Shown piece after piece: positions 1 to 64,000 of a stretch of DNA of 64,000 nt. The translations under genes were made by a program, and so were the position numbers. This DNA is from Hyphomicrobiaceae bacterium. GTDB lineage: Bacteria; Pseudomonadota; Alphaproteobacteria; Rhizobiales; Hyphomicrobiaceae. The notes beneath the pieces were generated by a model that was given only the letters and a program-made list of their open reading frames with translations, did no database searches and was not told the origin of the DNA. The stretch is from NCBI GenBank assembly GCA_033764055.1, contig JANRJI010000129.1:4574-68573 (forward strand), in the 5' to 3' direction. Position 1 is the first letter of the stretch; each line of letters starts with the position of its first letter.

Positions 1-1446
1 ATACCCTACCAGGTCAGGAAGGGCGGCCTCTACGAGAAGATCGCGGAGCTGTTTCAAGAGAAGAAGCTGCCGCTGCTCGGCGACGTGCGCGACGAGTCGG
101 CGGAGCACGTGCGTCTCGTGCTGGAGCCGCGCAGCCGCACCGTCGACCCGATGGTGCTGATGGAGAGCCTGTTCAAGCTGACCGAGCTCGAGATCAAGTT
201 CGGCCTCAACATGAACGTGCTCACAGCCGGCCAGATCCCGGCCGTGCTCGGCCTCAAGGAGGTCATGCAACACTGGCTCGAGCACCGCCAGGAGGTGCTG
301 ATCCGACGCACCGACCATCGGCTCGAGAAGATCGCGCACCGGCTCGAGGTGCTCGCCGGCTACCTGATTGCCTATCTCAACATCGACGAGGTGATCCGGA
401 TCGTGCGCTTCGAGGACGAGCCCAAGGCCAAGCTGATGAGTGCGTTCGGCCTCTCCGAGGTGCAGGCCGAGGCAATTCTGAACCTCAGGCTGCGGTCGCT
501 CTCCAAGCTCGAGGAACAGGAGATCCGCGCCGAGCACGACAAGCTATCGGGCGAGCAGCGCGACCTGCAGAGCCTCGTCGCCTCCGAGGAGAAGCAGTGG
601 GAGGCCATCTCGGCGGAGATCCGCTCGATTCGCGAACGATGGTCGAAGAAGACGGAGCTCGGCCGCCGCCGCACCGCCGTCGAGGACGCGCCAACCGTGG
701 ACGTCGATATCGACCAGGCGCTCATCGAGAAGGAGCCGGTCACGATCGTGCTCTCCGAGAAGGGCTGGGTGCGCGCGCTGAAGGGCCACCAGGACGACCT
801 GTCGAAACTCGATTTCAAGCAGGGCGACGGCTTCAAGCGTGCCATCAAGGCCTCGACCACCGACAAGGTCATCGTCTTCGCCACAAACGGCAAGTTCTAT
901 ACGCTGGAAGCGAGTCAACTCCCCGGTGGACGCGGCCATGGCGAGCCGCTGCGGCTGATGGTGGACATCGAGGAAACCGCCGATTTCGTCGAGATGTTCG
1001 TGCACCAGCCCGGCCGCAAGCTGCTGGTAGCTGCAACGACGGGCCACGGCTTCGTGGTGCCGGAGGACGAGGTCGTCGCCTCCACCCGCAAGGGCAAGCA
1101 GGTGCTGAACGTCGAGGCCCCGGCGGAGGCCCGCATCTGCGTGCCCGTGGCCGGCGACCACGTGGCAACGATCGGCGACAACAGGAAGATGCTCGTGTTC
1201 CGTCTCGACGAGGTCAACGAGATGACGCGCGGCAAGGGCGTCTACCTGCAGCGCTTCAAGGACGGCAATCTCGCCGACGTGCGCGTTTTCGCCAAGGCTG
1301 ATGGCCTTACCTGGCTCGACCCGGCGGGCCGCACGTTCACGCTGTCTTGGGCCGAGTTGAAGGAGTGGATCGGGGAGAGAGCGCAATCGGGCCGTGTGGC
1401 GCCGAAGGGCTTCCCGCGCTCCAATCGGTTCGGGCCGGCGTTCTGA
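1..1446 (+). CDS. parC: DNA topoisomerase IV subunit A, C-terminal part (5' end outside window)
   Basis: Frame 1 is open from base 1 ([33 protein letters not shown]...) and runs into track ORF 85..1446. GyrA/ParC-type tower and C-terminal beta-pinwheel-like sequence ([18 protein letters not shown]); no GyrA box seen. TGA at 1444-1446. Confidence 0.8.
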
Positions 1447-1449
1447 GAT

Positions 1450-2301
1450 TCACGTCATCGGAGCGTCTGGCCCATCCTTGCCGTTGGGCTTGGCGGCGTC
1501 CGGGTGCGGCTTGGTGTTGCTGTTGGCGAAGATGCGCCAAGGTTTCTCGGTCAAGTGCTCCTTCTCGTAGAGCGCCTGTAGAAACGGGTCGATGCGCGGG
1601 TCGGGCGGTGTCGCGGCATCGGTGGCTGCGCGTTCCGCCCGCTGCGTCGTCAAGGCATCCTCCGGGGCGCCCGATTTCTTGCGGCGCCTGCCGCCCCAGG
1701 CGAGCAACGGCCGGTCCGGCGCTTCGAGATCGAGCTCCTCGAGAAACGATTCTCTCAGCGCGTAGAACGATTGCAGGATGGCGTCCCGTGCGAGCTTGCG
1801 ATCCTCGGCCGTGAAGGCCTTGCCTTTTGCCGGGTCGAGCGACTGCAGAGCCCGGCGCATGTCGTGCAGCGGTGCGAACGGGTAGATGCCGATCAGCGCG
1901 TCGGTCTCACCGACATTGCGGTAGACGGTGCGCATGTTGTCGAGCGTTTCCGAGATGGCGAGGAACGCCCGCAGGTAGTCGTCGCGCGTCGGCTGATCGA
2001 GCTGCGTGTAGACGAACAGTGCCGACTTGGCCTTGACGATGTCGTGCCACTCTTCCTTCAGAGCGCTGAGGAAGCTCTGGCGCTTCTGATAGACACCGGC
2101 AAGGTAGGTGGCAACGACGGTGACGAGAACCAGCGCCATGTCCTTCAGGTACTCGTAGATGTCCTTGGCGAGCTTTTCCCACGGGCTGCCAGCGAGGCCT
2201 GGAATATGCTCGGCGAGCTTCGCGGTGAGCGACACGGCCAACACCAGGAGCAGGATGACATAGGACCAGCCGAGCGTTCGCCGCAACGTCGAGCGTGTCA
2301 T
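1450..2301 (-). CDS. hypothetical membrane protein (two N-terminal TM helices plus soluble domain)
   Basis: Track ORF 1450..2490. ATG at 2301 (MTRSTLRR...) preferred because AGGAGAG lies just upstream. Hydrophobic segments WSYVILLLVLAVSL and MALVLVTVVATYLAGV. Family not recognised. Confidence 0.6.
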   Translation of the reverse strand: MTRSTLRRTLGWSYVILLLVLAVSLTAKLAEHIPGLAGSPWEKLAKDIYEYLKDMALVLVTVVATYLAGVYQKRQSFLSALKEEWHDIVKAKSALFVYTQLDQPTRDDYLRAFLAISETLDNMRTVYRNVGETDALIGIYPFAPLHDMRRALQSLDPAKGKAFTAEDRKLARDAILQSFYALRESFLEELDLEAPDRPLLAWGGRRRKKSGAPEDALTTQRAERAATDAATPPDPRIDPFLQALYEKEHLTEKPWRIFANSNTKPHPDAAKPNGKDGPDAPMT

Positions 2302-2348
2302 GCGTGTCTCTCCTGTCGCCCCGGCGGACCGGGCCATCGGCGCCGCTG

Positions 2349-2978
2349 CTATTGCACAATTCCGGCAGACGGGTGAAGTGCAGGACGGTAGCCGGCAGCG
2401 ATCACCGCAACGATCGACTGCGGCGTCAACACCTCGGCCTTGCCGTGGCGCGGCTTTTTCGTCCTGGCTGCGTAACCGCCCGAGCTCCATGCCACCAGGT
2501 GCTCATCGAGGATCAGCATCGCGGTTCCTTCCCGGCGCACGAAGGCAGCCGTCGGCAGATCCACCCAAGCAGCCGTGTGCGTGACCTTCGTCCCTGCCGC
2601 AGTCACGCGCTCCGCTTGCAGAGCGACGTCCATTTCCCCGGCCGTGGCCCGGCCCTCGCTGCCATGAATGGTTGCCCATAGCGTCGCGAAGCGAAGGGCA
2701 TCCTGGCGGCGACACTCGAAACAGGGCCGATGGCCTGCAGCGAGCGCCGTAGCCTCGTCGAGGAAGAAGAGCTCGGTGTAGCGGCCCGGAGCCATCAGCT
2801 GGCGGCGCCGCCCCTTGAAGTCGAGACGACAGCAGATCCACTGGCGGTTGATCCACCGGCGCCGACCGAGGCGGCGGTGTGCGTCATGCAGCGCGCCGCC
2901 GCGGTTCCCCATCATCATGCCGCGCGCTGCCGTGGAGATGATCTCACCTTCCGGTGTCACGCGGTTCTGGAGTGGCAT
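2349..2978 (-). CDS. conserved-looking hypothetical protein with Cys/His cluster
   Basis: Track ORF 2349..2993 opens with TTG; first ATG at 2978 (MPLQNRVTPEGEI...). Motifs WICCRLDF and GHRPCFECRR. No family name recognised. Confidence 0.55.
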   Translation of the reverse strand: MPLQNRVTPEGEIISTAARGMMMGNRGGALHDAHRRLGRRRWINRQWICCRLDFKGRRRQLMAPGRYTELFFLDEATALAAGHRPCFECRRQDALRFATLWATIHGSEGRATAGEMDVALQAERVTAAGTKVTHTAAWVDLPTAAFVRREGTAMLILDEHLVAWSSGGYAARTKKPRHGKAEVLTPQSIVAVIAAGYRPALHPSAGIVQ

Positions 2979-3017
2979 GGGTCGATCTGCCAATATTCGC
3001 GGAAGCGAGGAGGAGAC

Positions 3018-3830
3018 ATGACCATGAACGAGCCCCGCGTCACTGTGAAGATCGACGAGCGCGGGCCAGCGGGCCGTGTCGCCTTTGTCACGATCGACAA
3101 TCGCCCGAAGCTCAACTGCCTGTCGTCACCGCTGCTGGTCGCCTTGCGCGAGGCTTTCGAGACCATCGGCAACGACGATCGCCTGCGTGCGGCCGTCCTG
3201 ACGGGGGCGGGCGAGCGCGCCTTCATCGGCGGCGCCGACCTCGGCGAGCTGCGTGGGCTCACCCCCGACACGGCACGGCTCTTCATCACCCGCCTGCATA
3301 TGGCCTGTCATGCCATTCGTGCGTGTCCGGTGCCGGTGATCGCACGCGTCAACGGCTATTGTCTCGGCGGCGGCCTCGAGATCGCGGCGTCCGCCGACAT
3401 GCGTGTCGTGGCCAACAACGCCGTGCTTGGGATGCCGGAGGTGGTCATGGGTCTGCCGTCGGTGATCGAGGCGGCCCTGCTGCCGGGCCTGATCGGCTGG
3501 GGCAAGACGCGCGAGATCCTGCTGACGGGCGAGACGTTCGGCGCCGACGCAGCACTGGCAATGGGCTTTGCGCAGAAGGTGGTGACGGAGGCAAATCTCG
3601 ATGCAGCCGTCGAGCATTGGATCGGCCATATTCTCGCCGCGACCCCGAAGGCCATTCGGGCACAGAAGGCATTGATGAGCCGCTGGGAGCGCGTTTCCGT
3701 GGACGAGGGCGTCTATGCCGGAATCGACGCCTTCGCCGACTCCTATGGTACAGGCGAGCCGGAGGCGGCGATTGCCGCATTCTTTGCGGCGAAGGCGAAA
3801 CGCAAAGGTGGCATGGACCAGGGCCGATGA
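3018..3830 (+). CDS. enoyl-CoA hydratase/isomerase (crotonase) family protein
   Basis: ATG 3018 preceded by GAGGAGGAG. MTMNEPRVTVKIDERGPAGRVAFVTIDNRPKLNCL..., crotonase-type segments AFIGGADL and GYCLGGGLEIA. The upstream part of track ORF 2730..3830 looks like junk. Confidence 0.85.
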   Translation: MTMNEPRVTVKIDERGPAGRVAFVTIDNRPKLNCLSSPLLVALREAFETIGNDDRLRAAVLTGAGERAFIGGADLGELRGLTPDTARLFITRLHMACHAIRACPVPVIARVNGYCLGGGLEIAASADMRVVANNAVLGMPEVVMGLPSVIEAALLPGLIGWGKTREILLTGETFGADAALAMGFAQKVVTEANLDAAVEHWIGHILAATPKAIRAQKALMSRWERVSVDEGVYAGIDAFADSYGTGEPEAAIAAFFAAKAKRKGGMDQGR

Positions 3831-3847
3831 TGCGCGACGGGCTATCG

Positions 3848-5272
3848 CTATCGCCCGACATTTGTCCGCCGGGCATCCCACGCCAGCCAGGCCCACACCG
3901 GCAAGGCATGCAGGAATGCGATACCGTAGGCATGCCAGTGGCCGCCCCCCTGATTGATCAGGGGAAGGGCGAGGTAGTAGGCCGCGAGCGTCGCCGAGGC
4001 GAGCAGCAGCGGACGGCATGCCAGTGCAGCGGCGAGCGGCAAGAACCAAAGTGCGTACCAGGGGAACTGGGCCGGCGCGAGGTAGAAGGTGGCTGCAGCC
4101 ACCACCAGCGCCGAGGCCAGCAGCCCGTGCAGCCCGGAAGGTGGCCGTCGAGCCACGAAAAGAGCGATCAGGCCGACGCCGATGGCGATGGACGCCCTCA
4201 GGGCGCGCTGCCCGAGGGGGGAGCCGCCGGTCGCCTGATAGACGGCGTAGCTGATCCACGAGAACGGGCCGTTGTTGGTCCACCAATGCTCCGAGTAGGC
4301 GACCAGTCCAGAGCGGGCGCCAGCCGCCGCGGAAAGCGCCAGGGGCAACACCAGCGCGCCTGCGAGCCCGGTCAGCACGATGGCGGGCAAAGCGAGGCTG
4401 CGCCGGCGCGCATATACGGTGTGTGCGAGCAGTGGCACCAGCAGCGCCGGCCACAGCTTGACGCCGATGGCCAGGGCCAGCAGCGTCGCGGCGAGCACCT
4501 CCCGCCCACGCCAGGTCGCCAGACACGCGCCCACCACCAATGGCGCAAGCAACGCCTCGCTGTGCCCAGTGCCGTGACTAGACCAGACCACCAGCGGATT
4601 GAGCCAGTAGAGCGCCGCAAGGACACGGGGGCGGCCAAGGTTCCCGAGGATGACCAGCAGCAGCGCCAGCGTGGCCAGCTCGGCGCCTAGGAAGACGGCT
4701 CGGAGGCCATCGTGATCGAAGGGTGCGATCAGATGGGCGAGGGTGAATGCCAGCTGAGCCGTTCCGGGATAGATCGTGGTCAGCTCCGGGAAGTTGATGC
4801 CTGCAAGCACATCCTTCCCGTTGCGAGCCAGAGTCTCGACGACGGTGGGCACACCGTCACCGTCGATGGCGGACTTGGGCGCGAACGCATAAGGATTTTG
4901 GCCACTGGCGAGGATGGCGCCGTCCCAGAGGTAGCGGAAATAGTCGTCATCGATCACGACCGCCGTACCGTACCAGACCAGCCGCATCGCCAATCCGGTT
5001 GCGAGCATGACACAGACAGTCCCGCGACCGGTCGGCAGGCGTGTCAGCAGCGGTACGGCCATGACGCCCAGCAGCGCGGGCGCGCCGAGCAAGAGCACGA
5101 CGGGCAAGACATCGACCATCGATCGGAAGCTCGCCTGCGTCCAGCCCGGCGATGATCGGGCCATCTGCCATTGGCTGGCTACGAGCAGCACTGCCAGGGC
5201 AGCCGTCACTATGGCCGCCCATCCGGTCGCGCGCGTTTCGGCCGCGGCGGCCGGACCAGTCGATCCTGTCAC
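3848..5272 (-). CDS. polytopic membrane protein, GT-C-fold glycosyltransferase-like (DUF2029/PMT-like)
   Basis: GTG at 5272 preceded by GAGGGA. About 10-12 hydrophobic helices; an acidic loop DDDYFRYLWDG after the first helices is typical of lipid-linked sugar transferases. Family call is from memory only. Confidence 0.6.
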   Translation of the reverse strand: MTGSTGPAAAAETRATGWAAIVTAALAVLLVASQWQMARSSPGWTQASFRSMVDVLPVVLLLGAPALLGVMAVPLLTRLPTGRGTVCVMLATGLAMRLVWYGTAVVIDDDYFRYLWDGAILASGQNPYAFAPKSAIDGDGVPTVVETLARNGKDVLAGINFPELTTIYPGTAQLAFTLAHLIAPFDHDGLRAVFLGAELATLALLLVILGNLGRPRVLAALYWLNPLVVWSSHGTGHSEALLAPLVVGACLATWRGREVLAATLLALAIGVKLWPALLVPLLAHTVYARRRSLALPAIVLTGLAGALVLPLALSAAAGARSGLVAYSEHWWTNNGPFSWISYAVYQATGGSPLGQRALRASIAIGVGLIALFVARRPPSGLHGLLASALVVAAATFYLAPAQFPWYALWFLPLAAALACRPLLLASATLAAYYLALPLINQGGGHWHAYGIAFLHALPVWAWLAWDARRTNVGR

Positions 5273-5400
5273 GTCAGTCCCTCATGAGCGGAAGGCCGAG
5301 CCGGGCCCGCCGCCACATCTGCCGGAATGGTGCCGCTCCCGCAGGTCAAAAGGCGGGCGCGTCCGATCACGATGCCGCGAGATGCCGGGCGGCTGGTCGG

Positions 5401-5616
5401 TCAGGGCTCCGTTTCGAGCCCGTGGCATGCACGGGCGATCGCTGCCTTGACGGCTGCCGAACAGCCCACCTGGTTGGCCAGCAGCAGCACCAGCCGGACA
5501 TTCAGGCGATGGCTCGCCTCCTCCGACAGTCCGCGGTGAGCCTCGACCAGTGCTGCATAGACATCGTCGCCACCAGCGCCAAGACGGAACGAGGTATCGA
5601 GTGCCGGCTCGCTCAT
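5401..5616 (-). CDS. DUF2783-like small protein
   Basis: 71 aa. ...AHRGLSEEASHRLNVRLVLLLANQVG... matches the DUF2783 pattern that usually accompanies FAD monooxygenases. ATGA overlap with the upstream gene stop (5613-5616). Confidence 0.75.
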   Translation of the reverse strand: MSEPALDTSFRLGAGGDDVYAALVEAHRGLSEEASHRLNVRLVLLLANQVGCSAAVKAAIARACHGLETEP

Positions 5617-7238
5617 ATTGCCTCCCCGCCGAGTGCGCGTCGCAGCGCTGCGGCGATTTTCTCCGGCGTCGGCCGCAGCCAGCGTGCCGCCACGTGCTGG
5701 TCCGGCCGGATCAGATAGGCGGCCCCCGGAGCGCCACTATAACGCTGAGAGACCAGCCCTTCGCGGTCGACGACGTGGGCGAAACCGTTGCCCGGCGGCG
5801 GCGCTGCCACCCCGATCGTCAGCTGTCGCACTGCCTTCGGCACCACGATCGGCGCCCCGAAGGTCATGACGCAGAATTCGCCGCCGAGCTCATTGAGCAA
5901 CCAGCCGTCGCCACTCGTTGCAGTCCACACGGGCGCATCGATGCACGGACTGCCCGGGCCGAGGCCGCCTGAGAATCCCGGATCGTCGTCCGACTGGAGC
6001 GACAGCCTGTCGAGCGAGCACGGCAGCGACAGCCTGCCCGAGTTCACCAGCCGCCGCGCGAACGGCTCGGTCGCAGCCATGGCGAGCACCTCCTCGCGCA
6101 GCATCCGCTCCATGGCCGACTTGGGCGTCATGAAGCCCGTAGCGCGGGCGGAGTTCAGAATATTCTCGTCGGCGCCGCGGATGCGCTCCTCGTCGTAGGT
6201 GGCGATCAGGCGCTCCGTCGCCTCGCTTTGCAGGACGGCAGCGAGCTTCCAGCCGAGATTGTCGACGTCCTGGATGCCACCATTGCCGCCCCGCGCCCCG
6301 AACGGCGAGACGATGTGGGCGCTATCGCCGGCGAACACAACGCGGCCGTGAACGAAGCGCTCGAGGCGTCGGCACTGGAAGGTATAGACCGAGATCCAAT
6401 CGATCTCGAATGGGCGCTCGCCGACCACTGCGCGGATGCGCGGCAACACCGTCTCGGGCCGGCGCTCGACCTCGGGGTCGGCCTCCGGCTCCAGTTGCAA
6501 GTCGATCCGCCAGATGTCGTCCGGCTGCTTGTGCAGCAGTGCCGACTGGCCGTCATGAAAGGGCGGCTCGAACCAGAACCAGCGTTCCGGCGGAAAGTCG
6601 GCCCTCATCTCGATGTCGGTGATGAGAAACCGCTCCTCGAATGTGCGTCCGACGAATTCGAGCCCGAGGAGGCCGCGCACGGTGCTTCTGACGCCGTCGC
6701 AGGCAACGAGCCAGTCCGCATCGATGCGATAGCGGCCCACCGGCGTGTCCACCTCGGCGCTCACCCCCTCGGAGGCGCGCTCGAGGCCGACGACCTTGCT
6801 CTTGAACCGCAAGTCGATCAAATCCGGGAAATCCCGCACGCGATCGATCAGGAACTCCTCGACGTAGTACTGCTGCAGATTGACGAAAGCCGGGTGCTTG
6901 TGGCCGGGCTCGGGCAACAGGTCGAAGCTGTAGACCTCGCGGTTGCGATGAAACAGCCGACCGACCTTCCAGGTGACGCCCTTGGCCCGCATTCGATCTG
7001 CGACGCCGAGCCGATCGAATATCTCGAGCGTGCGCTTCGACCAGCAGATCGCGCGCGAGCCGACCGAGACGGTATCGCCGTCGTCCACCAGGATCGAACG
7101 AATGCCGTGGAGCGCGAGATCAATGGAGAGCGCCAGCCCGACCGGACCTGCGCCGGCGATGAGCACGGGTGTGCGCTCAGGGCCGTCAAGCCCGGATGGA
7201 CGGACGAAGGGGAAGCGTTGGTGCTGGTAGCGGGTCAT
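5613..7238 (-). CDS. FAD-dependent aromatic-ring monooxygenase family (PheA/TfdB/MhpA-like)
   Basis: 541 aa. N-terminal Rossmann motif VLIAGAGPVGLALSIDLALHG and a GD motif FAGDSAHIVSPFGARGGNGGIQD typical of class A flavoprotein monooxygenases. Confidence 0.85.
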   Translation of the reverse strand: MTRYQHQRFPFVRPSGLDGPERTPVLIAGAGPVGLALSIDLALHGIRSILVDDGDTVSVGSRAICWSKRTLEIFDRLGVADRMRAKGVTWKVGRLFHRNREVYSFDLLPEPGHKHPAFVNLQQYYVEEFLIDRVRDFPDLIDLRFKSKVVGLERASEGVSAEVDTPVGRYRIDADWLVACDGVRSTVRGLLGLEFVGRTFEERFLITDIEMRADFPPERWFWFEPPFHDGQSALLHKQPDDIWRIDLQLEPEADPEVERRPETVLPRIRAVVGERPFEIDWISVYTFQCRRLERFVHGRVVFAGDSAHIVSPFGARGGNGGIQDVDNLGWKLAAVLQSEATERLIATYDEERIRGADENILNSARATGFMTPKSAMERMLREEVLAMAATEPFARRLVNSGRLSLPCSLDRLSLQSDDDPGFSGGLGPGSPCIDAPVWTATSGDGWLLNELGGEFCVMTFGAPIVVPKAVRQLTIGVAAPPPGNGFAHVVDREGLVSQRYSGAPGAAYLIRPDQHVAARWLRPTPEKIAAALRRALGGEAI

Positions 7239-7301
7239 GTCGCGGCGCCAACGCTGCCATTCTCGTTGTCGGTCGGCCGCCTCGGCGCCGACGCAAGCGG
7301 G

Positions 7302-7616
7302 TTATTCGGCCGCCTGTGCCATGGGCCGGTCGTTGTCGACGATCACCGGGCTCTCGAAGTAGCTGATGTCGGGCGCCGCCCCGTATCGATCGGCGATCAT
7401 CTTTTTCCAATCGGCGTTATAGACCTTCTCGGCGGCCTCGCGGCTTTCCCAGAGATAGACGCCACCGCCGGTGTGGCTTGCCGCGTCGAAGAGGTAGTAC
7501 TTCCGAACGAGGCCCGCCAGGCCGACGTACTTGGGCGCCGAGCCCTCGAACATTTTCTTGGCGTCGGCGAGATTGACGGCGTCTGGAAGCTTGAAGCGGA
7601 CGATGGCCGTGATCAT
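7302..7616 (-). CDS. YdhR-like / ABM-type putative monooxygenase
   Basis: ATG at 7616 (MITAIVRFKLPD...) preceded by AAGGAGA. GGGVYLWESREAAEKVY resembles the YdhR family core. The upstream part of track ORF 7302..7694 is discounted. Confidence 0.7.
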   Translation of the reverse strand: MITAIVRFKLPDAVNLADAKKMFEGSAPKYVGLAGLVRKYYLFDAASHTGGGVYLWESREAAEKVYNADWKKMIADRYGAAPDISYFESPVIVDNDRPMAQAAE

Positions 7617-7705
7617 GGGCTGTCTCCTTCGATCGGCGGTTGCCCCGGACCACAGTCTGACGCGGAGATCACTGCCGGTCCAGCGGCACACCACTCACCG
7701 CGCTC

Positions 7706-8773
7706 TCAAGGGTCGTCCAGCCATACCCACTCGGTCGGATGAGCCAGCGCCGAGACGACACCACCGACAAGATTCGAATCGTAGAGCCGGTCCAGGTCCG
7801 GCCCCTCCGGTGCCACGGGCGAGAGCCTCCCAGCCAGCGCCTTCATGTCGGCTTCCAGAGCACGCCGCGCGGCCTGGGCGGCTTCGACCGAGACCGCCTC
7901 GAAGCGCACCCCCAGTCCAGGGACCAGTCGTCCCACGGCCGCCAGGTCGGCCGAGATCACGGTGGCGATCTTCGGATATCCTCCCGTGGTCTGGCGATCG
8001 GCCAGCAATACGATGGGCTGGCACGTTCCGGGCACCTGGATCGAGCCGGGCGCGATGCCGTCCGAGACGATGTTGTAGCCCTTCGCGTGCGCCAGCCCGG
8101 GTCCTTCCAGGCGCAGGCCCATGCGATCGGCATCGCGTGTGACGGTGTAGGTGCCAGCCAGGAACGTCGCGATCGCGCCAGCAGTGAAATAGTCGTCCTG
8201 GGGGCCGAGAACCACGCGAACCTGCGTGGCGGGACCGAGGTCGAGGCCGGGCAATCGGACCTCCTGGCGGGCATCTGCCCCGTCCCGGACGAGGGGCAAG
8301 GCGTCGCCGGCCTGCAGCGCGCGGCCATCGAGGCCGCCGAAGCCGCCGCGCACATACGTCGAGAGCGAATCGAGGAAGTGGCGCAGATCGAAGCCTGCCT
8401 CGACAGCGAGGTATGCAGCCGCACTGCCACCGGACACGGACACCCGCACCCGGTCTCCCCGCGATAGCCGTACGCTCTGCAAAGCCGGAACCCGCAGGGC
8501 ATCACCCTTCGAGCGCTCGACGACGAGCTCCGTTCCCTGGCCGGCGAGGGCCAACCGCACGCTCGACGCCTCGACCTCGAGCGTCGGCCCCAGGACTGCC
8601 ATCTCGAGCCCGGCCGTCGTTTCTGGGTTGCCCACGACGATGTTGGCCGCCCGGAGCGCGATCGGATCCAGGGCGCCGGAGACCGGAATGCCGAGCCGCT
8701 GATAACCGGTCCGGCCGAGGTCCTGGACCGTCGTCACGAGACCTGGCTGGACAACGCGGAGCACGCCCGTCAT
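7706..8773 (-). CDS. pxpC: 5-oxoprolinase subunit C (biotin-dependent carboxyltransferase family, KipA-like)
   Basis: ATG at 8773 (MTGVLRVVQPGLVTTVQDLGRTGYQRLGIPVSGALD...), overlapping the pxpB stop by ATGA. The rest of track ORF 7706..9001 is an upstream shadow. Confidence 0.85.
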   Translation of the reverse strand: MTGVLRVVQPGLVTTVQDLGRTGYQRLGIPVSGALDPIALRAANIVVGNPETTAGLEMAVLGPTLEVEASSVRLALAGQGTELVVERSKGDALRVPALQSVRLSRGDRVRVSVSGGSAAAYLAVEAGFDLRHFLDSLSTYVRGGFGGLDGRALQAGDALPLVRDGADARQEVRLPGLDLGPATQVRVVLGPQDDYFTAGAIATFLAGTYTVTRDADRMGLRLEGPGLAHAKGYNIVSDGIAPGSIQVPGTCQPIVLLADRQTTGGYPKIATVISADLAAVGRLVPGLGVRFEAVSVEAAQAARRALEADMKALAGRLSPVAPEGPDLDRLYDSNLVGGVVSALAHPTEWVWLDDP

Positions 8774-9507
8774 CGCGCGAGCTCCGCCGGAGCGATGGCG
8801 AGGCGGCCGTCGGCCGCCTGCATCTCGAGCTGCGCATACGTTTCGGCCGTGACCGGCTCGAACTGCACCTGATCGCCGGGCGAGAGCAGAACGGCAGCCT
8901 TGCGGCGTACGTCGAATAGGCGAACCGGTGTACGGCCGAGCAGGTGCCAGCCGCCGGGACTGTCGAGCGAGTAGATGCCGGCCATGCGGAGCGCAATGCA
9001 TACCGACCCCATTGGGACCCGCATCCGCGGGCTCTCGCGACGCGGGAGCGAGAGCGCCTCTGGCACGTCGCCCATGTACGGATAGCCGGGCAGGAAGCCG
9101 AGAGCGTAGATGTGATAGGTCGAGGCCGAATGGATCGCGATCACCTCGGCGGGCGTATGGTCCGTGCGATCGGCCACCTCGTCGAGGTCGGGCCCATGCT
9201 CACCGCCGTAGCAGCAGGGCAGGCGCCACAGCCGGCCGTGCCCCGCCACGGCTCCCAGCCGATCGAGCAGAGGGCGGATGGAACGCTCCAGCGTCTCCCG
9301 GTCGAGCCTGAGTGGATCGTAGTGGATCATCAACGAGCGGAACGTCGGCACCAGCTCGACCACGCCCTGGAGAGCCGCCGCCTCGACGGCGCTGCCGAGC
9401 GCCAGCACCCGGTCGCTGATCGCCCTGTCGATGGTATCGCCCAGCTCGACCACGAGGGCCGTGTCGCCGGCAGAAAGGAAACGTGCAGTGAGCGGCGGGT
9501 GGGACAT
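8770..9507 (-). CDS. pxpB: 5-oxoprolinase subunit B (KipI-like)
   Basis: ATG at 9507 (MSHPPLTARFLSAGDTALVVELGD...). VELVPTFRSLMIHYDP and CIALRMAGIYSLDSPGGWHLLGRTP are typical of the allophanate-hydrolase-subunit-1 family. Confidence 0.85.
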   Translation of the reverse strand: MSHPPLTARFLSAGDTALVVELGDTIDRAISDRVLALGSAVEAAALQGVVELVPTFRSLMIHYDPLRLDRETLERSIRPLLDRLGAVAGHGRLWRLPCCYGGEHGPDLDEVADRTDHTPAEVIAIHSASTYHIYALGFLPGYPYMGDVPEALSLPRRESPRMRVPMGSVCIALRMAGIYSLDSPGGWHLLGRTPVRLFDVRRKAAVLLSPGDQVQFEPVTAETYAQLEMQAADGRLAIAPAELAR

Positions 9508-9643
9508 GGCCCCTCGGTCAACGGATGGAACGGCAGAAAGACAGACATTGTCGGCCTCTGTCAAAGGCCATAGCATTCAGCGCGATCAGTCGGCTACAGG
9601 ACGGCCGCAGCGATCGGTGACAAGGGGCAGCGACGAGGCGAGC

Positions 9644-10420
9644 ATGGCAGGGCGCATCAATCTCAACGCCGACATCGCGGAGGGGTGGGGCGCCTACGAC
9701 ATTGGCGACGACGCGGCGCTGATGCGGATCATCAAGTCGGCGAGCGTGGCTTGCGGCTTTCATGCCGGCGATCACAATACGATGCATCGCATCGTGATGC
9801 TGGCCAAGGAGCTCGGAGTCTCGATTGGCGCACATCCGGGCTTCAACGATATCTGGGGCTTCGGCCGGCGCGAGATCCGCATGAGCCCGTCGGACATCGA
9901 GTACATGACTGCCTATCAGATCGGAGCCTTGCAGGCGATCGCCCGCTACGCCGGCCTGAGCGTGACGCACCTCAAGGCACACGGGGCGCTGAGCAACATG
10001 GCAGCGCGGGACGAAGGCTATGCCATGGCGCTGGGCCGAGCGGTGAAGGCCGTGGCCCCCGAGATCATCTACGTGGCGCTCGCCGGCTCCGAGATGGAGC
10101 GGGCAGGCCGCAAGCTCGGCTTGCGCGTCGCCCGCGAGGGCTTCGCCGACCGGCAGTACGAGGAGGACGGGAACCTCGCCTCGCGGTCTGTTCCCGGCAC
10201 GGTCTATCGCGACCCACAGAAAGCTCTCGAGCAGGCACTCCGCATGATCGAGACAGGTGAGGTCGTTGCGCGCAGCGGCAAGCGGATCAGGGTGGCCGTC
10301 GACACCATCTGCGTGCACGGCGACGAGCCGAGCGCCGTCGCGGTCGCGAACGCCGTGCGGGCCGGCCTCGACAAGGCCGGGATCGTCGTCGTGACGCTGC
10401 CGGAGCTGACCCTGTCCTGA
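9644..10420 (+). CDS. pxpA: 5-oxoprolinase subunit A (LamB/YcsF family)
   Basis: ATG at 9644 (MAGRINLNADIAEGWGAYDIGDDAALMRIIKSASVACGFHAGDHNTM...), a classical LamB/YcsF N-terminus. Divergent from pxpBC. Confidence 0.9.
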   Translation: MAGRINLNADIAEGWGAYDIGDDAALMRIIKSASVACGFHAGDHNTMHRIVMLAKELGVSIGAHPGFNDIWGFGRREIRMSPSDIEYMTAYQIGALQAIARYAGLSVTHLKAHGALSNMAARDEGYAMALGRAVKAVAPEIIYVALAGSEMERAGRKLGLRVAREGFADRQYEEDGNLASRSVPGTVYRDPQKALEQALRMIETGEVVARSGKRIRVAVDTICVHGDEPSAVAVANAVRAGLDKAGIVVVTLPELTLS

Positions 10421-10470
10421 CGCCGAGCCCGTCGCCACCCCGCTTTCCGAAACGTTCTGAGGATGCATCC

Positions 10471-11091
10471 ATGAGGCTCTACTGGTCGTCGCGCTCGCCG
10501 TTCGTGCGCAAGGTGATGGTGGTGGCGCACGAGACGGGCCTCGTGTCGCGGATCGAGACGATTCGCACCGTCGTGGCGCCGACCAAGCCGAATGCCGAGG
10601 TGATGGCGCTCAATCCGCTGAACAAGTTGCCGACGCTCGTCCTCGACGACGGCTCGGCGCTGTACGACAGCCGGGTGATCGCGGAATACCTGGACAGCCT
10701 GCACGACGGCCCGCGACTGTTCCCGCCCGCCGGCCGCCCCCGTTTCGAGGCGCTACGCCTGCAGGCGCTCGGCGACGGCGCGCTCGACTTCCTGCTGGTC
10801 GGGCTTTCGGAGCGGGCACGGCCCGAGGCTCAGCAGTCGCCGGAACTCAAGGCGGCGCTGGCGACCAAATTCCGGGCAGCCTTCGACCGCCTCGAGGCCG
10901 AGGCGGGGGCGGGAGCCCTTGCCGGCAGCTTCGGCATTGGACAGATCGCGGTGGCCTGCGTCCTCGGATATGCCGACTTTCGCTACGCGGCAGAAGGCTG
11001 GCGCAACGGCCGGCCCAAGCTCGCCGCCTTTGCCCAATCGATCGCAAACCGGCCCTCGCTAGTTGCGACGACCCACATGGACGCCTACTGA
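10471..11091 (+). CDS. glutathione S-transferase family protein
   Basis: 206 aa, GAGGA upstream. Thioredoxin-like N-domain (LYWSSRSPFVRKV..., NPLNKLPTLVLDDGSALYDSRVIAEYLD). Confidence 0.85.
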   Translation: MRLYWSSRSPFVRKVMVVAHETGLVSRIETIRTVVAPTKPNAEVMALNPLNKLPTLVLDDGSALYDSRVIAEYLDSLHDGPRLFPPAGRPRFEALRLQALGDGALDFLLVGLSERARPEAQQSPELKAALATKFRAAFDRLEAEAGAGALAGSFGIGQIAVACVLGYADFRYAAEGWRNGRPKLAAFAQSIANRPSLVATTHMDAY

Positions 11092-11146
11092 CTGGGTGAC
11101 GCATCTCGCTCGCGGCGGGGCCGTCCGCCTGCCCCCCTGAAGCTCC

Positions 11147-12097
11147 CTAGTTGATGAACAGCACGCGGATGTCGTCCCCGGGGGCGTAGTTCTTGCCAAC
11201 CCACTCCAGCAGAGTGGGGCCGACTGCCCGCAAGTCCTTGCGGCAGGTGGCGACGAGCGTCTCGAGGCCCGCCTTCTCTATGGCGAGACGGAAGCTCGGG
11301 ATCGGCGCCCACCACCCTGGCTCGCTCGCGGCCGCATAGGTGACGCGGTGGGCGACGAGGCCGCGCCCTGTCTGGGCCGCACGGGCGGCAATCGCCGCCT
11401 GCAGGTCCTTGCCGATGCAATACGCTTGCTGGTGCGCCGGCAGGCTGTCCGCTCCCCAGACGCCTGACGCCGTCACCGGCTGATAGGCGAGGTTGATGGT
11501 GACGGTGCGCCCGGCGTCAAACGACTGTCGCCAGAAGGCTGTCGTCCGGACGGCCCAGTTGGGCACGACACGCTGGTCGTCGCGGCGGATGGCACCCCGC
11601 TCCTCGAGCCGAACCTTAAGCGCCGGAGGCAGCGCCCCCAGTCGCAACTCGATTCCGGGGACCAGCGGATTGAGCGGTATGCCCGCCGCCTCGAGCTCGC
11701 GGGTTACGTTCCTGGTGAATGCCACAGCGTGCTGCTCGAGCTCGAGCGCCACGGCGACGCCGTCCACCTCAACGGTAGCACCGACGAAGTTGCGCGGATC
11801 GGCTGACGCCACGACGACGACCTCCTCGCCGACGATGTTCATGTCGATTTCGGGCAGAGCGAAGGAGACCACCCGTACGATGGGGTCCGACGACGTGTTG
11901 CGAACGGCATAGGTGGCCTTCACGCTGCCGCGCCCGATCACGACATCCTGCGCCTCGACGACGGTCCGCTCGTCCGGAATGAACAGCAGGCCTCCCGCGG
12001 GAGCCTCGATCGTATCGTCGGCCGCAGTCGCTGGCGGCGTGGCCAGGACGAGGCAGCCGACGAGCCAGAGGACGACTGCAAGAGTTTGCATGTGCAT
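11147..12097 (-). CDS. secreted protein of unknown function (possibly DUF4424-like)
   Basis: ATG at 12097/12091 (MHMQTLAVVLWLVGCLVLATPPATAADD...) gives a signal peptide. The long upstream part of track ORF 11147..12367 is Arg/Ser junk. DUF assignment is from memory, unverified. Confidence 0.65.
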   Translation of the reverse strand: MHMQTLAVVLWLVGCLVLATPPATAADDTIEAPAGGLLFIPDERTVVEAQDVVIGRGSVKATYAVRNTSSDPIVRVVSFALPEIDMNIVGEEVVVVASADPRNFVGATVEVDGVAVALELEQHAVAFTRNVTRELEAAGIPLNPLVPGIELRLGALPPALKVRLEERGAIRRDDQRVVPNWAVRTTAFWRQSFDAGRTVTINLAYQPVTASGVWGADSLPAHQQAYCIGKDLQAAIAARAAQTGRGLVAHRVTYAAASEPGWWAPIPSFRLAIEKAGLETLVATCRKDLRAVGPTLLEWVGKNYAPGDDIRVLFIN

Positions 12098-12224
12098 GAG
12101 GCCGAAGCTCCGCTGCCGTTGTCGTGTCGTCGATGGGAGGGTGCTCGCCGACGGTCCGATGGAGTGACACCCGAGCGTACAGTGCCGCACCGGATGGTCG
12201 AGTGACAGCCCTCTTGCGGGTTGC

Positions 12225-12249
12225 GGAACCAACTTTGCTGCCTCGCGTT
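12225..12249 (+). promoter_or_regulatory. EcfG-type (general stress response sigma) promoter GGAAC-N16-CGTT
   Basis: GGAAC at 12225-12229, exactly 16 nt spacer, CGTT at 12246-12249, 34 nt upstream of the ATG at 12283. This equals the published alphaproteobacterial EcfG/ECF15 consensus GGAAC-N16-17-CGTT. Confidence 0.6.
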
Positions 12250-12282
12250 GGTTTTGACCACGTGTCGAGCAAGGTGACCGCA

Positions 12283-13593
12283 ATGCCGAACAAGAAGAAG
12301 GCCAAGACGAACGGAAACGGTGCCGGCCGTGAGCATCCCGATGACGCCGTCGAGCTGCTGTCCGCACAGCAGGAGAGGGTCAGGAGTGCCGCCGAGGCGC
12401 TCGTCAACGCCAGCGACGACAAGGCGAGACGGACCGCACTCGAGCAACTCGCAACCCTGTGGACCCACTACTCCGACCTGGAGCACGAGGTCGCGTTCAA
12501 AGCGTACAGCGAGGCCGGTGTCGACGAGCAGGTTCTGGCCGAGGCCACGATCGGCCACGACCTCGTTGCCATCCTGATGGGAAACCTGCTGGGGCGACCG
12601 CCGGGCGACCCGGCGATGCGGGCTGGCGTCGCCGTGCTCGGCCGACTGCTCGAATGGCGTTCGGACGACACCGAGAAGACGACGACGCTGCAGGCCGCGG
12701 CCACCGAAGCAGGCGTGGACATGAAGGCGCTCGGCAAGAGGCTCCGAGACACAATCTCGAGCATCGAGCACGACGACGCCGAGCAGTCCGCCGTGCCCTA
12801 TCCCAGGCTCCTGCGTGTTGCCCGGGCCACGGGCACATCGATGGAGGAGCGTATCCGTACCAGAGGCCGGGAGCGGGACCAACACAGCAGATACATAGCC
12901 CAGGACGACGATCGCCGCGCGATGCGCTCGCGCCAGGACGGCGACGACGAGCGCGGTCGCTCCTCGTGGTCCCGCGGTGCGTCGGCTCGCGGTCGCGACG
13001 ACTACGGCGGCTTCACGGACGAGGACGAGGATCGCTCCTATTCGAGCCGTTCGCGGCGCGACGACGAAGAAGACCGTGGCCGGCGATCCGGCGGATGGTT
13101 CGGCGATCGCGAGGGCCACAGCCGTGCCGCCGGTAGGAGCTGGGACGAGCGTCGCTCGTCCGGTCGCTCTGACGACGAGCGCTCGTCTCGCTATCACGAA
13201 GACCGGAGGTCGTCATCGTCGCGTCGCGATGACGATGATGACGACCGCAGCCGGCTCACGCGGTATCGCCAGGACGACGACGAAGGGCCGGGGTGGCACG
13301 GTGACTCGGAAGGCCATGCCGAGGCCGCCCGCAAGGGTTGGGAGCATCGCCGGAGGGGCGACGACGACGATCAAGGCCCAGGACGCAGCTCGGCGCGATC
13401 ACGGGACGAAGACGACGACCGGTACCGTGGCAGAAGCAGCGGCTGGTTCGGAGATCGCGAGGGGCATCGGCGCGCGGCAGAGCGCGGCTGGGACGAGCGC
13501 CGGATTTCCTCCCGGCAAGGCCCTGACGAGCGATCGTCAATGCATTACGACGAGGACGACGACCGCCGGCCGTCACGCCGCCGGTACGATTGA
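12283..13593 (+). CDS. highly charged stress-type protein: helical N-domain plus Arg/Asp/Ser-rich tail with three GW[FH]GD[RS]EGH repeats
   Basis: ATG 12283 (MPNKKKAKTNG...) after AAGGTGA. The C-terminal half has GWFGDREGHSRAAGRSWDERR, GWHGDSEGHAEAARKGWEHRR and GWFGDREGHRRAAERGWDERR embedded in D/R/S low complexity. The N-domain has weak hemerythrin-like helical spacing (not verified). Confidence 0.75.
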   Translation: MPNKKKAKTNGNGAGREHPDDAVELLSAQQERVRSAAEALVNASDDKARRTALEQLATLWTHYSDLEHEVAFKAYSEAGVDEQVLAEATIGHDLVAILMGNLLGRPPGDPAMRAGVAVLGRLLEWRSDDTEKTTTLQAAATEAGVDMKALGKRLRDTISSIEHDDAEQSAVPYPRLLRVARATGTSMEERIRTRGRERDQHSRYIAQDDDRRAMRSRQDGDDERGRSSWSRGASARGRDDYGGFTDEDEDRSYSSRSRRDDEEDRGRRSGGWFGDREGHSRAAGRSWDERRSSGRSDDERSSRYHEDRRSSSSRRDDDDDDRSRLTRYRQDDDEGPGWHGDSEGHAEAARKGWEHRRRGDDDDQGPGRSSARSRDEDDDRYRGRSSGWFGDREGHRRAAERGWDERRISSRQGPDERSSMHYDEDDDRRPSRRRYD

Positions 13594-13620
13594 CCCGAGG
13601 ATCAGGACGATAATAACAGC

Positions 13621-13653
13621 AAGGACCCGGCACTTTCCCGGCGCCGGGTCCTT
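13621..13653. terminator. bidirectional terminator-like hairpin between convergent genes
   Basis: Perfect 11-bp stem AAGGACCCGGC / GCCGGGTCCTT with an 11-nt loop, followed by TTGT on the plus strand. Sits between the 12283..13593 (+) and ychF (-) stops. Confidence 0.55.
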
Positions 13654-13686
13654 TGTCGTGCTGGAAGCCCCGTTGTCCGCCCGCCA

Positions 13687-14784
13687 TCAATTTGCGAAGC
13701 GGAAGTGCAGAACGTCGCCGTCGGCGACCACATACTCCTTGCCTTCGAGCCGCATCTTGCCGGCCTCTCGGGCGCCACCCTCGCCGCCGAGGCGGACATA
13801 ATCGTCGTAGGCGATGGTCTCGGCTCGGATGAAGCCCTTCTCGAAGTCACTGTGGATGACACCGGCCGCTTGCGGGGCCTTGGTGCCTTTGGTGATCGTC
13901 CACGCACGTGCCTCCTTCGGACCTACCGTGAAGTAGGTGACGAGGCCGAGCAGCCGATAGCCTTCGCGGATCAGTCGGTTGAGGCCCGGCTCATCGAGGC
14001 CGAGATCGGCGAGGAAAGCCTGCCGCTCGTCCTCCGGCAGGCCCGCGAGCTCTGCCTCGATCTTGGCGGAGATGACGACGGCGCCGGCGCCTTCGGCCTT
14101 CGCCCGCTCGAAAACCTTGTCGGAGAGTGCATTGCCGTTCGCTGCCGAGGCCTCGTCCACGTTGCACACGTAGAGCACGGGCTTGGCCGTCAAGAGCTGC
14201 AAGGCTCGGAAGGCCGGCTCCTCCTCGGGGGTGACGGCGGCGAGCCGCGCCGGCTTGCCCTCGCGCAGCAGCACCAGCGCCTTGTCCATCAGCGCGACCT
14301 GGGCCTTGGCGTCCTTGTCGCCGGACCTCGCCTTTTTCTCGATGTTGGCACGGCGCTTCTCGAGGCTGTCGAGGTCGGAGAGCATCAGCTCCGTCTCCAC
14401 GGTCTCGGCGTCGGCAATCGGATCAATCCGGTTCTCGACGTGCGTGATGTCGGTGTCCTCGAAGCAGCGCAGCACGTAGGCGACCGCGTCCACCTCACGG
14501 ATGTGGCCGAGGAACTGGTTGCCGAGCCCCTCGCCCTTGGAGGCCCCGCGCACGAGGCCGGCGATGTCGACGAAGGTGAGCCGCGTCGGCAGAATTGTTG
14601 CCGACTTGCCGATCTCGGCGAGCCGGGTCAGGCGCTCGTCGGGCACGCCGACCTCGCCGACATTGGGCTCGATGGTGCAGAACGGATAGTTGGCCGCCTC
14701 AGCCGCCGCCGTCTGCGTCAGCGCGTTGAAGAGAGTCGATTTGCCGACATTGGGCAAGCCGACGATACCGCATTTGAAGCCCAT
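13687..14784 (-). CDS. ychF: redox-regulated ATPase YchF (Obg-like GTPase family)
   Basis: MGFKCGIVGLPNVGKSTLFNALT... P-loop; 365 aa; conserved C-terminal TGS-like end ...DGDVLHFRFN-type. Confidence 0.95.
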   Translation of the reverse strand: MGFKCGIVGLPNVGKSTLFNALTQTAAAEAANYPFCTIEPNVGEVGVPDERLTRLAEIGKSATILPTRLTFVDIAGLVRGASKGEGLGNQFLGHIREVDAVAYVLRCFEDTDITHVENRIDPIADAETVETELMLSDLDSLEKRRANIEKKARSGDKDAKAQVALMDKALVLLREGKPARLAAVTPEEEPAFRALQLLTAKPVLYVCNVDEASAANGNALSDKVFERAKAEGAGAVVISAKIEAELAGLPEDERQAFLADLGLDEPGLNRLIREGYRLLGLVTYFTVGPKEARAWTITKGTKAPQAAGVIHSDFEKGFIRAETIAYDDYVRLGGEGGAREAGKMRLEGKEYVVADGDVLHFRFAN

Positions 14785-14795
14785 AATGGTCTTGC

Positions 14796-15131
14796 CTAGC
14801 CCTTGTTGTCTGTGCGCGCCGGCCGCCTCGACTGGGGCGCGGCGAGCGACGCGGCGATGTCCTGCACCGCCCGCCTCAGCTCGTCCTTCCGCCCTGGCTC
14901 CAGATCCCGCCAGTGCAAGTGGCGGACCGCGCAGTCCAGGGCATACATGAAATTGAGCGTGGCCTGCCGGCCGAATTGAAATCGCAGGCGCCGATAGGCC
15001 TCGACCGGGCCCAACGCTCGCAGCGTCTCAGCGTCGTGCACGCCCACCTCGACGAGCATCCGCGCCGAAACCGGACCCAGGCCCGGCAGCGCCGAGAGCT
15101 GCCGCTCGCTGGAGGACCGCGCCTTCGCCAT
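14796..15131 (-). CDS. TfoX/Sxy C-terminal-domain protein
   Basis: 111 aa. LSALPGLGPVSARMLVEVGVHDAETLRALGPVEAYRRL is a helix-hairpin-helix pattern typical of the TfoX C-terminal domain. Confidence 0.7.
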   Translation of the reverse strand: MAKARSSSERQLSALPGLGPVSARMLVEVGVHDAETLRALGPVEAYRRLRFQFGRQATLNFMYALDCAVRHLHWRDLEPGRKDELRRAVQDIAASLAAPQSRRPARTDNKG

Positions 15132-15146
15132 TCCAATCGCCCGCTT

Positions 15147-15905
15147 TCACTGCTCGCTCTTGTTCCGCGCACCCATCCACTTGCGCAAATTCTCGGCGAG
15201 CGCCGAGTGTCGTTTCGAGGCCCTCTCCCCTGCCGGATGGCCGCCCGAGCGCCGGGCTTGAGGGGAGACCTCCTCGGCCGGCCCTTCCCGTCGCGGACCG
15301 GCCGGCGTGGCCTTGGCCGGCGCCACCTTGGCGTCGTCATTGCCGAGCGCCAGGGCCACATCGGTCAGGAAACGCTCGTTCGAGCCCGTCACGAGCCTTG
15401 CGGCCGCGCCGGCGATGGCATCCAGCAGCGGCTCCAGCCATACCCGGTCGGCCTTGGCGAAGTCGTTCAGCACATAGTTGGCGACCTGGTCCTTGTGGCC
15501 CGGATGGCCGACGCCGATGCGCACGCGCACGTAATCATTGTCGAGGTGTGCGGAGATCGAGCGCAGGCCGTTGTGGCCCGCGTTCCCGCCGCCGGTCTTG
15601 ACCTTCAGCTTGCCGGGAGCCAGGTCGATCTCGTCGTAGAGCACGACGATGTCACCGATCGGCACCTTGTGGAAGCGGGCCGCCTCGCCGACAGCCCGCC
15701 CGCTCTCGTTCATGAAGGTGTCGGGCTTGAGCAACAGCACCTTCTCGCCGCCGATGGTTACCTCGGCGGCGTGCCCTTGGAACTTCCTCCGCCAGGGCTC
15801 GGCGTTGTGGGCAACGGCGATCCGGTCGACCGCCATGAACCCCACATTGTGCCGGTTTCGTGCGTATTTCGCCCCGGGGTTGCCGAGCCCGACAAAGAGC
15901 TTCAT
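15147..15905 (-). CDS. pth: peptidyl-tRNA hydrolase with basic C-terminal extension
   Basis: [27 protein letters not shown]... canonical Pth N-terminus; 252 aa. Confidence 0.95.
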
Positions 15906-15975
15906 GAAATCCCCTCCCGAGGCGCGACAGTGCGTGGCACGGTGCAGGCGTCCCGGTCGGAAGCCAAGCTATGAG

Positions 15976-16671
15976 CTACTTCTTGCCGCCCTTGGCCTCG
16001 GGCTTGGCCGCGGCGGCCGGAGCCGCCTTGGGATCCCCGCCAGCCGCCGGTGCGGCAGCGGCCTCGCCGCCACCAGCCGCCGTCTCGTCGGCCTCGCCCT
16101 TGGCCGATGCGCCGGCGATCGTGGCGATCGTGAAATCACGGTCCTGGATCACGGGCCGCACGCCTTCCGGCAGCGTCACCGCAGAGATGTGGATCGATCG
16201 CCCAATCTCGAGCCCCTCGAGATTGACCTCGAACGATTCCGGGATACGGTCGGCCGGCGTCCACACCTCGATCTCGCGGCGCACGATGTTCAGCACGCCA
16301 CCGCGCTTCAATCCCGGCGAGAGCAGATCGTTGATGAATCGAACCGGCACCCGCAGCTTCACGCGGCCGTCCGCACCGATGCGCTGGAAGTCGACGTGCA
16401 CCGGCGTGTCACGCACGGGGTCGAGCTGAACGTCCCGCGGAATAGCCTTTGTCCTGGCGCCGGCCACGTCGATCTCGAACACGGTGGCCAGGAATCGGCC
16501 ACGTGCGATCATCTTCGACAAATCGTTCTCGTCCAGGGCGATCGGCTGCTGGTCGGCCTTGTCGCCGCCATAGATGATGCCCGGCACGCGACCTTCGCGG
16601 CGCACGGCCCTGGCGCCGCTCTTGCCTCGCGACGGCCGCTCCACGGCCTGGATCACCTGAGTCTGCGACAT
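15976..16671 (-). CDS. rplY: 50S ribosomal protein L25 / general stress protein Ctc
   Basis: MSQTQVIQAVERPSRGKSGARAVRREGRVPGIIYGG..., Ala/Lys-rich tail. CGGAGAC Shine-Dalgarno 8 nt upstream. Confidence 0.95.
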   Translation of the reverse strand: MSQTQVIQAVERPSRGKSGARAVRREGRVPGIIYGGDKADQQPIALDENDLSKMIARGRFLATVFEIDVAGARTKAIPRDVQLDPVRDTPVHVDFQRIGADGRVKLRVPVRFINDLLSPGLKRGGVLNIVRREIEVWTPADRIPESFEVNLEGLEIGRSIHISAVTLPEGVRPVIQDRDFTIATIAGASAKGEADETAAGGGEAAAAPAAGGDPKAAPAAAAKPEAKGGKK

Positions 16672-16802
16672 GACGTATAGTCTCCGAAAAACGCCGATCG
16701 CCCCGGCCGCGATACGCGTGGGGCTCCCGAGCCTCCGAGCACCGGCGCCGCACTCGCGGCCGACCGATGCTCACCTGTCTCAAGCTGAGCTGCTGGGCGT
16801 CG

Positions 16803-16831
16803 TTATATAGCCGCCGCGACCCGCCGGCAAC
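16803..16831 (-). promoter_or_regulatory. sigma70-like promoter candidate for rplY-pth operon
   Basis: Minus strand reads TTGCCG (16830-16825), a 15-16 nt spacer, then TATATA/ATATAA (16809-16803), about 130 nt upstream of the rplY ATG. AT-rich hexamers are rare in this GC-rich context. Confidence 0.35.
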
Positions 16832-17059
16832 CCGAGCGTTAGCGGCTACCTCCAGGCCGACCTCTGGGTAAGCGATGGTGGGTGCCGGTGGTGCGTGCCC
16901 GTCCCTGGCTGGCGTCCGATGGAGGTTGCCTCACATCTCAATCCCCGGAGTATGGGAAGGCGCGGCAAGCGATTGCGGGGCGCCAGGGCGACGGCTTGCA
17001 GCTGGCGCCGCCACGAGTGCTGCGGGAGGACCGTCAACCACTGGTGGTTTTGGTCCGGC

Positions 17060-19570
17060 TCAGCTCGACAGCAGGCTCTTGGCGAGGCGGCCGACAGCCG
17101 TCTTCGGCTGGACGGCTTTGGCCGATGTTGCCTTCTCGAGAGCCGCCGCCGCGGCGCGGCCCGGCTTGCGAGGGGGAAGCTGCTGAGTTCGGAACTGCCC
17201 GGCGAATTGGACCCCGCACCGATTGCCCGCGATCCACACGATCAGGCAAGCCACCGTCGTGCGCTCCTGGGCGATATTGAAAGTCAGCGTCAACTGGTCC
17301 CCGACGACGATCCCGGAGATGCCGTCGCTGAATCTGCCTGACGAGAATTCGAGCTTGGCGCCGCTCGACGACCGGTCGCGGATCGTGCAGTGCAAGGCTT
17401 GGCCGAGATTTTCCGCCGTCAGGGTAGCGGCAAGTCGCGATTCGACACGCCTGTCGCGGCGCTTGTCTTTCGCTGCCCGGGACGCGGCAGCGGCGGTGAC
17501 CAGCGGCACCTCGGCATGCGCACGGGTGACGGCACGTTGCGCTGGGCTCTCCTCGCCACGAGCTGGAGGCTCGGACCCGTCTGCGGCGGGGAGTCGGGGG
17601 ACGGAGGGCTCCGCGGCTGACGCGGTCTGCTCGATAGCAAACTGGTCGATGGGGGCGAGCTGCAAGGCCTCGACGTCGGGTCCGGCAGGAAGGCCCGCGA
17701 GTGCGGCCGTGAGGCTGCCGCTCGCCTCCGGGGCCACCCCGGTCTCGAGTGTGCGGACCGCGGCGTCACGGCGAGTCGCGTGCTCGCGCTGCTCGGCCGC
17801 CTGACGGAGAACGGCAATCTGCCGCTGGGTCTCGGCCTCCATGCGGGCGGACTGCTCGCGGAGCGCCTCGGCCTCGCGCCGGTGTGCCAGCTCATGCTGC
17901 ACGGCTGCCTCGCGCAGAACCGCGAGCTGATGCTCGGCCGCAGCGGCACGTTGCACAGCCTCCTCGCGCTCGGCCTCGGCTCGACGCCGCGCGGCCACCT
18001 CCTGCTCGCGTGCATGGGCCGAGAGCCGGCCGGCATGCTGCTGCTCCGCTACCTCCAGGCGCAAGTCGGCCAGCTTCCGCTCGGCATCGGCAGCGTCGCG
18101 TTCGGCCTCTTGCAGCCGCGTCTCGAGCCGGGCGAGCAGAGTGGCTTCCTCGCGCAGGCGCGCTTCGGCCTCGCGGCTTGTTTCCCGCTCTCGCTCCTCG
18201 GCCTGGTGACGCAGATCGCGGAGCTCGCCCTGCACGTCGTTCAGTCGCCGCTCAGCCTCGTCGCGCTGTGCTTCAGCTGCAAGCCGCGCCGCCTTCTCGC
18301 GTTGCGCGTCGAATCTCAACGTTTGTGCCAGCTCCCGCTGTGCCTCGAGCTCGAGCTGGATCACGTGTTCACGCTGCCGGGCCTGCGCTTCGCGCTCCGC
18401 TGCGTCCTCGGCGTGTGCCATTGTCGCCCGCAGAGTTGCGAGCTCGAGATGAGCCTCGCCCGCGAAATGGGCGGCATGCTCCAGCTCGGCCTCTGTTGCG
18501 AGGCGAGCGGCCTCCTCCCGTTGCCGGGCCTCTCTGTCCTGCTGTGCCAGCCGCTCCGCCTGCTCTACAGCCAAGCGCAGCGCCGTCAGCTCTATCTCTG
18601 CCTGCTCGTTCCGGCGCGCCGCGTCGTCGCGCTCCCGCTCGGCCATCGCCCGGGCCGCGTCGGCTCGCTGCCGTGCCTCGGCCGCCTCACGCATGGCGGT
18701 ATCGAGCTGCTCGGCCGTCTCTCGCAGCTTGGCGATCTCAAGCTGCGCATCGGCCAGGCGGAGCATGGCCGCCTCTCTTTCGGCGTGAGCCGCCTGCCGC
18801 GTGGCTTCCAGCTGCTGCCTCGCCTCAGCATCGCGCCGCCCGGAGAGCGCGTGTCGCTCGGCGGCTTGCCGCAATGCCTGCAGCTCGCTATCGGCTTGCG
18901 CGAGGCGCTCCGCCATCTCGGCCCGCGCCGAATCGGCAGCTGCGCGGGCTGTCTCGGCACGATGCCCCGATTGCGCCTCGCGCTGTGCCGCGAGCTCGTG
19001 CTGCGTGAGCACTCGCCTCAAGGCCGCTAGCTCGTGCTCCGCTGCCACGGCACGCTGCCGAGCTTCCTCCCGTCCGGCCTCGGCCTCGCGCCGAGCCGCC
19101 TGCTCCCGCAGTGCCTCGACCTCGAGACGGGCCGCGATCTCCCGCTGGTGCGTCGCCTCCCGGAGGGCGGCGAGCTCGCGCTGCGCGTCGTCGGCCCGGC
19201 GGGTCGCATCCCCGTGTTGGGCGTCGTTCAGGAAGCGGGTTGCTGTCTCGCGATCGAGCGTACCGCCGGACGGCGACGGGGCCGGCGTGCGCGGCTGCTC
19301 CGGCAGCCCCTGCCCAGACGGCAAGGCCTCGGCCGGATCGACGCCGTCGCCCGGCTCCTCGCGCCAGTCCTCGTGTGGGGCTTCCGTTTCGGCGTTCGCG
19401 AAGGTGGCCGGGGCCGCGGCAACGTCGGGCGAGGGCAGGTAGGACGTATCAATTTCGACCCGTGGGGCCTTCGGCGGCGCCGACCTGCGCACGCGCTCGG
19501 ACGTCTCGACGACGGCATTGAGCCGCGACGCGAGCCGAGCATCCTTCTTACGCCAGAACTTGGCACGCAC
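17060..19570 (-). CDS. large coiled-coil repeat protein with C-terminal PilZ (c-di-GMP binding) domain
   Basis: GTG at 19570 preceded by AGGAG. About 470 residues of Ala/Glu/Arg/Gln heptad-like sequence with roughly 10 recurrences of a ..EL.ALR.. unit every ~45-55 aa. C-terminus carries RRDRR (RxxxR) and DRSSSGA (DxSxxG), the PilZ signature (about nt 17186-17464). Confidence 0.85.
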   Translation of the reverse strand: MRAKFWRKKDARLASRLNAVVETSERVRRSAPPKAPRVEIDTSYLPSPDVAAAPATFANAETEAPHEDWREEPGDGVDPAEALPSGQGLPEQPRTPAPSPSGGTLDRETATRFLNDAQHGDATRRADDAQRELAALREATHQREIAARLEVEALREQAARREAEAGREEARQRAVAAEHELAALRRVLTQHELAAQREAQSGHRAETARAAADSARAEMAERLAQADSELQALRQAAERHALSGRRDAEARQQLEATRQAAHAEREAAMLRLADAQLEIAKLRETAEQLDTAMREAAEARQRADAARAMAERERDDAARRNEQAEIELTALRLAVEQAERLAQQDREARQREEAARLATEAELEHAAHFAGEAHLELATLRATMAHAEDAAEREAQARQREHVIQLELEAQRELAQTLRFDAQREKAARLAAEAQRDEAERRLNDVQGELRDLRHQAEERERETSREAEARLREEATLLARLETRLQEAERDAADAERKLADLRLEVAEQQHAGRLSAHAREQEVAARRRAEAEREEAVQRAAAAEHQLAVLREAAVQHELAHRREAEALREQSARMEAETQRQIAVLRQAAEQREHATRRDAAVRTLETGVAPEASGSLTAALAGLPAGPDVEALQLAPIDQFAIEQTASAAEPSVPRLPAADGSEPPARGEESPAQRAVTRAHAEVPLVTAAAASRAAKDKRRDRRVESRLAATLTAENLGQALHCTIRDRSSSGAKLEFSSGRFSDGISGIVVGDQLTLTFNIAQERTTVACLIVWIAGNRCGVQFAGQFRTQQLPPRKPGRAAAAALEKATSAKAVQPKTAVGRLAKSLLSS

Positions 19571-19739
19571 GAGACGGGCTCCTGATGGGCGAGTTGAGCT
19601 GCGCGAGCCCGTTGTGCCGGAAAAATGCTAACCTCTCGTCAATCGTCCGTAGTCGCGTCGAGCGGGCATCGGCTCGGCTGCAGCGAGGCGTCGTCTGGCT
19701 CCGGATGCAGTTGCCCTCCGTGCCAAACAGGGGCGATCG

Positions 19740-20768
19740 TCAACCGCGGGATACCTTGACCTTGCGCAGCTCCGGCAGCAGCTCGTCGGAGATCAGCCGC
19801 ATGCTCGGCAGCGACACCGAGGCCGGCATGCCGGCCCAGTTGGTGCGCACGACGAGATGGCTGCAGCCGAGCTCGGACCAGTAGGGTCGGAGCTGCTCGA
19901 AGCACTCCTCCGGCGAGCCGATGATGAAGCGGCCCTCGGTCAATTGCTCGAACGAGCGCGAGAAATCGGCGTTGTCGGGCATCACCTTGTCCTGGCCCCA
20001 CTTGGCGTAGTCCGCGTACTTGCCGCCGAGGTAGGGCGCTGCCATCTCGATCGCCGTGCGGCGGTCCTTGGCGCAGTAGACCTCCTTGAACACCGGCAGG
20101 TCAGCCGGGAACGGCTTGCCGCAAGCCTTCAACTCGTCGCGGTAGACGTCCATCATGCGCCTGAGCGATGCGAGTGTGGCGTGGGGGTTGATGAACCAGG
20201 CGTCCGAGAGGCGCGCGGCGCGACGCACCGCCGGATCGTTGTTTGCGGCAATCCAGATCGGCGGTCGCGGCTGCTGGATCGGCCGGATGTTCATGACCAC
20301 CTTGTCGAGCCGGCAGGTGGCATCCTCGTAGCTGACCGGCTTGCCGGTCCATAGTTGCTGCACGAGATCGAGATAGGTCTCAAAGCGCCGGACGCGCTCG
20401 CCTTTCGGCACGGCGAAGGCATCGAACTCCATGTCGCGATAGCCAAGGCCGACGCCGAAGACGAAGTTGCCCCTGGCGATGATGTCGAGCGTGGCGATGG
20501 TCTCGGCGGTGTAGACCGGGTTGTGCAGATTGAGCAGCAGGATGCCGGTGCCGATAGTCATCTCGCCCGCCTCGGCGGCGAGCCGCGCCAGGAACGGCAC
20601 GAGCTGAAGTTGCTTGTTGTTGCCCTCGTTGAGGTAGTGCTGGCCGGTGAGCAAGCTGTCCCAGCCCCGGTCACGCGCGTGATGCACCATGGCGATCTGG
20701 TCGCCGAGCGCCTGCACCATGTCCATGCCGACATGTTGCTGGTTGGTGATGAAGAGGCCGACTTTCAT
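19740..20768 (-). CDS. LLM-class (luciferase-like) flavin-dependent oxidoreductase
   Basis: ATG at 20768 (MKVGLFITNQQHVGMDMVQALGDQIAMVHHARDRGWDSLLTGQHY...). The N-terminal part of track ORF 19740..20957 is discounted. Weak SD. Confidence 0.8.
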   Translation of the reverse strand: MKVGLFITNQQHVGMDMVQALGDQIAMVHHARDRGWDSLLTGQHYLNEGNNKQLQLVPFLARLAAEAGEMTIGTGILLLNLHNPVYTAETIATLDIIARGNFVFGVGLGYRDMEFDAFAVPKGERVRRFETYLDLVQQLWTGKPVSYEDATCRLDKVVMNIRPIQQPRPPIWIAANNDPAVRRAARLSDAWFINPHATLASLRRMMDVYRDELKACGKPFPADLPVFKEVYCAKDRRTAIEMAAPYLGGKYADYAKWGQDKVMPDNADFSRSFEQLTEGRFIIGSPEECFEQLRPYWSELGCSHLVVRTNWAGMPASVSLPSMRLISDELLPELRKVKVSRG

Positions 20769-21106
20769 GGGAGAGCCCGTGGTGTGTGAGTGGGAACCGG
20801 GCGGACAGTAGGCGCGGCGGCAGAGGTGGGAAAGGGGTGAGCTTCGGTCGCGCGCTCGGCGCGACATCCAGCCGGGCTGCTCGGCACAGCGGGGCGAGCA
20901 GGGCTGAGGGTGCCATGACGTGTATGCCGCCGTCGCTCGGCATCGGCGCTCAAACAACAGTCCCTCGGTCCGACATGGACACCGGCTGGAGGTCTCATTG
21001 GGCAGTGGGGGAGGTGTCTGGCCGAGACCTCGTGTGGCGCTCGTCCGTAGAAGTCGTGACGCGCCGTAGCGACCAATCTGAGCTCCTCAATCCCGCAGGG
21101 CGAAAT

Positions 21107-21451
21107 TCACCCGCGCGAGATCAAGCCGAATGCCGCATAAGATGCGATCAGAGCCACAAAGGCCCCAGTAATCCAAATTCCCATTATTGCGACGGCATCG
21201 ATCGGTCCTCCGACATCCGTCAGCCGGGAGCTCGTCACCGTCTGCACGAGCCAGACCGCGGCGAGACCGCCGGCGATGCCGATCAACTCGGCCAGGATGA
21301 GCCGGCGCGCCTGCAGCCGGCGCTCGCGCACCAGAACCAGGACAAACGCGAGCGCCACGGCCAGCGCGAGCGCCAGGAGTGCCCAGAACAGCCAGCGCCC
21401 GAACATCTCCTCGAACACCGCGACGAGAGTGGAGAAGGTCAGCTCCTTCAT
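21107..21451 (-). CDS. small integral membrane protein (3 predicted TM helices), co-transcribed with SQR
   Basis: 114 aa. GAGGAGG 7 nt upstream of the ATG, only 12 nt after the SQR stop. Hydrophobic segments WLFWALLALALAVALAFVLVLV, LIGIAGGLAAVWLV and IMGIWITGAFVALIASYAAFGLI. Confidence 0.7.
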   Translation of the reverse strand: MKELTFSTLVAVFEEMFGRWLFWALLALALAVALAFVLVLVRERRLQARRLILAELIGIAGGLAAVWLVQTVTSSRLTDVGGPIDAVAIMGIWITGAFVALIASYAAFGLISRG

Positions 21452-21463
21452 GGTCGATCCTCC

Positions 21464-22798
21464 TCAGGCACGCCCACGCAGCATGGCCAGATAGGTTGGC
21501 TTCAGCGCGATCTCCTTCATCAGCCATGTGACCCAAAGCTCCTCCAGCGGCGCAATGATACCTGGGAAGGACGGCGTGAGATTGTTGTCGTAGTCGAACT
21601 CGACGAGCATCGCGCGTCCGATCCGCGTGATAAGCGGGCAGGAGGTGTAGCCGTTGTAGGTGGCGCCGGACTTGCGGCCGGATAAGTCGGCGACAATGTG
21701 CTCGACGGCGACGGGCGCCTGCCATTTGACGCTGGCAGCGGTCTTGCCTTTCGGCACGCCGGCCACGTCGCCGACCGCGAACACGTTGGCGAAGCGGATG
21801 TGTCGCAAGGTCGTCTTGTCGACCTCGACCCATCCATCTGCTGCCAACGGACCAGATTGCCAGGCAAGAGGGCTCTTGCGCACGGCGGCCGCCGCCCGCA
21901 TCGGAGGCACGACGTTGATGAAGTCGTAGCCAATCTGGGCTTGGCCTTTCGGCGTCTCGAATGTGGCGATCCTGCGGCCGGGGTCGATTGCCTTGAGGAC
22001 GTGACTGTAGACCACGTCGATGCCGCGCTCGGCATAGAGCATGCGCACCTTCTCGCTGACGATCGGCACGCTGAACAGGGCCCCGGCATGCGCTGCATAG
22101 GTCAGCTTGACTTTCTGGCGCGTGCCCTTGCGTCGGGCATAGTCGTCGGTAATGAAAGCGTACTTGAGGGGGGCGCCTGCGCACTTCATCTCCGTAGCCG
22201 GACGCTGGAACAGCCCCGCACCACCTTTGTCGGTGAAGCGGGACATTTCCTCCCAAGTCCTGCGCGCGCCCTCAGGACCGGCGTACACGCTGCCTATCCC
22301 GTCGCGCCCTATCAGGTCGGTCGTCATGCCTTCGATCGCCGCATAATCGAGGTCGAGGCCGGTGGCGACGACGAGAACGTCGTAGCCCAGCGACTTGCCG
22401 GTCGAGGTCACGACGCGATTGGCTTGCGGGTCGAGCTCGGCAACCGCCTCCTCGATCCATTCGACACCAGGCGGCACCCATTGCCGGGTGGTGGAGACGG
22501 GATAGCCGGCGGACTTCAGCCCGGCGGCGACGAGCGTATAGCCGGGTTGGTAATAGTGCTCCTTGCGCGCGTCGAGCAACGTGAGGCGCGCGCCATCGAG
22601 CCGCGCTACCAGATGATTGGCGACGGTCAGCCCCGCCGCTCCTGCGCCGGCGATGACGATATGGGCCTTCGTGGCAACCTTGGCAGCGGCTGCCCTGGAC
22701 GGCGCGGCCACTCCGGAGGCCAGCGCCGCGCCACTGATTGCGAGCAGATGCCGGCGCGAAAGGTCGAGGTCGATCCGACGAGACCTGGACTGTGTCAT
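21464..22798 (-). CDS. sqr: sulfide:quinone oxidoreductase, type II (SQRDL-like), with twin-arginine signal
   Basis: ATG at 22798 (MTQSRSRRIDLDLSRRHLLAISGAALASGVAAPSRAAAAK). Then AHIVIAGAGAAGL (FAD fold), HYYQPGYTLVAAG, KCAGAPLKYAF and GYTSCPLIT, which match my memory of type II SQR redox-Cys contexts. The upstream 141 codons of track ORF 21464..23221 are junk. Confidence 0.8.
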   Translation of the reverse strand: MTQSRSRRIDLDLSRRHLLAISGAALASGVAAPSRAAAAKVATKAHIVIAGAGAAGLTVANHLVARLDGARLTLLDARKEHYYQPGYTLVAAGLKSAGYPVSTTRQWVPPGVEWIEEAVAELDPQANRVVTSTGKSLGYDVLVVATGLDLDYAAIEGMTTDLIGRDGIGSVYAGPEGARRTWEEMSRFTDKGGAGLFQRPATEMKCAGAPLKYAFITDDYARRKGTRQKVKLTYAAHAGALFSVPIVSEKVRMLYAERGIDVVYSHVLKAIDPGRRIATFETPKGQAQIGYDFINVVPPMRAAAAVRKSPLAWQSGPLAADGWVEVDKTTLRHIRFANVFAVGDVAGVPKGKTAASVKWQAPVAVEHIVADLSGRKSGATYNGYTSCPLITRIGRAMLVEFDYDNNLTPSFPGIIAPLEELWVTWLMKEIALKPTYLAMLRGRA

Positions 22799-22907
22799 GT
22801 GTCTGCTCTGCAATCCCAAGTGACGCTTGAAACCTCCTGCTGCCAGGAGCCTGCCGCATTGCGTCCGGTCAATGTGCGACCGCTGCCGCCTATGGCTCCT
22901 GTCAGCT

Positions 22908-24167
22908 ATGAGACAGGCCCTGCAATTGTCGTGTGCGGTTGCACTGCTTTTGCTGGCACTGGCTGCCGCGGTGGCGCAGGAGCCGACACAGAGCCAGGAG
23001 ATTCGCGCCTCCCCGGGCATCACGGTCGACGTCCACCTGTTCTGGACGTCGACCTGCCCGCATTGCGCCAATGCGCGCCGGTTCCTCGAGCGGGTCGTCC
23101 CGGCCCTGCCCGGTGCCCGCCTGCGCTCATTGGAGCTCGACGGCGACGGTCGCAGAGAGGCGGCTTTCATCGCGCTGTCGAGGCGATTCAAGAACGATCC
23201 GCCGGGCGTGCCGCTGATCATCGTCGGCGAGGAGGCGTTCGTCGGCTACCGCGATGACGCGACGACGGGCGGTGAGATCGAGCACCGGATCAAGGCTTGC
23301 CTCGCTGTATCCTGCACCGATGTCGCGGGGCCGATCCTGGCCGAAGCCGGTCTGAACGCGCCCGGCGCATCCGAGATGGCCGATCAGCAAGGCCCTCGCA
23401 TCAGGCGTCCGGAGCTGCCGCCGACAATCTCGCTCCCCGGCTTCGGCAGCATCGAGACTCGAGCTCTGTCGCTGCCGGTGCTGACCATCGTGCTCGGCGC
23501 GGTCGACGGCTTCAATCCGTGCGCGATGTGGGTGCTGGTGTTCCTGATCGGCCTACTGGTCGGATTGAAAGATCGCGTCCGAATGTGGAGCTACGGCGTG
23601 GCGTTCCTGCTGACGTCGGGTGCCGTCTACTTCGTGTTCATGGCCGCCTGGCTCAACCTGTTTCTGTTCCTCGGCTCGCTTGCCTGGATCAGGACGGCCG
23701 TTGGTGCATTCGCCTTGGGAGCCGGCGCCTGGTACCTGCGCGAGTTCGTGCGCAATCCGGATGCCGCGTGCCCGGTGACGACGCCGGGTGAGAAGAAGCA
23801 CGTGATGGACCGGCTGAAGAGTGCGGTCACCGAGCGATCCTTCGTCATGGCGATCCTCGGCATCATGACGCTCGCCGTCGCCGTAAACATGATCGAGCTG
23901 CTTTGCTCGGCGGGCATCCCGGCGGTCTACACGCAGGTGCTGGCGCTCAGCGATCTCACGCCGCTCGGCTACTACGCCTATCTGGCGCTCTACATCGCCG
24001 TGTTCATGCTGGACGACGCGGCGATCTTCGTCGCTGCCATGCTGACGCTGCAGGCGACGGGGCTCGCGGCGTCCTATTCGCGCTGGTCGCATCTCATCGG
24101 CGGCGGCGTGCTGCTCTGTATCGGGCTATTGCTCATCTTCAGGCCCCAGTGGCTCGCCATGGCGTGA
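22908..24167 (+). CDS. thioredoxin-fold (CPHC) domain fused to DsbD/CcdA-like membrane domain
   Basis: ATG 22908 (MRQALQLSCAVALLLLALAAAVAQ... signal). WTSTCPHCANARRFL is a redox motif. The membrane part has Cys in TM helices (DGFNPCAMWVL, ELLCSAGIPAVY), as in DsbD_2-type electron transporters. Confidence 0.75.
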   Translation: MRQALQLSCAVALLLLALAAAVAQEPTQSQEIRASPGITVDVHLFWTSTCPHCANARRFLERVVPALPGARLRSLELDGDGRREAAFIALSRRFKNDPPGVPLIIVGEEAFVGYRDDATTGGEIEHRIKACLAVSCTDVAGPILAEAGLNAPGASEMADQQGPRIRRPELPPTISLPGFGSIETRALSLPVLTIVLGAVDGFNPCAMWVLVFLIGLLVGLKDRVRMWSYGVAFLLTSGAVYFVFMAAWLNLFLFLGSLAWIRTAVGAFALGAGAWYLREFVRNPDAACPVTTPGEKKHVMDRLKSAVTERSFVMAILGIMTLAVAVNMIELLCSAGIPAVYTQVLALSDLTPLGYYAYLALYIAVFMLDDAAIFVAAMLTLQATGLAASYSRWSHLIGGGVLLCIGLLLIFRPQWLAMA

Positions 24168-24276
24168 GTGGCATCGTCCCTAAGCGAGTGTCGCGGGGCA
24201 TCGCGGTCGACGGTGCGGCGTGCAGGATTGCCGCCACTCGGAGGACGCACGACGGGGGCGACACCCCGATCGGCGG

Positions 24277-24807
24277 CTAGCTCTGCCCGAGACCAAGCAA
24301 GCCAACGAGTGCGCCGGCGGCAAGCAAGACGATGGGGTGGAGGCGCGTTGCCAGCGACAGGGCTGCGGACGCGACGGCGATGGTGAGGAGTGGCCAGGAA
24401 TGGGCCAGCGTCTCGGTGAGGACCACGGCGCTGGCAGCGATCAAGCCTGCCGTCACCGGCACGAGACCGACCTGGACAATGCTGCGCAAGCGATGCGCTT
24501 TGAATCGCTCCCAGAGATGCAGCACCACGCATGTGATGACCGACGAAGGCCCGAACATCGCCAGCGACGAGACGAGGAGGCCCGGCAACCCTGCGACGCG
24601 CCAGCCAACCAGAGGAACAATCATCAGATTCGGCCCGGGCGCGGCCTGCGCCAGGGCGAACAGTGCTGCGAACTGCTGGTTCGTCATCCAATGATGGACG
24701 TCGACCACCTGCCGCCGCATCTCGGGCAGGATGGTGTTGCCGCCGCCGAAGGCGAGCAGCGACAGCTCCAGAAAAATGGCGATGAGCGAGATGAGGACCG
24801 GGATCAC
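24277..24807 (-). CDS. chromate transporter family protein (short CHR, C-terminal-type half)
   Basis: GTG at 24807 (VIPVLISLIAIFLELSLLAFGGGNTILPEM...) overlaps the upstream gene stop (GTGA). The rest of track ORF 24277..25188 is a shadow. Confidence 0.75.
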   Translation of the reverse strand: MIPVLISLIAIFLELSLLAFGGGNTILPEMRRQVVDVHHWMTNQQFAALFALAQAAPGPNLMIVPLVGWRVAGLPGLLVSSLAMFGPSSVITCVVLHLWERFKAHRLRSIVQVGLVPVTAGLIAASAVVLTETLAHSWPLLTIAVASAALSLATRLHPIVLLAAGALVGLLGLGQS

Positions 24808-25367
24808 CGCAGCAGTCTCCAAGCCGCCAGGATGCTCATGGGCGCCAGCGTCAGCAATACCAGCAGGAGGGGCAGCTTGAGCACGGCGATGGCCAGGACT
24901 GCGACCGCGGCAATGGCGAGCCCGGCCGGCTTTCCCCGGAGCGGCCACAGGATCTTGAGGGCCGTCGAGAGCAGGAGACCTGCCGCAGCAGCAGCGAGCC
25001 CTGTGAAAAGATGCCGGACGTGCGGATCGTTCTGGTAGCGGTCGTAGATGGTGCCGAGCGCGATTACGATCGCCGTCGGCATCGCGATGAGCCCGGCGAT
25101 GGATGCAACCGCACCTGAGATGCCGCGGAACTTCATGCCGACCGCGACCGACATGTTGACGATGTTGCCGCCCGGCAGGAACTGGCACAGGCCGAGGAGA
25201 TCCGTGAATTCGGCGGCGGTCAGCCAGCGGCGCTGCTCGACCAGCATGGCGCGCGCAAGCGGAAGCACGCCGCCGAATCCCATCATGCCGAGCAGAAGAA
25301 ATCCGACGAATAGCTGGCGAACCGTCGGTTCGGCTTCTTCGGAAGGCGGGTGGTCCGAGGTCATCAT
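24804..25367 (-). CDS. chromate transporter family protein (short CHR, N-terminal-type half)
   Basis: ATG at 25367/25364 (MMTSDHPPSEEAEPTVRQLFVGFLLLGMMGFGGVLPLARAMLVEQRRWLT...). The track ORF opens with GTG at 25376. Confidence 0.8.
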   Translation of the reverse strand: MMTSDHPPSEEAEPTVRQLFVGFLLLGMMGFGGVLPLARAMLVEQRRWLTAAEFTDLLGLCQFLPGGNIVNMSVAVGMKFRGISGAVASIAGLIAMPTAIVIALGTIYDRYQNDPHVRHLFTGLAAAAAGLLLSTALKILWPLRGKPAGLAIAAVAVLAIAVLKLPLLLVLLTLAPMSILAAWRLLR

Positions 25368-25443
25368 GAGACGCACATCGAGGGCGGGCGGAGACTGTCG
25401 CCGACGGCCGTGAGGTTGCGCGGATCGGCGTCGGTCACAGGGC

Positions 25444-26634
25444 TCAGACGACGTCCTTCGCCCTCAGCTCGGCAATTTCGCCTCCGGTATAGCCGAGCTC
25501 GGACAAGATCCGATCCGTATGCTCGCCGAGTCCAGGCGCCCGATGTCGGATTTGGCCCGGCGTTTCAGACAGCCAAATCGGCACCTTGGCGATAGGAGCC
25601 GGCCGCCTCATGCCCGGAAACTCGACAGGCTGGAAGAATCCCATCTCCTGGATATGCGGATCGTCCAGCGCGGCCTGAGGCTTCAGGACCCGTGATGCCG
25701 GCACCTTGGCCCTGGCGAGCTCGGCAAGCGCTTCCTCGCAGGTTCGTTCCCTCGACCAGCGCTCCATGATCGCCGACAGGGCTGCACCATTGTTGCCGCG
25801 ATCGATGTCGGTCCTGAACCGCTCGTCGCCGAGCAAACCGGGCTGGCCGATCATGTCGGCAACGCGCTTGAACAGGGGATTGCCGACGACGGAGACCAGG
25901 ATCTGGCCGTCCTTGCAGCGAATGATATCACCGGGACCGGAAACTTGCGATCGGCTGCCGGAAGGCTTGCGGTTGGCCTCGATGACCGCCTGCTCGATCA
26001 GCAGGGAGTTGGAGACCGTTAGGGCGGTGCCAAGCAGGGCCCCCTCCACCCATTGGCCGCGACCCGTCGCCTTGCGGTGCATCAAGGCCGCCATCGTGCC
26101 GAACGCCAGGTGCAGCGCCGTCCCGAAGTCGACCCAAGGAGCCTGGAAGCGCACCGGGCTCTCCTCGTCGCCTCCAGAAAGGTAGGCGGCGCCGCACATC
26201 ACCTGACCGACGCCGTCAAATCCGACGCGATCGGAATAGGGCCCGCCGCGTCCGTAGGCGGTGGCCGTCGCCAGCACGATATCCGGCTTCACCGCCTTCA
26301 GGCTCTCGTAGTCGAGCTTCATGGCCTGCAGCGTCCGCGGCGGAAGGTTGGCGATCACGACGTCGGCGGTCGCCACGAGCCGACGCACCACCCCTTGACC
26401 CTCGGCCTTCATCGGATCGAGGGTGAGACCAAGCTTGTTCCGGTTCATCTGCAGGAAGAGCGCTCCCTCGCCGCTCTCAGTGACCGGCGCCACCACGCGA
26501 TCCTCGCTGCCCTCTCCCCGCTTCTCGATGCGAATGACCTCCGCGCCCTGCTCCGCCAGCATGGCGGCACAATAGGGCCCTGCGATGTAGCGGCCGAAAT
26601 CCAGGACCCGGATGCCTGTCAAGACGCCCGTCAT
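25444..26634 (-). CDS. CaiB/BaiF family (type III) CoA-transferase
   Basis: ATG at 26634 (MTGVLTGIRVLDFGRYIAGPYCAAMLAEQGAEVIRIEK...), the classical family III CoA-transferase N-terminus. Confidence 0.9.
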   Translation of the reverse strand: MTGVLTGIRVLDFGRYIAGPYCAAMLAEQGAEVIRIEKRGEGSEDRVVAPVTESGEGALFLQMNRNKLGLTLDPMKAEGQGVVRRLVATADVVIANLPPRTLQAMKLDYESLKAVKPDIVLATATAYGRGGPYSDRVGFDGVGQVMCGAAYLSGGDEESPVRFQAPWVDFGTALHLAFGTMAALMHRKATGRGQWVEGALLGTALTVSNSLLIEQAVIEANRKPSGSRSQVSGPGDIIRCKDGQILVSVVGNPLFKRVADMIGQPGLLGDERFRTDIDRGNNGAALSAIMERWSRERTCEEALAELARAKVPASRVLKPQAALDDPHIQEMGFFQPVEFPGMRRPAPIAKVPIWLSETPGQIRHRAPGLGEHTDRILSELGYTGGEIAELRAKDVV

Positions 26635-26891
26635 CGTGCGTGTCCTCCCGTGGGTGCGCGGCCCGCTCGTGGGCCTCATGGAAAAGCGCTCTGGAGTGGC
26701 CAAAGCGGATCTTGCCGGGCCACGCCGGTGATGGGATGGCGAGCGGCTGCCGCGGCACCTCCATCGTGAATTGGCGTCTCGGCCAGACTCTCACGCCGTC
26801 GCCTTCGCGATCGAGTTGCGGCATTGGCGCTTGCCTCGCAAGCCATCGTGCAGTCCCGCACCGAAGACGGCCTCGGCGGCCTCGCCCGCCG

Positions 26892-28307
26892 CTAACCGGG
26901 CCGACGCGAGCCCGGGCAGGTGAGTGCGATCAGTCCGGCTATGCCTTTGGCCTCGTCGAGATGTCGGCATGTGGCGACGAGCTCCGCGTATTGCCCGGCA
27001 CCGATCGCGGCCACAGTGCCGATCGGCGCCAGCCGCCGCGCCAGCTCGTCGAAGGTCATGATGAACTCCCGTCCTGTGGCCTGCAGTGTGTGGGAGACGC
27101 CGTCGCGCGTGACGATCGTCACGCGCGGAGAGAACAGCGCCTGCGTATGCGAGGGAATGACGCGTACCCGTCGCATCATGGCGTCCAGGCCTGGCGGATC
27201 GGCCTCGCCGACCTTCTGGCCCACGTTCTTCGTCACCGGAAATGACCCGGCGAGAATGGCGTAGGCGGCATAATATTGCGGTTGCTCCACTCCGGGCTCG
27301 AGATCGGTTCGCTTCGACGGAAACGCCGGGCTCGGGTACTGCGTCTCGAGCCAGTTGACCACGCACTCGACCCGCTCGACCTCTTCCGCGCGGATACCGT
27401 CGCGCCTGCAGAGCGCTGCCGTCACGTCGACATGGGCGATGTTGTACCCGGCCGTCGAATAGATGCGGTAGAGCGTCTCGAGGAACAGCCATCTCTCGCC
27501 GAGTCTTGCCGTTATCTCCGCAAGGTCGGCCTTGCGCGCGCCCGTGAAGCTATGGCTCAGGTAACCCTCCCTGTTACCGAGATAGGCGAAGTAGAAACCG
27601 GCCTCGCCCTCGAATACCGTATCCCCACCGGGTATGCCCTGACGCGCCAGACCGACGGCGAGCAGAGCATTTCGCACGGCTGCGCCCTCACGCACGGAGC
27701 GGCCGCCGCTACGCCCGCCCTCGAGATTGCCGGCGGCAAGGTTGACGCATTGAGCCAGCGCCCCGTGCACTTGGTCGGCACTCAGCCCATTGATCTTGGC
27801 GATGGCCGTCGCAGCGCCGAAAATGCTGAACAAGGCGCCCGAGTGGAAGCCGCGCGCCAGGATGGCCGGCACGAAATCGGCCGCGAGGCGCTCCATCACC
27901 TCGTAGCCGGCGACGACGCCGGTGAGAAACTCACGTCCCGAGCAGCCCGTCGCCTCGGCCGCCATCAGCGCGGCCGGTATGACCGCGCAATTGGGATGCC
28001 CCACCATGCGGAACGTATCCCACTTGCCGCCGGCAAAGATCATCTCGGCATTGATGAACGCCGCACCGGCACGCGAGAAGCGCCGCCCGTCGACCAGAGC
28101 CGTGGTGGTGCCGACAGCGCCTTGCTCGTCATCCTCCACGAGGCGGATCGCCTGCCGCGTCTCGGGGAAATCGTGACCGAGCAGCGACGAGGACAGCGCC
28201 TGCAGCGTGACTCCGCGTGCGCGGTCGACCACATCCGGCGGCAGATCGGCAAAGGTCAGTCCGGCGACCCAATTGGACAGCCGGCGATTGATGCTTTCCG
28301 TGGCCAT
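26892..28307 (-). CDS. MmgE/PrpD family protein (2-methylcitrate dehydratase-like)
   Basis: ATG at 28307 (MATESINRRLSNWVAGLTFADLPPDVVDRARGVTLQAL...) with GGTGGAG upstream. The track ORF starts two codons earlier at GTG. Confidence 0.85.
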   Translation of the reverse strand: MATESINRRLSNWVAGLTFADLPPDVVDRARGVTLQALSSSLLGHDFPETRQAIRLVEDDEQGAVGTTTALVDGRRFSRAGAAFINAEMIFAGGKWDTFRMVGHPNCAVIPAALMAAEATGCSGREFLTGVVAGYEVMERLAADFVPAILARGFHSGALFSIFGAATAIAKINGLSADQVHGALAQCVNLAAGNLEGGRSGGRSVREGAAVRNALLAVGLARQGIPGGDTVFEGEAGFYFAYLGNREGYLSHSFTGARKADLAEITARLGERWLFLETLYRIYSTAGYNIAHVDVTAALCRRDGIRAEEVERVECVVNWLETQYPSPAFPSKRTDLEPGVEQPQYYAAYAILAGSFPVTKNVGQKVGEADPPGLDAMMRRVRVIPSHTQALFSPRVTIVTRDGVSHTLQATGREFIMTFDELARRLAPIGTVAAIGAGQYAELVATCRHLDEAKGIAGLIALTCPGSRRPG

Positions 28308-28374
28308 GCGCACTCCACCGGCTGGGGTACTGTCGGCAGGACAGTCCTGAGGCGCAGCCTCGTCCCGCCTGCGC

Positions 28375-29166
28375 TCAGTAATAGATGCCGGGCGTCGAGC
28401 CGCCGTCGATGGCGATGCTTTGCCCTGTGATCGCCGATGCGTGCGGCGAGGCGAGGAACAGCACCATCGGCGCGATGTCCGACGGCTCGACGATTCGGCC
28501 GATCGGGAAGTCGGCGGTGTACCTCGCCTCGGCCTCGGCCTCGGTGACGCCGAGCTGCCTGGCCAGGGCGGCGCGACGTGCCGGATAGCGGTCCGTCTTG
28601 GTGAAGGGCGGATGCACGACGTTTGCCGTGATGCCCTGGGCCGCCACCGACGTGCTGAATTGCTTGACGAAGGCGGTCAGCGCCGAGTTGCCGAGCGCGC
28701 TCGGCAGAGCCGTGGCGCTGGCGTGGCGCAAGGCCGTACCGCCGATGCAGATGACGCGACCGCGCCCGGACTTGCGCAGGTACGGCAGCGCGGCGCGGCA
28801 GCAGCGCATATACGCGAGCGTCTTGCCGTTGAGGCGTTCCATCAGTCCGTCGTCGTCCAGCGTCTCGATGTTGCCGCTGACGGCCGTCGAGGCGTTGTTG
28901 ACCAGCACATCGAGACCGCCGAAGGCGCTGACCGGCGCCGCGACCGCGTCCGAGCATCCCGCAGCGGTGAACAGATCGACCGCGACGGCCCTGGCCTTGA
29001 CGCCCTTGGCGGCGATCTTGGCCTCCCCTTCCGCGAGTGCTGCCTTGTCGCGGCCGCAGATCGCGACGTTCGCCCCCTCCTCGGCGAAGGCAAGCGCAAT
29101 GGCGAGACCGATGCCTCGGTTGCCGCCAGTGACCAGGACCGATTTGCCCTTCAGATCGAGGTTCAT
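28375..29166 (-). CDS. SDR family oxidoreductase
   Basis: ATG at 29166 (MNLDLKGKSVLVTGGNRGIGLAIALAFAEEGANV...), TGxxxGxG motif. An alternative ATG exists at 29184. Confidence 0.85.
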   Translation of the reverse strand: MNLDLKGKSVLVTGGNRGIGLAIALAFAEEGANVAICGRDKAALAEGEAKIAAKGVKARAVAVDLFTAAGCSDAVAAPVSAFGGLDVLVNNASTAVSGNIETLDDDGLMERLNGKTLAYMRCCRAALPYLRKSGRGRVICIGGTALRHASATALPSALGNSALTAFVKQFSTSVAAQGITANVVHPPFTKTDRYPARRAALARQLGVTEAEAEARYTADFPIGRIVEPSDIAPMVLFLASPHASAITGQSIAIDGGSTPGIYY

Positions 29167-29689
29167 GCCTTGCGTCCTTTCCATGTTCTCGCTTCGGCGC
29201 ACTTGGCCGCGCGTGACCGCAGCGCGGACTCGATCGGCTCCATTATGGTCGAAGGCGGCAGGTCTCGAGGCATGGCTCAATGGCGCTCCTGATCTGCCGA
29301 TCCTGGCACCATGCGAGAACGACGCCGCAAAAGCCTCAGCTGTCGGACATGGTTGAGCGGCGTTGCGTCGTCGTCAAGTCGCTCGCGCGGGAGGGTGACG
29401 GACAGAAGCCTGTGTCAGGCCTGGGGAGACTCGGGTGGTTGGTCGAGACTCACCGGAGCGGAGCCCCCAATGCCACATGCCGTAACGATCAGAAGTCTAC
29501 CGGTTGCGCTGGATACGATGAAGGCCGCTCGTTTGTGGCGACCCGGCGAGCGGGTTAGCAGCGGTCTCCATGGCTCACCACCTAAAGCAGCCAAGGCGCT
29601 GTCGATGGCTCGGCAGTCTGGCGCCGCCTTGACCGGACCTAGGCTGATTGCCGCAGCGGCGGGACCTATACGGGACCCAAGAGCCGGAA

Positions 29690-29715
29690 AGACTAGATCC
29701 GCCCGGTGGGCGGAT
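29690..29715 (-). terminator. terminator-like hairpin downstream of tRNA-fMet
   Basis: Minus strand ATCCGCCC-ACC-GGGCGGAT (29715..29697) followed by CTAGTCTTTCC. Confidence 0.45.
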
Positions 29716-29751
29716 TCGGTGCAAGTAGCTGATCTGGAATGGCAAATAAAG

Positions 29752-29829
<78 letters not shown>

Positions 29830-30218
29830 TCACCTAGCGCAAACCAAACGCCAGCGCCGACGCTCCTGCGTCTGCGCTGCCATCCGTTCCCTCGTTCTGA
29901 AGCCCCAGCCTGTCGGCCGGGTCTAGGAGGCGCCTTGCGATGGGCTCCTTATAGCAGCTTTCGCGGCGTTGAAAACCGGCAATGTGAATGTTTTTTGGCG
30001 CTGTCGATCGGTCGCAGAAAGACTGGTCGTTCCTGTGGCGGGATCTCCCGCAGATCCGCCGCGACGCAGGTCCGGGTGACCTCGCCCAGGGGCCGGCGGC
30101 CGTCCACGCTCATCCGCCCAGGCTGTCTACCTGCCCCCTGGCACGACCGGCGCCGCCGGCTCAGAATGCCGGTAGGATCGCGGTGCCGCGCCGCGATCGC
30201 GCCAGATCGGAGACCCAG

Positions 30219-31358
30219 ATGCCGCTCGCTCCTCCCGCTATGCCCGGCCTCGCCATGAGCGAGATCGACACCCCGGCCCTGCTCATCGACCTCGATGCCT
30301 TCGAGCGCAATCTCCAGCGCATGGCCGCTTTCACGGCCAAAGCCGGGGTGCGGTTGCGGCCGCATGCCAAAACCCACAAGTCGCCGATCATCGGACTGAG
30401 GCAGATGGCGCTCGGCGCGGTTGGCCTGTGCTGCCAGAAGGTGTCCGAGGCAGAGGCCATGGTCGAGGGCGGCATCCCCGACGTCTACGTGTCGAACGAG
30501 ATCGTCGGGGCCCGCAAGCTCGATCGCCTGGCCGCGCTGGCGCATCAGGCGCGCGTGATGGTCGCTGTCGACAACGAGGCGGCCGTCGAGGCCCTGGGCG
30601 CAGCCGCGCGACGGGCCGGGGTGCGTATCAGGACGCTGGTCGAGATCGACTGCGGGGCCAACCGCTGCGGCGTTCCGCCGGGTGCGCCGGCCGTGGCGCT
30701 GGCCGAGCGCGTCGCGCGTGAGCCGGGCCTCGCGTTCGGTGGCCTCCAGTCCTACCAGGGCCGGGCGCAACATATGCGCTCGCTCGACGAGAGGAAGGCC
30801 GCGATCGCTCGGGCTGTCGAGGTGACGGCCGATACGGTGGCAGCCCTTCGGCGAGCCGGTCTCGACTGCGAGGTGGTCGGCGGCGCCGGCACCGGCACGT
30901 TCGAGATCGAAGGTGCGTCGGGCGTCTACAATGAGCTGCAGGCCGGCTCCTATTGCTTCATGGACGCCGACTATGCGCGCAACCGCAAAGCCGACGGCAC
31001 CCGCTTCGACACCTTCGAGCACGCCCTCTTCGTCCTCGCGACGGTCATGAGCACGCCGGTTGCCGACCGGGCCGTGCTGGATGCGGGCCTCAAGGCGTTC
31101 TCGTTCGATTCGGGGCCACCGGAGGTGCACGGGCTCGCGGGCGCGGTCTACGAGCGCCCCTCGGACGAGCACGGCGGGCTCGACTTGGCAGCGTGCAACG
31201 AGCGCCCTGCACTCGGCGACAAGCTTCTTCTCATCCCGGGCCATTGCGACCCGACCGTCAACCTCCACGACTGGTACATCGGTGTCAGGGGGATGGGAAC
31301 GGCACGAGCGCGGGTCGAGAGCGTCTGGCCGGTGGCGGCGCGGGGGGCGGTGTTCTAG
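30219..31358 (+). CDS. DSD1-family PLP enzyme (D-serine dehydratase / D-threonine aldolase-like, alanine-racemase N-domain fold)
   Basis: ATG 30219 after GGAGA. MPLAPPAMPGLAMSEIDTPALLIDLDAFERNLQRM..., RLRPHAKTHKSP (PLP lysine context). The upstream part of track ORF 29988..31358 is junk. Confidence 0.8.
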   Translation: MPLAPPAMPGLAMSEIDTPALLIDLDAFERNLQRMAAFTAKAGVRLRPHAKTHKSPIIGLRQMALGAVGLCCQKVSEAEAMVEGGIPDVYVSNEIVGARKLDRLAALAHQARVMVAVDNEAAVEALGAAARRAGVRIRTLVEIDCGANRCGVPPGAPAVALAERVAREPGLAFGGLQSYQGRAQHMRSLDERKAAIARAVEVTADTVAALRRAGLDCEVVGGAGTGTFEIEGASGVYNELQAGSYCFMDADYARNRKADGTRFDTFEHALFVLATVMSTPVADRAVLDAGLKAFSFDSGPPEVHGLAGAVYERPSDEHGGLDLAACNERPALGDKLLLIPGHCDPTVNLHDWYIGVRGMGTARARVESVWPVAARGAVF

Positions 31359-31463
31359 GCATGTTCAGGGTATTCATTGAGCAGCAATGTCTATGGCCTA
31401 TTGCGGCGAGCCGTCGCGCACCCAACATCACGTGCGCAATGCACGCCCCTCAGGGAGACGATC

Positions 31464-32267
31464 ATGACGCCCGATGAACGCCAGTTGATCTCAGGCCTTT
31501 TCGACCGGATGCGCTCCAACGGGCCGGTCGACAAGGACCGGGAGGCCGAAAGCCTCATCAACCAGGCAGTCCGTCAGACGCCCGATGCTGCCTACCTACT
31601 CGTACAGTCCGTGTTGGCCCAGGAGCACTACCTCCAGCAGGCCGGCGGCCGTATCGAGGAGCTCGAGGGTCGCATGCGCGACCTCGAGGACGAGCTCGCC
31701 CGCTTCCAGCAGGCCCAGCAGGCGCCACAGCGCTCGGGAGGCGGCAGCTTCCTCGGTGGCCTGTTCGGCGGTGGCCGGCAGCCCGAGCCCCAGCCGACAC
31801 CGAGATCCGGAAGCGTGCCGTCGTTCGGCGGTGCTCGCCAGGCCGAGCCCGGCTACGGCCAGCCCGGCTCGCCGTGGGGCCAGCCACAGCAACGTGGGGG
31901 CTTCGGCGGTGGTGGCTTCGGTGGCGGCGGCTACGCCCCTCAGGGCGCGCAGCCCGCAGCCCAGGGCGGCGGCTTCATGCGCTCGGCGCTGACCACTGCA
32001 GCGGGCGTCGCCGGTGGCATGATGGCGGCCAACGCCCTGTCGGGCCTGTTCAAGGGCGACTCCAGCGCCCAGGCGGCCGGCCACCCGACAACGCCGTCCT
32101 CGGGTGAGCAGTCCCCATATGCGGTCAACAACGATGCCGATCGCCAGCGGGAGCTGAACGAGCAGCAGGATCTCGCGCAGGATGCCGAGCTCGAGAACGA
32201 GCAGGTCGCATCCTACGAGGAGGACAGCAGCGCGGATTGGGGCTCGGCCGACGACAGCGAGTATTGA
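31464..32267 (+). CDS. DUF2076 domain protein
   Basis: ATG 31464 after AGGGAGA. MTPDERQLISGLFDRMRSNGPVDKDREAESLINQAVRQTPDAAYLLVQSVL..., coiled segment, then a Gly/Gln-rich and acidic tail. Confidence 0.8.
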   Translation: MTPDERQLISGLFDRMRSNGPVDKDREAESLINQAVRQTPDAAYLLVQSVLAQEHYLQQAGGRIEELEGRMRDLEDELARFQQAQQAPQRSGGGSFLGGLFGGGRQPEPQPTPRSGSVPSFGGARQAEPGYGQPGSPWGQPQQRGGFGGGGFGGGGYAPQGAQPAAQGGGFMRSALTTAAGVAGGMMAANALSGLFKGDSSAQAAGHPTTPSSGEQSPYAVNNDADRQRELNEQQDLAQDAELENEQVASYEEDSSADWGSADDSEY

Positions 32268-32294
32268 TCCCAGCCCGGCGCTGGATTGAAGGGA

Positions 32295-32321
32295 AGCGCG
32301 CCGGCCAGGCCGGCGCGCTTT
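32295..32321 (+). terminator. terminator-like GC hairpin after DUF2076 gene
   Basis: AGCGCGCCGG-CCAGG-CCGGCGCGCT (10-bp stem) followed by TT. Confidence 0.45.
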
Positions 32322-32655
32322 CGCGCTTGGGAGCCCGCAGTGTGCCCCAGGCGCCGCACTTGGAGCTGCAGGCGATGCCGAGCCCTCGTCCAGGAGCCGG
32401 TTGGGCTGCAGGAGCAACGACAGCGCGAGGCAGCCGTCGTGCCCGTTGGAGGCTGGCCGCCAAACGAAATCGCCGGTGGTCGTCTGGCCTTCCACCTTGC
32501 CAAGCGAGCCCTCGGGCGCCCTGTTCTCCTCGATGGCGGCGGGCTCGTCATTCGCCAGCTTGGTGCTCCTCCGGCCGCAACCCTTGTCAAACGATCGGGC
32601 ATCCGGCAGTCATCACCTGCTGCACGCATGTCGTCACTCCAGGAAAAAACCTGCC

Positions 32656-33078
32656 ATGTCAGCCGCCATCACCGAGGCGCTCGTGCGCCGCTACTACGAG
32701 GCCTTCAACCGCGGCGACACCGAGGGCATGCTGGCCTGCGTCTCCGACACCGTTGCGCACGACGTCAACCAAGGCGTGCGGCGGCCGGGCAAGGAGGCAT
32801 TTCGGGTCTTCTGCGCTCACATGAGCCGCTGCTACAGGGAGCAGTTGAAGGACATCGTCGTTATGGTGTCGCCGGACGGTCGGCGCGCGGCGGCGGAGTT
32901 CAACGTGGAAGGCGCTTACCTCGAGACCGACGAGGGCCTGCCGGCGGCGAAGGGCCAACGCTACGTGTTGCCGGCCGGCACCTTCTTTGCCATCGACGGA
33001 GGGCTTATCACCCGCATCACCACCTACTACAACCTGACCGACTGGCTGATGCAGGTCACGGGCGAGAACGAGGCGTAG
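32656..33078 (+). CDS. SnoaL-like / NTF2-fold (ketosteroid isomerase-related) protein
   Basis: ATG 32656 after AGGAAAAAA. MSAAITEALVRRYYEAFNRGDTEGMLACVSDTVAHDV... is a typical SnoaL-like N-terminus; 140 aa. Confidence 0.75.
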   Translation: MSAAITEALVRRYYEAFNRGDTEGMLACVSDTVAHDVNQGVRRPGKEAFRVFCAHMSRCYREQLKDIVVMVSPDGRRAAAEFNVEGAYLETDEGLPAAKGQRYVLPAGTFFAIDGGLITRITTYYNLTDWLMQVTGENEA

Positions 33079-33088
33079 GAGGCATGCG

Positions 33089-33679
33089 GTGAGCGTCCGT
33101 ATCGAGCCGCTGACCGGTCCCGCCCTGCAGAGCGCGCTCGGCGATCTCGCCCGATTGCGTATCGAGGTTTTCCGCGAGTGGCCCTATCTCTACGACGGCA
33201 GCTACGACTACGAGCGCGACTATATCGCCGGCTTCGCGGCGAGCCCGGGCGCCCTGATCGTCGCCGCCATCGACGATGACCGGATCGTGGGCGCGGCGAC
33301 GGCGACGCATATGGGAGGCCACGCAGACGATTTCGCGCGGCCGCTCGAGGTGCACGGCTATGACCTGTCGCGCATCTGCTATTTCGGCGAGTCCGTGCTG
33401 CTGCCGGTCTATCGCGGCCGCGGCCTTGGCCATGCCTTCTTCGACCGGCGCGAGGCGCATGCACGCGCTGACGGTCGATTCACGCACACCACCTTCTGCG
33501 CGGTCGTGCGGCCCGACCATCATGAGCTGAAGCCGGCAGCCTACCGGCCCTTGGATGGATTTTGGCGAAAGCGCGGCTACGAGCCGGTGCCCGGCCTCGT
33601 CGGCTCGTTCGTCTGGAAGGACATCGGCGAGGCAAGCGAGACGGCGAAGCCCATGCAGTATTGGATGAAGGGGCTATGA
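33089..33679 (+). CDS. GNAT family N-acetyltransferase
   Basis: GTG 33089 after TAGGAGG. LLPVYRGRGLGHAFFDRRE matches the acetyl-CoA-binding R/Q-x-x-G-x-G/A motif. Confidence 0.8.
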   Translation: MSVRIEPLTGPALQSALGDLARLRIEVFREWPYLYDGSYDYERDYIAGFAASPGALIVAAIDDDRIVGAATATHMGGHADDFARPLEVHGYDLSRICYFGESVLLPVYRGRGLGHAFFDRREAHARADGRFTHTTFCAVVRPDHHELKPAAYRPLDGFWRKRGYEPVPGLVGSFVWKDIGEASETAKPMQYWMKGL

Positions 33680-33770
33680 GCCTGTAGCCCGAGCCGCATG
33701 CTTCGAAATGGCACGTGGATCAAGCCCGCGCGCGACGCCTTGTCCCCTAGGGGCGGGTGAAAGCCCGATG

Positions 33771-33849
33771 CTAGTGCAGCGCATCTGATGTTCGATACCC
33801 GCTAGCGACCAGCTATGCGATCGAACGTCAGATGCAGAAGCTGCACTAG
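33771..33849. repeat. long imperfect hairpin 1 (CTAGTG...CACTAG)
   Basis: CTAGTGCAGC+GCATCTGATGTTCGAT (33771-33796) pairs with ATCGAACGTCAGATGC (33820-33835) and GCTGCACTAG (33840-33849). That is 25 of 26 bp plus a 4-nt bulge, with a 23-nt loop. Confidence 0.6.
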
Positions 33850-33862
33850 AATCATATATCTC

Positions 33863-33939
33863 CTAGTGTTCCTTATGGTTCCGACGTTTGCTCGTAGCCC
33901 AGCCGCAACGGGAAGCAAATGTCGGAACAGGAACACTAG
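33863..33939. repeat. long imperfect hairpin 2 (CTAGTG...CACTAG)
   Basis: CTAGTGTTCC (33863-33872) and GTTCCGACGTTTGCT (33878-33892) pair with AGCAAATGTCGGAAC (33914-33928) and GGAACACTAG (33930-33939). One mismatch, small internal loop, 21-nt apical loop. Confidence 0.6.
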
Positions 33940-33990
33940 AGCGGCCGGGTCGGGATTTATTCCGGCAACTCCAGCAAAAGGATCGCGCGT

Positions 33991-34653
33991 ATGAGCAGTG
34001 ACAGCCGCCGGATCGCCGATTCCCTTGTGCGCAGCATGGGGGCTGCCGTCGGCACCAAGTCGCCTTATCCGCACTGGTTCCTGTCCGCGTGCGTGCCCGC
34101 CGATGTGGCCGAGGTGCTGGCGGAGCTGCCATTTCCAGCGCCGGCGCTTGGTGGCCTCTCGGGCAAGCGGGAGTTGCACAACGCCACACGCAAGTATTTC
34201 GATCGCGAGAATCAGGCCCTGTTTCCCACGATCGCCGCGTTCGCAGAGGCGTTTCAGTCGCGCCAAGTCACAGATGCCGTGCAGAGCAGGTTCGGCACTC
34301 GCCTGGTTGGCTCGTATCTCCGGCTGGAGTACGCCCAGGACACCGACGGCTTCTGGCTCGAGCCGCACACCGACCTCGGCGTGAAGGTGTTCACGATGCT
34401 GCTCTATCTGTCCACGGACGCGAGCCACGCCGATCTCGGCACAGATATCTACGACGCGGAGAAGCGCCATGTCGGGCGCTCCCCGTTCGTGCCGAACAGC
34501 GCCATGATCTTCGTGCCTTCGACCGATACGTTCCACGGTTTCGTCCCGCGACCGATCAAGGGCGTTCGCAAGTCGATCATCATCAATTACGTGACCGACG
34601 AGTGGCGTGCCCGCGAGCAGCTGTCGTTCCCGGAAACCCCGATAGCGGCGTGA
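33991..34653 (+). CDS. 2OG-Fe(II) oxygenase superfamily-like protein
   Basis: 220 aa. LEPHTDLGVKVFTMLLYLS ... DTFHGF fits an HxD...H facial triad in a double-stranded beta-helix. Family call tentative. Confidence 0.6.
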   Translation: MSSDSRRIADSLVRSMGAAVGTKSPYPHWFLSACVPADVAEVLAELPFPAPALGGLSGKRELHNATRKYFDRENQALFPTIAAFAEAFQSRQVTDAVQSRFGTRLVGSYLRLEYAQDTDGFWLEPHTDLGVKVFTMLLYLSTDASHADLGTDIYDAEKRHVGRSPFVPNSAMIFVPSTDTFHGFVPRPIKGVRKSIIINYVTDEWRAREQLSFPETPIAA

Positions 34654-34759
34654 GTCCTGGCGGCAGGCGCTGCCTGACGAGGCGTACGCTGCCGACCCGA
34701 AATCTCCCGAGTGGCTTCCGTCGCTACGGATGGTGTGGCGGCAAATGAGCAGACCACGG

Positions 34760-34818
34760 CTCAATATTGCCAATTGTCATTTCGCCTGCCTTCTGCAAAA
34801 GTGAAATTGCAAAAAAAA
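34760..34818 (+). promoter_or_regulatory. AT-rich promoter/operator-like region upstream of TRAP operon
   Basis: Palindromes CAATATTG (34762-34769) and CAATTG (34771-34776). Direct repeat TGCAAAA at 34794 and 34808, then an A8 run, 45-100 nt upstream of the dctP-type ATG. Confidence 0.3.
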
Positions 34819-34860
34819 GGCGGCGCCGTTCCGTACCGGCGACCGTAAAGGGAGACAGCT

Positions 34861-35904
34861 ATGAAAACTTGCGCAGCCGGCGCCGCGCTGGCTATTGCGG
34901 CCTGTTGCTTATCGCCAGCGCAGTCCCACGCCCAATCGGCCGACGGCCCGACCATCGAGTGGAAGCACTCGAACTGGGGCAAGCGTCGGGCCAACACCGA
35001 GTTCATCGAGAAGCTGAACGAGATCGTCAAGGCCAAGTCCGGCGGCAAGTTCTCAATCAAGATCGGCTATGGCGAGGTGTTCTCCAAGGACAAGGAGAAC
35101 CTGGACTCGATCAAGCTCGGTGCCATCGATACCGCGGACATCTGTAATTTCTACCACCCAGGCAAGAATCCTGCGTGGATGGTGTTCTCGTTGCCGTTCC
35201 TGCCGTTCGGCACTCTCGAGCAGCACTACGCTGCAGCCAGTGCCGTCATGAAGCATCCGGCGCTTGTCAAGGATCTCGATCGCTGGGACGCTACCGCACT
35301 CGCGTTCAACGTGCTGCCACCCTACGAGTTCATGGGCAAGGGCAAGCCACCCAAGACGCTCGAGGACTGGAAGGGCCTGCGCATCCGGGCTCCAGGTGCG
35401 GTCGGCGAGGCCTTCGCCACGTTAGGCGCAGTTCAATCGACGGTGCCAGCAGTCGAGCTCTATACGGCCATTGAGCGCGGTACGGTCGACGCTGGCTCGT
35501 TCCCGTTCACCTACGCCCATGCTGCCTATCAGCTGCACACCATCTCTGCCTGGTACACGGCCAATCTGTCGCCCGGTAACGCAGGCTGCTTCACAGCCAT
35601 GGCGAAAGCGTCATTCGCCAAGCTGCCGCCGGCCTACCAGAAGGCCCTGCTCGAAGGCGTGCCTGAGGCGGCCAAGACTATGATCGCCGCCTACCGCGAA
35701 GCCGACAAGAAGAACCTGCCGGTGTTCAAGGCCAAGCTGACCGAGATCGTCTACTCGGACGCCGACCTGAAGAAGTTCCGGGAAAAGGCCGCCAAGCCGA
35801 TCTGGGACAAGTGGGTTGCTACCAACCAGTCCAAGTTCGACGCCAAGGACGTCCTCGACACCATGCTCAAAGAGATCGAGAAGGCCAAAGCGACGGCCAA
35901 ATAG
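34861..35904 (+). CDS. TRAP transporter substrate-binding protein (DctP type)
   Basis: GGGAGA SD. Signal peptide MKTCAAGAALAIAACCLSPAQSHAQS; 347 aa; followed by the small and large TRAP permease genes. Confidence 0.85.
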   Translation: MKTCAAGAALAIAACCLSPAQSHAQSADGPTIEWKHSNWGKRRANTEFIEKLNEIVKAKSGGKFSIKIGYGEVFSKDKENLDSIKLGAIDTADICNFYHPGKNPAWMVFSLPFLPFGTLEQHYAAASAVMKHPALVKDLDRWDATALAFNVLPPYEFMGKGKPPKTLEDWKGLRIRAPGAVGEAFATLGAVQSTVPAVELYTAIERGTVDAGSFPFTYAHAAYQLHTISAWYTANLSPGNAGCFTAMAKASFAKLPPAYQKALLEGVPEAAKTMIAAYREADKKNLPVFKAKLTEIVYSDADLKKFREKAAKPIWDKWVATNQSKFDAKDVLDTMLKEIEKAKATAK

Positions 35905-36062
35905 GCTCTTCCGCACAACGGGATAGCCCAGCGCCTGCGTCGGCCATGCGATTGACGCAGGCGCAATGAGCTCGTCCGCCTAGCGATTGCCTCCGCCAGC
36001 CGGCGCAGGACCCCGCGCGGAACTATCGCTTGATCAACCACTTTCTCGCCTTGGAGCACTCG

Positions 36063-36725
36063 ATGGCTCACGCCGAGTTCAGCGACCCGACCGACGGAAC
36101 GGGGGGAGGCGCACTGGGCGCCGTCGACCGTTCCCTGCACCGGATAGAGAAAGTCACCTCCCTGATTGCCGGATACGGCATCTTCGCCCTCATGATGCTC
36201 GGCGTGTGGCACGTCATCGGACGCAAGTTCTTCAGCGCACCGGTGTTCGGCTATATCGACGTGGTCGAGGTGATGATGGCCTTCCTTGTCTTTCTCGCCA
36301 TCGGCTACACCGAGCGGCTCGGCGGACACATCCGCATGGAGCTGCTGATCCTGTTCCTAAAGGGGCGCCTGCTGGCGCTGTTCGAGCTGGTCAGCGTCCT
36401 GCTCGCCCTCGTGGTGGTGGCCGTCATCGGCTATTTCAGCTGGACCCATGCCATGCGCGCCTACACGCTTGGCGACTCGAGCATCGATGCCGAGATCCCG
36501 CTGTGGCCCTCGAAAATGGTGGTGCCGGTCGCGCTCGCTCTCCTCTTCCTGCGCCTGCTGATCAGCCTTTGGGCCTATCTGCGCCTGCTCGTCGATCCGA
36601 CGCGCGCGGCCATCGCTGTCCCCGAGCTTCTATCCCCCGAGGAGCAGGCACGGCGGGAGGCCGAGGCATCGGCTGCATTGGTCGAGGCGGAAATGGGCGC
36701 GGCCTCAGCGCGGGAGGCCCGCTGA
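36063..36725 (+). CDS. TRAP transporter small permease (DctQ type)
   Basis: ATG 36063 after GGAG. Four hydrophobic helices; stop overlaps the next start (ATGA at 36723-36727). Confidence 0.8.
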   Translation: MAHAEFSDPTDGTGGGALGAVDRSLHRIEKVTSLIAGYGIFALMMLGVWHVIGRKFFSAPVFGYIDVVEVMMAFLVFLAIGYTERLGGHIRMELLILFLKGRLLALFELVSVLLALVVVAVIGYFSWTHAMRAYTLGDSSIDAEIPLWPSKMVVPVALALLFLRLLISLWAYLRLLVDPTRAAIAVPELLSPEEQARREAEASAALVEAEMGAASAREAR

Positions 36726-38038
36726 TGGCGCTCGAGCTTTCCAAGGATGCCATCGGCATCATCGGCTGCATTGCGCTCATGATGCTCGTGATCATGGGCG
36801 TGCGCGTCTATGTGGCCGCTGCGCTGGTCGGGCTGGTCGGCATCGTCTCGCTGATCGGATGGAGTGCCGGCGCCGGCATGGTCGGCACGATACCGCACTC
36901 GAAGTCGGTCAACTATACGCTGTCGGTGCTGCCGCTGTTCATCCTGATCGGCTATCTCGCCTATCATGCCGGCATGACGCAGTCGCTGTTCGAGGCGGCC
37001 AAGCGCTGGCTCGGATGGATGCCGGGCGGCCTCGCCATCGCCACCATTTTCGCGGTGGCCGGCTTCTCGGCCGTGTCGGGCGCCGCGACCGCGGCCTCCG
37101 CCGTGTTCGCCCGCGTCGCCATTCCGGAGATGCTGAAGGCCAACTACGACAAGCGCCTGGCTGCCGGTGTCGTCGCCGCGGGCGGCACCCTCGACAGCCT
37201 CATTCCGCCGTCGGCGATCATGGTCGTCTACGCCATCATCGTCGAGGCCTCGATCGGCAAGCTGCTGATCGCGGGCTTCATTCCGGGCTTCGTATCGGCA
37301 CTCACCTATTGCCTGATCGTATTCGCCTGGAGCTTCTGGAACCCGGCCGTGGCAATGCCGATCCGCGGCTACACCTGGGGCCAGCGGTTCGCCTCGCTGC
37401 CCGGCACGCTGCCGATGATCGGCGTCGTGCTGATCATCTTCGCCTCGATGCTGCTCGGCTGGGCGACGCCGACCGAAGCCGGTGCGCTGGGTGCGTTCGT
37501 GGTGCTGGTAGCGGCCCTGCTCAACCGCATGAAGCTCGTCCAGCTCAACGATGCGCTGCTCGAGACGGCGAAGCTCACGGTGATGATCTTCGCCATCATC
37601 TGGGGCATCCTGATCTTCGTGCGCTTCCTCGGATTTGCGGGCGTGCCCGAGCGCTTCTCCGAGTGGGTGGTCGGCCTGCCGTTCCCGCCCTGGGTGATCA
37701 TCGTCGGCATCCTCGGCGTCTATCTGGTGCTCGGCTGCTTCATGGATGCCATCGGCATGCTGCTGCTGACGCTACCGGTTTTCTTTCCGGCCGTCATGAA
37801 GCTCGGCTACGATCCGATCTGGTTCGGCATCGTCGTCGTCAAGATGTGCGGGGTCTGCCTGCTGACGCCGCCGATCGGCCTCAGCTGCTTCGTGGTGGCG
37901 GCGGTGCGACGGGACATTCCGCTGTCCGACGTGTTCAAGGGGGCGCTGCCATTCGTCCTGGCTGACTTCCTGGCTATCGCCATCTTCATCGCCTGGCCGG
38001 AGCTGATCACCTGGCTGCCCGACCAGATGCTCAACTAG
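36725..38038 (+). CDS. TRAP transporter large permease (DctM type)
   Basis: ATG 36725 (MALELSKDAIGIIGCIALMMLVIMGVRVYVAAAL...). 437 aa polytopic protein, in frame within track ORF 35987..38038. Confidence 0.9.
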   Translation: MALELSKDAIGIIGCIALMMLVIMGVRVYVAAALVGLVGIVSLIGWSAGAGMVGTIPHSKSVNYTLSVLPLFILIGYLAYHAGMTQSLFEAAKRWLGWMPGGLAIATIFAVAGFSAVSGAATAASAVFARVAIPEMLKANYDKRLAAGVVAAGGTLDSLIPPSAIMVVYAIIVEASIGKLLIAGFIPGFVSALTYCLIVFAWSFWNPAVAMPIRGYTWGQRFASLPGTLPMIGVVLIIFASMLLGWATPTEAGALGAFVVLVAALLNRMKLVQLNDALLETAKLTVMIFAIIWGILIFVRFLGFAGVPERFSEWVVGLPFPPWVIIVGILGVYLVLGCFMDAIGMLLLTLPVFFPAVMKLGYDPIWFGIVVVKMCGVCLLTPPIGLSCFVVAAVRRDIPLSDVFKGALPFVLADFLAIAIFIAWPELITWLPDQMLN

Positions 38039-38108
38039 GCCCGACCCGCTGACAGCGACCGGACCGCATGCGATAGACGTCGCGGAAAAACCCGAGCGAG
38101 GGCGACGC

Positions 38109-38609
38109 ATGACGGCCGATAGCAGTGCCAAGCGCCACTATGAGGACATCGAGGTGGGCAAGCCCCTCGTTTATGGCGCCTACGAGGTGACCAGGGACGA
38201 GATCTTCGAGTTCGCGCACGCCTACGATCCGCAGCCGCACCACATCGACTAGGAAGCGGCCAAGCTCAGCCTGGTCAAAGGGCTCTGCGCCTCGGGCTGG
38301 CATAGCTGCGCCATGTTCATGCGCATGCTCGCCGACGGCATGCTCAACGATTGTGCGGCGCTCGGCGCGTCCGCCATCGACGAGGTGAAGTGGATGAAGC
38401 CGGTCCGGCCCGGACACGTGCTCAAAGCGCGCTCGACCTGCCAGGGCAAGCGCCTGATGCGATCGCGCCACGGCGTCGGCATCTGCAAAATGCACCACGA
38501 GATCCTCAATCAGCACGACGAGCTGCTGATGGTCATGGAAAACTCCTTCTTCATCGCCGTCCGAGATCCGGCGGCGGTGGGAGCAGGCGACGCGGAGCAG
38601 GCCCGATGA
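38109..38609 (+). pseudogene. MaoC-like (hotdog fold) dehydratase interrupted by in-frame TAG at 38250-38252
   Basis: ATG 38109 after GAGGG. The translation MTADSSAKRHYEDIEVGKPLVYGAYEVTRDEIFEFAHAYDPQPHHID*EAAKLSLVKGLCASGWH... is collinear with the downstream paralog (...YDPQPFHLDEEAAKRSLFGALAASGWH...). TAG sits where the paralog has GAG. Track ORF 38313..38609 is the in-frame 3' remainder. Confidence 0.7.
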
Positions 38610-39106
38610 GCACCTATTTCGAGGACCTCGAGGTCGGCCGCGTCACCGAGCTCGGCAGCCACACGTTCAACGTTGCCGACATCAAGGCGTTCGCGGCCAA
38701 GTACGATCCGCAACCCTTCCATCTCGACGAGGAGGCGGCGAAGCGGTCGCTGTTCGGCGCGCTCGCCGCTTCGGGCTGGCACTCGGCCGCAGTCTACACA
38801 GGCATGAACATCCGCGCCCGCCAGGCGCGCGAGGCCGAGGCCCGTGCACGGGGAGAGGAGGTCGCCCGCTGGGGCCCGTCGCCGGGCTTCAAGGATCTCA
38901 GGTGGCCGCGCCCGGTCCTCGCTGGAGACACAGTGACGTTTCGCCAGATCATTGCGGAGTTGACCGATTTCAAGAATCGGCCGGAGCGCGGCATGCTGGT
39001 CACGCGCGGCGAGGGGTACAACCAGAATGGCGAGCTGGTCTTCCAGGTGACGGGTCAGATCCTCGTGCCGCGGCGCGTGCCGCTCGGAGGAGCAGCGAAG
39101 CCCTGA
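38606..39106 (+). CDS. MaoC-like (R)-hydratase/hotdog-fold protein
   Basis: ATG 38606 overlaps the preceding stop (ATGA). MSTYFEDLEVGRVTELGSHTFNVADIKAFAAKYDPQPFHLDEEAAK...; 166 aa. Confidence 0.8.
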   Translation: MSTYFEDLEVGRVTELGSHTFNVADIKAFAAKYDPQPFHLDEEAAKRSLFGALAASGWHSAAVYTGMNIRARQAREAEARARGEEVARWGPSPGFKDLRWPRPVLAGDTVTFRQIIAELTDFKNRPERGMLVTRGEGYNQNGELVFQVTGQILVPRRVPLGGAAKP

Positions 39107-39142
39107 GGCGCCGCGCGGTCGCTGCGGTCGGCGTGCGACTGG

Positions 39143-40498
39143 CTACCGCCGCCAGTCGCCCCGCTGCGCCATCGGCAGCCCGAGGTTGTCGCGCAAAGTC
39201 GGGCCCCGATAGTCCTTGTGGTAGACGCCGCGGCGCTGCAGCTCCGGCACTACGAGGCGCACGAAGTCCTCGTAGCCGCCGGGCATCTCCGTGGTCGCCA
39301 GTACGTAGCCGTCGCAGGCGCGGCCCTTGAACCAGGCCTCCATCTCGTCGGCGACGTCTTTCGGCGTTCCCTTGAAGATCGGCGCCTCGCGCAGCCGGCC
39401 GCGGCCCGAATGCTCGACGAAATCGCGGACGGTCGGGTTCTTCTTCCCGGAGTTGGCGATGACGCGATCGCGCATGCCGTGCATGCCGGTGAGCGCCGCA
39501 AGCTCGGCGTCGGTGAAGGGCTCGTCCATCGGCTTTGCGCCGAAGTCGAAGTTGATCGCCTCCGACAGCAGCGCCAGCGTATCGATCGGACGGGCCAGAG
39601 CATCGGCGACGGCGAATTTCTCCTCGGCCATGGTCCGCGTCTCACCGACGAAGACGTAGCAGGCGGGAGCGATCACCACCTTGTCGGGATCGCGCCCGGC
39701 CGCTGCGATGGCGCCTTTCACCTCGGTGTAATTGGCCTTGGCGTGGTCGAGATTGCGCACCGAGCAGAAGATCAGCTCGGCCCACCGGGCGGCGAACTGC
39801 TTGCCACGGCCCGATTGCCCGGCCTGGATGATGACGGGCCGGCCCTGCGGCGTCCACGGCACGGTGAAGGGCCCGCGCGACTCGTAGAATTTGCCCTTAT
39901 AGCCGAGCCGGTGGACCTTCCTGCCGTCGGCGAAACGGCCCTGCTTGTCGACGATGAGGGCATCCGGCTCCCAGGTGTCCCAGTGGCCGAGCACCACCTC
40001 CATGAACTCGTCCGCCATGTCGTAGCGGTGGTCGTGGTCGACGTGGGTGTCGCGGCCGAAGTTCAGCGCCTCGCCGTCGTTGACCGAGGTGACGACGTTC
40101 CAGGCCGCACGACCGCCGATCATGTGATCGACCGTCGCCCAGGCGCGGGCGATGTGGAAGGGCTCGAAATAGGTGGTCGAGCCGGTGCCGCCGATGCCGA
40201 GCCTCGAGGACGCGAGCCCCATCACCGTCATGATGGTAGTGACGTCGAGCTTCACCACGCGCACGCCGCCCTCGACCGCCTCGACGTGATCGTTCTTGTA
40301 GCGGTCGGGCATGGCGAGGCGGTCGTCGAAGAAAGCGACGTGGAACTTGCCCTCCTCGAGGATGCGCGCCATGCGCTGGAAGTAGTGCGGCGTCAGGAAG
40401 TCGCTGTGCGACGACGGATGGCGCCAAGAGCCCGTGTAGTTCGAGCAGTTTTGCGCCTGCATGAACGCGATCATGGTGATCTGGCGGGGGGAAGGCAT
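39143..40498 (-). CDS. LLM-class flavin monooxygenase, NtaA/SnaA/DszA subfamily
   Basis: 451 aa. ...IAFMQAQNCSNYTGSWRHPSSHSDFLTPHYFQRMARILEEGKFHVAFFDDRLAMPD... is the typical NtaA/DszA N-terminus. Confidence 0.85.
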   Translation of the reverse strand: MPSPRQITMIAFMQAQNCSNYTGSWRHPSSHSDFLTPHYFQRMARILEEGKFHVAFFDDRLAMPDRYKNDHVEAVEGGVRVVKLDVTTIMTVMGLASSRLGIGGTGSTTYFEPFHIARAWATVDHMIGGRAAWNVVTSVNDGEALNFGRDTHVDHDHRYDMADEFMEVVLGHWDTWEPDALIVDKQGRFADGRKVHRLGYKGKFYESRGPFTVPWTPQGRPVIIQAGQSGRGKQFAARWAELIFCSVRNLDHAKANYTEVKGAIAAAGRDPDKVVIAPACYVFVGETRTMAEEKFAVADALARPIDTLALLSEAINFDFGAKPMDEPFTDAELAALTGMHGMRDRVIANSGKKNPTVRDFVEHSGRGRLREAPIFKGTPKDVADEMEAWFKGRACDGYVLATTEMPGGYEDFVRLVVPELQRRGVYHKDYRGPTLRDNLGLPMAQRGDWRR

Positions 40499-40570
40499 GA
40501 GGGGCTCCGAGACATGAATGGGGATTCGCCTCTCCCCGCCCGCGGGAAGAGGGGGAACCGTCGCGGCGCG

Positions 40571-41380
40571 TTACCACCTCGGAGGCAGGTCGAGACGCAG
40601 GATCTGGCCTTCCATGCCGGGGCCGGCCGCTGGATAGGCCTTGGTCACACGAGCATCATGCCCGGGGATGAGCAGATCGCGATGGCCTGCCAACTGGTTG
40701 ATGCGGCGATAGCCGTCGATCATGCCGGCCAGATCGTAGAAGATGGCGAAGGGGCGCTCGAAGTCGGTCTCGTCGTAGACGTGGACGGCGTCCGAGGCGA
40801 GCAGCACCCATCCGCGCTGGGTGTGGACGCGCAGCACCGCCTGGCCGCGGGCGTGGCCGCCGATCAGAATGAACTCGATGCCCGGCGCGATCTCGACGTC
40901 GCCGTCGTGGAACACCATGCGGTCGGCGTAGACGAGATCGACGAGCTGCTTGACGTCGTCCTGGTGATAGGCGGCGCGGAACGGCTTCATCGTCATGTCG
41001 CGGCCGGTGACGTGGATCATCTCCTCGTCCTGGATGTGGAAGCGCGCCGACTTGTAGTCCTCGAGCGTCCCGACGTGGTCGAAGTGGGCGTGCGTGAGAA
41101 TGACGTCGGGCTCGCTGGCGGCGTCGATGCCGATCCGCTTCAGGGCCTCGCTCGGCCGGCACAGGAAGTCGTAGTTGCGGCCCATGCGCGTCGCCTGCAC
41201 GGCGGTCATGCCGGTGTCGACGATCCAACTCCGCCCGCCGCCCTTCAAGGCATACGTAAAGAAATCGAGGCCCTGGATCATCTTGCCGTGCTGGCCGCCG
41301 ATGAACATGTGGCCCTCGTCGCGCAGATCCTGCTTGGCATAGCGGATGGCGTAGATCTCGTAGGTCGGCAGGCTCGGCAC
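40571..41380 (-). CDS. MBL-fold metallo-hydrolase (N-acyl-homoserine-lactonase-like)
   Basis: GTG 41380 after GGAGGA. YEIYAIRYA..., metal motif THAHFDHVG. Confidence 0.8.
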   Translation of the reverse strand: MPSLPTYEIYAIRYAKQDLRDEGHMFIGGQHGKMIQGLDFFTYALKGGGRSWIVDTGMTAVQATRMGRNYDFLCRPSEALKRIGIDAASEPDVILTHAHFDHVGTLEDYKSARFHIQDEEMIHVTGRDMTMKPFRAAYHQDDVKQLVDLVYADRMVFHDGDVEIAPGIEFILIGGHARGQAVLRVHTQRGWVLLASDAVHVYDETDFERPFAIFYDLAGMIDGYRRINQLAGHRDLLIPGHDARVTKAYPAAGPGMEGQILRLDLPPRW

Positions 41381-41489
41381 GGGTGTCCTCCGTCGGCTCG
41401 AATTTGTCCGGACAAGCTTAAAGGAGGTGCCGGGCTTTTGGCCAGGGCCGCCAAGGGATCCTGCTTCTGCGTGCCGCGTCTTGGAATGC

Positions 41490-42308
41490 TCAACGGCGCG
41501 GCGAGCACACGAGTGCCACGTCGAAATGGCCGTGCGGGCGCTCTGCCATCAGCCTTGCCAGCGAGGCGGTCGGGTGGGTCGTGCCGGACGGCAGCACGGT
41601 GAGCTCGGGTGCAATTGCGGCGAGGCGACGTTGCAGATCGGCGGCGTCGGCCGGTGCATACTTCGCAGGTGTGACCTCGAGGGCGATAGCCTCGCAGGCT
41701 TGCTCGATGGCGACTGTGCCGCTGCGGATCACCTGCGGCTCGAAGCCCTCCACATCGATAAACAAGACGAACGAACGATCGGACGGGACGACGGACGACA
41801 GCGGCTCGACGGCCACTCGGATCGTGTCCTCGGTGGCACCACTCCGCGCCGGGCCGACCAGCGAGTGAGATCCGAGATTCGTCCGGTGGCGGTGCAGCGC
41901 GGCGTGTCCCGGCACATCGCCGACGGCGACCGGAAGGCAGCGGACGTCTGCGTCCGTCAGTTCACCCAGGTTCAGCTCGAGCAGCCGGAAGTTCTCCGGC
42001 TCGGGCTCGATGGCGACGAAGCGCCGGAAGCCGATGTCGTAGGCGTTGAGGCACGCCGTGCCGATATTGGCGCCGACGTTGACGAAGGTCAGGGCCGCCG
42101 GGTCCAGCCGGGCGCTCGACAGCATCCGCCCGAACGCCTCCATATTGGCGCGGCCGAACGAGCCGAGGCGGATGACCTCGGAAGCGATCACCTTGTCGCG
42201 GGTCGAGAGGTGCAGGCGCCGCCCGTCGCCGCGCGTGATCGCAATCTCGTCGACGCCGTTGGCGGCCAGGATGTCGAGCGCGAGGCTGGCACCATGCTTC
42301 GAGCGCAT
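41490..42308 (-). CDS. FkbM-family methyltransferase (start uncertain)
   Basis: FVNVGANIGTACLNAYDIGFRRFVAIEPEPENFRLLELN is the FkbM SAM-binding pattern. First ATG at 42308. Codon bias stays gene-like up to a GTG at 42422, so the true start may be further upstream. Confidence 0.7.
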   Translation of the reverse strand: MRSKHGASLALDILAANGVDEIAITRGDGRRLHLSTRDKVIASEVIRLGSFGRANMEAFGRMLSSARLDPAALTFVNVGANIGTACLNAYDIGFRRFVAIEPEPENFRLLELNLGELTDADVRCLPVAVGDVPGHAALHRHRTNLGSHSLVGPARSGATEDTIRVAVEPLSSVVPSDRSFVLFIDVEGFEPQVIRSGTVAIEQACEAIALEVTPAKYAPADAADLQRRLAAIAPELTVLPSGTTHPTASLARLMAERPHGHFDVALVCSPRR

Positions 42309-42551
42309 GCCGCGTGCCCCGGCGAGGCTCCGCCGCAACAGCTTGAAAAGGCGGCTTCCCTGCTGAGCGTCGGGTCTGTCGGGCCGCGGCACGAGTGTCT
42401 CCCTGTCGTACGCGTCCGACACATGCCGGAAAGCAGGCCCGCGCACAATGGACGCCGGCAGGGTCCGGAGACATCGGTTGCTCCGGCTCGAGCACCCTGG
42501 TTGACGGCAATCGAGCAACGTGCCCGCAGCAAGCCGGATCGTCAGCCTCGC

Positions 42552-43616
42552 TCAGACCAGCACCCTCGCCTCGCGATAGCGCCCGAGATGTGCGAGGATC
42601 TGGTCCTCGGTGTCGACCGTGTCGTGGAAGCCGGCGAGCCGTGCCTTGGTCATGCTCGACACCACGTCGTGCTCGAGGCCCCACAGGAAATCGCCGAAAT
42701 TCCAGGTGACCACGTCCTCCATGCGCGACGAGGCGAGGCCGTGGCGCTTGGCGATCGCCTCCCACACCGGCCCCTTGTCGGCCATCCAGACCGCCAGGTT
42801 GAGCGGCCGCACCTGACCGACCTCGAGCCCATAGAGGCGGGCGATGCGAGGCCATAGCCGCTCCCACCGGAAGACGGTGCCGTCGGTGACGTTGAAGGCC
42901 TCGTTCTGCCCCTTCACGGAGGTCGCCGCCCAGACGATGCCACGGGCGAGCTGGGTCGAGTCCGTCGCCTCGAACAGCGCCGTGTAGTTGGCGGGCTTGC
43001 CGGGGAAATCGAGACGCGTGCCCAACTCACGGCACATCGCGGCCCAGACGCCGATCGTCGGCACGAGGTTGCGCGCCCGTTCCGGCGCGAAGTCGTAGAG
43101 AAAGCCCGGCCGCGACGCCGACCACGTCCAGCGCTTGCCCTTCTGCGCAGCCCTCAGGAGGTCCTCCTGCGCGTAATAGAAATTCGGCGGCATGTGGCGG
43201 GGATCGTCCTCGCGCGCCGGCGACGACATGCGCCCGAGGTGCATGCCGTACCATTTGGTGCCCTCGACCAGGTGCACGTGCTCGAGGCCCCGCGCTGCGG
43301 CCTCGGCGGCTTCGATTAGGTTCTGCATCATGGCGGCATTGCCGGCGACGTCCTCGACGCCCTTCGAGGCGTCCGAGAACTGCGCACGCGCCGTGTAGAA
43401 GACATGCGTCACCTCGGGCACCCTCGCGAGCGCCGCCCGCGTGCTCTCGGGGCTGGTCAGATCGGCGGCGACGAAGGTCAGGCGCGGGTTCTCGGAGCGT
43501 GGCGGATTGCGAGAAAGACCGACGACTTTCCAGCTCGCGTCCGCCAGCAGCACCTCTTTCAGGCGCTTGGCCGCGGCCCCTGTTGCGCCAGCGATCACCG
43601 CCACCTTGCCTGCCAT
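42552..43616 (-). CDS. extended/atypical SDR, NAD-dependent epimerase/dehydratase-like (progesterone 5-beta-reductase-like)
   Basis: AGGAG SD. MAGKVAVIAGATGAAAKRL (GxxGxxA); 354 aa. Confidence 0.75.
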   Translation of the reverse strand: MAGKVAVIAGATGAAAKRLKEVLLADASWKVVGLSRNPPRSENPRLTFVAADLTSPESTRAALARVPEVTHVFYTARAQFSDASKGVEDVAGNAAMMQNLIEAAEAAARGLEHVHLVEGTKWYGMHLGRMSSPAREDDPRHMPPNFYYAQEDLLRAAQKGKRWTWSASRPGFLYDFAPERARNLVPTIGVWAAMCRELGTRLDFPGKPANYTALFEATDSTQLARGIVWAATSVKGQNEAFNVTDGTVFRWERLWPRIARLYGLEVGQVRPLNLAVWMADKGPVWEAIAKRHGLASSRMEDVVTWNFGDFLWGLEHDVVSSMTKARLAGFHDTVDTEDQILAHLGRYREARVLV

Positions 43617-43895
43617 CGTCCGCTCCTGACTGTTGCGAGTTGGCGGCAGACTGTTGCGGCCAGCGACCGCCTGTCAATCGCCGCGGAGGGGGCCGGCCCG
43701 GCGTTCCGATGGCGCTCGTCGCTGCCGATGTGGACCGACCGCCGGACATTCGGCCCGTCAGACGACGCTGGATGACCAGAGCGAGCAAGGCCAAGCCCGG
43801 ATCAGGAATCGGGTGGGCAGCGCAAACGCCCCACTCTAGGGTCGACGTCTGTTTTCGAGACCCCTTCCCGATCTCCCTTCCACGAAGCAGGGCCC

Positions 43896-45080
43896 ATGAC
43901 GACGCACGGCTCGACCGCGCCAGTGGCTATCGATTCGCCCGTCGCCTGGCGGATGGTGGCCGTGGCCTTCATGTCCGGCTTCGTCGTGTTCGGGGTCGTC
44001 TACAGCTTCGGCGTGTTCCTGCAGCCGTTGATGAACGACCTCGGCGCCGGACGTTCCGCCACCTCCGCGCTCTATGCGATATCGAGCACCGTGTTCTACT
44101 TCCTCGGACCTGCCACCGGTCGCATCGGTGATCGCATCGGACCCAGGTTGGTGACCGCGGCAGGTGCCGTCGCCATGACGGCCGGCCTCCTCACAACGGC
44201 TTTCGTCGACGACATCCGCATGGCCTACGTCACCTATGGCCTGGGCGTCGGATCGGGCGCGGCGTTGGCCTACATCCCGGCGTTCTCCAACCTGGGCGGT
44301 TGGTTTCAGCGGGCTCGGACGCGCGCGCTCGGCATCGCGGCCGCCGGCACCGGCTGCGGCATGCTGCTGGTGCCTCCCCTCAGCGCCATGCTGATCGCCA
44401 GCATGGGGTGGCGGACTGCAATGGTGGCTCTCGGGGCAGGCAGCGGGCTGCTGCTGGCCGGTTGCGCGATGGCGGTAAGGCCCGCGCCGGCCGCGCCACC
44501 CTCGCCCTCCGACTGGACGCTTGGGGCCGCATTGCGCTCGTCGAGCTTCCTGCAACTCTACGTGTCGTGGGTGCTCGCCACGATGGCGCTGTTCGTGCCG
44601 CTGGTGTTCCTGCCGGCGTTCGCAGTCGAAGGCGGCGCGGATCCGGTGGCCGCGTCGTGGCTGATCTCCATCATCGGTGGGGCGAGTGTCGTCGGCCGCG
44701 TGGCGAGCGGCTACACGGGCACCCCGGATACGTTAGGGCTCTACAAGGTGGCGGTGATGGCGATGGGGGCGAGCTACGTGATCTGGCTCGCCCTGCCCGC
44801 CTACCATTGGCTGGTCGTGTTCGCTGCCATGCTGGGGGTGGCGTATGGCGTGCGCATCGCGCTGGTGGCGCCGGTGCTGATCCAGTTGTTCGGTGCAAGG
44901 GATCTCGGGGCGCTGCTCGGCTTCTTCTTCACGGCGACCGGCCTCGCGGGCTTGCTCGGCCCGCTGCTCGCGGGCCTTGCAGTGGACCTGTCGGGCAGCC
45001 ATGCCGGGGGAATCGTGGCGGCGATCTGCCTCGGCGGGCTTGGCTACGCCGCCATTGCAACCTTGAAGCCAACGGCATGA
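43896..45080 (+). CDS. MFS transporter
   Basis: 394 aa, about 12 TM helices; the loop motif GRIGDRIGPR between TM2/3 is typical of MFS. Confidence 0.85.
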   Translation: MTTHGSTAPVAIDSPVAWRMVAVAFMSGFVVFGVVYSFGVFLQPLMNDLGAGRSATSALYAISSTVFYFLGPATGRIGDRIGPRLVTAAGAVAMTAGLLTTAFVDDIRMAYVTYGLGVGSGAALAYIPAFSNLGGWFQRARTRALGIAAAGTGCGMLLVPPLSAMLIASMGWRTAMVALGAGSGLLLAGCAMAVRPAPAAPPSPSDWTLGAALRSSSFLQLYVSWVLATMALFVPLVFLPAFAVEGGADPVAASWLISIIGGASVVGRVASGYTGTPDTLGLYKVAVMAMGASYVIWLALPAYHWLVVFAAMLGVAYGVRIALVAPVLIQLFGARDLGALLGFFFTATGLAGLLGPLLAGLAVDLSGSHAGGIVAAICLGGLGYAAIATLKPTA

Positions 45081-46015
45081 GCGATCCGGCTACTGCGAGC
45101 GGGCGGCGCCCCGGCAGCGCGCTCCCAAACCGGACGATGCTCGCGCTCGCGCCGGTCCTGTTCGTGTTGCTCTGGTCGAGCGGCTTCGTCGCCGCCGCGC
45201 TGGCGGTCCCGTTCGCCGAGCCCTGCACGTTCCTTTTCCTCCGCTTTGGAATCGTGGTGGCGGTTGCCGGGCCGCTCGCCCTCCTCTCGAAAGCGACATG
45301 GGAAAACGGCAGGGGGCTCGCGCATGCCATCGTCGCGGGCGGGCTGATGCAGGGGCTCTACCTCAGCTGCGTGGTATGGAGCATATACCTCGGCATGCCG
45401 GCGGGAGTGGTGGCCCTCACGGTGAGCCTGCACCCGATCACGACGGCGGTGCTGGCCCGGCTGGTGCTCGGTGAGCGCATCTCGTGGCTCGGCTGGATCG
45501 GCTTCGTCCTGGGTGTGGCCGGAGCGGCACTGGTGCTGTGGCCGAAGCTAGACCTCGCAGCGAGCGGCGTCCGTCCGGCGACCATTGCGCTCTGTCTGCT
45601 GGCGCTGCCGTGCATGTCGTGTGGCACGATCTATCAGAAGCGATACGCGACCGGGACCGGTGCCGTCGCGAGCACGGCCGCGCAGCACGTCGGCGCGCTT
45701 CTGGTTGTCGGCGCTGGGGCCACGCTGCTCGAGGTGCGCTCCGTCGACTGGACGCCGGTGATGATCGGCGCACTCCTGTGGCAAGCTGTGGCGGTTTCGT
45801 TCGGCGCGGTCGGACTGCTGCTGATGATGCTTCGGGCGCAGGCGGCGTCGAGGGCTGCCTCGGTGTTCTACCTGATCCCGGCGGGCTCCGCGGCCATGAC
45901 CTGGGCCCTTCTGGGCGAAAGCCTCGAGCCGGTGCAGCTGGCGGGCGTGCTGACCGTGACAGCTGCGGTTTTCCTGATCGGCTCTCAGCATCGCAGCCGA
46001 TGGGACGCTCACTGA
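45077..46015 (+). CDS. DMT superfamily (EamA-like) transporter
   Basis: ATG 45077 overlaps the MFS stop (ATGA). MSDPATASGRRPGSALPNRTMLALAPVLFVLLWSSGFV...; 10-TM pattern. Lies in the frame of track ORF 44300..46015. Confidence 0.8.
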   Translation: MSDPATASGRRPGSALPNRTMLALAPVLFVLLWSSGFVAAALAVPFAEPCTFLFLRFGIVVAVAGPLALLSKATWENGRGLAHAIVAGGLMQGLYLSCVVWSIYLGMPAGVVALTVSLHPITTAVLARLVLGERISWLGWIGFVLGVAGAALVLWPKLDLAASGVRPATIALCLLALPCMSCGTIYQKRYATGTGAVASTAAQHVGALLVVGAGATLLEVRSVDWTPVMIGALLWQAVAVSFGAVGLLLMMLRAQAASRAASVFYLIPAGSAAMTWALLGESLEPVQLAGVLTVTAAVFLIGSQHRSRWDAH

Positions 46016-46306
46016 AATAGCGGCTTCGAGCCGGACCCAGCCGCAAGAGCGGTGCGATGCCGGGTCTCGGACCCGCAGGGTAAATCAATTCTGGTGTGTA
46101 GGCCTCGGAGCGCACGCGGCGCGTGCGGCGCGTGGAGTCTTCCGGGGCGCCGTACCCTCGATGGTTGTCGTGACTGGAATGACCTCGCCCGGACGTGGAC
46201 TTTGGCGAGGGCGTCGGCTGCCCGACCCAATTTTCGACACCTTGACACCCGAGTAAGTCCGGGGCGTTGTCGCGCCATCCATCCTCTTTCGACCACGAGG
46301 CAACCG

Positions 46307-47653
46307 GTGCCCACCCGTCGCGATGCTCTGCGCCTAACCCTCGGGGCCGCCCTGGCACCGCATCTGCTTCTGCCCGGCGTCGGGGTTGCGCAGGGACGGC
46401 CGCCGGCCGGGGGCGGGCCGCTGCAGGTCGACGTTGACCAGGCCAATCTGCGGCCGCGCCCCATCGCGGTGCCCGCATTCCTCTCGGAGGACCCCCAGCT
46501 CGGCCAGGAGATCGCAGCCATCGTCGCCAGCGATCTGAAGAGCTCGGGCCTGTTCGAGCCGCTCGATCCGCGCTCGTTCATCGAGCGCATCACGGACACC
46601 AATGCGGCACCCCGCTCGGCCGACTGGCGCTCGATCGGCGCCGAGGCGCTGGTGGTAGGGCGGGTCGGGCAGGCGGCCGAGGGGCGACTGAAGGCCGAGT
46701 TCCGTCTCTGGGACGTGGTGCTCGGCAAGCAACTCACCGGCCAGCAGCTCGCCACCGCCTCGCAGAGCTGGCGACGGCTCGGGCACATCATTGCCGATCA
46801 GGTGTGGGAGAAGTTGACCCTCGAGAAGGGCTACTTCGACACGCGGATCGTATTCATCGACGAGACGGGGCCCAAGCAGAAGCGCATCAAGCGGCTGGCG
46901 ATCATGGACCAGGACGGCGCCAACGTGCGGATGCTCAGCAACGGCCAGGAGCTGGTGCTGACGCCGCGTTTCAGCCCGACCAGCCTCGAGATCACGTACA
47001 TGACCTACACGAGCGGGGAGCCGCGCGTGGTGCTCATGAACATCGAGACGGGGCAACGCCAGATCGTCGGCGACTTCCCGGGCATGACGTTCGCTCCCCG
47101 ATTCTCTCCTGACGGACAGAGAATCGTCATGAGCCAGGGTGAGCGCGGCGTCACCGGATTGGTCGAGATGGACCTGAGGAGCCGGCAGATGCGCCGCCTC
47201 ACGGATCTGCGCTCCATCGATACCGGGCCTTGCTATGCCCCCGACGGTCGCCAGATCGTGTTCGAGTCGGACCGCGAAGGTACCCAGCAGCTCTACGTGA
47301 TCAGCCCGGATGGTGGCGGCGTGCGACGCATCAGCGTCGGCGAGGGGCGCTACTCGACGCCGGTCTGGTCGCCGCGCGGCGACTACATCGCGTTCACGAA
47401 GCAGGTGTCAGGACGATTCCTGATCGGTGTGATGCGAACGGACGGCACCGGCGAGCGCGTGATCACCGAGGGCTACCACAACGAAGGGCCAACGTGGGCC
47501 CCCAATGGCCGATTCCTGATGTTTTTCAGGGAGCAGGCCGGTGCCTCGGGCGGCCCGCGCCTGTACGCCATCGACATCACCGGGCACAATGAGCGTCAAG
47601 TGCGGACGCCCTCGTTCGCGTCCGATCCGGCCTGGTCTCCGCTCCTGCGCTAG
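46307..47653 (+). CDS. tolB: Tol-Pal system beta-propeller protein TolB
   Basis: GTG 46307 after ACGAGG ([30 protein letters not shown] signal). N-domain [10 protein letters not shown]...[14 protein letters not shown], then propeller repeats ([31 protein letters not shown]). The upstream part of track ORF 46052..47653 has no ATG and looks non-coding. Confidence 0.9.
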
Positions 47654-47928
47654 CGGCTCGCGACGGCACGCTTCTTAACCTCTCGTTCACGGGTAGGCCG
47701 TAGCTTCGAGGCCAACGGGAACGCGCATCACCTGCTCGGGTCCGCTTGTCGCCGGAGCCGGAGCCGGAAGGCTGCGATTTCGGAGCGTGTCATGGAGGTT
47801 ATCCTGTCGTGGTATTTTCGCATCGCGATCGGTGGAAAAGCGTTGGAGAAGGTCCACGGTTCTTGATCTGCAGAGGTCACACAGGTACCCCAGTTGAGCG
47901 ATTGCCGAACTAGCTCTAGGAGAGAGAA

Positions 47929-48063
47929 ATGAAGTCTGTAAAGGGTGCGATCGTCCTGGTGACGATCCTTGCTACGGTCGCCGTTGCTGCTTGCCGTCGC
48001 GAGGAGCACCACGAGTCGATGAAGCTGGGCGGTCCGGTCGCGGCTGTCGAGCAGGCCCGCTAA
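47929..48063 (+). CDS. tiny lipoprotein (44 aa), paralog 1
   Basis: Not in the track (<60 aa). AGGAGAGAGAA directly before the ATG. MKSVKGAIVLVTILATVAVAAC|RREEHHESMKLGGPVAAVEQAR: basic n-region, hydrophobic core, lipobox V-A-A-C. TAA at 48061. Confidence 0.6.
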   Translation: MKSVKGAIVLVTILATVAVAACRREEHHESMKLGGPVAAVEQAR

Positions 48064-48100
48064 CGCGTGCACGCTCCCAACGGAGCAAAAGGAGAAGACA

Positions 48101-48229
48101 ATGAAAGGCGCTATCGTCCTTGCAACGGTCCTTGCCGTCGTGGCCCTCGGGGCATGCCGCAAGGAGGTTGAACACGAGTCCATGAAGCTCGGTGCGGACA
48201 CCGCTGTGCAAACGCAGGCGGCTCGCTAA
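48101..48229 (+). CDS. tiny lipoprotein (42 aa), paralog 2
   Basis: Not in the track. AAAGGAGAAGACA before the ATG. MKGAIVLATVLAVVALGAC|RKEVEHESMKLGADTAVQTQAAR: lipobox L-G-A-C. Shares CR[RK]E.[HE]HESMKLG with paralog 1. Confidence 0.6.
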   Translation: MKGAIVLATVLAVVALGACRKEVEHESMKLGADTAVQTQAAR

Positions 48230-48286
48230 AGCTTCCCGCGTGCAAGAGTACGGCGACGGAATCCTGTCGCAAGCGTCTGAGTTGTT

Positions 48287-48317
48287 GAAGCCGCCTGGTG
48301 GATCACCGGGCGGCTTC
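48287..48317 (+). terminator. terminator-like hairpin after the tiny lipoprotein pair
   Basis: GAAGCCGCC-(13 nt, partly self-paired)-GGCGGCTTC, followed by GTCGTCC (no T tract). Confidence 0.35.
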
Positions 48318-48555
48318 GTCGTCCGGGGGCCATCGCCTGCCCCAGCCGCGGCCTGTGGCCCCGAAGCTGATTCCGTTCCGGAAAGCTGGGGAGTGACTTC
48401 CGCCGCAGCTTGTGTGTTGCGCTCATTCCTGCCAGACCGGGTTTTGGCCAAGCCGTGGCCACATTTTTGTACGCTGCGACCGCTATGAGGGTGTGGACGG
48501 TCGCGCGGGACCGGCGAGGGGCGAAGCTCCCGGCCGACTCGACAAGGGGGTTAGC

Positions 48556-49080
48556 ATGATGAACAGCAAGACTGCGGGCACGCTGACCCGGCTCTTCCTC
48601 GCCGCGACGGTCGCATTGGTGCTGAGTGCATGCGCCAATCAGCCGAAGGTAGACGATGTGCGGCTCGGGCCCGGTGGTCTCGGCAGCGGACGGGGCAACG
48701 CGAAGCCCGGCACGGCGCAGGATTTCAGCCAGAACGTGGGCGACATCGTCTATTTCTCCACCGACCAGACGGATCTGTCGCCCGAGGCGCAGCAGACGCT
48801 CGCCAATCAGGCGCGATGGCTGCAGCAGTACTCACAGTACACGATCACCATCGAGGGCCATGCCGACGAGCGCGGCACGCGCGAGTATAATATCGGTCTT
48901 GGCGCCAAGCGTGCCGAATCGGTGAAGGCGTTCCTGGCCCGCAACGGCATCACGGGTGGGCGCATCCGCACGATCTCCTACGGCAAGGAGAGGCCGGTTG
49001 CGGTGTGCAATGACATCTCATGCTGGTCGCAGAATCGCCGAGCCCAGACGGTGCTCAACACGCGGGGCGCCGGCTCCTGA
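48556..49080 (+). CDS. pal: peptidoglycan-associated lipoprotein Pal
   Basis: ATG 48556 after AAGGGGG. Lipobox LVLSAC. OmpA-C domain (VYFSTDQTDLSPEAQQTLANQARWLQQY..., IEGHADERGTREYNIGLGAKRAESV). Confidence 0.95.
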   Translation: MMNSKTAGTLTRLFLAATVALVLSACANQPKVDDVRLGPGGLGSGRGNAKPGTAQDFSQNVGDIVYFSTDQTDLSPEAQQTLANQARWLQQYSQYTITIEGHADERGTREYNIGLGAKRAESVKAFLARNGITGGRIRTISYGKERPVAVCNDISCWSQNRRAQTVLNTRGAGS

Positions 49081-49124
49081 CCTGATCGACATTCGACGGC
49101 CCTCGCGCCCCCGATCGCTACCTG

Positions 49125-49146
49125 ACGGCCGGCTCCAGCCGGCCGT
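49125..49146 (+). terminator. terminator-like hairpin after pal
   Basis: ACGGCCGGC-TCCA-GCCGGCCGT, followed by TCGCGTGTCT. Confidence 0.35.
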
Positions 49147-49237
49147 TCGCGTGTCTGGCCTGCGGAAACGTGCAGGCGTTCCTGGAAGCGCCATCGGAGA
49201 CACCAGAAGCCAACAAAAATGCGCCCCAATGTTCTGC

Positions 49238-49253
49238 GAATGAACAATCATTC
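49238..49253. promoter_or_regulatory. AT-rich palindrome GAATGA-ACAA-TCATTC upstream of the OmpA-like gene
   Basis: Perfect 6+6 inverted repeat about 100 nt upstream of the ATG at 49357, in an otherwise GC-rich spacer. No known box matched exactly. Confidence 0.2.
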
Positions 49254-49356
49254 ACTCCAGCGGCGGGCGGGGCACATGGCGTTCGAGATCTCCAGGCAGG
49301 GACGATTGCCGGCCCCCGCAGCGGTGGGATCCGATTCAAGGCCCGCCCTGTCGTCG

Positions 49357-50238
49357 ATGCGACGGATCGTCGGCGGCGCGATCGTCTCGGCGACGCTGGC
49401 ATTGTCAGCGTCGGTGGTGCTCGCGCAGTCACGGGAAATCCATCTCGGCACCGTCACCACCCGCGGAACTGCCGACTACGACGCCGCCCGCGCCGCCGCC
49501 GAAATGCTGGCCGACGCCCTGATCGCGCTCGAGCAGGGTGACGTGATGCTGGGTCGGCGACGTCTCGAGGTTCTGGTCGAGCGCTATCCCCATTCTCTGG
49601 CGGCATCGTCTGCCCGACGGGAGCTCGGGCGAATTTACAATGACCAGTCGGTTGCCTCGACCTATCGCGGTGGTCAGGCGCCCGCGCGCGAGCCTGTGGC
49701 TCCTGGCGTGCGGATCGAGCCCCCGGTGCGCACGATCGAGGCCAGCATCGAGTCCAGTGCCCAGACTCGGCAGCCGACGGACTACAGGCGCCAGCAGGCA
49801 CTGGCTCATGATTTTCAGACGACAGCAGGCGATCGCGTGTTTTTCGCGGATTCGAGCACCGATCTCGGCGCCCGGGCGCGGACCGTGCTGGTGGCCCAGG
49901 CACGTTGGCTCTCACGACACGCAGACCAGCCGGTGGCCATCGAGGCGCATGCTGACGACCGGGGAAGCCGGGAGCTCAACGTCGAGCTCGCCCAGCGGCG
50001 GGGCGCAGCCGTCCGCGACCGGCTCATCGAGGAAGGCGTGGCCCCCTCCCGGATCACCGTTCGTGCTTACGGGAATGACCAGCCGATCGCGACATGCAGT
50101 GCCCCGGAGTGTGCGGCGCAGAACCGGCGGGTCGTAACCAGCATCGGCCTCGACCACGACATTGGGGAGGAGGCTCGCGACCGGGCCAGGCCCTCCCTCG
50201 CGACGGCCGGACGCGGCCGGATCGGGTCCTCTGACTGA
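49357..50238 (+). CDS. periplasmic protein with TPR/YbgF-like N-region and OmpA-C (peptidoglycan-binding) domain
   Basis: ATG 49357 gives a signal peptide (MRRIVGGAIVSATLALSASVVLAQS); an alternative ATG is at 49276. C-terminal FFADSSTDLGARARTVLVAQARWL..., IEAHADDRGSRELNVELAQRRGAAV is paralogous to Pal. Confidence 0.8.
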   Translation: MRRIVGGAIVSATLALSASVVLAQSREIHLGTVTTRGTADYDAARAAAEMLADALIALEQGDVMLGRRRLEVLVERYPHSLAASSARRELGRIYNDQSVASTYRGGQAPAREPVAPGVRIEPPVRTIEASIESSAQTRQPTDYRRQQALAHDFQTTAGDRVFFADSSTDLGARARTVLVAQARWLSRHADQPVAIEAHADDRGSRELNVELAQRRGAAVRDRLIEEGVAPSRITVRAYGNDQPIATCSAPECAAQNRRVVTSIGLDHDIGEEARDRARPSLATAGRGRIGSSD

Positions 50239-50409
50239 CTGCACAGCTCGTGAAAGGCGTCGCCGGCGGGCACGATTGACAAGGCCCCGGCGAGATGGGC
50301 AGTTGACCTAGTCCCCGTGGCGCGTAGCGCCGTTCCTCGAGGCTGGTGTCGCTGAATGGCAGCGAAGTCCGCCAGCCGAATGAGCCGGACCCGAGCCAGA
50401 GAGCATTCG

Positions 50410-51471
50410 ATGGGCATGCACCGATACCGATTGGCGGCACTTGTGCTTGGCGGCGTGCTTTGCCTGCCGGAGCCGGCTGCGGCGCAACAGCCTCAGCCGC
50501 AAGCGAAGGGCACCCCGGCCCGACCGCCGGCCAAGGCGGCTGCGGCGCCCGCCAAGGAAGCGCAGCGGGCCGAGGGGCAGAGCGACCCGGCTTTGCGGGG
50601 GCGCGTCGAGCAGATCGAGGAGCAACTCGCCGACATGCAGGTTGTGATCGGCACGCTCGAATCCCTCGGCCGCGGGGGGCAGGCGGGCGCCGTTGCGGCC
50701 GGCCCCGGTCGGCCGTCCGGCGGTGGTGGCGTCGATAGCGCGCGCATCGACAGCCTCGAGACCCAGATCCGTGCTCTTTCGAGCCAGCTCGAGCAACTGG
50801 CGGCACAGGTCCGCCAGCTGTCGGGAAGTCGCCGGAGCGACGCAGCTCCGGCGGTGGCACCCGGCATGGGCGGTCTCGGTGGGGTGCCCGGCGCCGCGAC
50901 GCCTCCGTTCGAGCGGTCCACCATTGCGGCTCCCTCCTCGGCAGGCGGGACCGTCCCCGGGTTCGGCTCGACGACCGTGACGCCCGGCGAGCGGCCGGAC
51001 CCCATCGGCCGTATCCTGGGCGGCGACGACGCCCCGCAACCTGCATCCGCAGCGCCTGGGGCGACGCGCTTGCCGCCGTCTGCCACCGGGGCTGCCAACC
51101 CGCGCGAGCTCTACGAGACCGCCTACGGCTATCTTCTGCAGCAGGACTACGGCGCCGCCGAGGTCGCGTTCGAGGAGTTTCTGAGCCGCTTCTCCAACGA
51201 CAGGCTCGCAGCCGATGCCCAATACTGGCTTGGCGAGACGCTCTACGTGCAGCGCCGCTACAAGCAGGCGGGACAGGCCTTCCTCGTGGTGATCGAGAAG
51301 CACAAGGCGAGTGCCAAGGTGCCAAACAGCCTGCTGAAGCTCGCCCAATCGCTCGAGCAACTCGGTCAGAAGGATTGCGGCATCTTCGTCGAGCTGGAGA
51401 CGCGCCACGCCAACGCCCCTGCGGACGTGCGGGTGAAGGCACGCGCCATGAAGCAGCGACAGGGCTGCTGA
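50410..51471 (+). CDS. cpoB: cell-division coordinator CpoB (YbgF), Tol-Pal associated
   Basis: ATG 50410/50416 (MGMHRYRLAALVLGGVLCLPEPAAAQ signal). Coiled segment, Pro/Gly-rich linker, then C-terminal TPR block YETAYGYLLQQDYGAAEVAFEEFLSRFSNDRLAADAQYWLGETLY. Confidence 0.9.
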   Translation: MGMHRYRLAALVLGGVLCLPEPAAAQQPQPQAKGTPARPPAKAAAAPAKEAQRAEGQSDPALRGRVEQIEEQLADMQVVIGTLESLGRGGQAGAVAAGPGRPSGGGGVDSARIDSLETQIRALSSQLEQLAAQVRQLSGSRRSDAAPAVAPGMGGLGGVPGAATPPFERSTIAAPSSAGGTVPGFGSTTVTPGERPDPIGRILGGDDAPQPASAAPGATRLPPSATGAANPRELYETAYGYLLQQDYGAAEVAFEEFLSRFSNDRLAADAQYWLGETLYVQRRYKQAGQAFLVVIEKHKASAKVPNSLLKLAQSLEQLGQKDCGIFVELETRHANAPADVRVKARAMKQRQGC

Positions 51472-51481
51472 GGCCGGTCGG

Positions 51482-53215
51482 ATGGGCTCGCTGTCCGGCG
51501 CCGACGAGCCGATTGGCGACGATGAGCTGGGCGGACTGTTCCGGTTGCTCGACGGGCGACGGATCGCGCTGGCGGTGTCAGGTGGCGTCGACAGCATGGC
51601 GCTCATGCACCTTGTGGCCCGCTGGCTTGCGACACCGTCGGGGCACGAATGGCTGTCTGATCACCACCGCGCGACGCTGTTCGGCGATCCCCAGCCCAGG
51701 CGCCAGCCCGGGCTTCCACGTCGACGGCCCCGCGGGCTCGAGCCGGCACAGTGGCTGGGCGGAGCCAAATCGGCCGCGGAGCTCGAGGTCGCGCTGAAGG
51801 CGGCACCCGTGGTGGTGCTCACGGTGGATCACGGGCTTCGCGAGGCCTCGGCGCGTGAGGCCGAGCTCGTGAAATCGGCGGCATTGCAACTGGGCTTCGC
51901 GCATCAGACCCTGGTCTGGCGGCACGACGGGGACCGATCCGAGCAGCCATGCGGCGCCCAGGCTGCCGGGCCCCCTTCGAGCGGCATACAGGAGAAAGCC
52001 CGTCGCGCACGCTACGGCCTCATGGCCGATTGCATTGAGCACGAGACCTGGACCCTGTCCCAGGCCGGTGAGCTGCGCAGCCATCCGCTGTCTCCCGGTC
52101 ACGCGAAGCGCACCATCGTCACGGCGCACCACCGCGACGACCTGGTGGAAACCTTCCTGATGCGACTGAAGCGGGGCTCCGGAATCGACGGCCTCTCGGC
52201 CATCCGCTCGATCGAGACGGTCCGCCGCAGTCCGAGCCCCGATCGCCCCTACCCGACCGAGATCGACCTGTGTCGGCCCCTGCTCGACATTCCGAGGACA
52301 CGGTTGCTGGCAACGGCGAGAGCCTGGGCCATCGACTGGTGCGAGGACCCTTCGAACGACATCGAGGAGTTCGAGCGGGTGCGGCTGCGCCGCGACATGA
52401 CGAGCCTCGAAGCCCTCGGCTACGGGCAATGCGCGTTGCATCTGTCTGTCCGGCGGCTGCAGAAGGCCCGTGAGATCGTGGAGCGGCATCAGGCCGAGCG
52501 GCTCGCGCGATGGATGGACAGTCCGAGCCTGGTCGAGACGAACGCGGGCCTTTTCGCCTCCATCGACCCGAGCGGTGCCGGCATCTCCTGGTCCGAGCTG
52601 TTGTCGCCGGCCGGTGGCAATGATGCCGAGATCATGCTTCGCATCCTGCGGCAGTTGATGCAGTCGTTCGGAGGGCAGCCGGTCCCGCCCGGCCTGTCGC
52701 AGATCGAGGCGCTCCGTTGCCAGCTGAGTCGGGTGAGCGGGGCTGGCGGGCTTCCGGGCTCGCGCTTTGCTCAGACGCTGGGCGGCTGTCGCATCGACTT
52801 CTGGTTGCCGAGTCGTCCGGCTGCGTCGGGCCGCATCCGCGTCTGGCGCGAGACCGGCCGCAAGGGCCTGCCCGAGATTGTCCTAGAGCCGGGCGACGGT
52901 GGTTGGTGGGACAACCGCTTTGCCGTCTCGATCTCGGCGGAGGCGCCGCATCCGGTCGCCGTGCGCGCGCTTGGCATGGCGGGGTGGGCCGAGCTCAAGC
53001 GCCGTGTCCCCGCTCTCGCCTCATGGCGTTGCATCCCACCGGGCGCCGCTGCAACTCTACCAGCGATCTGGGATGCGGAGCGGCTTGTCGCAGTGCCCTA
53101 TTTCGAGACGCTGCCACGCTCGCTCGCCCCTTGGCTCCGGCACAAGATCGAGCATGACTGGGAATCCATGAGCGGGTTGACCGGCTCGCTCTATCGTGCA
53201 GCTTTCAGCCCGTGA
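51482..53215 (+). CDS. tilS: tRNA(Ile)-lysidine synthetase
   Basis: PP-loop IALAVSGGVDSMALMHL. Later IVTAHHRDDLVETFLMRLKRGSGIDGL. 577 aa, i.e. long for the family. Confidence 0.9.
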   Translation: MGSLSGADEPIGDDELGGLFRLLDGRRIALAVSGGVDSMALMHLVARWLATPSGHEWLSDHHRATLFGDPQPRRQPGLPRRRPRGLEPAQWLGGAKSAAELEVALKAAPVVVLTVDHGLREASAREAELVKSAALQLGFAHQTLVWRHDGDRSEQPCGAQAAGPPSSGIQEKARRARYGLMADCIEHETWTLSQAGELRSHPLSPGHAKRTIVTAHHRDDLVETFLMRLKRGSGIDGLSAIRSIETVRRSPSPDRPYPTEIDLCRPLLDIPRTRLLATARAWAIDWCEDPSNDIEEFERVRLRRDMTSLEALGYGQCALHLSVRRLQKAREIVERHQAERLARWMDSPSLVETNAGLFASIDPSGAGISWSELLSPAGGNDAEIMLRILRQLMQSFGGQPVPPGLSQIEALRCQLSRVSGAGGLPGSRFAQTLGGCRIDFWLPSRPAASGRIRVWRETGRKGLPEIVLEPGDGGWWDNRFAVSISAEAPHPVAVRALGMAGWAELKRRVPALASWRCIPPGAAATLPAIWDAERLVAVPYFETLPRSLAPWLRHKIEHDWESMSGLTGSLYRAAFSP

Positions 53216-53310
53216 CACCTGCATGACCCGGCCGAAATCCTGGCACGGCGGCGACCACGGAAGCGAGCCGGACGCCGGCCGCCCGGGTATCGAACATATC
53301 CATGCCTTAA

Positions 53311-53339
53311 CTTGGCAAGACTTATGCACCTTCCTATGT
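53311..53339 (+). promoter_or_regulatory. sigma70-type promoter candidate for ftsH (CTTGGC-N17-CTATGT)
   Basis: Close to the alphaproteobacterial housekeeping consensus CTTGAC-N17-CTATAT. Lies 91 nt upstream of the ftsH ATG in a locally AT-richer stretch. Confidence 0.45.
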
Positions 53340-53429
53340 TAGTCGGACTGGTAGTGCGCCCCGTCGCGCGACCTGACGCACGGGCAGTCGTTTCGCGATG
53401 AGCGGCCGGCGCCCCAGGAAGGGACACCC

Positions 53430-55367
<1,938 letters not shown>

Positions 55368-55397
55368 CACGGACGACCGGTCTCACTGGAACCATGC

Positions 55398-55429
55398 GGG
55401 CGACACCGGAGGTGCCGCCCGTTCTCATT
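55398..55429 (+). terminator. terminator-like hairpin after ftsH
   Basis: GGGCGACACC-GGA-GGTGCCGCCC (9/10 bp) followed by GTTCTCATT. Lies between the convergent ftsH and argC. Confidence 0.5.
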
Positions 55430-55506
55430 GAGGCTTCGGACCGAGATCATTGCGCCGCGCCACGGAGCCGATCTGATCCTGCTCCGTAGCAGGCGCTCTC
55501 CCTGCC

Positions 55507-56493
55507 TCAGCGCTCCACGCCCAGCATCAGGCAAAGGTTCTGCACGGCGGCGCCGGCGGCGCCTTTGCCGAGATTGTCGAGGCGAGCGACCAGCACGGCT
55601 TGCCGGTGCTTCTCGCTCGCGAAGACGCGCAGCTCGAGCATGTCGGTATCGTTCAAAGCGAGGGCGTCGAGCCGGCCGCCCTTGGACGACGGGTCGTCGG
55701 CCTTGATCACCTTGACCAGCTTGCAGCCGGCGTAGTGCGCCGCGAGGCACGCTTCGAGGTCAAGGGCCGAAGGCTTGCCCGGCAGCGTGTCGAGGTGCAG
55801 TGGCACCGACACCAGCATGCCCTTGAAATAGTTGCCGACGGACGGTACGAAGATCGGCCGCCGCGTGAGGCCCGAGTACACCTGCAACTCGGGCACGTGC
55901 TTGTGCTCGAGGCCGAGACCGTAGAGCTCGAACAGCGGCGCCTTGCCCGTGTCATAGCTCTCGATCATCGACTTGCCGCCGCCGGAGTAGCCGGAGACGG
56001 CGTTCACGGTGATCGGGTAGTCGGCCGGCACCAGTCCGGCAGAGACCAGTGGCCGGACGAGCGCGATGCCGCCGGTCGGGTAGCATCCGGGGTTGGCGAC
56101 CCGCTTCGAGCCCTTGATGACGGCGGCCTGCGCCTTGTCCATCTCGGGGAAGCCGTAGGCCCAGCCGTCGGCGACGCGATGCGCGGTCGAGGCATCGACG
56201 ATCCGCGGGCTCTGCGTGCCGAGATGGTCGGCAAGTGCCGTCGCCTCCTTGGCAGCATCGTCGGGAAGGCAGAGCACGACGAGGTCGACGTCGGCCATCA
56301 GCGCCTGCCGGGCTTTCGGGTCCTTGCGCTTGGCGGGATCGATCGATCTCACGTCGACCATCGGCAATTTGGCCAGCCGCTCGCGGATCTCGAGACCGGT
56401 GGTGCCGGCCTCGCCATCGATGAAGACGGCAGGCTTGGTGCGATTGTGGCCGAGCGTGGAAGCGGCAGTTCCTGAGGCTGTCGTAGTCGTCAT
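55507..56493 (-). CDS. argC: N-acetyl-gamma-glutamyl-phosphate reductase (type 2 ArgC)
   Basis: ATG 56493 (MTTTTASGTAAS...KPAVFIDGEAGTTGLEIRERL...). Active-site context ANPGCYPTG. The upstream part of track ORF 55507..56607 crosses a terminator and is discounted. Confidence 0.9.
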   Translation of the reverse strand: MTTTTASGTAASTLGHNRTKPAVFIDGEAGTTGLEIRERLAKLPMVDVRSIDPAKRKDPKARQALMADVDLVVLCLPDDAAKEATALADHLGTQSPRIVDASTAHRVADGWAYGFPEMDKAQAAVIKGSKRVANPGCYPTGGIALVRPLVSAGLVPADYPITVNAVSGYSGGGKSMIESYDTGKAPLFELYGLGLEHKHVPELQVYSGLTRRPIFVPSVGNYFKGMLVSVPLHLDTLPGKPSALDLEACLAAHYAGCKLVKVIKADDPSSKGGRLDALALNDTDMLELRVFASEKHRQAVLVARLDNLGKGAAGAAVQNLCLMLGVER

Positions 56494-56549
56494 GGCTGGC
56501 TCCGGATCGGGTCGTGCAGGTAGGCTGAGAGGGGAGGCGAGGGGGCCGG

Positions 56550-56580
56550 AAAACAAAAAAGCCGCGCTCCTGGCGCGGCC
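56550..56580 (-). terminator. strong intrinsic terminator inside the argC 5' leader
   Basis: Minus strand GCCGCGC-CAGGA-GCGCGGC followed by TTTTTTGTTTT. Lies 57 nt upstream of the argC ATG, with no upstream minus-strand gene to terminate. Confidence 0.75.
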
Positions 56581-56610
56581 TCGGCGAGAACGGATGCGAT
56601 CAGGCAACCG

Positions 56611-56673
56611 TCATCGGATCCGCGCGCGGAGGCGGCTGCGACGTCGGCGGAGGCTGGTCGGCACGTGTGTCAT
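56611..56673 (-). other. candidate leader peptide ORF, 20 codons, Arg-rich (MTHVPTSLRRRRSRLRARIR)
   Basis: ATG 56673...TGA 56611. Eight Arg codons among the last 12. No SD, but the ATG lies 9 nt after a -10-like hexamer, so it may be leaderless. Arg-rich frames also arise by chance in GC-rich DNA. Confidence 0.25.
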
Positions 56674-56681
56674 GGCGGGAG

Positions 56682-56710
56682 CTTATGAGGCCCAAGGGTG
56701 CTCGTGTCAA
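56682..56710 (-). promoter_or_regulatory. sigma70-like promoter TTGACA-N17-CATAAG directed toward argC
   Basis: A perfect -35 hexamer (56710-56705) is rare in this GC-rich sequence. 17-nt spacer; -10 matches 4/6 (56687-56682). Confidence 0.4.
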
Positions 56711-56873
56711 CGGTTGCCTCCCTGGCGCATTGCCTCCTGGCGCAGGCACTGGCGGGACCGGCACGGCTCGGGCCGATGCAGCTTGCACTTGCAGGTGGAC
56801 CTGCACTCGATCCAGTATTCCGTCATCGAGCCCGCAAACGCATTGCAGGAAATGGGAATATCTGGGATTGCAC

Positions 56874-58052
56874 ATGAAAAACATCGCCATTCTATTCGAC
56901 GGAACCTGGAATACGTCGGATTCGCAGCACCCTTCGAATGTCGTCAAGACGGCCCAGCTGATCGCGCCGCGAAGCCCCGCCGACATCGAGCAGGTCATCT
57001 ATTATGACGCGGGTGTGGGCTCGGTCGACGTCGCGGTTGCCAGCAGCATCAACAACTGGCTCGGGGGCGCCTTCGGCTCGGGATTGATGGCCAATATCGA
57101 GGAGGCGTACCGCTTCCTCACCTTCAACTATGCGCCGGGCGACAACATATTCATTTTCGGCTTCTCGCGCGGTGCGTTCAGCGCCCGTTCTATGGGTGGG
57201 CTGATCCGGACGTGCGGAATTCTGCGCCGGGACAAGGTCGACCAGGTCAAGCGCGCGACGAGGCTCTACAAGAGCTGGTTGCCCGAGGACGATGCGGCCG
57301 TGAAGGTGGGCCAGACGAGGGCCGACCTCCCGCGTTTTGCGCAGTTTCGCGCCGAGAATGCTCTGCCCCTCGTGCCGCGGCGCGTCGGCCAGACCAGCCA
57401 GGGCGCGATGGCGGCTCCGGTGCTCTCCATCGCCTACATGGGGGTCTGGGATACGGTCGGCGCGCTCGGCGTTCCTGGAGGCTTCGGGCTCGCCAGCCTG
57501 TACAATCGCCGCTACCGGTTTCACGATCTCAACCTGTCGAGCATGGTCGCGAGCGCTCGCCACGCGCTCGCCATCGACGAGCGCCGCCGAACCTTCGAGG
57601 CCACCGTCTGGGACAATATCCCTGTGCTCAATGCGGACGCGATGAAGATCGATCCTATGTTGAGCAGCCCGCCCTATCTGCAGCAATGGTTTCCCGGCGA
57701 TCATGGCAGCGTCGGCGGCTCCGGCGACGTCAACGGCCATTGGCAGTCGTCGCTCGTCTGGGTGGTTGAAGGCGCCATGGAGCGGGGACTTGGCGTCGAT
57801 CACGCGTTGCTCGACGCCTACCGCAGGGATATCGACGTCACGGCGTCGCTCAACTGCATGACGTCCCCGACCTTCAACATTGCCAGCATCGCCGTGAGGC
57901 GATGGCGGAAAGGGCCCAAGGCGCGGGAGGTCGATGCCGTGTCAGAGCATGCGAAAGCCCGCATCCGCACGCCCCCCGACGAGCTCTACGAGAGGAAGCC
58001 CTATCGGCCGCCGCCCCTGAAAGAGGTGATTGCCGATCTTCTCAAGCTATAG
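56874..58052 (+). CDS. DUF2235 (Tle1-like alpha/beta hydrolase) domain protein
   Basis: ATG 56874 (MKNIAILFDGTWNTSDSQHPSNV...), the characteristic DGTWN start of DUF2235. Nucleophile elbow GFSRGA. The upstream part of track ORF 56667..58052 is discounted. Confidence 0.8.
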   Translation: MKNIAILFDGTWNTSDSQHPSNVVKTAQLIAPRSPADIEQVIYYDAGVGSVDVAVASSINNWLGGAFGSGLMANIEEAYRFLTFNYAPGDNIFIFGFSRGAFSARSMGGLIRTCGILRRDKVDQVKRATRLYKSWLPEDDAAVKVGQTRADLPRFAQFRAENALPLVPRRVGQTSQGAMAAPVLSIAYMGVWDTVGALGVPGGFGLASLYNRRYRFHDLNLSSMVASARHALAIDERRRTFEATVWDNIPVLNADAMKIDPMLSSPPYLQQWFPGDHGSVGGSGDVNGHWQSSLVWVVEGAMERGLGVDHALLDAYRRDIDVTASLNCMTSPTFNIASIAVRRWRKGPKAREVDAVSEHAKARIRTPPDELYERKPYRPPPLKEVIADLLKL

Positions 58053-58258
58053 TCCCGCCTGAAGGTGGTGTGGGCGGCTGTCGACGGTCGGCTCGTGGTG
58101 CAACGCGTCTTGCGCATTCGCCGAGCATGACGCCAACATGACGTGGCACTCGCGCTCCGGGCCGACATGTGGCAAGGGGACGGGGCCGCGGCCCGCGCGA
58201 AGCGAGGTCCAGCCACACGGCGGTCGTCTGTCGTGCCGCCAACTTTCCGGAGCCCCCG

Positions 58259-59170
58259 ATGGCCGACGAGATCCCGTTCCGCAAGGAGATGAACTTCGAG
58301 TACGGCGTGCCACGGGAGCTGATCCCGGGCCTCGTGCGCGTCGTTGCCAACAATCCGAGCCCATTCACGTTCAAGGGTACGAATACCTACATTCTGGGCC
58401 AGGGCCGCGACGTTGCCGTGCTCGATCCGGGACCGGAGGACGAGGCCCACTTCGAGGCCATCATGCGGGCTGTGAAGGGCAAGCGCGTCGCGGCGATCCT
58501 CGTCACGCACACCCATCGCGACCACGTCGATGGGCTCCCGCGCCTGAAGGCGGCCACCGGCGCGCCAACCTGGGGCTATGGCCGCAAGGCGCTCAATCCC
58601 GGAGTGGTCAAGAAGAGTCCCAATGGCGGCGAGTATACGGACGAGGACTTCGTGCCCGACCATCCGCTCGCCGACGGCGGCCGTTTCGAGGGCGAGGGCT
58701 ACGCGCTGACGGCGCTGCACACGCCGGGCCACGCGCCGGACCATCTCTGCTTCGCGATCGATGGCACGGGGGCGCTGCTCTCCGGTGATCACGTGATGGG
58801 ATGGAACACCAGCGTTGTGGCACCGCCCGAGGGCAACATGTTTGCCTACATGGCCTCGCTCGACAAGCTGATGGGGCGGGAGGACAAGGTCTTCTTCCCC
58901 GGTCACGGCGGCCGCATCGAGCAGCCGCAGCGCGTCGTGAAGGCCTTCATCGTGCACCGACGCATGCGTGAGCAGGCGATCCTCGATTGCATCCGCGGCG
59001 GCGCGACCACCATCACTGAGGTTGTTGCGAGCGTTTACCGCGGGCTTGATCCGCGCCTCGTGAAGGCTGCTTCACTTTCTGTGACGGCTCACGTTGAGAG
59101 CCTCGTAGAGCGCGGCCTTGTTGTTGTTTCTGGCCCGATCCTGCAGCCTGACCGGCTTTCCCCCGCTTAG
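58259..59170 (+). CDS. MBL-fold metallo-hydrolase
   Basis: ATG 58259 after GGAG. NTYILGQGRDVAVLDPGP, THTHRDHVDG, HTPGHAPDH. C-terminal helical (winged-helix-like) tail. Confidence 0.85.
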   Translation: MADEIPFRKEMNFEYGVPRELIPGLVRVVANNPSPFTFKGTNTYILGQGRDVAVLDPGPEDEAHFEAIMRAVKGKRVAAILVTHTHRDHVDGLPRLKAATGAPTWGYGRKALNPGVVKKSPNGGEYTDEDFVPDHPLADGGRFEGEGYALTALHTPGHAPDHLCFAIDGTGALLSGDHVMGWNTSVVAPPEGNMFAYMASLDKLMGREDKVFFPGHGGRIEQPQRVVKAFIVHRRMREQAILDCIRGGATTITEVVASVYRGLDPRLVKAASLSVTAHVESLVERGLVVVSGPILQPDRLSPA

Positions 59171-59993
59171 GCACGGCGGCCTCCGGCCGCCCGCGGCGTC
59201 GTCGCGGGCGGTCGCCACCGGTGACGCTGGCGTCGAGCCGAACCTCGAACTCCTTGAACAGCTTGCGGATGCGTTGCGCGTTGCGTCCGAAGTCGTGCTG
59301 GCCGAAGCGCGATACCGACCGCACATCGATACGTGTATCGCGCTGGCCGCCGTCAATTCGGATGATGATGTCGTCGTAGAAGCCGAGCACCAGCGTCCGG
59401 TCGACGGCCTCGATGTAGCCGGGCTGGCCCTTGCCGCCGGGCGGGACCTCGCTGGCCACGGTCCAACCGAGCCGCCGCACGGTCTCGCCGAGCACCTCCC
59501 AGACCTCGGCGGCCGGCCGGGGCACGATGAGTGGTCGAATGTCGGGGTAGGCCTCGAGCTGGAGCCTGGCCAGCTCGCCACCGCCGTATCTGATATCGTT
59601 GGCCCCGGCCGGTCTGCTGGCAGCGAGAGCCACAAAGCTCGGCGGCAGGGCGGTGTCGGTCGAGATGTCGTGAATCTCGGGCAGGCTGCGATAGGTGGGT
59701 ACGAGCGCCGCCGGCCAGGCCATCAGCCCGAGCCCCATCAGCAACCCGGCGGCTGCGCTCCATGCGCCGCGCCTGCCGTCCCGCCAGATGCGCACGAACG
59801 CGGCCAGGGCCAGAAGGATGGCGACGGCGGCCAGACCGAGGGCGGCGGCGAACAGGTGCAGCGCCAGGGGCGTGCCCAGCGACAGCAGCCGATGCAGAAG
59901 CACGGCCGTCAGCACCAGCTGGAGGCTGAACACCGCAATGTTGCGGGACCAGCGAGCGAGCGGGCTGTGCACTGTGGGGATGGTGGGGATCAT
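59013..59993 (-). CDS. DUF1499 domain membrane protein with basic low-complexity tail
   Basis: 326 aa. Three N-terminal TM helices, then a DUF1499-like core (IHDISTDTALPP..., GFYDDIIIRIDG...TRIDVRSVSRFGQHDFGRNAQRIRKL). The last ~52 codons overlap the MBL gene on the opposite strand. Confidence 0.75.
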   Translation of the reverse strand: MIPTIPTVHSPLARWSRNIAVFSLQLVLTAVLLHRLLSLGTPLALHLFAAALGLAAVAILLALAAFVRIWRDGRRGAWSAAAGLLMGLGLMAWPAALVPTYRSLPEIHDISTDTALPPSFVALAASRPAGANDIRYGGGELARLQLEAYPDIRPLIVPRPAAEVWEVLGETVRRLGWTVASEVPPGGKGQPGYIEAVDRTLVLGFYDDIIIRIDGGQRDTRIDVRSVSRFGQHDFGRNAQRIRKLFKEFEVRLDASVTGGDRPRRRRGRPEAAVPKRGKAGQAAGSGQKQQQGRALRGSQREPSQKVKQPSRGADQARGKRSQQPQ

Positions 59994-60106
59994 GCCCAGC
60001 TTTCGCCTCGAACGCGCACTCGAGGACGTGGCGTCGAACGTTTGTCTCGCCCCCGGAACGGGATTACCTATAAGCCATCGAGAAAACGAAGAACAGGTCG
60101 CGCCCC

Positions 60107-61492
60107 ATGGCTACGCTCACCAACTTCGCCGCACGCGACGTCGAAGCGCTGCTCCACCCGACGACGAACCTCGCCAGCCACCGGACAGCGGGGCCGCTCG
60201 TGCTGGAGCGGGCGAGTGGCGTCCACGTCTGGGATGCCAATGGCAAGCGCTATATCGAAGGCTTCGCCGGCCTGTGGTGCACGGGTCTCGGCTACGGCAA
60301 TGCCGAGCTGATCGAGGCGGCGCGGGAGCAGATGGAGAAGCTCTCGTTCACGCATCTTTTCGGCGGCCGCAGCCACGAGCCGGCCATCCAGCTCGCCGAG
60401 AAGCTCAAGGAAATCGTCCCAGCGCCCGCCTCCAAGATCTTCTTCACATCGTCTGGCAGCGAGGCCAACGACACGCAGATCAAGCTCGCGTGGTATTACA
60501 ACAACGCCCGAGGCAAGCCGAAGAAGAAGAAGATCATCAGCCGGCAAAAGGCCTATCACGGGACGACCATCGCCACCGCCAGCCTGACGGGGCTGCCGGT
60601 GTTCCACGCCGATTTCGACCTGCCGATGTCGCGCGTGCTGCACACGGCGACGCCGCACCACTGGCGTCATGGCTCTCCGGGCGAGACTGAGGAGGAATTC
60701 GCCGATCGGCTCGCGCGCGACCTCGAGCAACTCATCATCGACGAAGGTCCGGAGACGATCGCGGCCTTCATCGCCGAGCCGGTGATGGGGGCGGGCGGCG
60801 TGATCGTGCCGCCGAAGGGCTATTTTCCAAAGCTGCAGGCCGTGCTGCGGCGCTACGACATCCTGATGATCGCCGACGAGGTGATCTGCGGTTTCGGGCG
60901 GACCGGCAAGCTGTGGGGATCTGATACGCTCGACATCAAGCCCGACACCATCACGATGGCCAAGGCGATCACGTCGGCCTATATGCCGCTCGGCGCAGTG
61001 ACCGTGTCCGAGCCGGTCTACGAGGCCCTGGTGGACGAGAGTCGCAAGCTCGGCGTCTTCGCACACGGATTCACCTATTCCGGCCATCCCGTCGCCTGTG
61101 CCGTCGCCGTGAAGACGCTCGAGATCTACGAGCGCATGAACATCGTCGGCCATGTGCAGCGAATGGCGCCCGTGTTCCAGAGGCGCATGGAGACGCTCCG
61201 CGAGCATCCTCTGGTTGGCGAGACGCGCGGCGTCGGCCTGATCGGCGGCATCGAGATTGTCCGGGACAAAGAGGCGCGCACGTCTTTCGACATCCGCCAG
61301 GGCGTCGGCGCGAGGGCTGTCGCCTTTGCGCAGGAGGAGGGGCTCATCTGCCGGGCCGTCGCAGGCGACACGATTGCGATTTGCCCGCCACTCGTCATAG
61401 AGGAGGGGGATGTGAACGAAATGTTCGACATCATCGGTCGCTCGCTCGACCGGACCCACGCCTGGGTCCGCCAGGAGGGTCTTGGCGGCTGA
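60107..61492 (+). CDS. class III (omega) aminotransferase, SpuC/beta-alanine-pyruvate transaminase-like
   Basis: 461 aa. ...VWDANGKRYIEGFAGLWCTGLGYGN..., IADEVICGFGRTG, TMAKAITSAYMPLG (PLP lysine context). Confidence 0.9.
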   Translation: MATLTNFAARDVEALLHPTTNLASHRTAGPLVLERASGVHVWDANGKRYIEGFAGLWCTGLGYGNAELIEAAREQMEKLSFTHLFGGRSHEPAIQLAEKLKEIVPAPASKIFFTSSGSEANDTQIKLAWYYNNARGKPKKKKIISRQKAYHGTTIATASLTGLPVFHADFDLPMSRVLHTATPHHWRHGSPGETEEEFADRLARDLEQLIIDEGPETIAAFIAEPVMGAGGVIVPPKGYFPKLQAVLRRYDILMIADEVICGFGRTGKLWGSDTLDIKPDTITMAKAITSAYMPLGAVTVSEPVYEALVDESRKLGVFAHGFTYSGHPVACAVAVKTLEIYERMNIVGHVQRMAPVFQRRMETLREHPLVGETRGVGLIGGIEIVRDKEARTSFDIRQGVGARAVAFAQEEGLICRAVAGDTIAICPPLVIEEGDVNEMFDIIGRSLDRTHAWVRQEGLGG

Positions 61493-61515
61493 TTCGACGG
61501 AGCCCTCCATCCCGG

Positions 61516-62445
61516 TCAGCGGGATCGCCTGCGGCTCTCTACAACGATGTGGCCGACGACGGCGGCCAGCACCATGGCACCTCCCGCGAGCGCCATTGCG
61601 GCTGGCCGCTCGCCGACAACGAGCCAGACCCACGTCGGCGACAACGGCACGTCGAGTGCCATCAGCAACGCGGCGTGTGCAGACGGCAGGCGGGCGATGC
61701 CGATGGTCGTCAGGATGAGCCCGGCTCCCTGCTGAGTGAAGCCGAACAGGGCGAACAGTGCCACGTCACCCGCCGACAGCGCCCACTCGGTGACGAACGG
61801 GGCTGCCCCCGCCGACCCCATGAGGGCGCCGAGCGCTCCCGAGGGCACCATCGAGACGGCAGCATGTTTCCGGACCAGAACGGTCTTGGCGGCGAAAGCC
61901 AAGGTCATCAGCACGGCCAGGGCGTCGCCGACGAGGCCTGTCACCGAGAGCTGGAGGGAGCTCGCAACCACCACGCCGGCGCCGCCCAATGCAATGGCCG
62001 AGAAGGCCAGCGTCGACGTTGCTGGGGGCTCGCGGATCATGATCCAGGCAAGGGCCGCGGTCACGAACGGGCTGGTGCCGAAGATGATGGAGTTGTTGGC
62101 GACCGTGGTGAACTGCAGCGAGGTGATGAAGCAGCCCATGGAGAGCGCGCTCAGCGCCGCGATGGCGATGCCGGCCCCGCCCATGGCGCGCAAGGCATCG
62201 ATGGTGCGCGGGCCCTCGCGCCAAGCCACGTAGAGCACGATGACCAGGGCGGTGAAGAGGCCGCGCCAGAACAGCGTCGTTGCAGCGTCCTTACCCAGCA
62301 CGCGCACGAAAAGGCCCGCGCTCGAGAAGGCGATCGTGCCGAGCAGCACGAGCAGCACGCCAGAAAGATAGCTTGCCGGCTGATGTGGTCTCTCTGCCAA
62401 CGCCGTCTTGTCCACGTCCTTGCCGCTCCGCCCGCCGCCAGCCAA
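61516..62445 (-). CDS. DMT superfamily (EamA-like) transporter (start uncertain)
   Basis: The track ORF opens with TTG at 62445. 10-TM pattern; the true start is possibly an internal GTG/TTG within the first ~25 codons. Confidence 0.75.
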   Translation of the reverse strand: MAGGGRSGKDVDKTALAERPHQPASYLSGVLLVLLGTIAFSSAGLFVRVLGKDAATTLFWRGLFTALVIVLYVAWREGPRTIDALRAMGGAGIAIAALSALSMGCFITSLQFTTVANNSIIFGTSPFVTAALAWIMIREPPATSTLAFSAIALGGAGVVVASSLQLSVTGLVGDALAVLMTLAFAAKTVLVRKHAAVSMVPSGALGALMGSAGAAPFVTEWALSAGDVALFALFGFTQQGAGLILTTIGIARLPSAHAALLMALDVPLSPTWVWLVVGERPAAMALAGGAMVLAAVVGHIVVESRRRSR

Positions 62446-62572
62446 GGCCGGGCAACCTGCCAGAAGCAGTGGCGTGGCGCCATCGCTGCTTTTCCCAGGG
62501 ACGACGTGGCGGAAGCGGACCCTGCGGCTTAGGCTCGCCAGCCTGTGCAGACTGCCGCCATGGAGGCCAGCC

Positions 62573-63355
62573 GTGAATCAACTGTCCGAACCCTGTCGCC
62601 CTGTCGTGTTGATCACCGGCGCGGCCTCGGGCATCGGGGCTCAGACTGCCCGACTGATCGCTGGGCGTTGCCGGGCGCTTGTCCTGCACACGCGTGGCGC
62701 CGGAGAGGCGAGCGTCCGGCGGCTCGGAGAGGTGGCCGAAGCCGTCCGAGGACTGGGTGCCGCCGTCGCCACCGTGACCGGCGATCTCGCGGAGGTTGGC
62801 CTCGCCCGCCGTCTAGTGGAGACGGCGGTCTCCCAATTCGGCCGTCTCGACCAGGTCGTGGCAAACGCCGGCTATGCGGACCGGCGCGGCACCGGTGAGA
62901 TCACGCGGGACGACCTCGACAAGGCTCTCGCGACCATGGCCGGAGCTTTCCTCGAGCTGGTCAAGGCGGCGGCCCCGCTGGTCTCACGCTCGCCGCAGGG
63001 ACGCATCGTCTATCTGTCGTCTTTCGTGGCGCACCGCTTCGTGCCGGGCGCCATTTTCCCCGCGACGGCGGCGGCGAAGTCGGCCGGCGAGGCCCTGACC
63101 CGCGCGCTCGCGGCCGAGTTGGCACCGGCGGGGGTCACCGTCAACGCCGTCGCTCCCGGCTATACCCGCAAGGATGGGGGCCACACGGCACTCGATCCCG
63201 ATGGATGGAAAGCGGCGGCGGCTGTGACGCCGCTGGGGCGGATCGCCGACCCTGCAGACGTCGCCGAGCTGATCGGCTTCCTGCTGTCGCCCGCTGCCCG
63301 GCACATCACGGGACAAGTGATCGCCGTCGACGGCGGGCTGTCGCTGGGTCGCTAA
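62573..63355 (+). CDS. SDR family oxidoreductase
   Basis: GTG 62573 after GGAGG (VNQLSEPCRPVVLITGAASGIGAQTA...). The upstream part of track ORF 62408..63355 is discounted. Confidence 0.8.
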   Translation: MNQLSEPCRPVVLITGAASGIGAQTARLIAGRCRALVLHTRGAGEASVRRLGEVAEAVRGLGAAVATVTGDLAEVGLARRLVETAVSQFGRLDQVVANAGYADRRGTGEITRDDLDKALATMAGAFLELVKAAAPLVSRSPQGRIVYLSSFVAHRFVPGAIFPATAAAKSAGEALTRALAAELAPAGVTVNAVAPGYTRKDGGHTALDPDGWKAAAAVTPLGRIADPADVAELIGFLLSPAARHITGQVIAVDGGLSLGR

Positions 63356-63454
63356 TGGATTTTTGCAGGGGGTCACGACGCGACGTCAGAGCAGATGCGC
63401 GCCACAGTCGCGCCGTGCAAGTGTGACGAGGACTCCCGTAGCCGAGGCAGACCG

Positions 63455-63757
63455 ATGACCGCGTCCCGTGCGAAGGCCCAGCCGACCGTGCTCGTCGACA
63501 ACGAGCGCACCATCACCACCGAATGGCGCTTCGCGCCCGGTGCCGAGACCGGATGGCACCGCCACGGACACGATTACGTCGTGGTGCCGATGACGACGGG
63601 AAAGCTGCTGCTGGAGGAGCCGGGCGGCGGCTCGCGGACAGCCGAGCTGACGACGGGCAAGCCCTACTTCCGCGGCGAAGGCGTCGAGCACAACGTCGTC
63701 AATGCCAACGACTACGAGTTCGTCTTCATCGAGGTCGAGATCAAGCAGCAGGGCTGA
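63455..63757 (+). CDS. cupin domain protein
   Basis: ATG 63455 after GAGG; 100 aa. GWHRHGHDYVVVPM ... GVEHNVVN fits a cupin metal motif. Confidence 0.75.
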   Translation: MTASRAKAQPTVLVDNERTITTEWRFAPGAETGWHRHGHDYVVVPMTTGKLLLEEPGGGSRTAELTTGKPYFRGEGVEHNVVNANDYEFVFIEVEIKQQG

Positions 63758-63768
63758 GGCCTAGTCGC

Positions 63769-64000
63769 TCAACCGCCGTTGCCGGCCGGCGAGCGGAGGG
63801 GAACGCCGACGTTGAGTTTCAGCGCGACGTCGGGCGTTCCCCGTGTCAGGCCGAACAGAAGGCCGAGATCCGGCGTGATCTTGACATCCCGGGCGAGAGC
63901 GAGCTCGGTGAAGACGGCTGGCCCGATCCGATGCTCCTGCTGTTCGAGCGGCGGTGCGTGGCCCAGGTTGTCGACGACTCCGAAGCCTTCGATTCCGATC
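63769..64000 (-). CDS. 3' end of an unidentified gene (5' part outside window)
   Basis: Minus-strand frame is open from the window edge to TGA at 63769-63771 (...IGIEGFGVVDNLGHAPPLEQQEHRIGPAVFTELALARDVKITPDLGLLFGLTRGTPDVALKLNVGVPLRSPAGNGG) with G/C-rich third positions. Not in the track because it is partial. Confidence 0.4.
   Translation of the reverse strand, partial: IGIEGFGVVDNLGHAPPLEQQEHRIGPAVFTELALARDVKITPDLGLLFGLTRGTPDVALKLNVGVPLRSPAGNGG

Follow-up and report, generated by a model that had tools for sequence, protein, structure and literature searches.

A candidate ribosome-mediated arginine attenuator in front of argC in a Hyphomicrobiaceae bacterium

Upstream of argC, on the minus strand of the 64,000-nucleotide stretch of a Hyphomicrobiaceae genome that we analysed as a whole (the window), lies a compact element at positions 56710–56550 that we consider, with considerable confidence, to be a ribosome-mediated transcription attenuator which senses charged arginyl-tRNA and controls argC; the evidence is computational throughout. 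Most probably it represents the arginine counterpart of the classic trp/his attenuation switch, undescribed in the literature that we searched and in Rfam. What the sequences show directly is how the element is built and conserved, which two arginine transcription units it accompanies and which pairings its RNA could form. A first-pass annotation of the same DNA had proposed that an Arg-codon leader peptide attenuates argC, based on a promoter, a mini-ORF, a hairpin holding the ORF stop codon and a terminator arranged in this gap, and all four elements are present on the minus strand where it had placed them.

The element opens with a −35 hexamer TTGACA (56710–56705; minus strand, as are all features below) that is followed, after a 17-nt spacer, by a −10 hexamer CATAAG (56687–56682). 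An ATG at 56673, 8 nt downstream of the −10 hexamer, starts a putatively leaderless ORF of 20 codons plus TGA (56673–56611, with the UGA at 56613–56611), MTHVPTSLRRRRSRLRARIR, whose translation reproduced the earlier count of 8 Arg within the final 12 codons. The regulatory Arg codons 9–12, CGC CGA CGT CGC (56649–56638), overlap the segment CCGACGU (region 1, 56647–56641), which can pair with GCGCGG (region 2, 56625–56620). Region 2 spans codons 17–18 (Ala-Arg) and would provide the 5′ half of the antiterminator; it is a copy of the terminator 3′ arm and is able to pair with the terminator 5′ arm. The stop-codon hairpin does exist, though not with the limits 56622–56591 first given to it: it extends over 56616–56585, with the arm CGAUGACGG (56616–56608), which holds the UGA, pairing with the arm CCGUUCUCG (56593–56585), and in the folds it makes up the inner portion of the predicted antiterminator stem. 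Beyond it lie the terminator 5′ arm GGCCGCGC (region 3, 56580–56573) and the terminator 3′ arm GCGCGGC (region 4, 56567–56561), both identified by the terminator scan and the alignment fold, and the element closes with the U tract TTTTTTGTTTT (56560–56550). The terminator scan thereby recovered the strong intrinsic terminator that had been proposed at 56580–56550, reading GGCCGCGC-CAGGA-GCGCGGC + TTTTTTGTTTT with 10 pairs, 7 of them G-C, 56 nt ahead of argC. The 56-nt spacer (56549–56494) is C-rich (31 C versus 11 G) and carries GGAG at 56503–56500 ahead of the argC start; the promoter scan found no promoter-like site in it between the terminator and the start of argC. The gene itself, encoding N-acetyl-gamma-glutamyl-phosphate reductase (56493–55507), matches TIGR01851 at 406.5 bits against a cutoff of 229.85, and it is monocistronic in the window since ftsH lies convergent downstream.

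Comparison of related argC upstream regions, a check suggested in the first-pass annotation, showed that the arrangement is conserved. The complete element, with its ORF, Arg run and terminator, is kept before argC in 20 other genomes (L001–L019 and L076) of Hyphomicrobiaceae and related alphaproteobacterial MAGs, whose ArgC proteins are 63–91% identical to that of the window, and a homologous leader stands before argD-argF in six metagenomic or MAG contigs. The counts given here refer to 27 leaders, namely the 20 tabulated leaders, which are argC-type, L076 and the six argD-type loci; since the 20 + 6 sequences are related to one another, counts like 27/27 stand for fewer independent observations than they suggest. 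Every member of the window type is from a MAG or a metagenome contig.

The leader promoter at 56710–56682 was missed by the promoter scan of the window because that scan demands T as the last base of the −10 hexamer, which here is G; the case for this promoter accordingly rests on conservation. TTGACA, TTGACC or TTGACT occupies the same place in all 20 tabulated leaders, within the pattern TTGAC(A/C/T)-N17/18-CATAxx (CATAAG, CATATA, CATAAA, CATATG and similar −10 hexamers), which is also seen by eye in the 7 added leaders. The ATG follows 6–8 nt past the −10 hexamer in 27/27 leaders, by eye in the 7 added ones. With this spacing the mRNA would be leaderless and a Shine–Dalgarno sequence would be impossible, in accordance with the earlier suggestion of a leaderless ORF; the −10 spacing predicts that the leader transcript would start at the leader-ORF start codon. 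All 27 ORFs are 18–21 codons long, and indels within them measure 3, 6 or 9 nt, whereas past the stop codon they measure 1–2 nt. The N-terminal residues of the leader peptide are free to vary, even among close relatives, while the CGA-CGN(-CGN) Arg run, the GCG-CGG segment and the CGA-stop ending are kept in the 27 leaders. At least two consecutive Arg codons occur in every leader and at least three in 21 of the 27, with 4–9 Arg per peptide; the run of the argD-type leaders is short (R-R-L-R). The stop codon is TGA, with TAA in its place in L001 and L012.

From this arrangement we infer that transcription starts at the leader promoter, that the ORF is translated and that the outcome depends on arginine. 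Transcription from the sigma-70-type promoter would begin with the A of the ATG (56673) or a neighbouring base, and a ribosome would bind straight at the 5′ AUG. With arginine in ample supply, this ribosome would pass CGC-CGA-CGU-CGC and reach the UGA at 56613–56611, where its footprint would hide region 2 (56625–56620) and the stop-codon helix; region 3 would then pair with region 4, and the polymerase would release an RNA of ∼120 nt at the U tract (56560–56550). When Arg-tRNA is scarce, the ribosome would stall on codons 10–12 with its leading edge short of region 2, and region 2 together with the stop-codon hairpin would pair with region 3, forming an antiterminator and giving read-through into argC. 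If the ORF were not translated at all, region 1, which contains the Arg codons, could pair with region 2, and the terminator would form again. Arg codons are also present beyond the run (codons 14, 16, 18 and 20), and a stall there would favour termination.

Folding with modelled ribosomes is consistent with this switch. With the ribosome modelled on the second of the conserved Arg codons, all 20 argC-type leaders paired region 2 with the terminator 5′ arm, and the mean energy was −24.5 kcal/mol for the antiterminator versus −15.8 kcal/mol for the terminator; when the ribosome was placed at the stop codon, the terminator formed in 20/20. The argD-type and Bradyrhizobium leaders gave the same fold picture, and the 7 added leaders showed the same 2:3 pairing. 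The partner of region 3 falls within the stop-codon footprint in 19 of the 20 leaders versus 36% of dinucleotide shuffles. In RNA this rich in G+C, shuffled upstream sequence also ties up region 3 in 47% of trials, the gain in antiterminator energy over shuffles is modest at ∼1.3 sd, and the single-sequence fold of the window leader is no better than shuffles (z = −1.27). A region 1:2 hairpin is present in the minimum-free-energy folds of 10 of the 20 argC-type leaders, and the rest pair region 2 with another upstream segment.

Constraint on individual codons points in the same direction. The first conserved Arg codon is CGA in 27/27 leaders and the second is CGT in 21/27, and each of these makes up ∼10% of the Arg codons in the ORFs of the window; likewise, the Arg codon in region 2 is CGG in 27/27 versus a genomic usage of ∼25%, and it is preceded by GCG in 21/27. 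Synonymous positions are thus fixed at just the sites on which the pairing model depends, which is RNA-level constraint. The antiterminator pairing of GCGCGG with CCGCGC, which had seemed weak by eye, turned out to rank with the best-conserved parts of the element: 96.7% of alignment cells allow region 2 to pair with region 3, and the helix is invariant. RNAalifold pairs region 1 with region 2 (CCGaCGU with GCGcGG, columns 27–33 × 52–57), also in 96.7% of cells and essentially without variation. Since the 1:2 and 2:3 helices are both essentially invariant, covariation neither supports nor refutes either of them; the terminator shows compensatory changes at 2–3 pairs, with covariation in its outer pairs (A-U to G-C and G-C to A-U). 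The inner hairpin is found in every leader with differing sequences, and the MAFFT/RNAalifold alignment of the antiterminator segment of the 27 leaders left these inner hairpins unaligned, while the alignment of five Bradyrhizobium leaders is too uniform for covariation. We also considered a repressor operator at the palindrome CGACGTCG and rejected it: the palindrome is lost in L016–L019 and L076 (CGACGAC, CGACGCC), and the codons stay.

The same conservation bears on whether the peptide itself could be the sensor. As in the fungal arginine attenuator peptide, TnaC or SpeFL, a nascent peptide ending in A-R-x-R-stop might, together with free arginine, halt translation at the stop codon and hold the RNA in the terminator state; regulation would run in the same direction as in classical attenuation, both subfamilies conserve the ending (A/P)-R-(hydrophobic)-R-stop, and 25/27 leaders have CGA as their final sense codon. 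However, the conservation is at the nucleotide level and includes synonymous sites (GCG CGG xxx CGA UGA), for which RNA pairing suffices as an explanation. Two leaders are counted as altering the peptide end, L016, in which the usual stop is gone and a new stop lies two codons upstream, and L009, in which the final codon CGA has become CGC, a synonymous change. A sensor of this kind would also leave the tandem Arg run without a role, yet this run is the most conserved coding feature. We therefore regard arrest by the nascent peptide as improbable next to sensing of charged arginyl-tRNA.

The position of the leaders relative to arginine genes provides a further line of evidence for attenuation in cis. 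In all six argD-type loci the leader is followed by argD, argF and hslO, with argD matching NF002325 at 622.8 bits and argF matching PF02729/PF00185, and these leaders score 41.7–51.3 bits with a covariance model that was trained on argC leaders only. The argD context first came to light through L151, which was found by scanning metagenomes for the pattern CGACG-N11-24-GCGG-NNN-CGATRANGG-N20-45-CCGC; among the 80 loci listed, L151 alone was genuine and the other 79 had matched by chance. From the U tract to the start codon of the argD-type loci there are only ∼25–30 nt, which leaves no room for a separate promoter, and argD would therefore be transcribed only by read-through. The argC-type spacers between terminator and gene are 20–91 nt long and promoter-less, and the genes upstream of the argC leaders vary (rpsI, an MBL-fold gene, a TerC-like gene and others).

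These findings weigh against an independent small RNA or dual-function mRNA that acts in trans beside an argC with its own promoter, with adjacency reflecting only synteny, a reading that had been offered as the alternative in the first-pass annotation. A complete promoter and a strong terminator would indeed yield an RNA of ∼120 nt, attenuator RNAs such as rnTrpL can act in trans, and there is a weak, sub-threshold likeness to the model of the Hfq-binding sRNA isrK (16.1 bits versus a gathering score of 50). Nevertheless, in 27/27 cases the gene immediately downstream is an arginine gene in the same orientation as the leader, with two different operons represented, the coding frame of the leader is conserved, the argD-type gap is short, and a promoter-like site is absent between terminator and argC. 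An RNA that works solely in trans is therefore disfavoured, and we give this reading very little weight.

A related question is whether the ORF matters at all, since the terminator could in principle be governed by an RNA-only switch, such as a riboswitch or the target of an RNA-binding protein, with the ORF as an incidental feature. The nucleotide core is highly conserved (CCGACGU, GCGCGG and CGAUGACGGCUGCCUGA), and CGGCUGCCUGA, past the stop codon, is more conserved than pairing seems to need. In contrast, the 5′ third varies in sequence but not in frame or length class, the predicted 5′ end of the transcript always carries the start codon, and the stop is kept through TGA/TAA swaps and relocation. 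No covariation-supported aptamer-like helix or consensus was seen, with the terminator alone covarying, and no Rfam family matches. An RNA-only switch is thus very unlikely in our estimation, and attenuation through a translated Arg-codon leader is the reading that we retain.

That Arg-rich frames may arise by chance in G+C-rich DNA had been raised as a caveat, and such frames are common in DNA of 67% G+C. Among 61 more distant argC loci, short ORFs with RRR occurred upstream of argC at the background level (13 forward versus 12 reverse), and only L076, L022 and possibly L075 looked real. The window holds no second unit with a promoter, a 5′ ATG and a short ORF of the same kind, and no further copies of the leader, the one 16.9-bit model match lying inside a coding region. 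While a single window could show no more than chance, the background RRR ORFs come without promoter, 5′ ATG and terminator, and the full architecture, found once in 64 kb, is conserved before argC or argD-argF at 26 other loci, which makes a chance frame beside a constitutive terminator or insulator the least credible explanation of all.

A distant version of the leader is probably present upstream of paiB-argC in cultured Bradyrhizobium, and this probable relative makes the attenuation idea testable at the bench. Scans against Rfam, which covered the window, an 800-nt region with a relaxed E-value cutoff and the loci of the argD-type and Bradyrhizobium leaders, gave no match at gathering score, and the best sub-threshold matches were to unrelated families. 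In agreement with the first-pass remark that attenuation is not known as a standard mechanism for arg genes in proteobacteria, no leader-peptide attenuator of arginine biosynthesis, in Bradyrhizobium or elsewhere, was found in Rfam 15 or in the full-text literature that is openly searchable.

Arginine biosynthesis is a textbook case of repressor control (ArgR/AhrC). To our knowledge, arginine is absent from the amino acids with leader-peptide attenuation (trp, his, leu, thr, ilv, phe), and the regulation of the scattered arg genes in most alphaproteobacteria is, as far as we know, poorly understood. In a 2005 survey, arginine was regulated at the RNA level by T-boxes only (PMC1262725). If the proposed mechanism is true, it would give the classic mechanism a new amino-acid specificity, at two separate arg transcription units, and would be a further example of attenuation on a leaderless mRNA; the covariance model could also serve annotators of an element that is currently unannotated. 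More speculatively, and with a rather low probability in our view, leaderless Arg-codon attenuators could constitute a pathway-wide control of arginine biosynthesis in Hyphomicrobiales, including cultured Bradyrhizobium, acting on argC, argD-argF and perhaps more genes and replacing the role that ArgR plays in enterobacteria, while the ∼120-nt RNA set free when arginine suffices, and/or the Arg-rich peptide, would additionally act in trans on further genes like rnTrpL/peTrpL. As part of the same speculation, CGA at the stall site and immediately ahead of the stop codon might be a kinetic device that exploits slow decoding by an inosine-containing tRNA-Arg.

Compared with known systems, the element shares with the classical trpL, hisL, leuL, thrL, pheL and ilvL leaders a short ORF with tandem codons for the end product directly before biosynthetic genes, as well as four RNA segments that could form a 1:2 helix, a 2:3 antiterminator and a 3:4 intrinsic terminator, among which the position of the ribosome would choose. 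It differs from them in that the amino acid is arginine and the mRNA is putatively leaderless, without a Shine–Dalgarno sequence, and the leader resembles none of the known ones (Rfam Trp, His, Leu and Thr leaders) in sequence or by covariance model. The alphaproteobacterial trpL/rnTrpL of S. meliloti is a leaderless attenuator RNA of ∼110 nt (PMC10117765, PMC12612679), which likewise ends at an intrinsic terminator before a single biosynthetic gene; unlike the present leader, it uses Trp codons and controls trpE(G), and trans functions of both rnTrpL and the peptide peTrpL have been demonstrated in S. meliloti (PMC12612679). In mycobacteria, runs of codons in polycysteine leaderless short ORFs are reported to make downstream expression cysteine-responsive (bioRxiv 10.1101/834739). 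These ORFs resemble the arginine leader in being leaderless, in standing at the 5′ end of an operon mRNA and in carrying a run of codons for a single amino acid, but they belong to another phylum and another amino acid, and the arginine leader clearly has a canonical intrinsic terminator, with a predicted antiterminator that would compete with it. Finally, the Salmonella speF leader ORF orf34 is also reported to use Arg codons to couple arginine supply to alternative mRNA conformations (PMC6386406), whereas it controls polyamine synthesis with a different architecture and in a different group of organisms.

The first-pass annotation had placed a promoter, a mini-ORF, a hairpin holding the ORF stop codon and an intrinsic terminator on the minus strand ahead of argC, and all four were recovered here. 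The sequence reads TTGACA (-35, 56710–56705), 17 nt, CATAAG (-10, 56687–56682; unflagged by the promoter scan of the window) and, 8 nt on, the ATG at 56673 that opens a 20-codon ORF, MTHVPTSLRRRRSRLRARIR, ending in TGA at 56613–56611 (whole ORF 56673–56611 on the ORF map). Folding encloses this stop codon in a hairpin with arms 56616–56608 and 56593–56585, and the terminator scan finds GGCCGCGC-CAGGA-GCGCGGC followed by TTTTTTGTTTT at 56580–56550, which, as had been pointed out, has no upstream minus-strand gene to serve. A 56-nt spacer with GGAG (56549–56494) leads to the argC ATG (56493); the argC product is a clear TIGR01851 reductase by profile match, and the divergent gene at 56874 encodes a PF09994 protein (formerly DUF2235, Tle1-like). 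By itself, the window sequence is statistically unremarkable: its leader fold gives z = -1.27 against shuffles, and the Rfam scan, a check already proposed, returned no family matches in the window. A sub-threshold c-di-GMP-II-GAG riboswitch match on the opposite strand (56669–56772, plus; 22.6 bits versus a gathering score of 40, E = 0.09) has many non-canonical pairs and was judged to be chance.

An ArgC protein query, with one genome per species, returned 80 loci, and for the 19 nearest of these (ArgC identity 70–91%; Hyphomicrobiaceae and related MAGs) the proposed comparison of argC upstream regions found the leader unit conserved part for part. These loci share a promoter TTGAC(A/C/T)-N17/18-CATAxx, an ATG 6–8 nt further, an ORF of 18–21 codons whose stop codon is enclosed by a hairpin, and, 20–91 nt from argC, a terminator GCCGCGC...GCGCGGC that runs into a U tract. 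A covariance model trained on these 19 leaders and that of the window detected one further argC leader, in locus L076, and no other copy within the 64-kb window. The leader was absent from the more distant genomes examined (Hyphomicrobium, Methylobacterium, Acetobacteraceae). Because the far-side neighbour varies, being rpsI with a terminator of its own in L011 and L018 and elsewhere, for instance, an MBL-fold or TerC-like gene, the element travels with argC. In L002, L004–L006 and L008, and also in Bradyrhizobium, an MBL-fold hydrolase gene lies immediately next to the leader in divergent orientation; in the window the PF09994 gene (56874–58052, plus) lies between the leader and such a gene (58169–59170, plus), which suggests an insertion. 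In genomes whose argC has no such leader, the model weakly matches (14–23 bits) the 3′ end of rpsI (…KARRSFQFSKR-stop) and its terminator directly 5′ of argC, stop codon aligned with stop codon (L023 1953–2063, L050 2790–2904, L046 2833–2943, L020 2018–2149); the leader may have arisen by duplication of the rpsI tail with its terminator, or else composition and the terminator may be all that the match reflects.

The same leader family also precedes a second arginine transcription unit, which is the strongest argument for arginine as the signal. A metagenome pattern scan gave chiefly chance matches, with one real locus among the matches listed: L151 (45.6 bits; peptide MTISVRQTRRLRIGPAARLR), where the leader lies 5′ of an acetylornithine transaminase gene (NF002325, 622.8 bits versus a cutoff of 372) with hslO downstream. 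Five more contigs, obtained through an ArgD homologue search, all have the order gcrA, leader, argD-argF-hslO, and the argD-type leaders score 41.7–51.3 bits with the argC-trained model. The U tract ends only about 25–30 nt before the start codon of argD, so transcription of argD-argF has to start at the leader promoter and pass the terminator. In leader-bearing genomes (L001–L019; L151 and L201–L205), ArgC and ArgD carry low-complexity N-terminal extensions of 18–34 residues, rich in Ser, Thr, Ala and Lys and poor in Arg (MTTTTASGTAASTLGHNRTK…, MSTSPISASKPSAKSKATSKAK…; window ArgC, 56493–56425, minus); ArgC encoded without a leader starts only 4–13 residues ahead of its FIDGE motif.

Across 27 leaders, comprising 21 argC-type and six argD-type, the ORF bears the marks of translation. 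Its ATG is invariant and sits where the transcript is predicted to begin, which would make the mRNA leaderless, as the first-pass annotation required, and explain the missing Shine-Dalgarno sequence. Insertions and deletions measure 3, 6 or 9 nt within the ORF and 1–2 nt 3′ of the stop codon, and a TGA or TAA stop is always retained; in L016 the usual TGA is gone, replaced by a new one two codons upstream. The first 7–8 residues are free to vary, even between close relatives (MTHVPTSL, MNHLTTSL, MRHMLNSL, MRSLPTIL). The peptides contain 4–9 Arg each; runs of two or more Arg codons occur in 27/27 and of three or more in 21/27.

Four near-invariant short segments constitute regions 1–4: CCGACGU inside the Arg run, GCGCGG in Ala-Arg codons 6–9 nt 5′ of the stop codon, and CCGCGC and GCGCGG in the 5′ and 3′ terminator arms. 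Region 2 repeats the sequence of region 4 and can therefore compete for region 3, so that the antiterminator previously called weak and possible holds up as pairing potential between almost invariant segments. Synonymous sites are frozen where the pairing model needs them: the first run codon is CGA in 27/27 (about 10% genomic usage) and the region 2 codon is CGG in 27/27 (about 25%). The 1:2 helix and the terminator also emerged independently from RNAalifold, and compensatory changes occur in the outer pairs of the terminator; neither the 1:2 nor the 2:3 helix varies, so covariation is uninformative on either. By minimum-free-energy folding, half of the argC-type leaders form the 1:2 hairpin and the rest pair region 2 with another upstream segment. 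When a modelled ribosome occupied the second of the conserved Arg codons, with 12 nt masked 3′ of the first base of the A-site codon, 2:3 pairing formed in 20/20 of the argC-type leaders and enclosed an inner hairpin at the stop codon (mean -24.5 versus -15.8 kcal/mol for the terminator). Moving the ribosome to the stop codon gave the terminator in 20/20; argD-type leaders behaved alike in both states. Shuffled upstream sequence of this G+C-rich RNA also sequesters region 3 in 47% of trials, and the observed 2:3 energy beats the shuffles by only about 1.3 sd. The region 3 partner falls within the footprint of the terminating ribosome in 19/20 leaders versus 36% of shuffles, a count that, like the 20/20 and 27/27 here, comes from related and hence non-independent sequences. 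The 11 nt directly 3′ of the leader stop (window 56610–56600, CGGTTGCCTGA; consensus CGGCUGCCUGA, alignment A1 columns 67–77) are conserved beyond apparent pairing need, and a UGA within them, in the -1 frame, could stop frameshifted ribosomes.

From sequence and modelling, the element is most likely a ribosome-mediated attenuator sensing Arg-tRNA upstream of argC, and its anatomy fits the classical four-segment attenuator; we infer every functional step. When Arg-tRNA is ample, a ribosome at the stop codon would mask region 2, allowing 3:4 pairing, termination and release of an RNA of ∼120 nt. When it is short, a ribosome would stall on CGA-CGU-CGC with its leading edge before region 2, and 2:3 pairing would permit read-through into argC, while an untranslated leader would pair 1:2 and 3:4 and terminate. 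This direction of regulation is physiologically sensible. The terminator–argC spacers (window 56494–56549 and equivalents in L001–L019) are C-rich and G-poor (mean 46% C versus 23% G), like Rho-utilisation sites, so Rho might act as a second control point on read-through transcripts that are not translated.

The best surviving alternative, a nascent peptide that senses free arginine, appears quite improbable: it would give the Arg run nothing to do, and RNA pairing accounts for the conserved C-terminus. We hold a stand-alone sRNA to be a shade less probable still given the coding signatures of the ORF and the short, promoter-less downstream spacers, though a trans role on top of attenuation is possible by analogy with rnTrpL. 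A switch made of RNA only is just as hard to credit, as frame, start and stop are all conserved and no aptamer-like covariation was found among the aligned leaders. The comparative data leave next to no room for a chance Arg-rich frame.

The putative attenuator may extend beyond these families. A Bradyrhizobium MAG locus, L022, gave a weak model match (18.3 bits; 18.2 with filters off), and the same paiB-argC leader unit occurs in B. manausense, B. liaoningense, Bradyrhizobium sp. ORS 86 and B. iriomotense. These unannotated units (L206 1657–1780, L207 1658–1781, L208 1665–1785, L209 1645–1768, L022 2140–2263), which have no Rfam match, have the promoter and start TTGACC-N17-TTATAG-N9-ATG and a leaderless short ORF (MINAATILFARRRRR..AVWAVDRV), followed by a hairpin about 100 nt 5′ of a paiB-like PF04299 gene overlapping argC. 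The tail behind the hairpin is U/C-rich with no clean U tract, and termination may be weak or proceed by another route; under modelled stall and termination the three-state fold logic is the same as in argC-type leaders. The divergent MBL-fold neighbour, common to Bradyrhizobium and several Hyphomicrobiaceae loci, suggests a homologous locus, and the unit counts as a probable distant relative rather than a proven member. Separately, argC in a Stellaceae MAG (L075) is preceded by two short ORFs with Arg runs, one after the other, MTFATNSHGLGHRCHNRRRRDFCRGRRRRRLLAMALA (2631–2744) and MLPVSLRTERFRRRSNGG… (2788–2898), the second with a TTGACG-N16-TTAGCC-N8-ATG start and a terminator behind it; the pair may represent the Arg-run leader idea in an independent or very distant form.

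Our full-text literature search, which covered papers searchable without subscription, found no Arg-codon attenuator of arginine biosynthesis genes, and a comparative survey describes RNA regulation by arginine solely via T-boxes (PMC1262725). Arg-codon sensing is reported for Salmonella speF, whose leader differs in pathway and architecture (PMC6386406). The argC leader has no sequence or model similarity to the trp, his, leu, thr and phe leaders or to trpL, and differs from them in its Arg codons and the arginine biosynthesis genes downstream. As modelled, it would work as they do, and especially like the leaderless Sinorhizobium meliloti trpL/rnTrpL (PMC10117765); against the literature covered, we rate as new the predicted arginine specificity within an attenuation mechanism that is already known.
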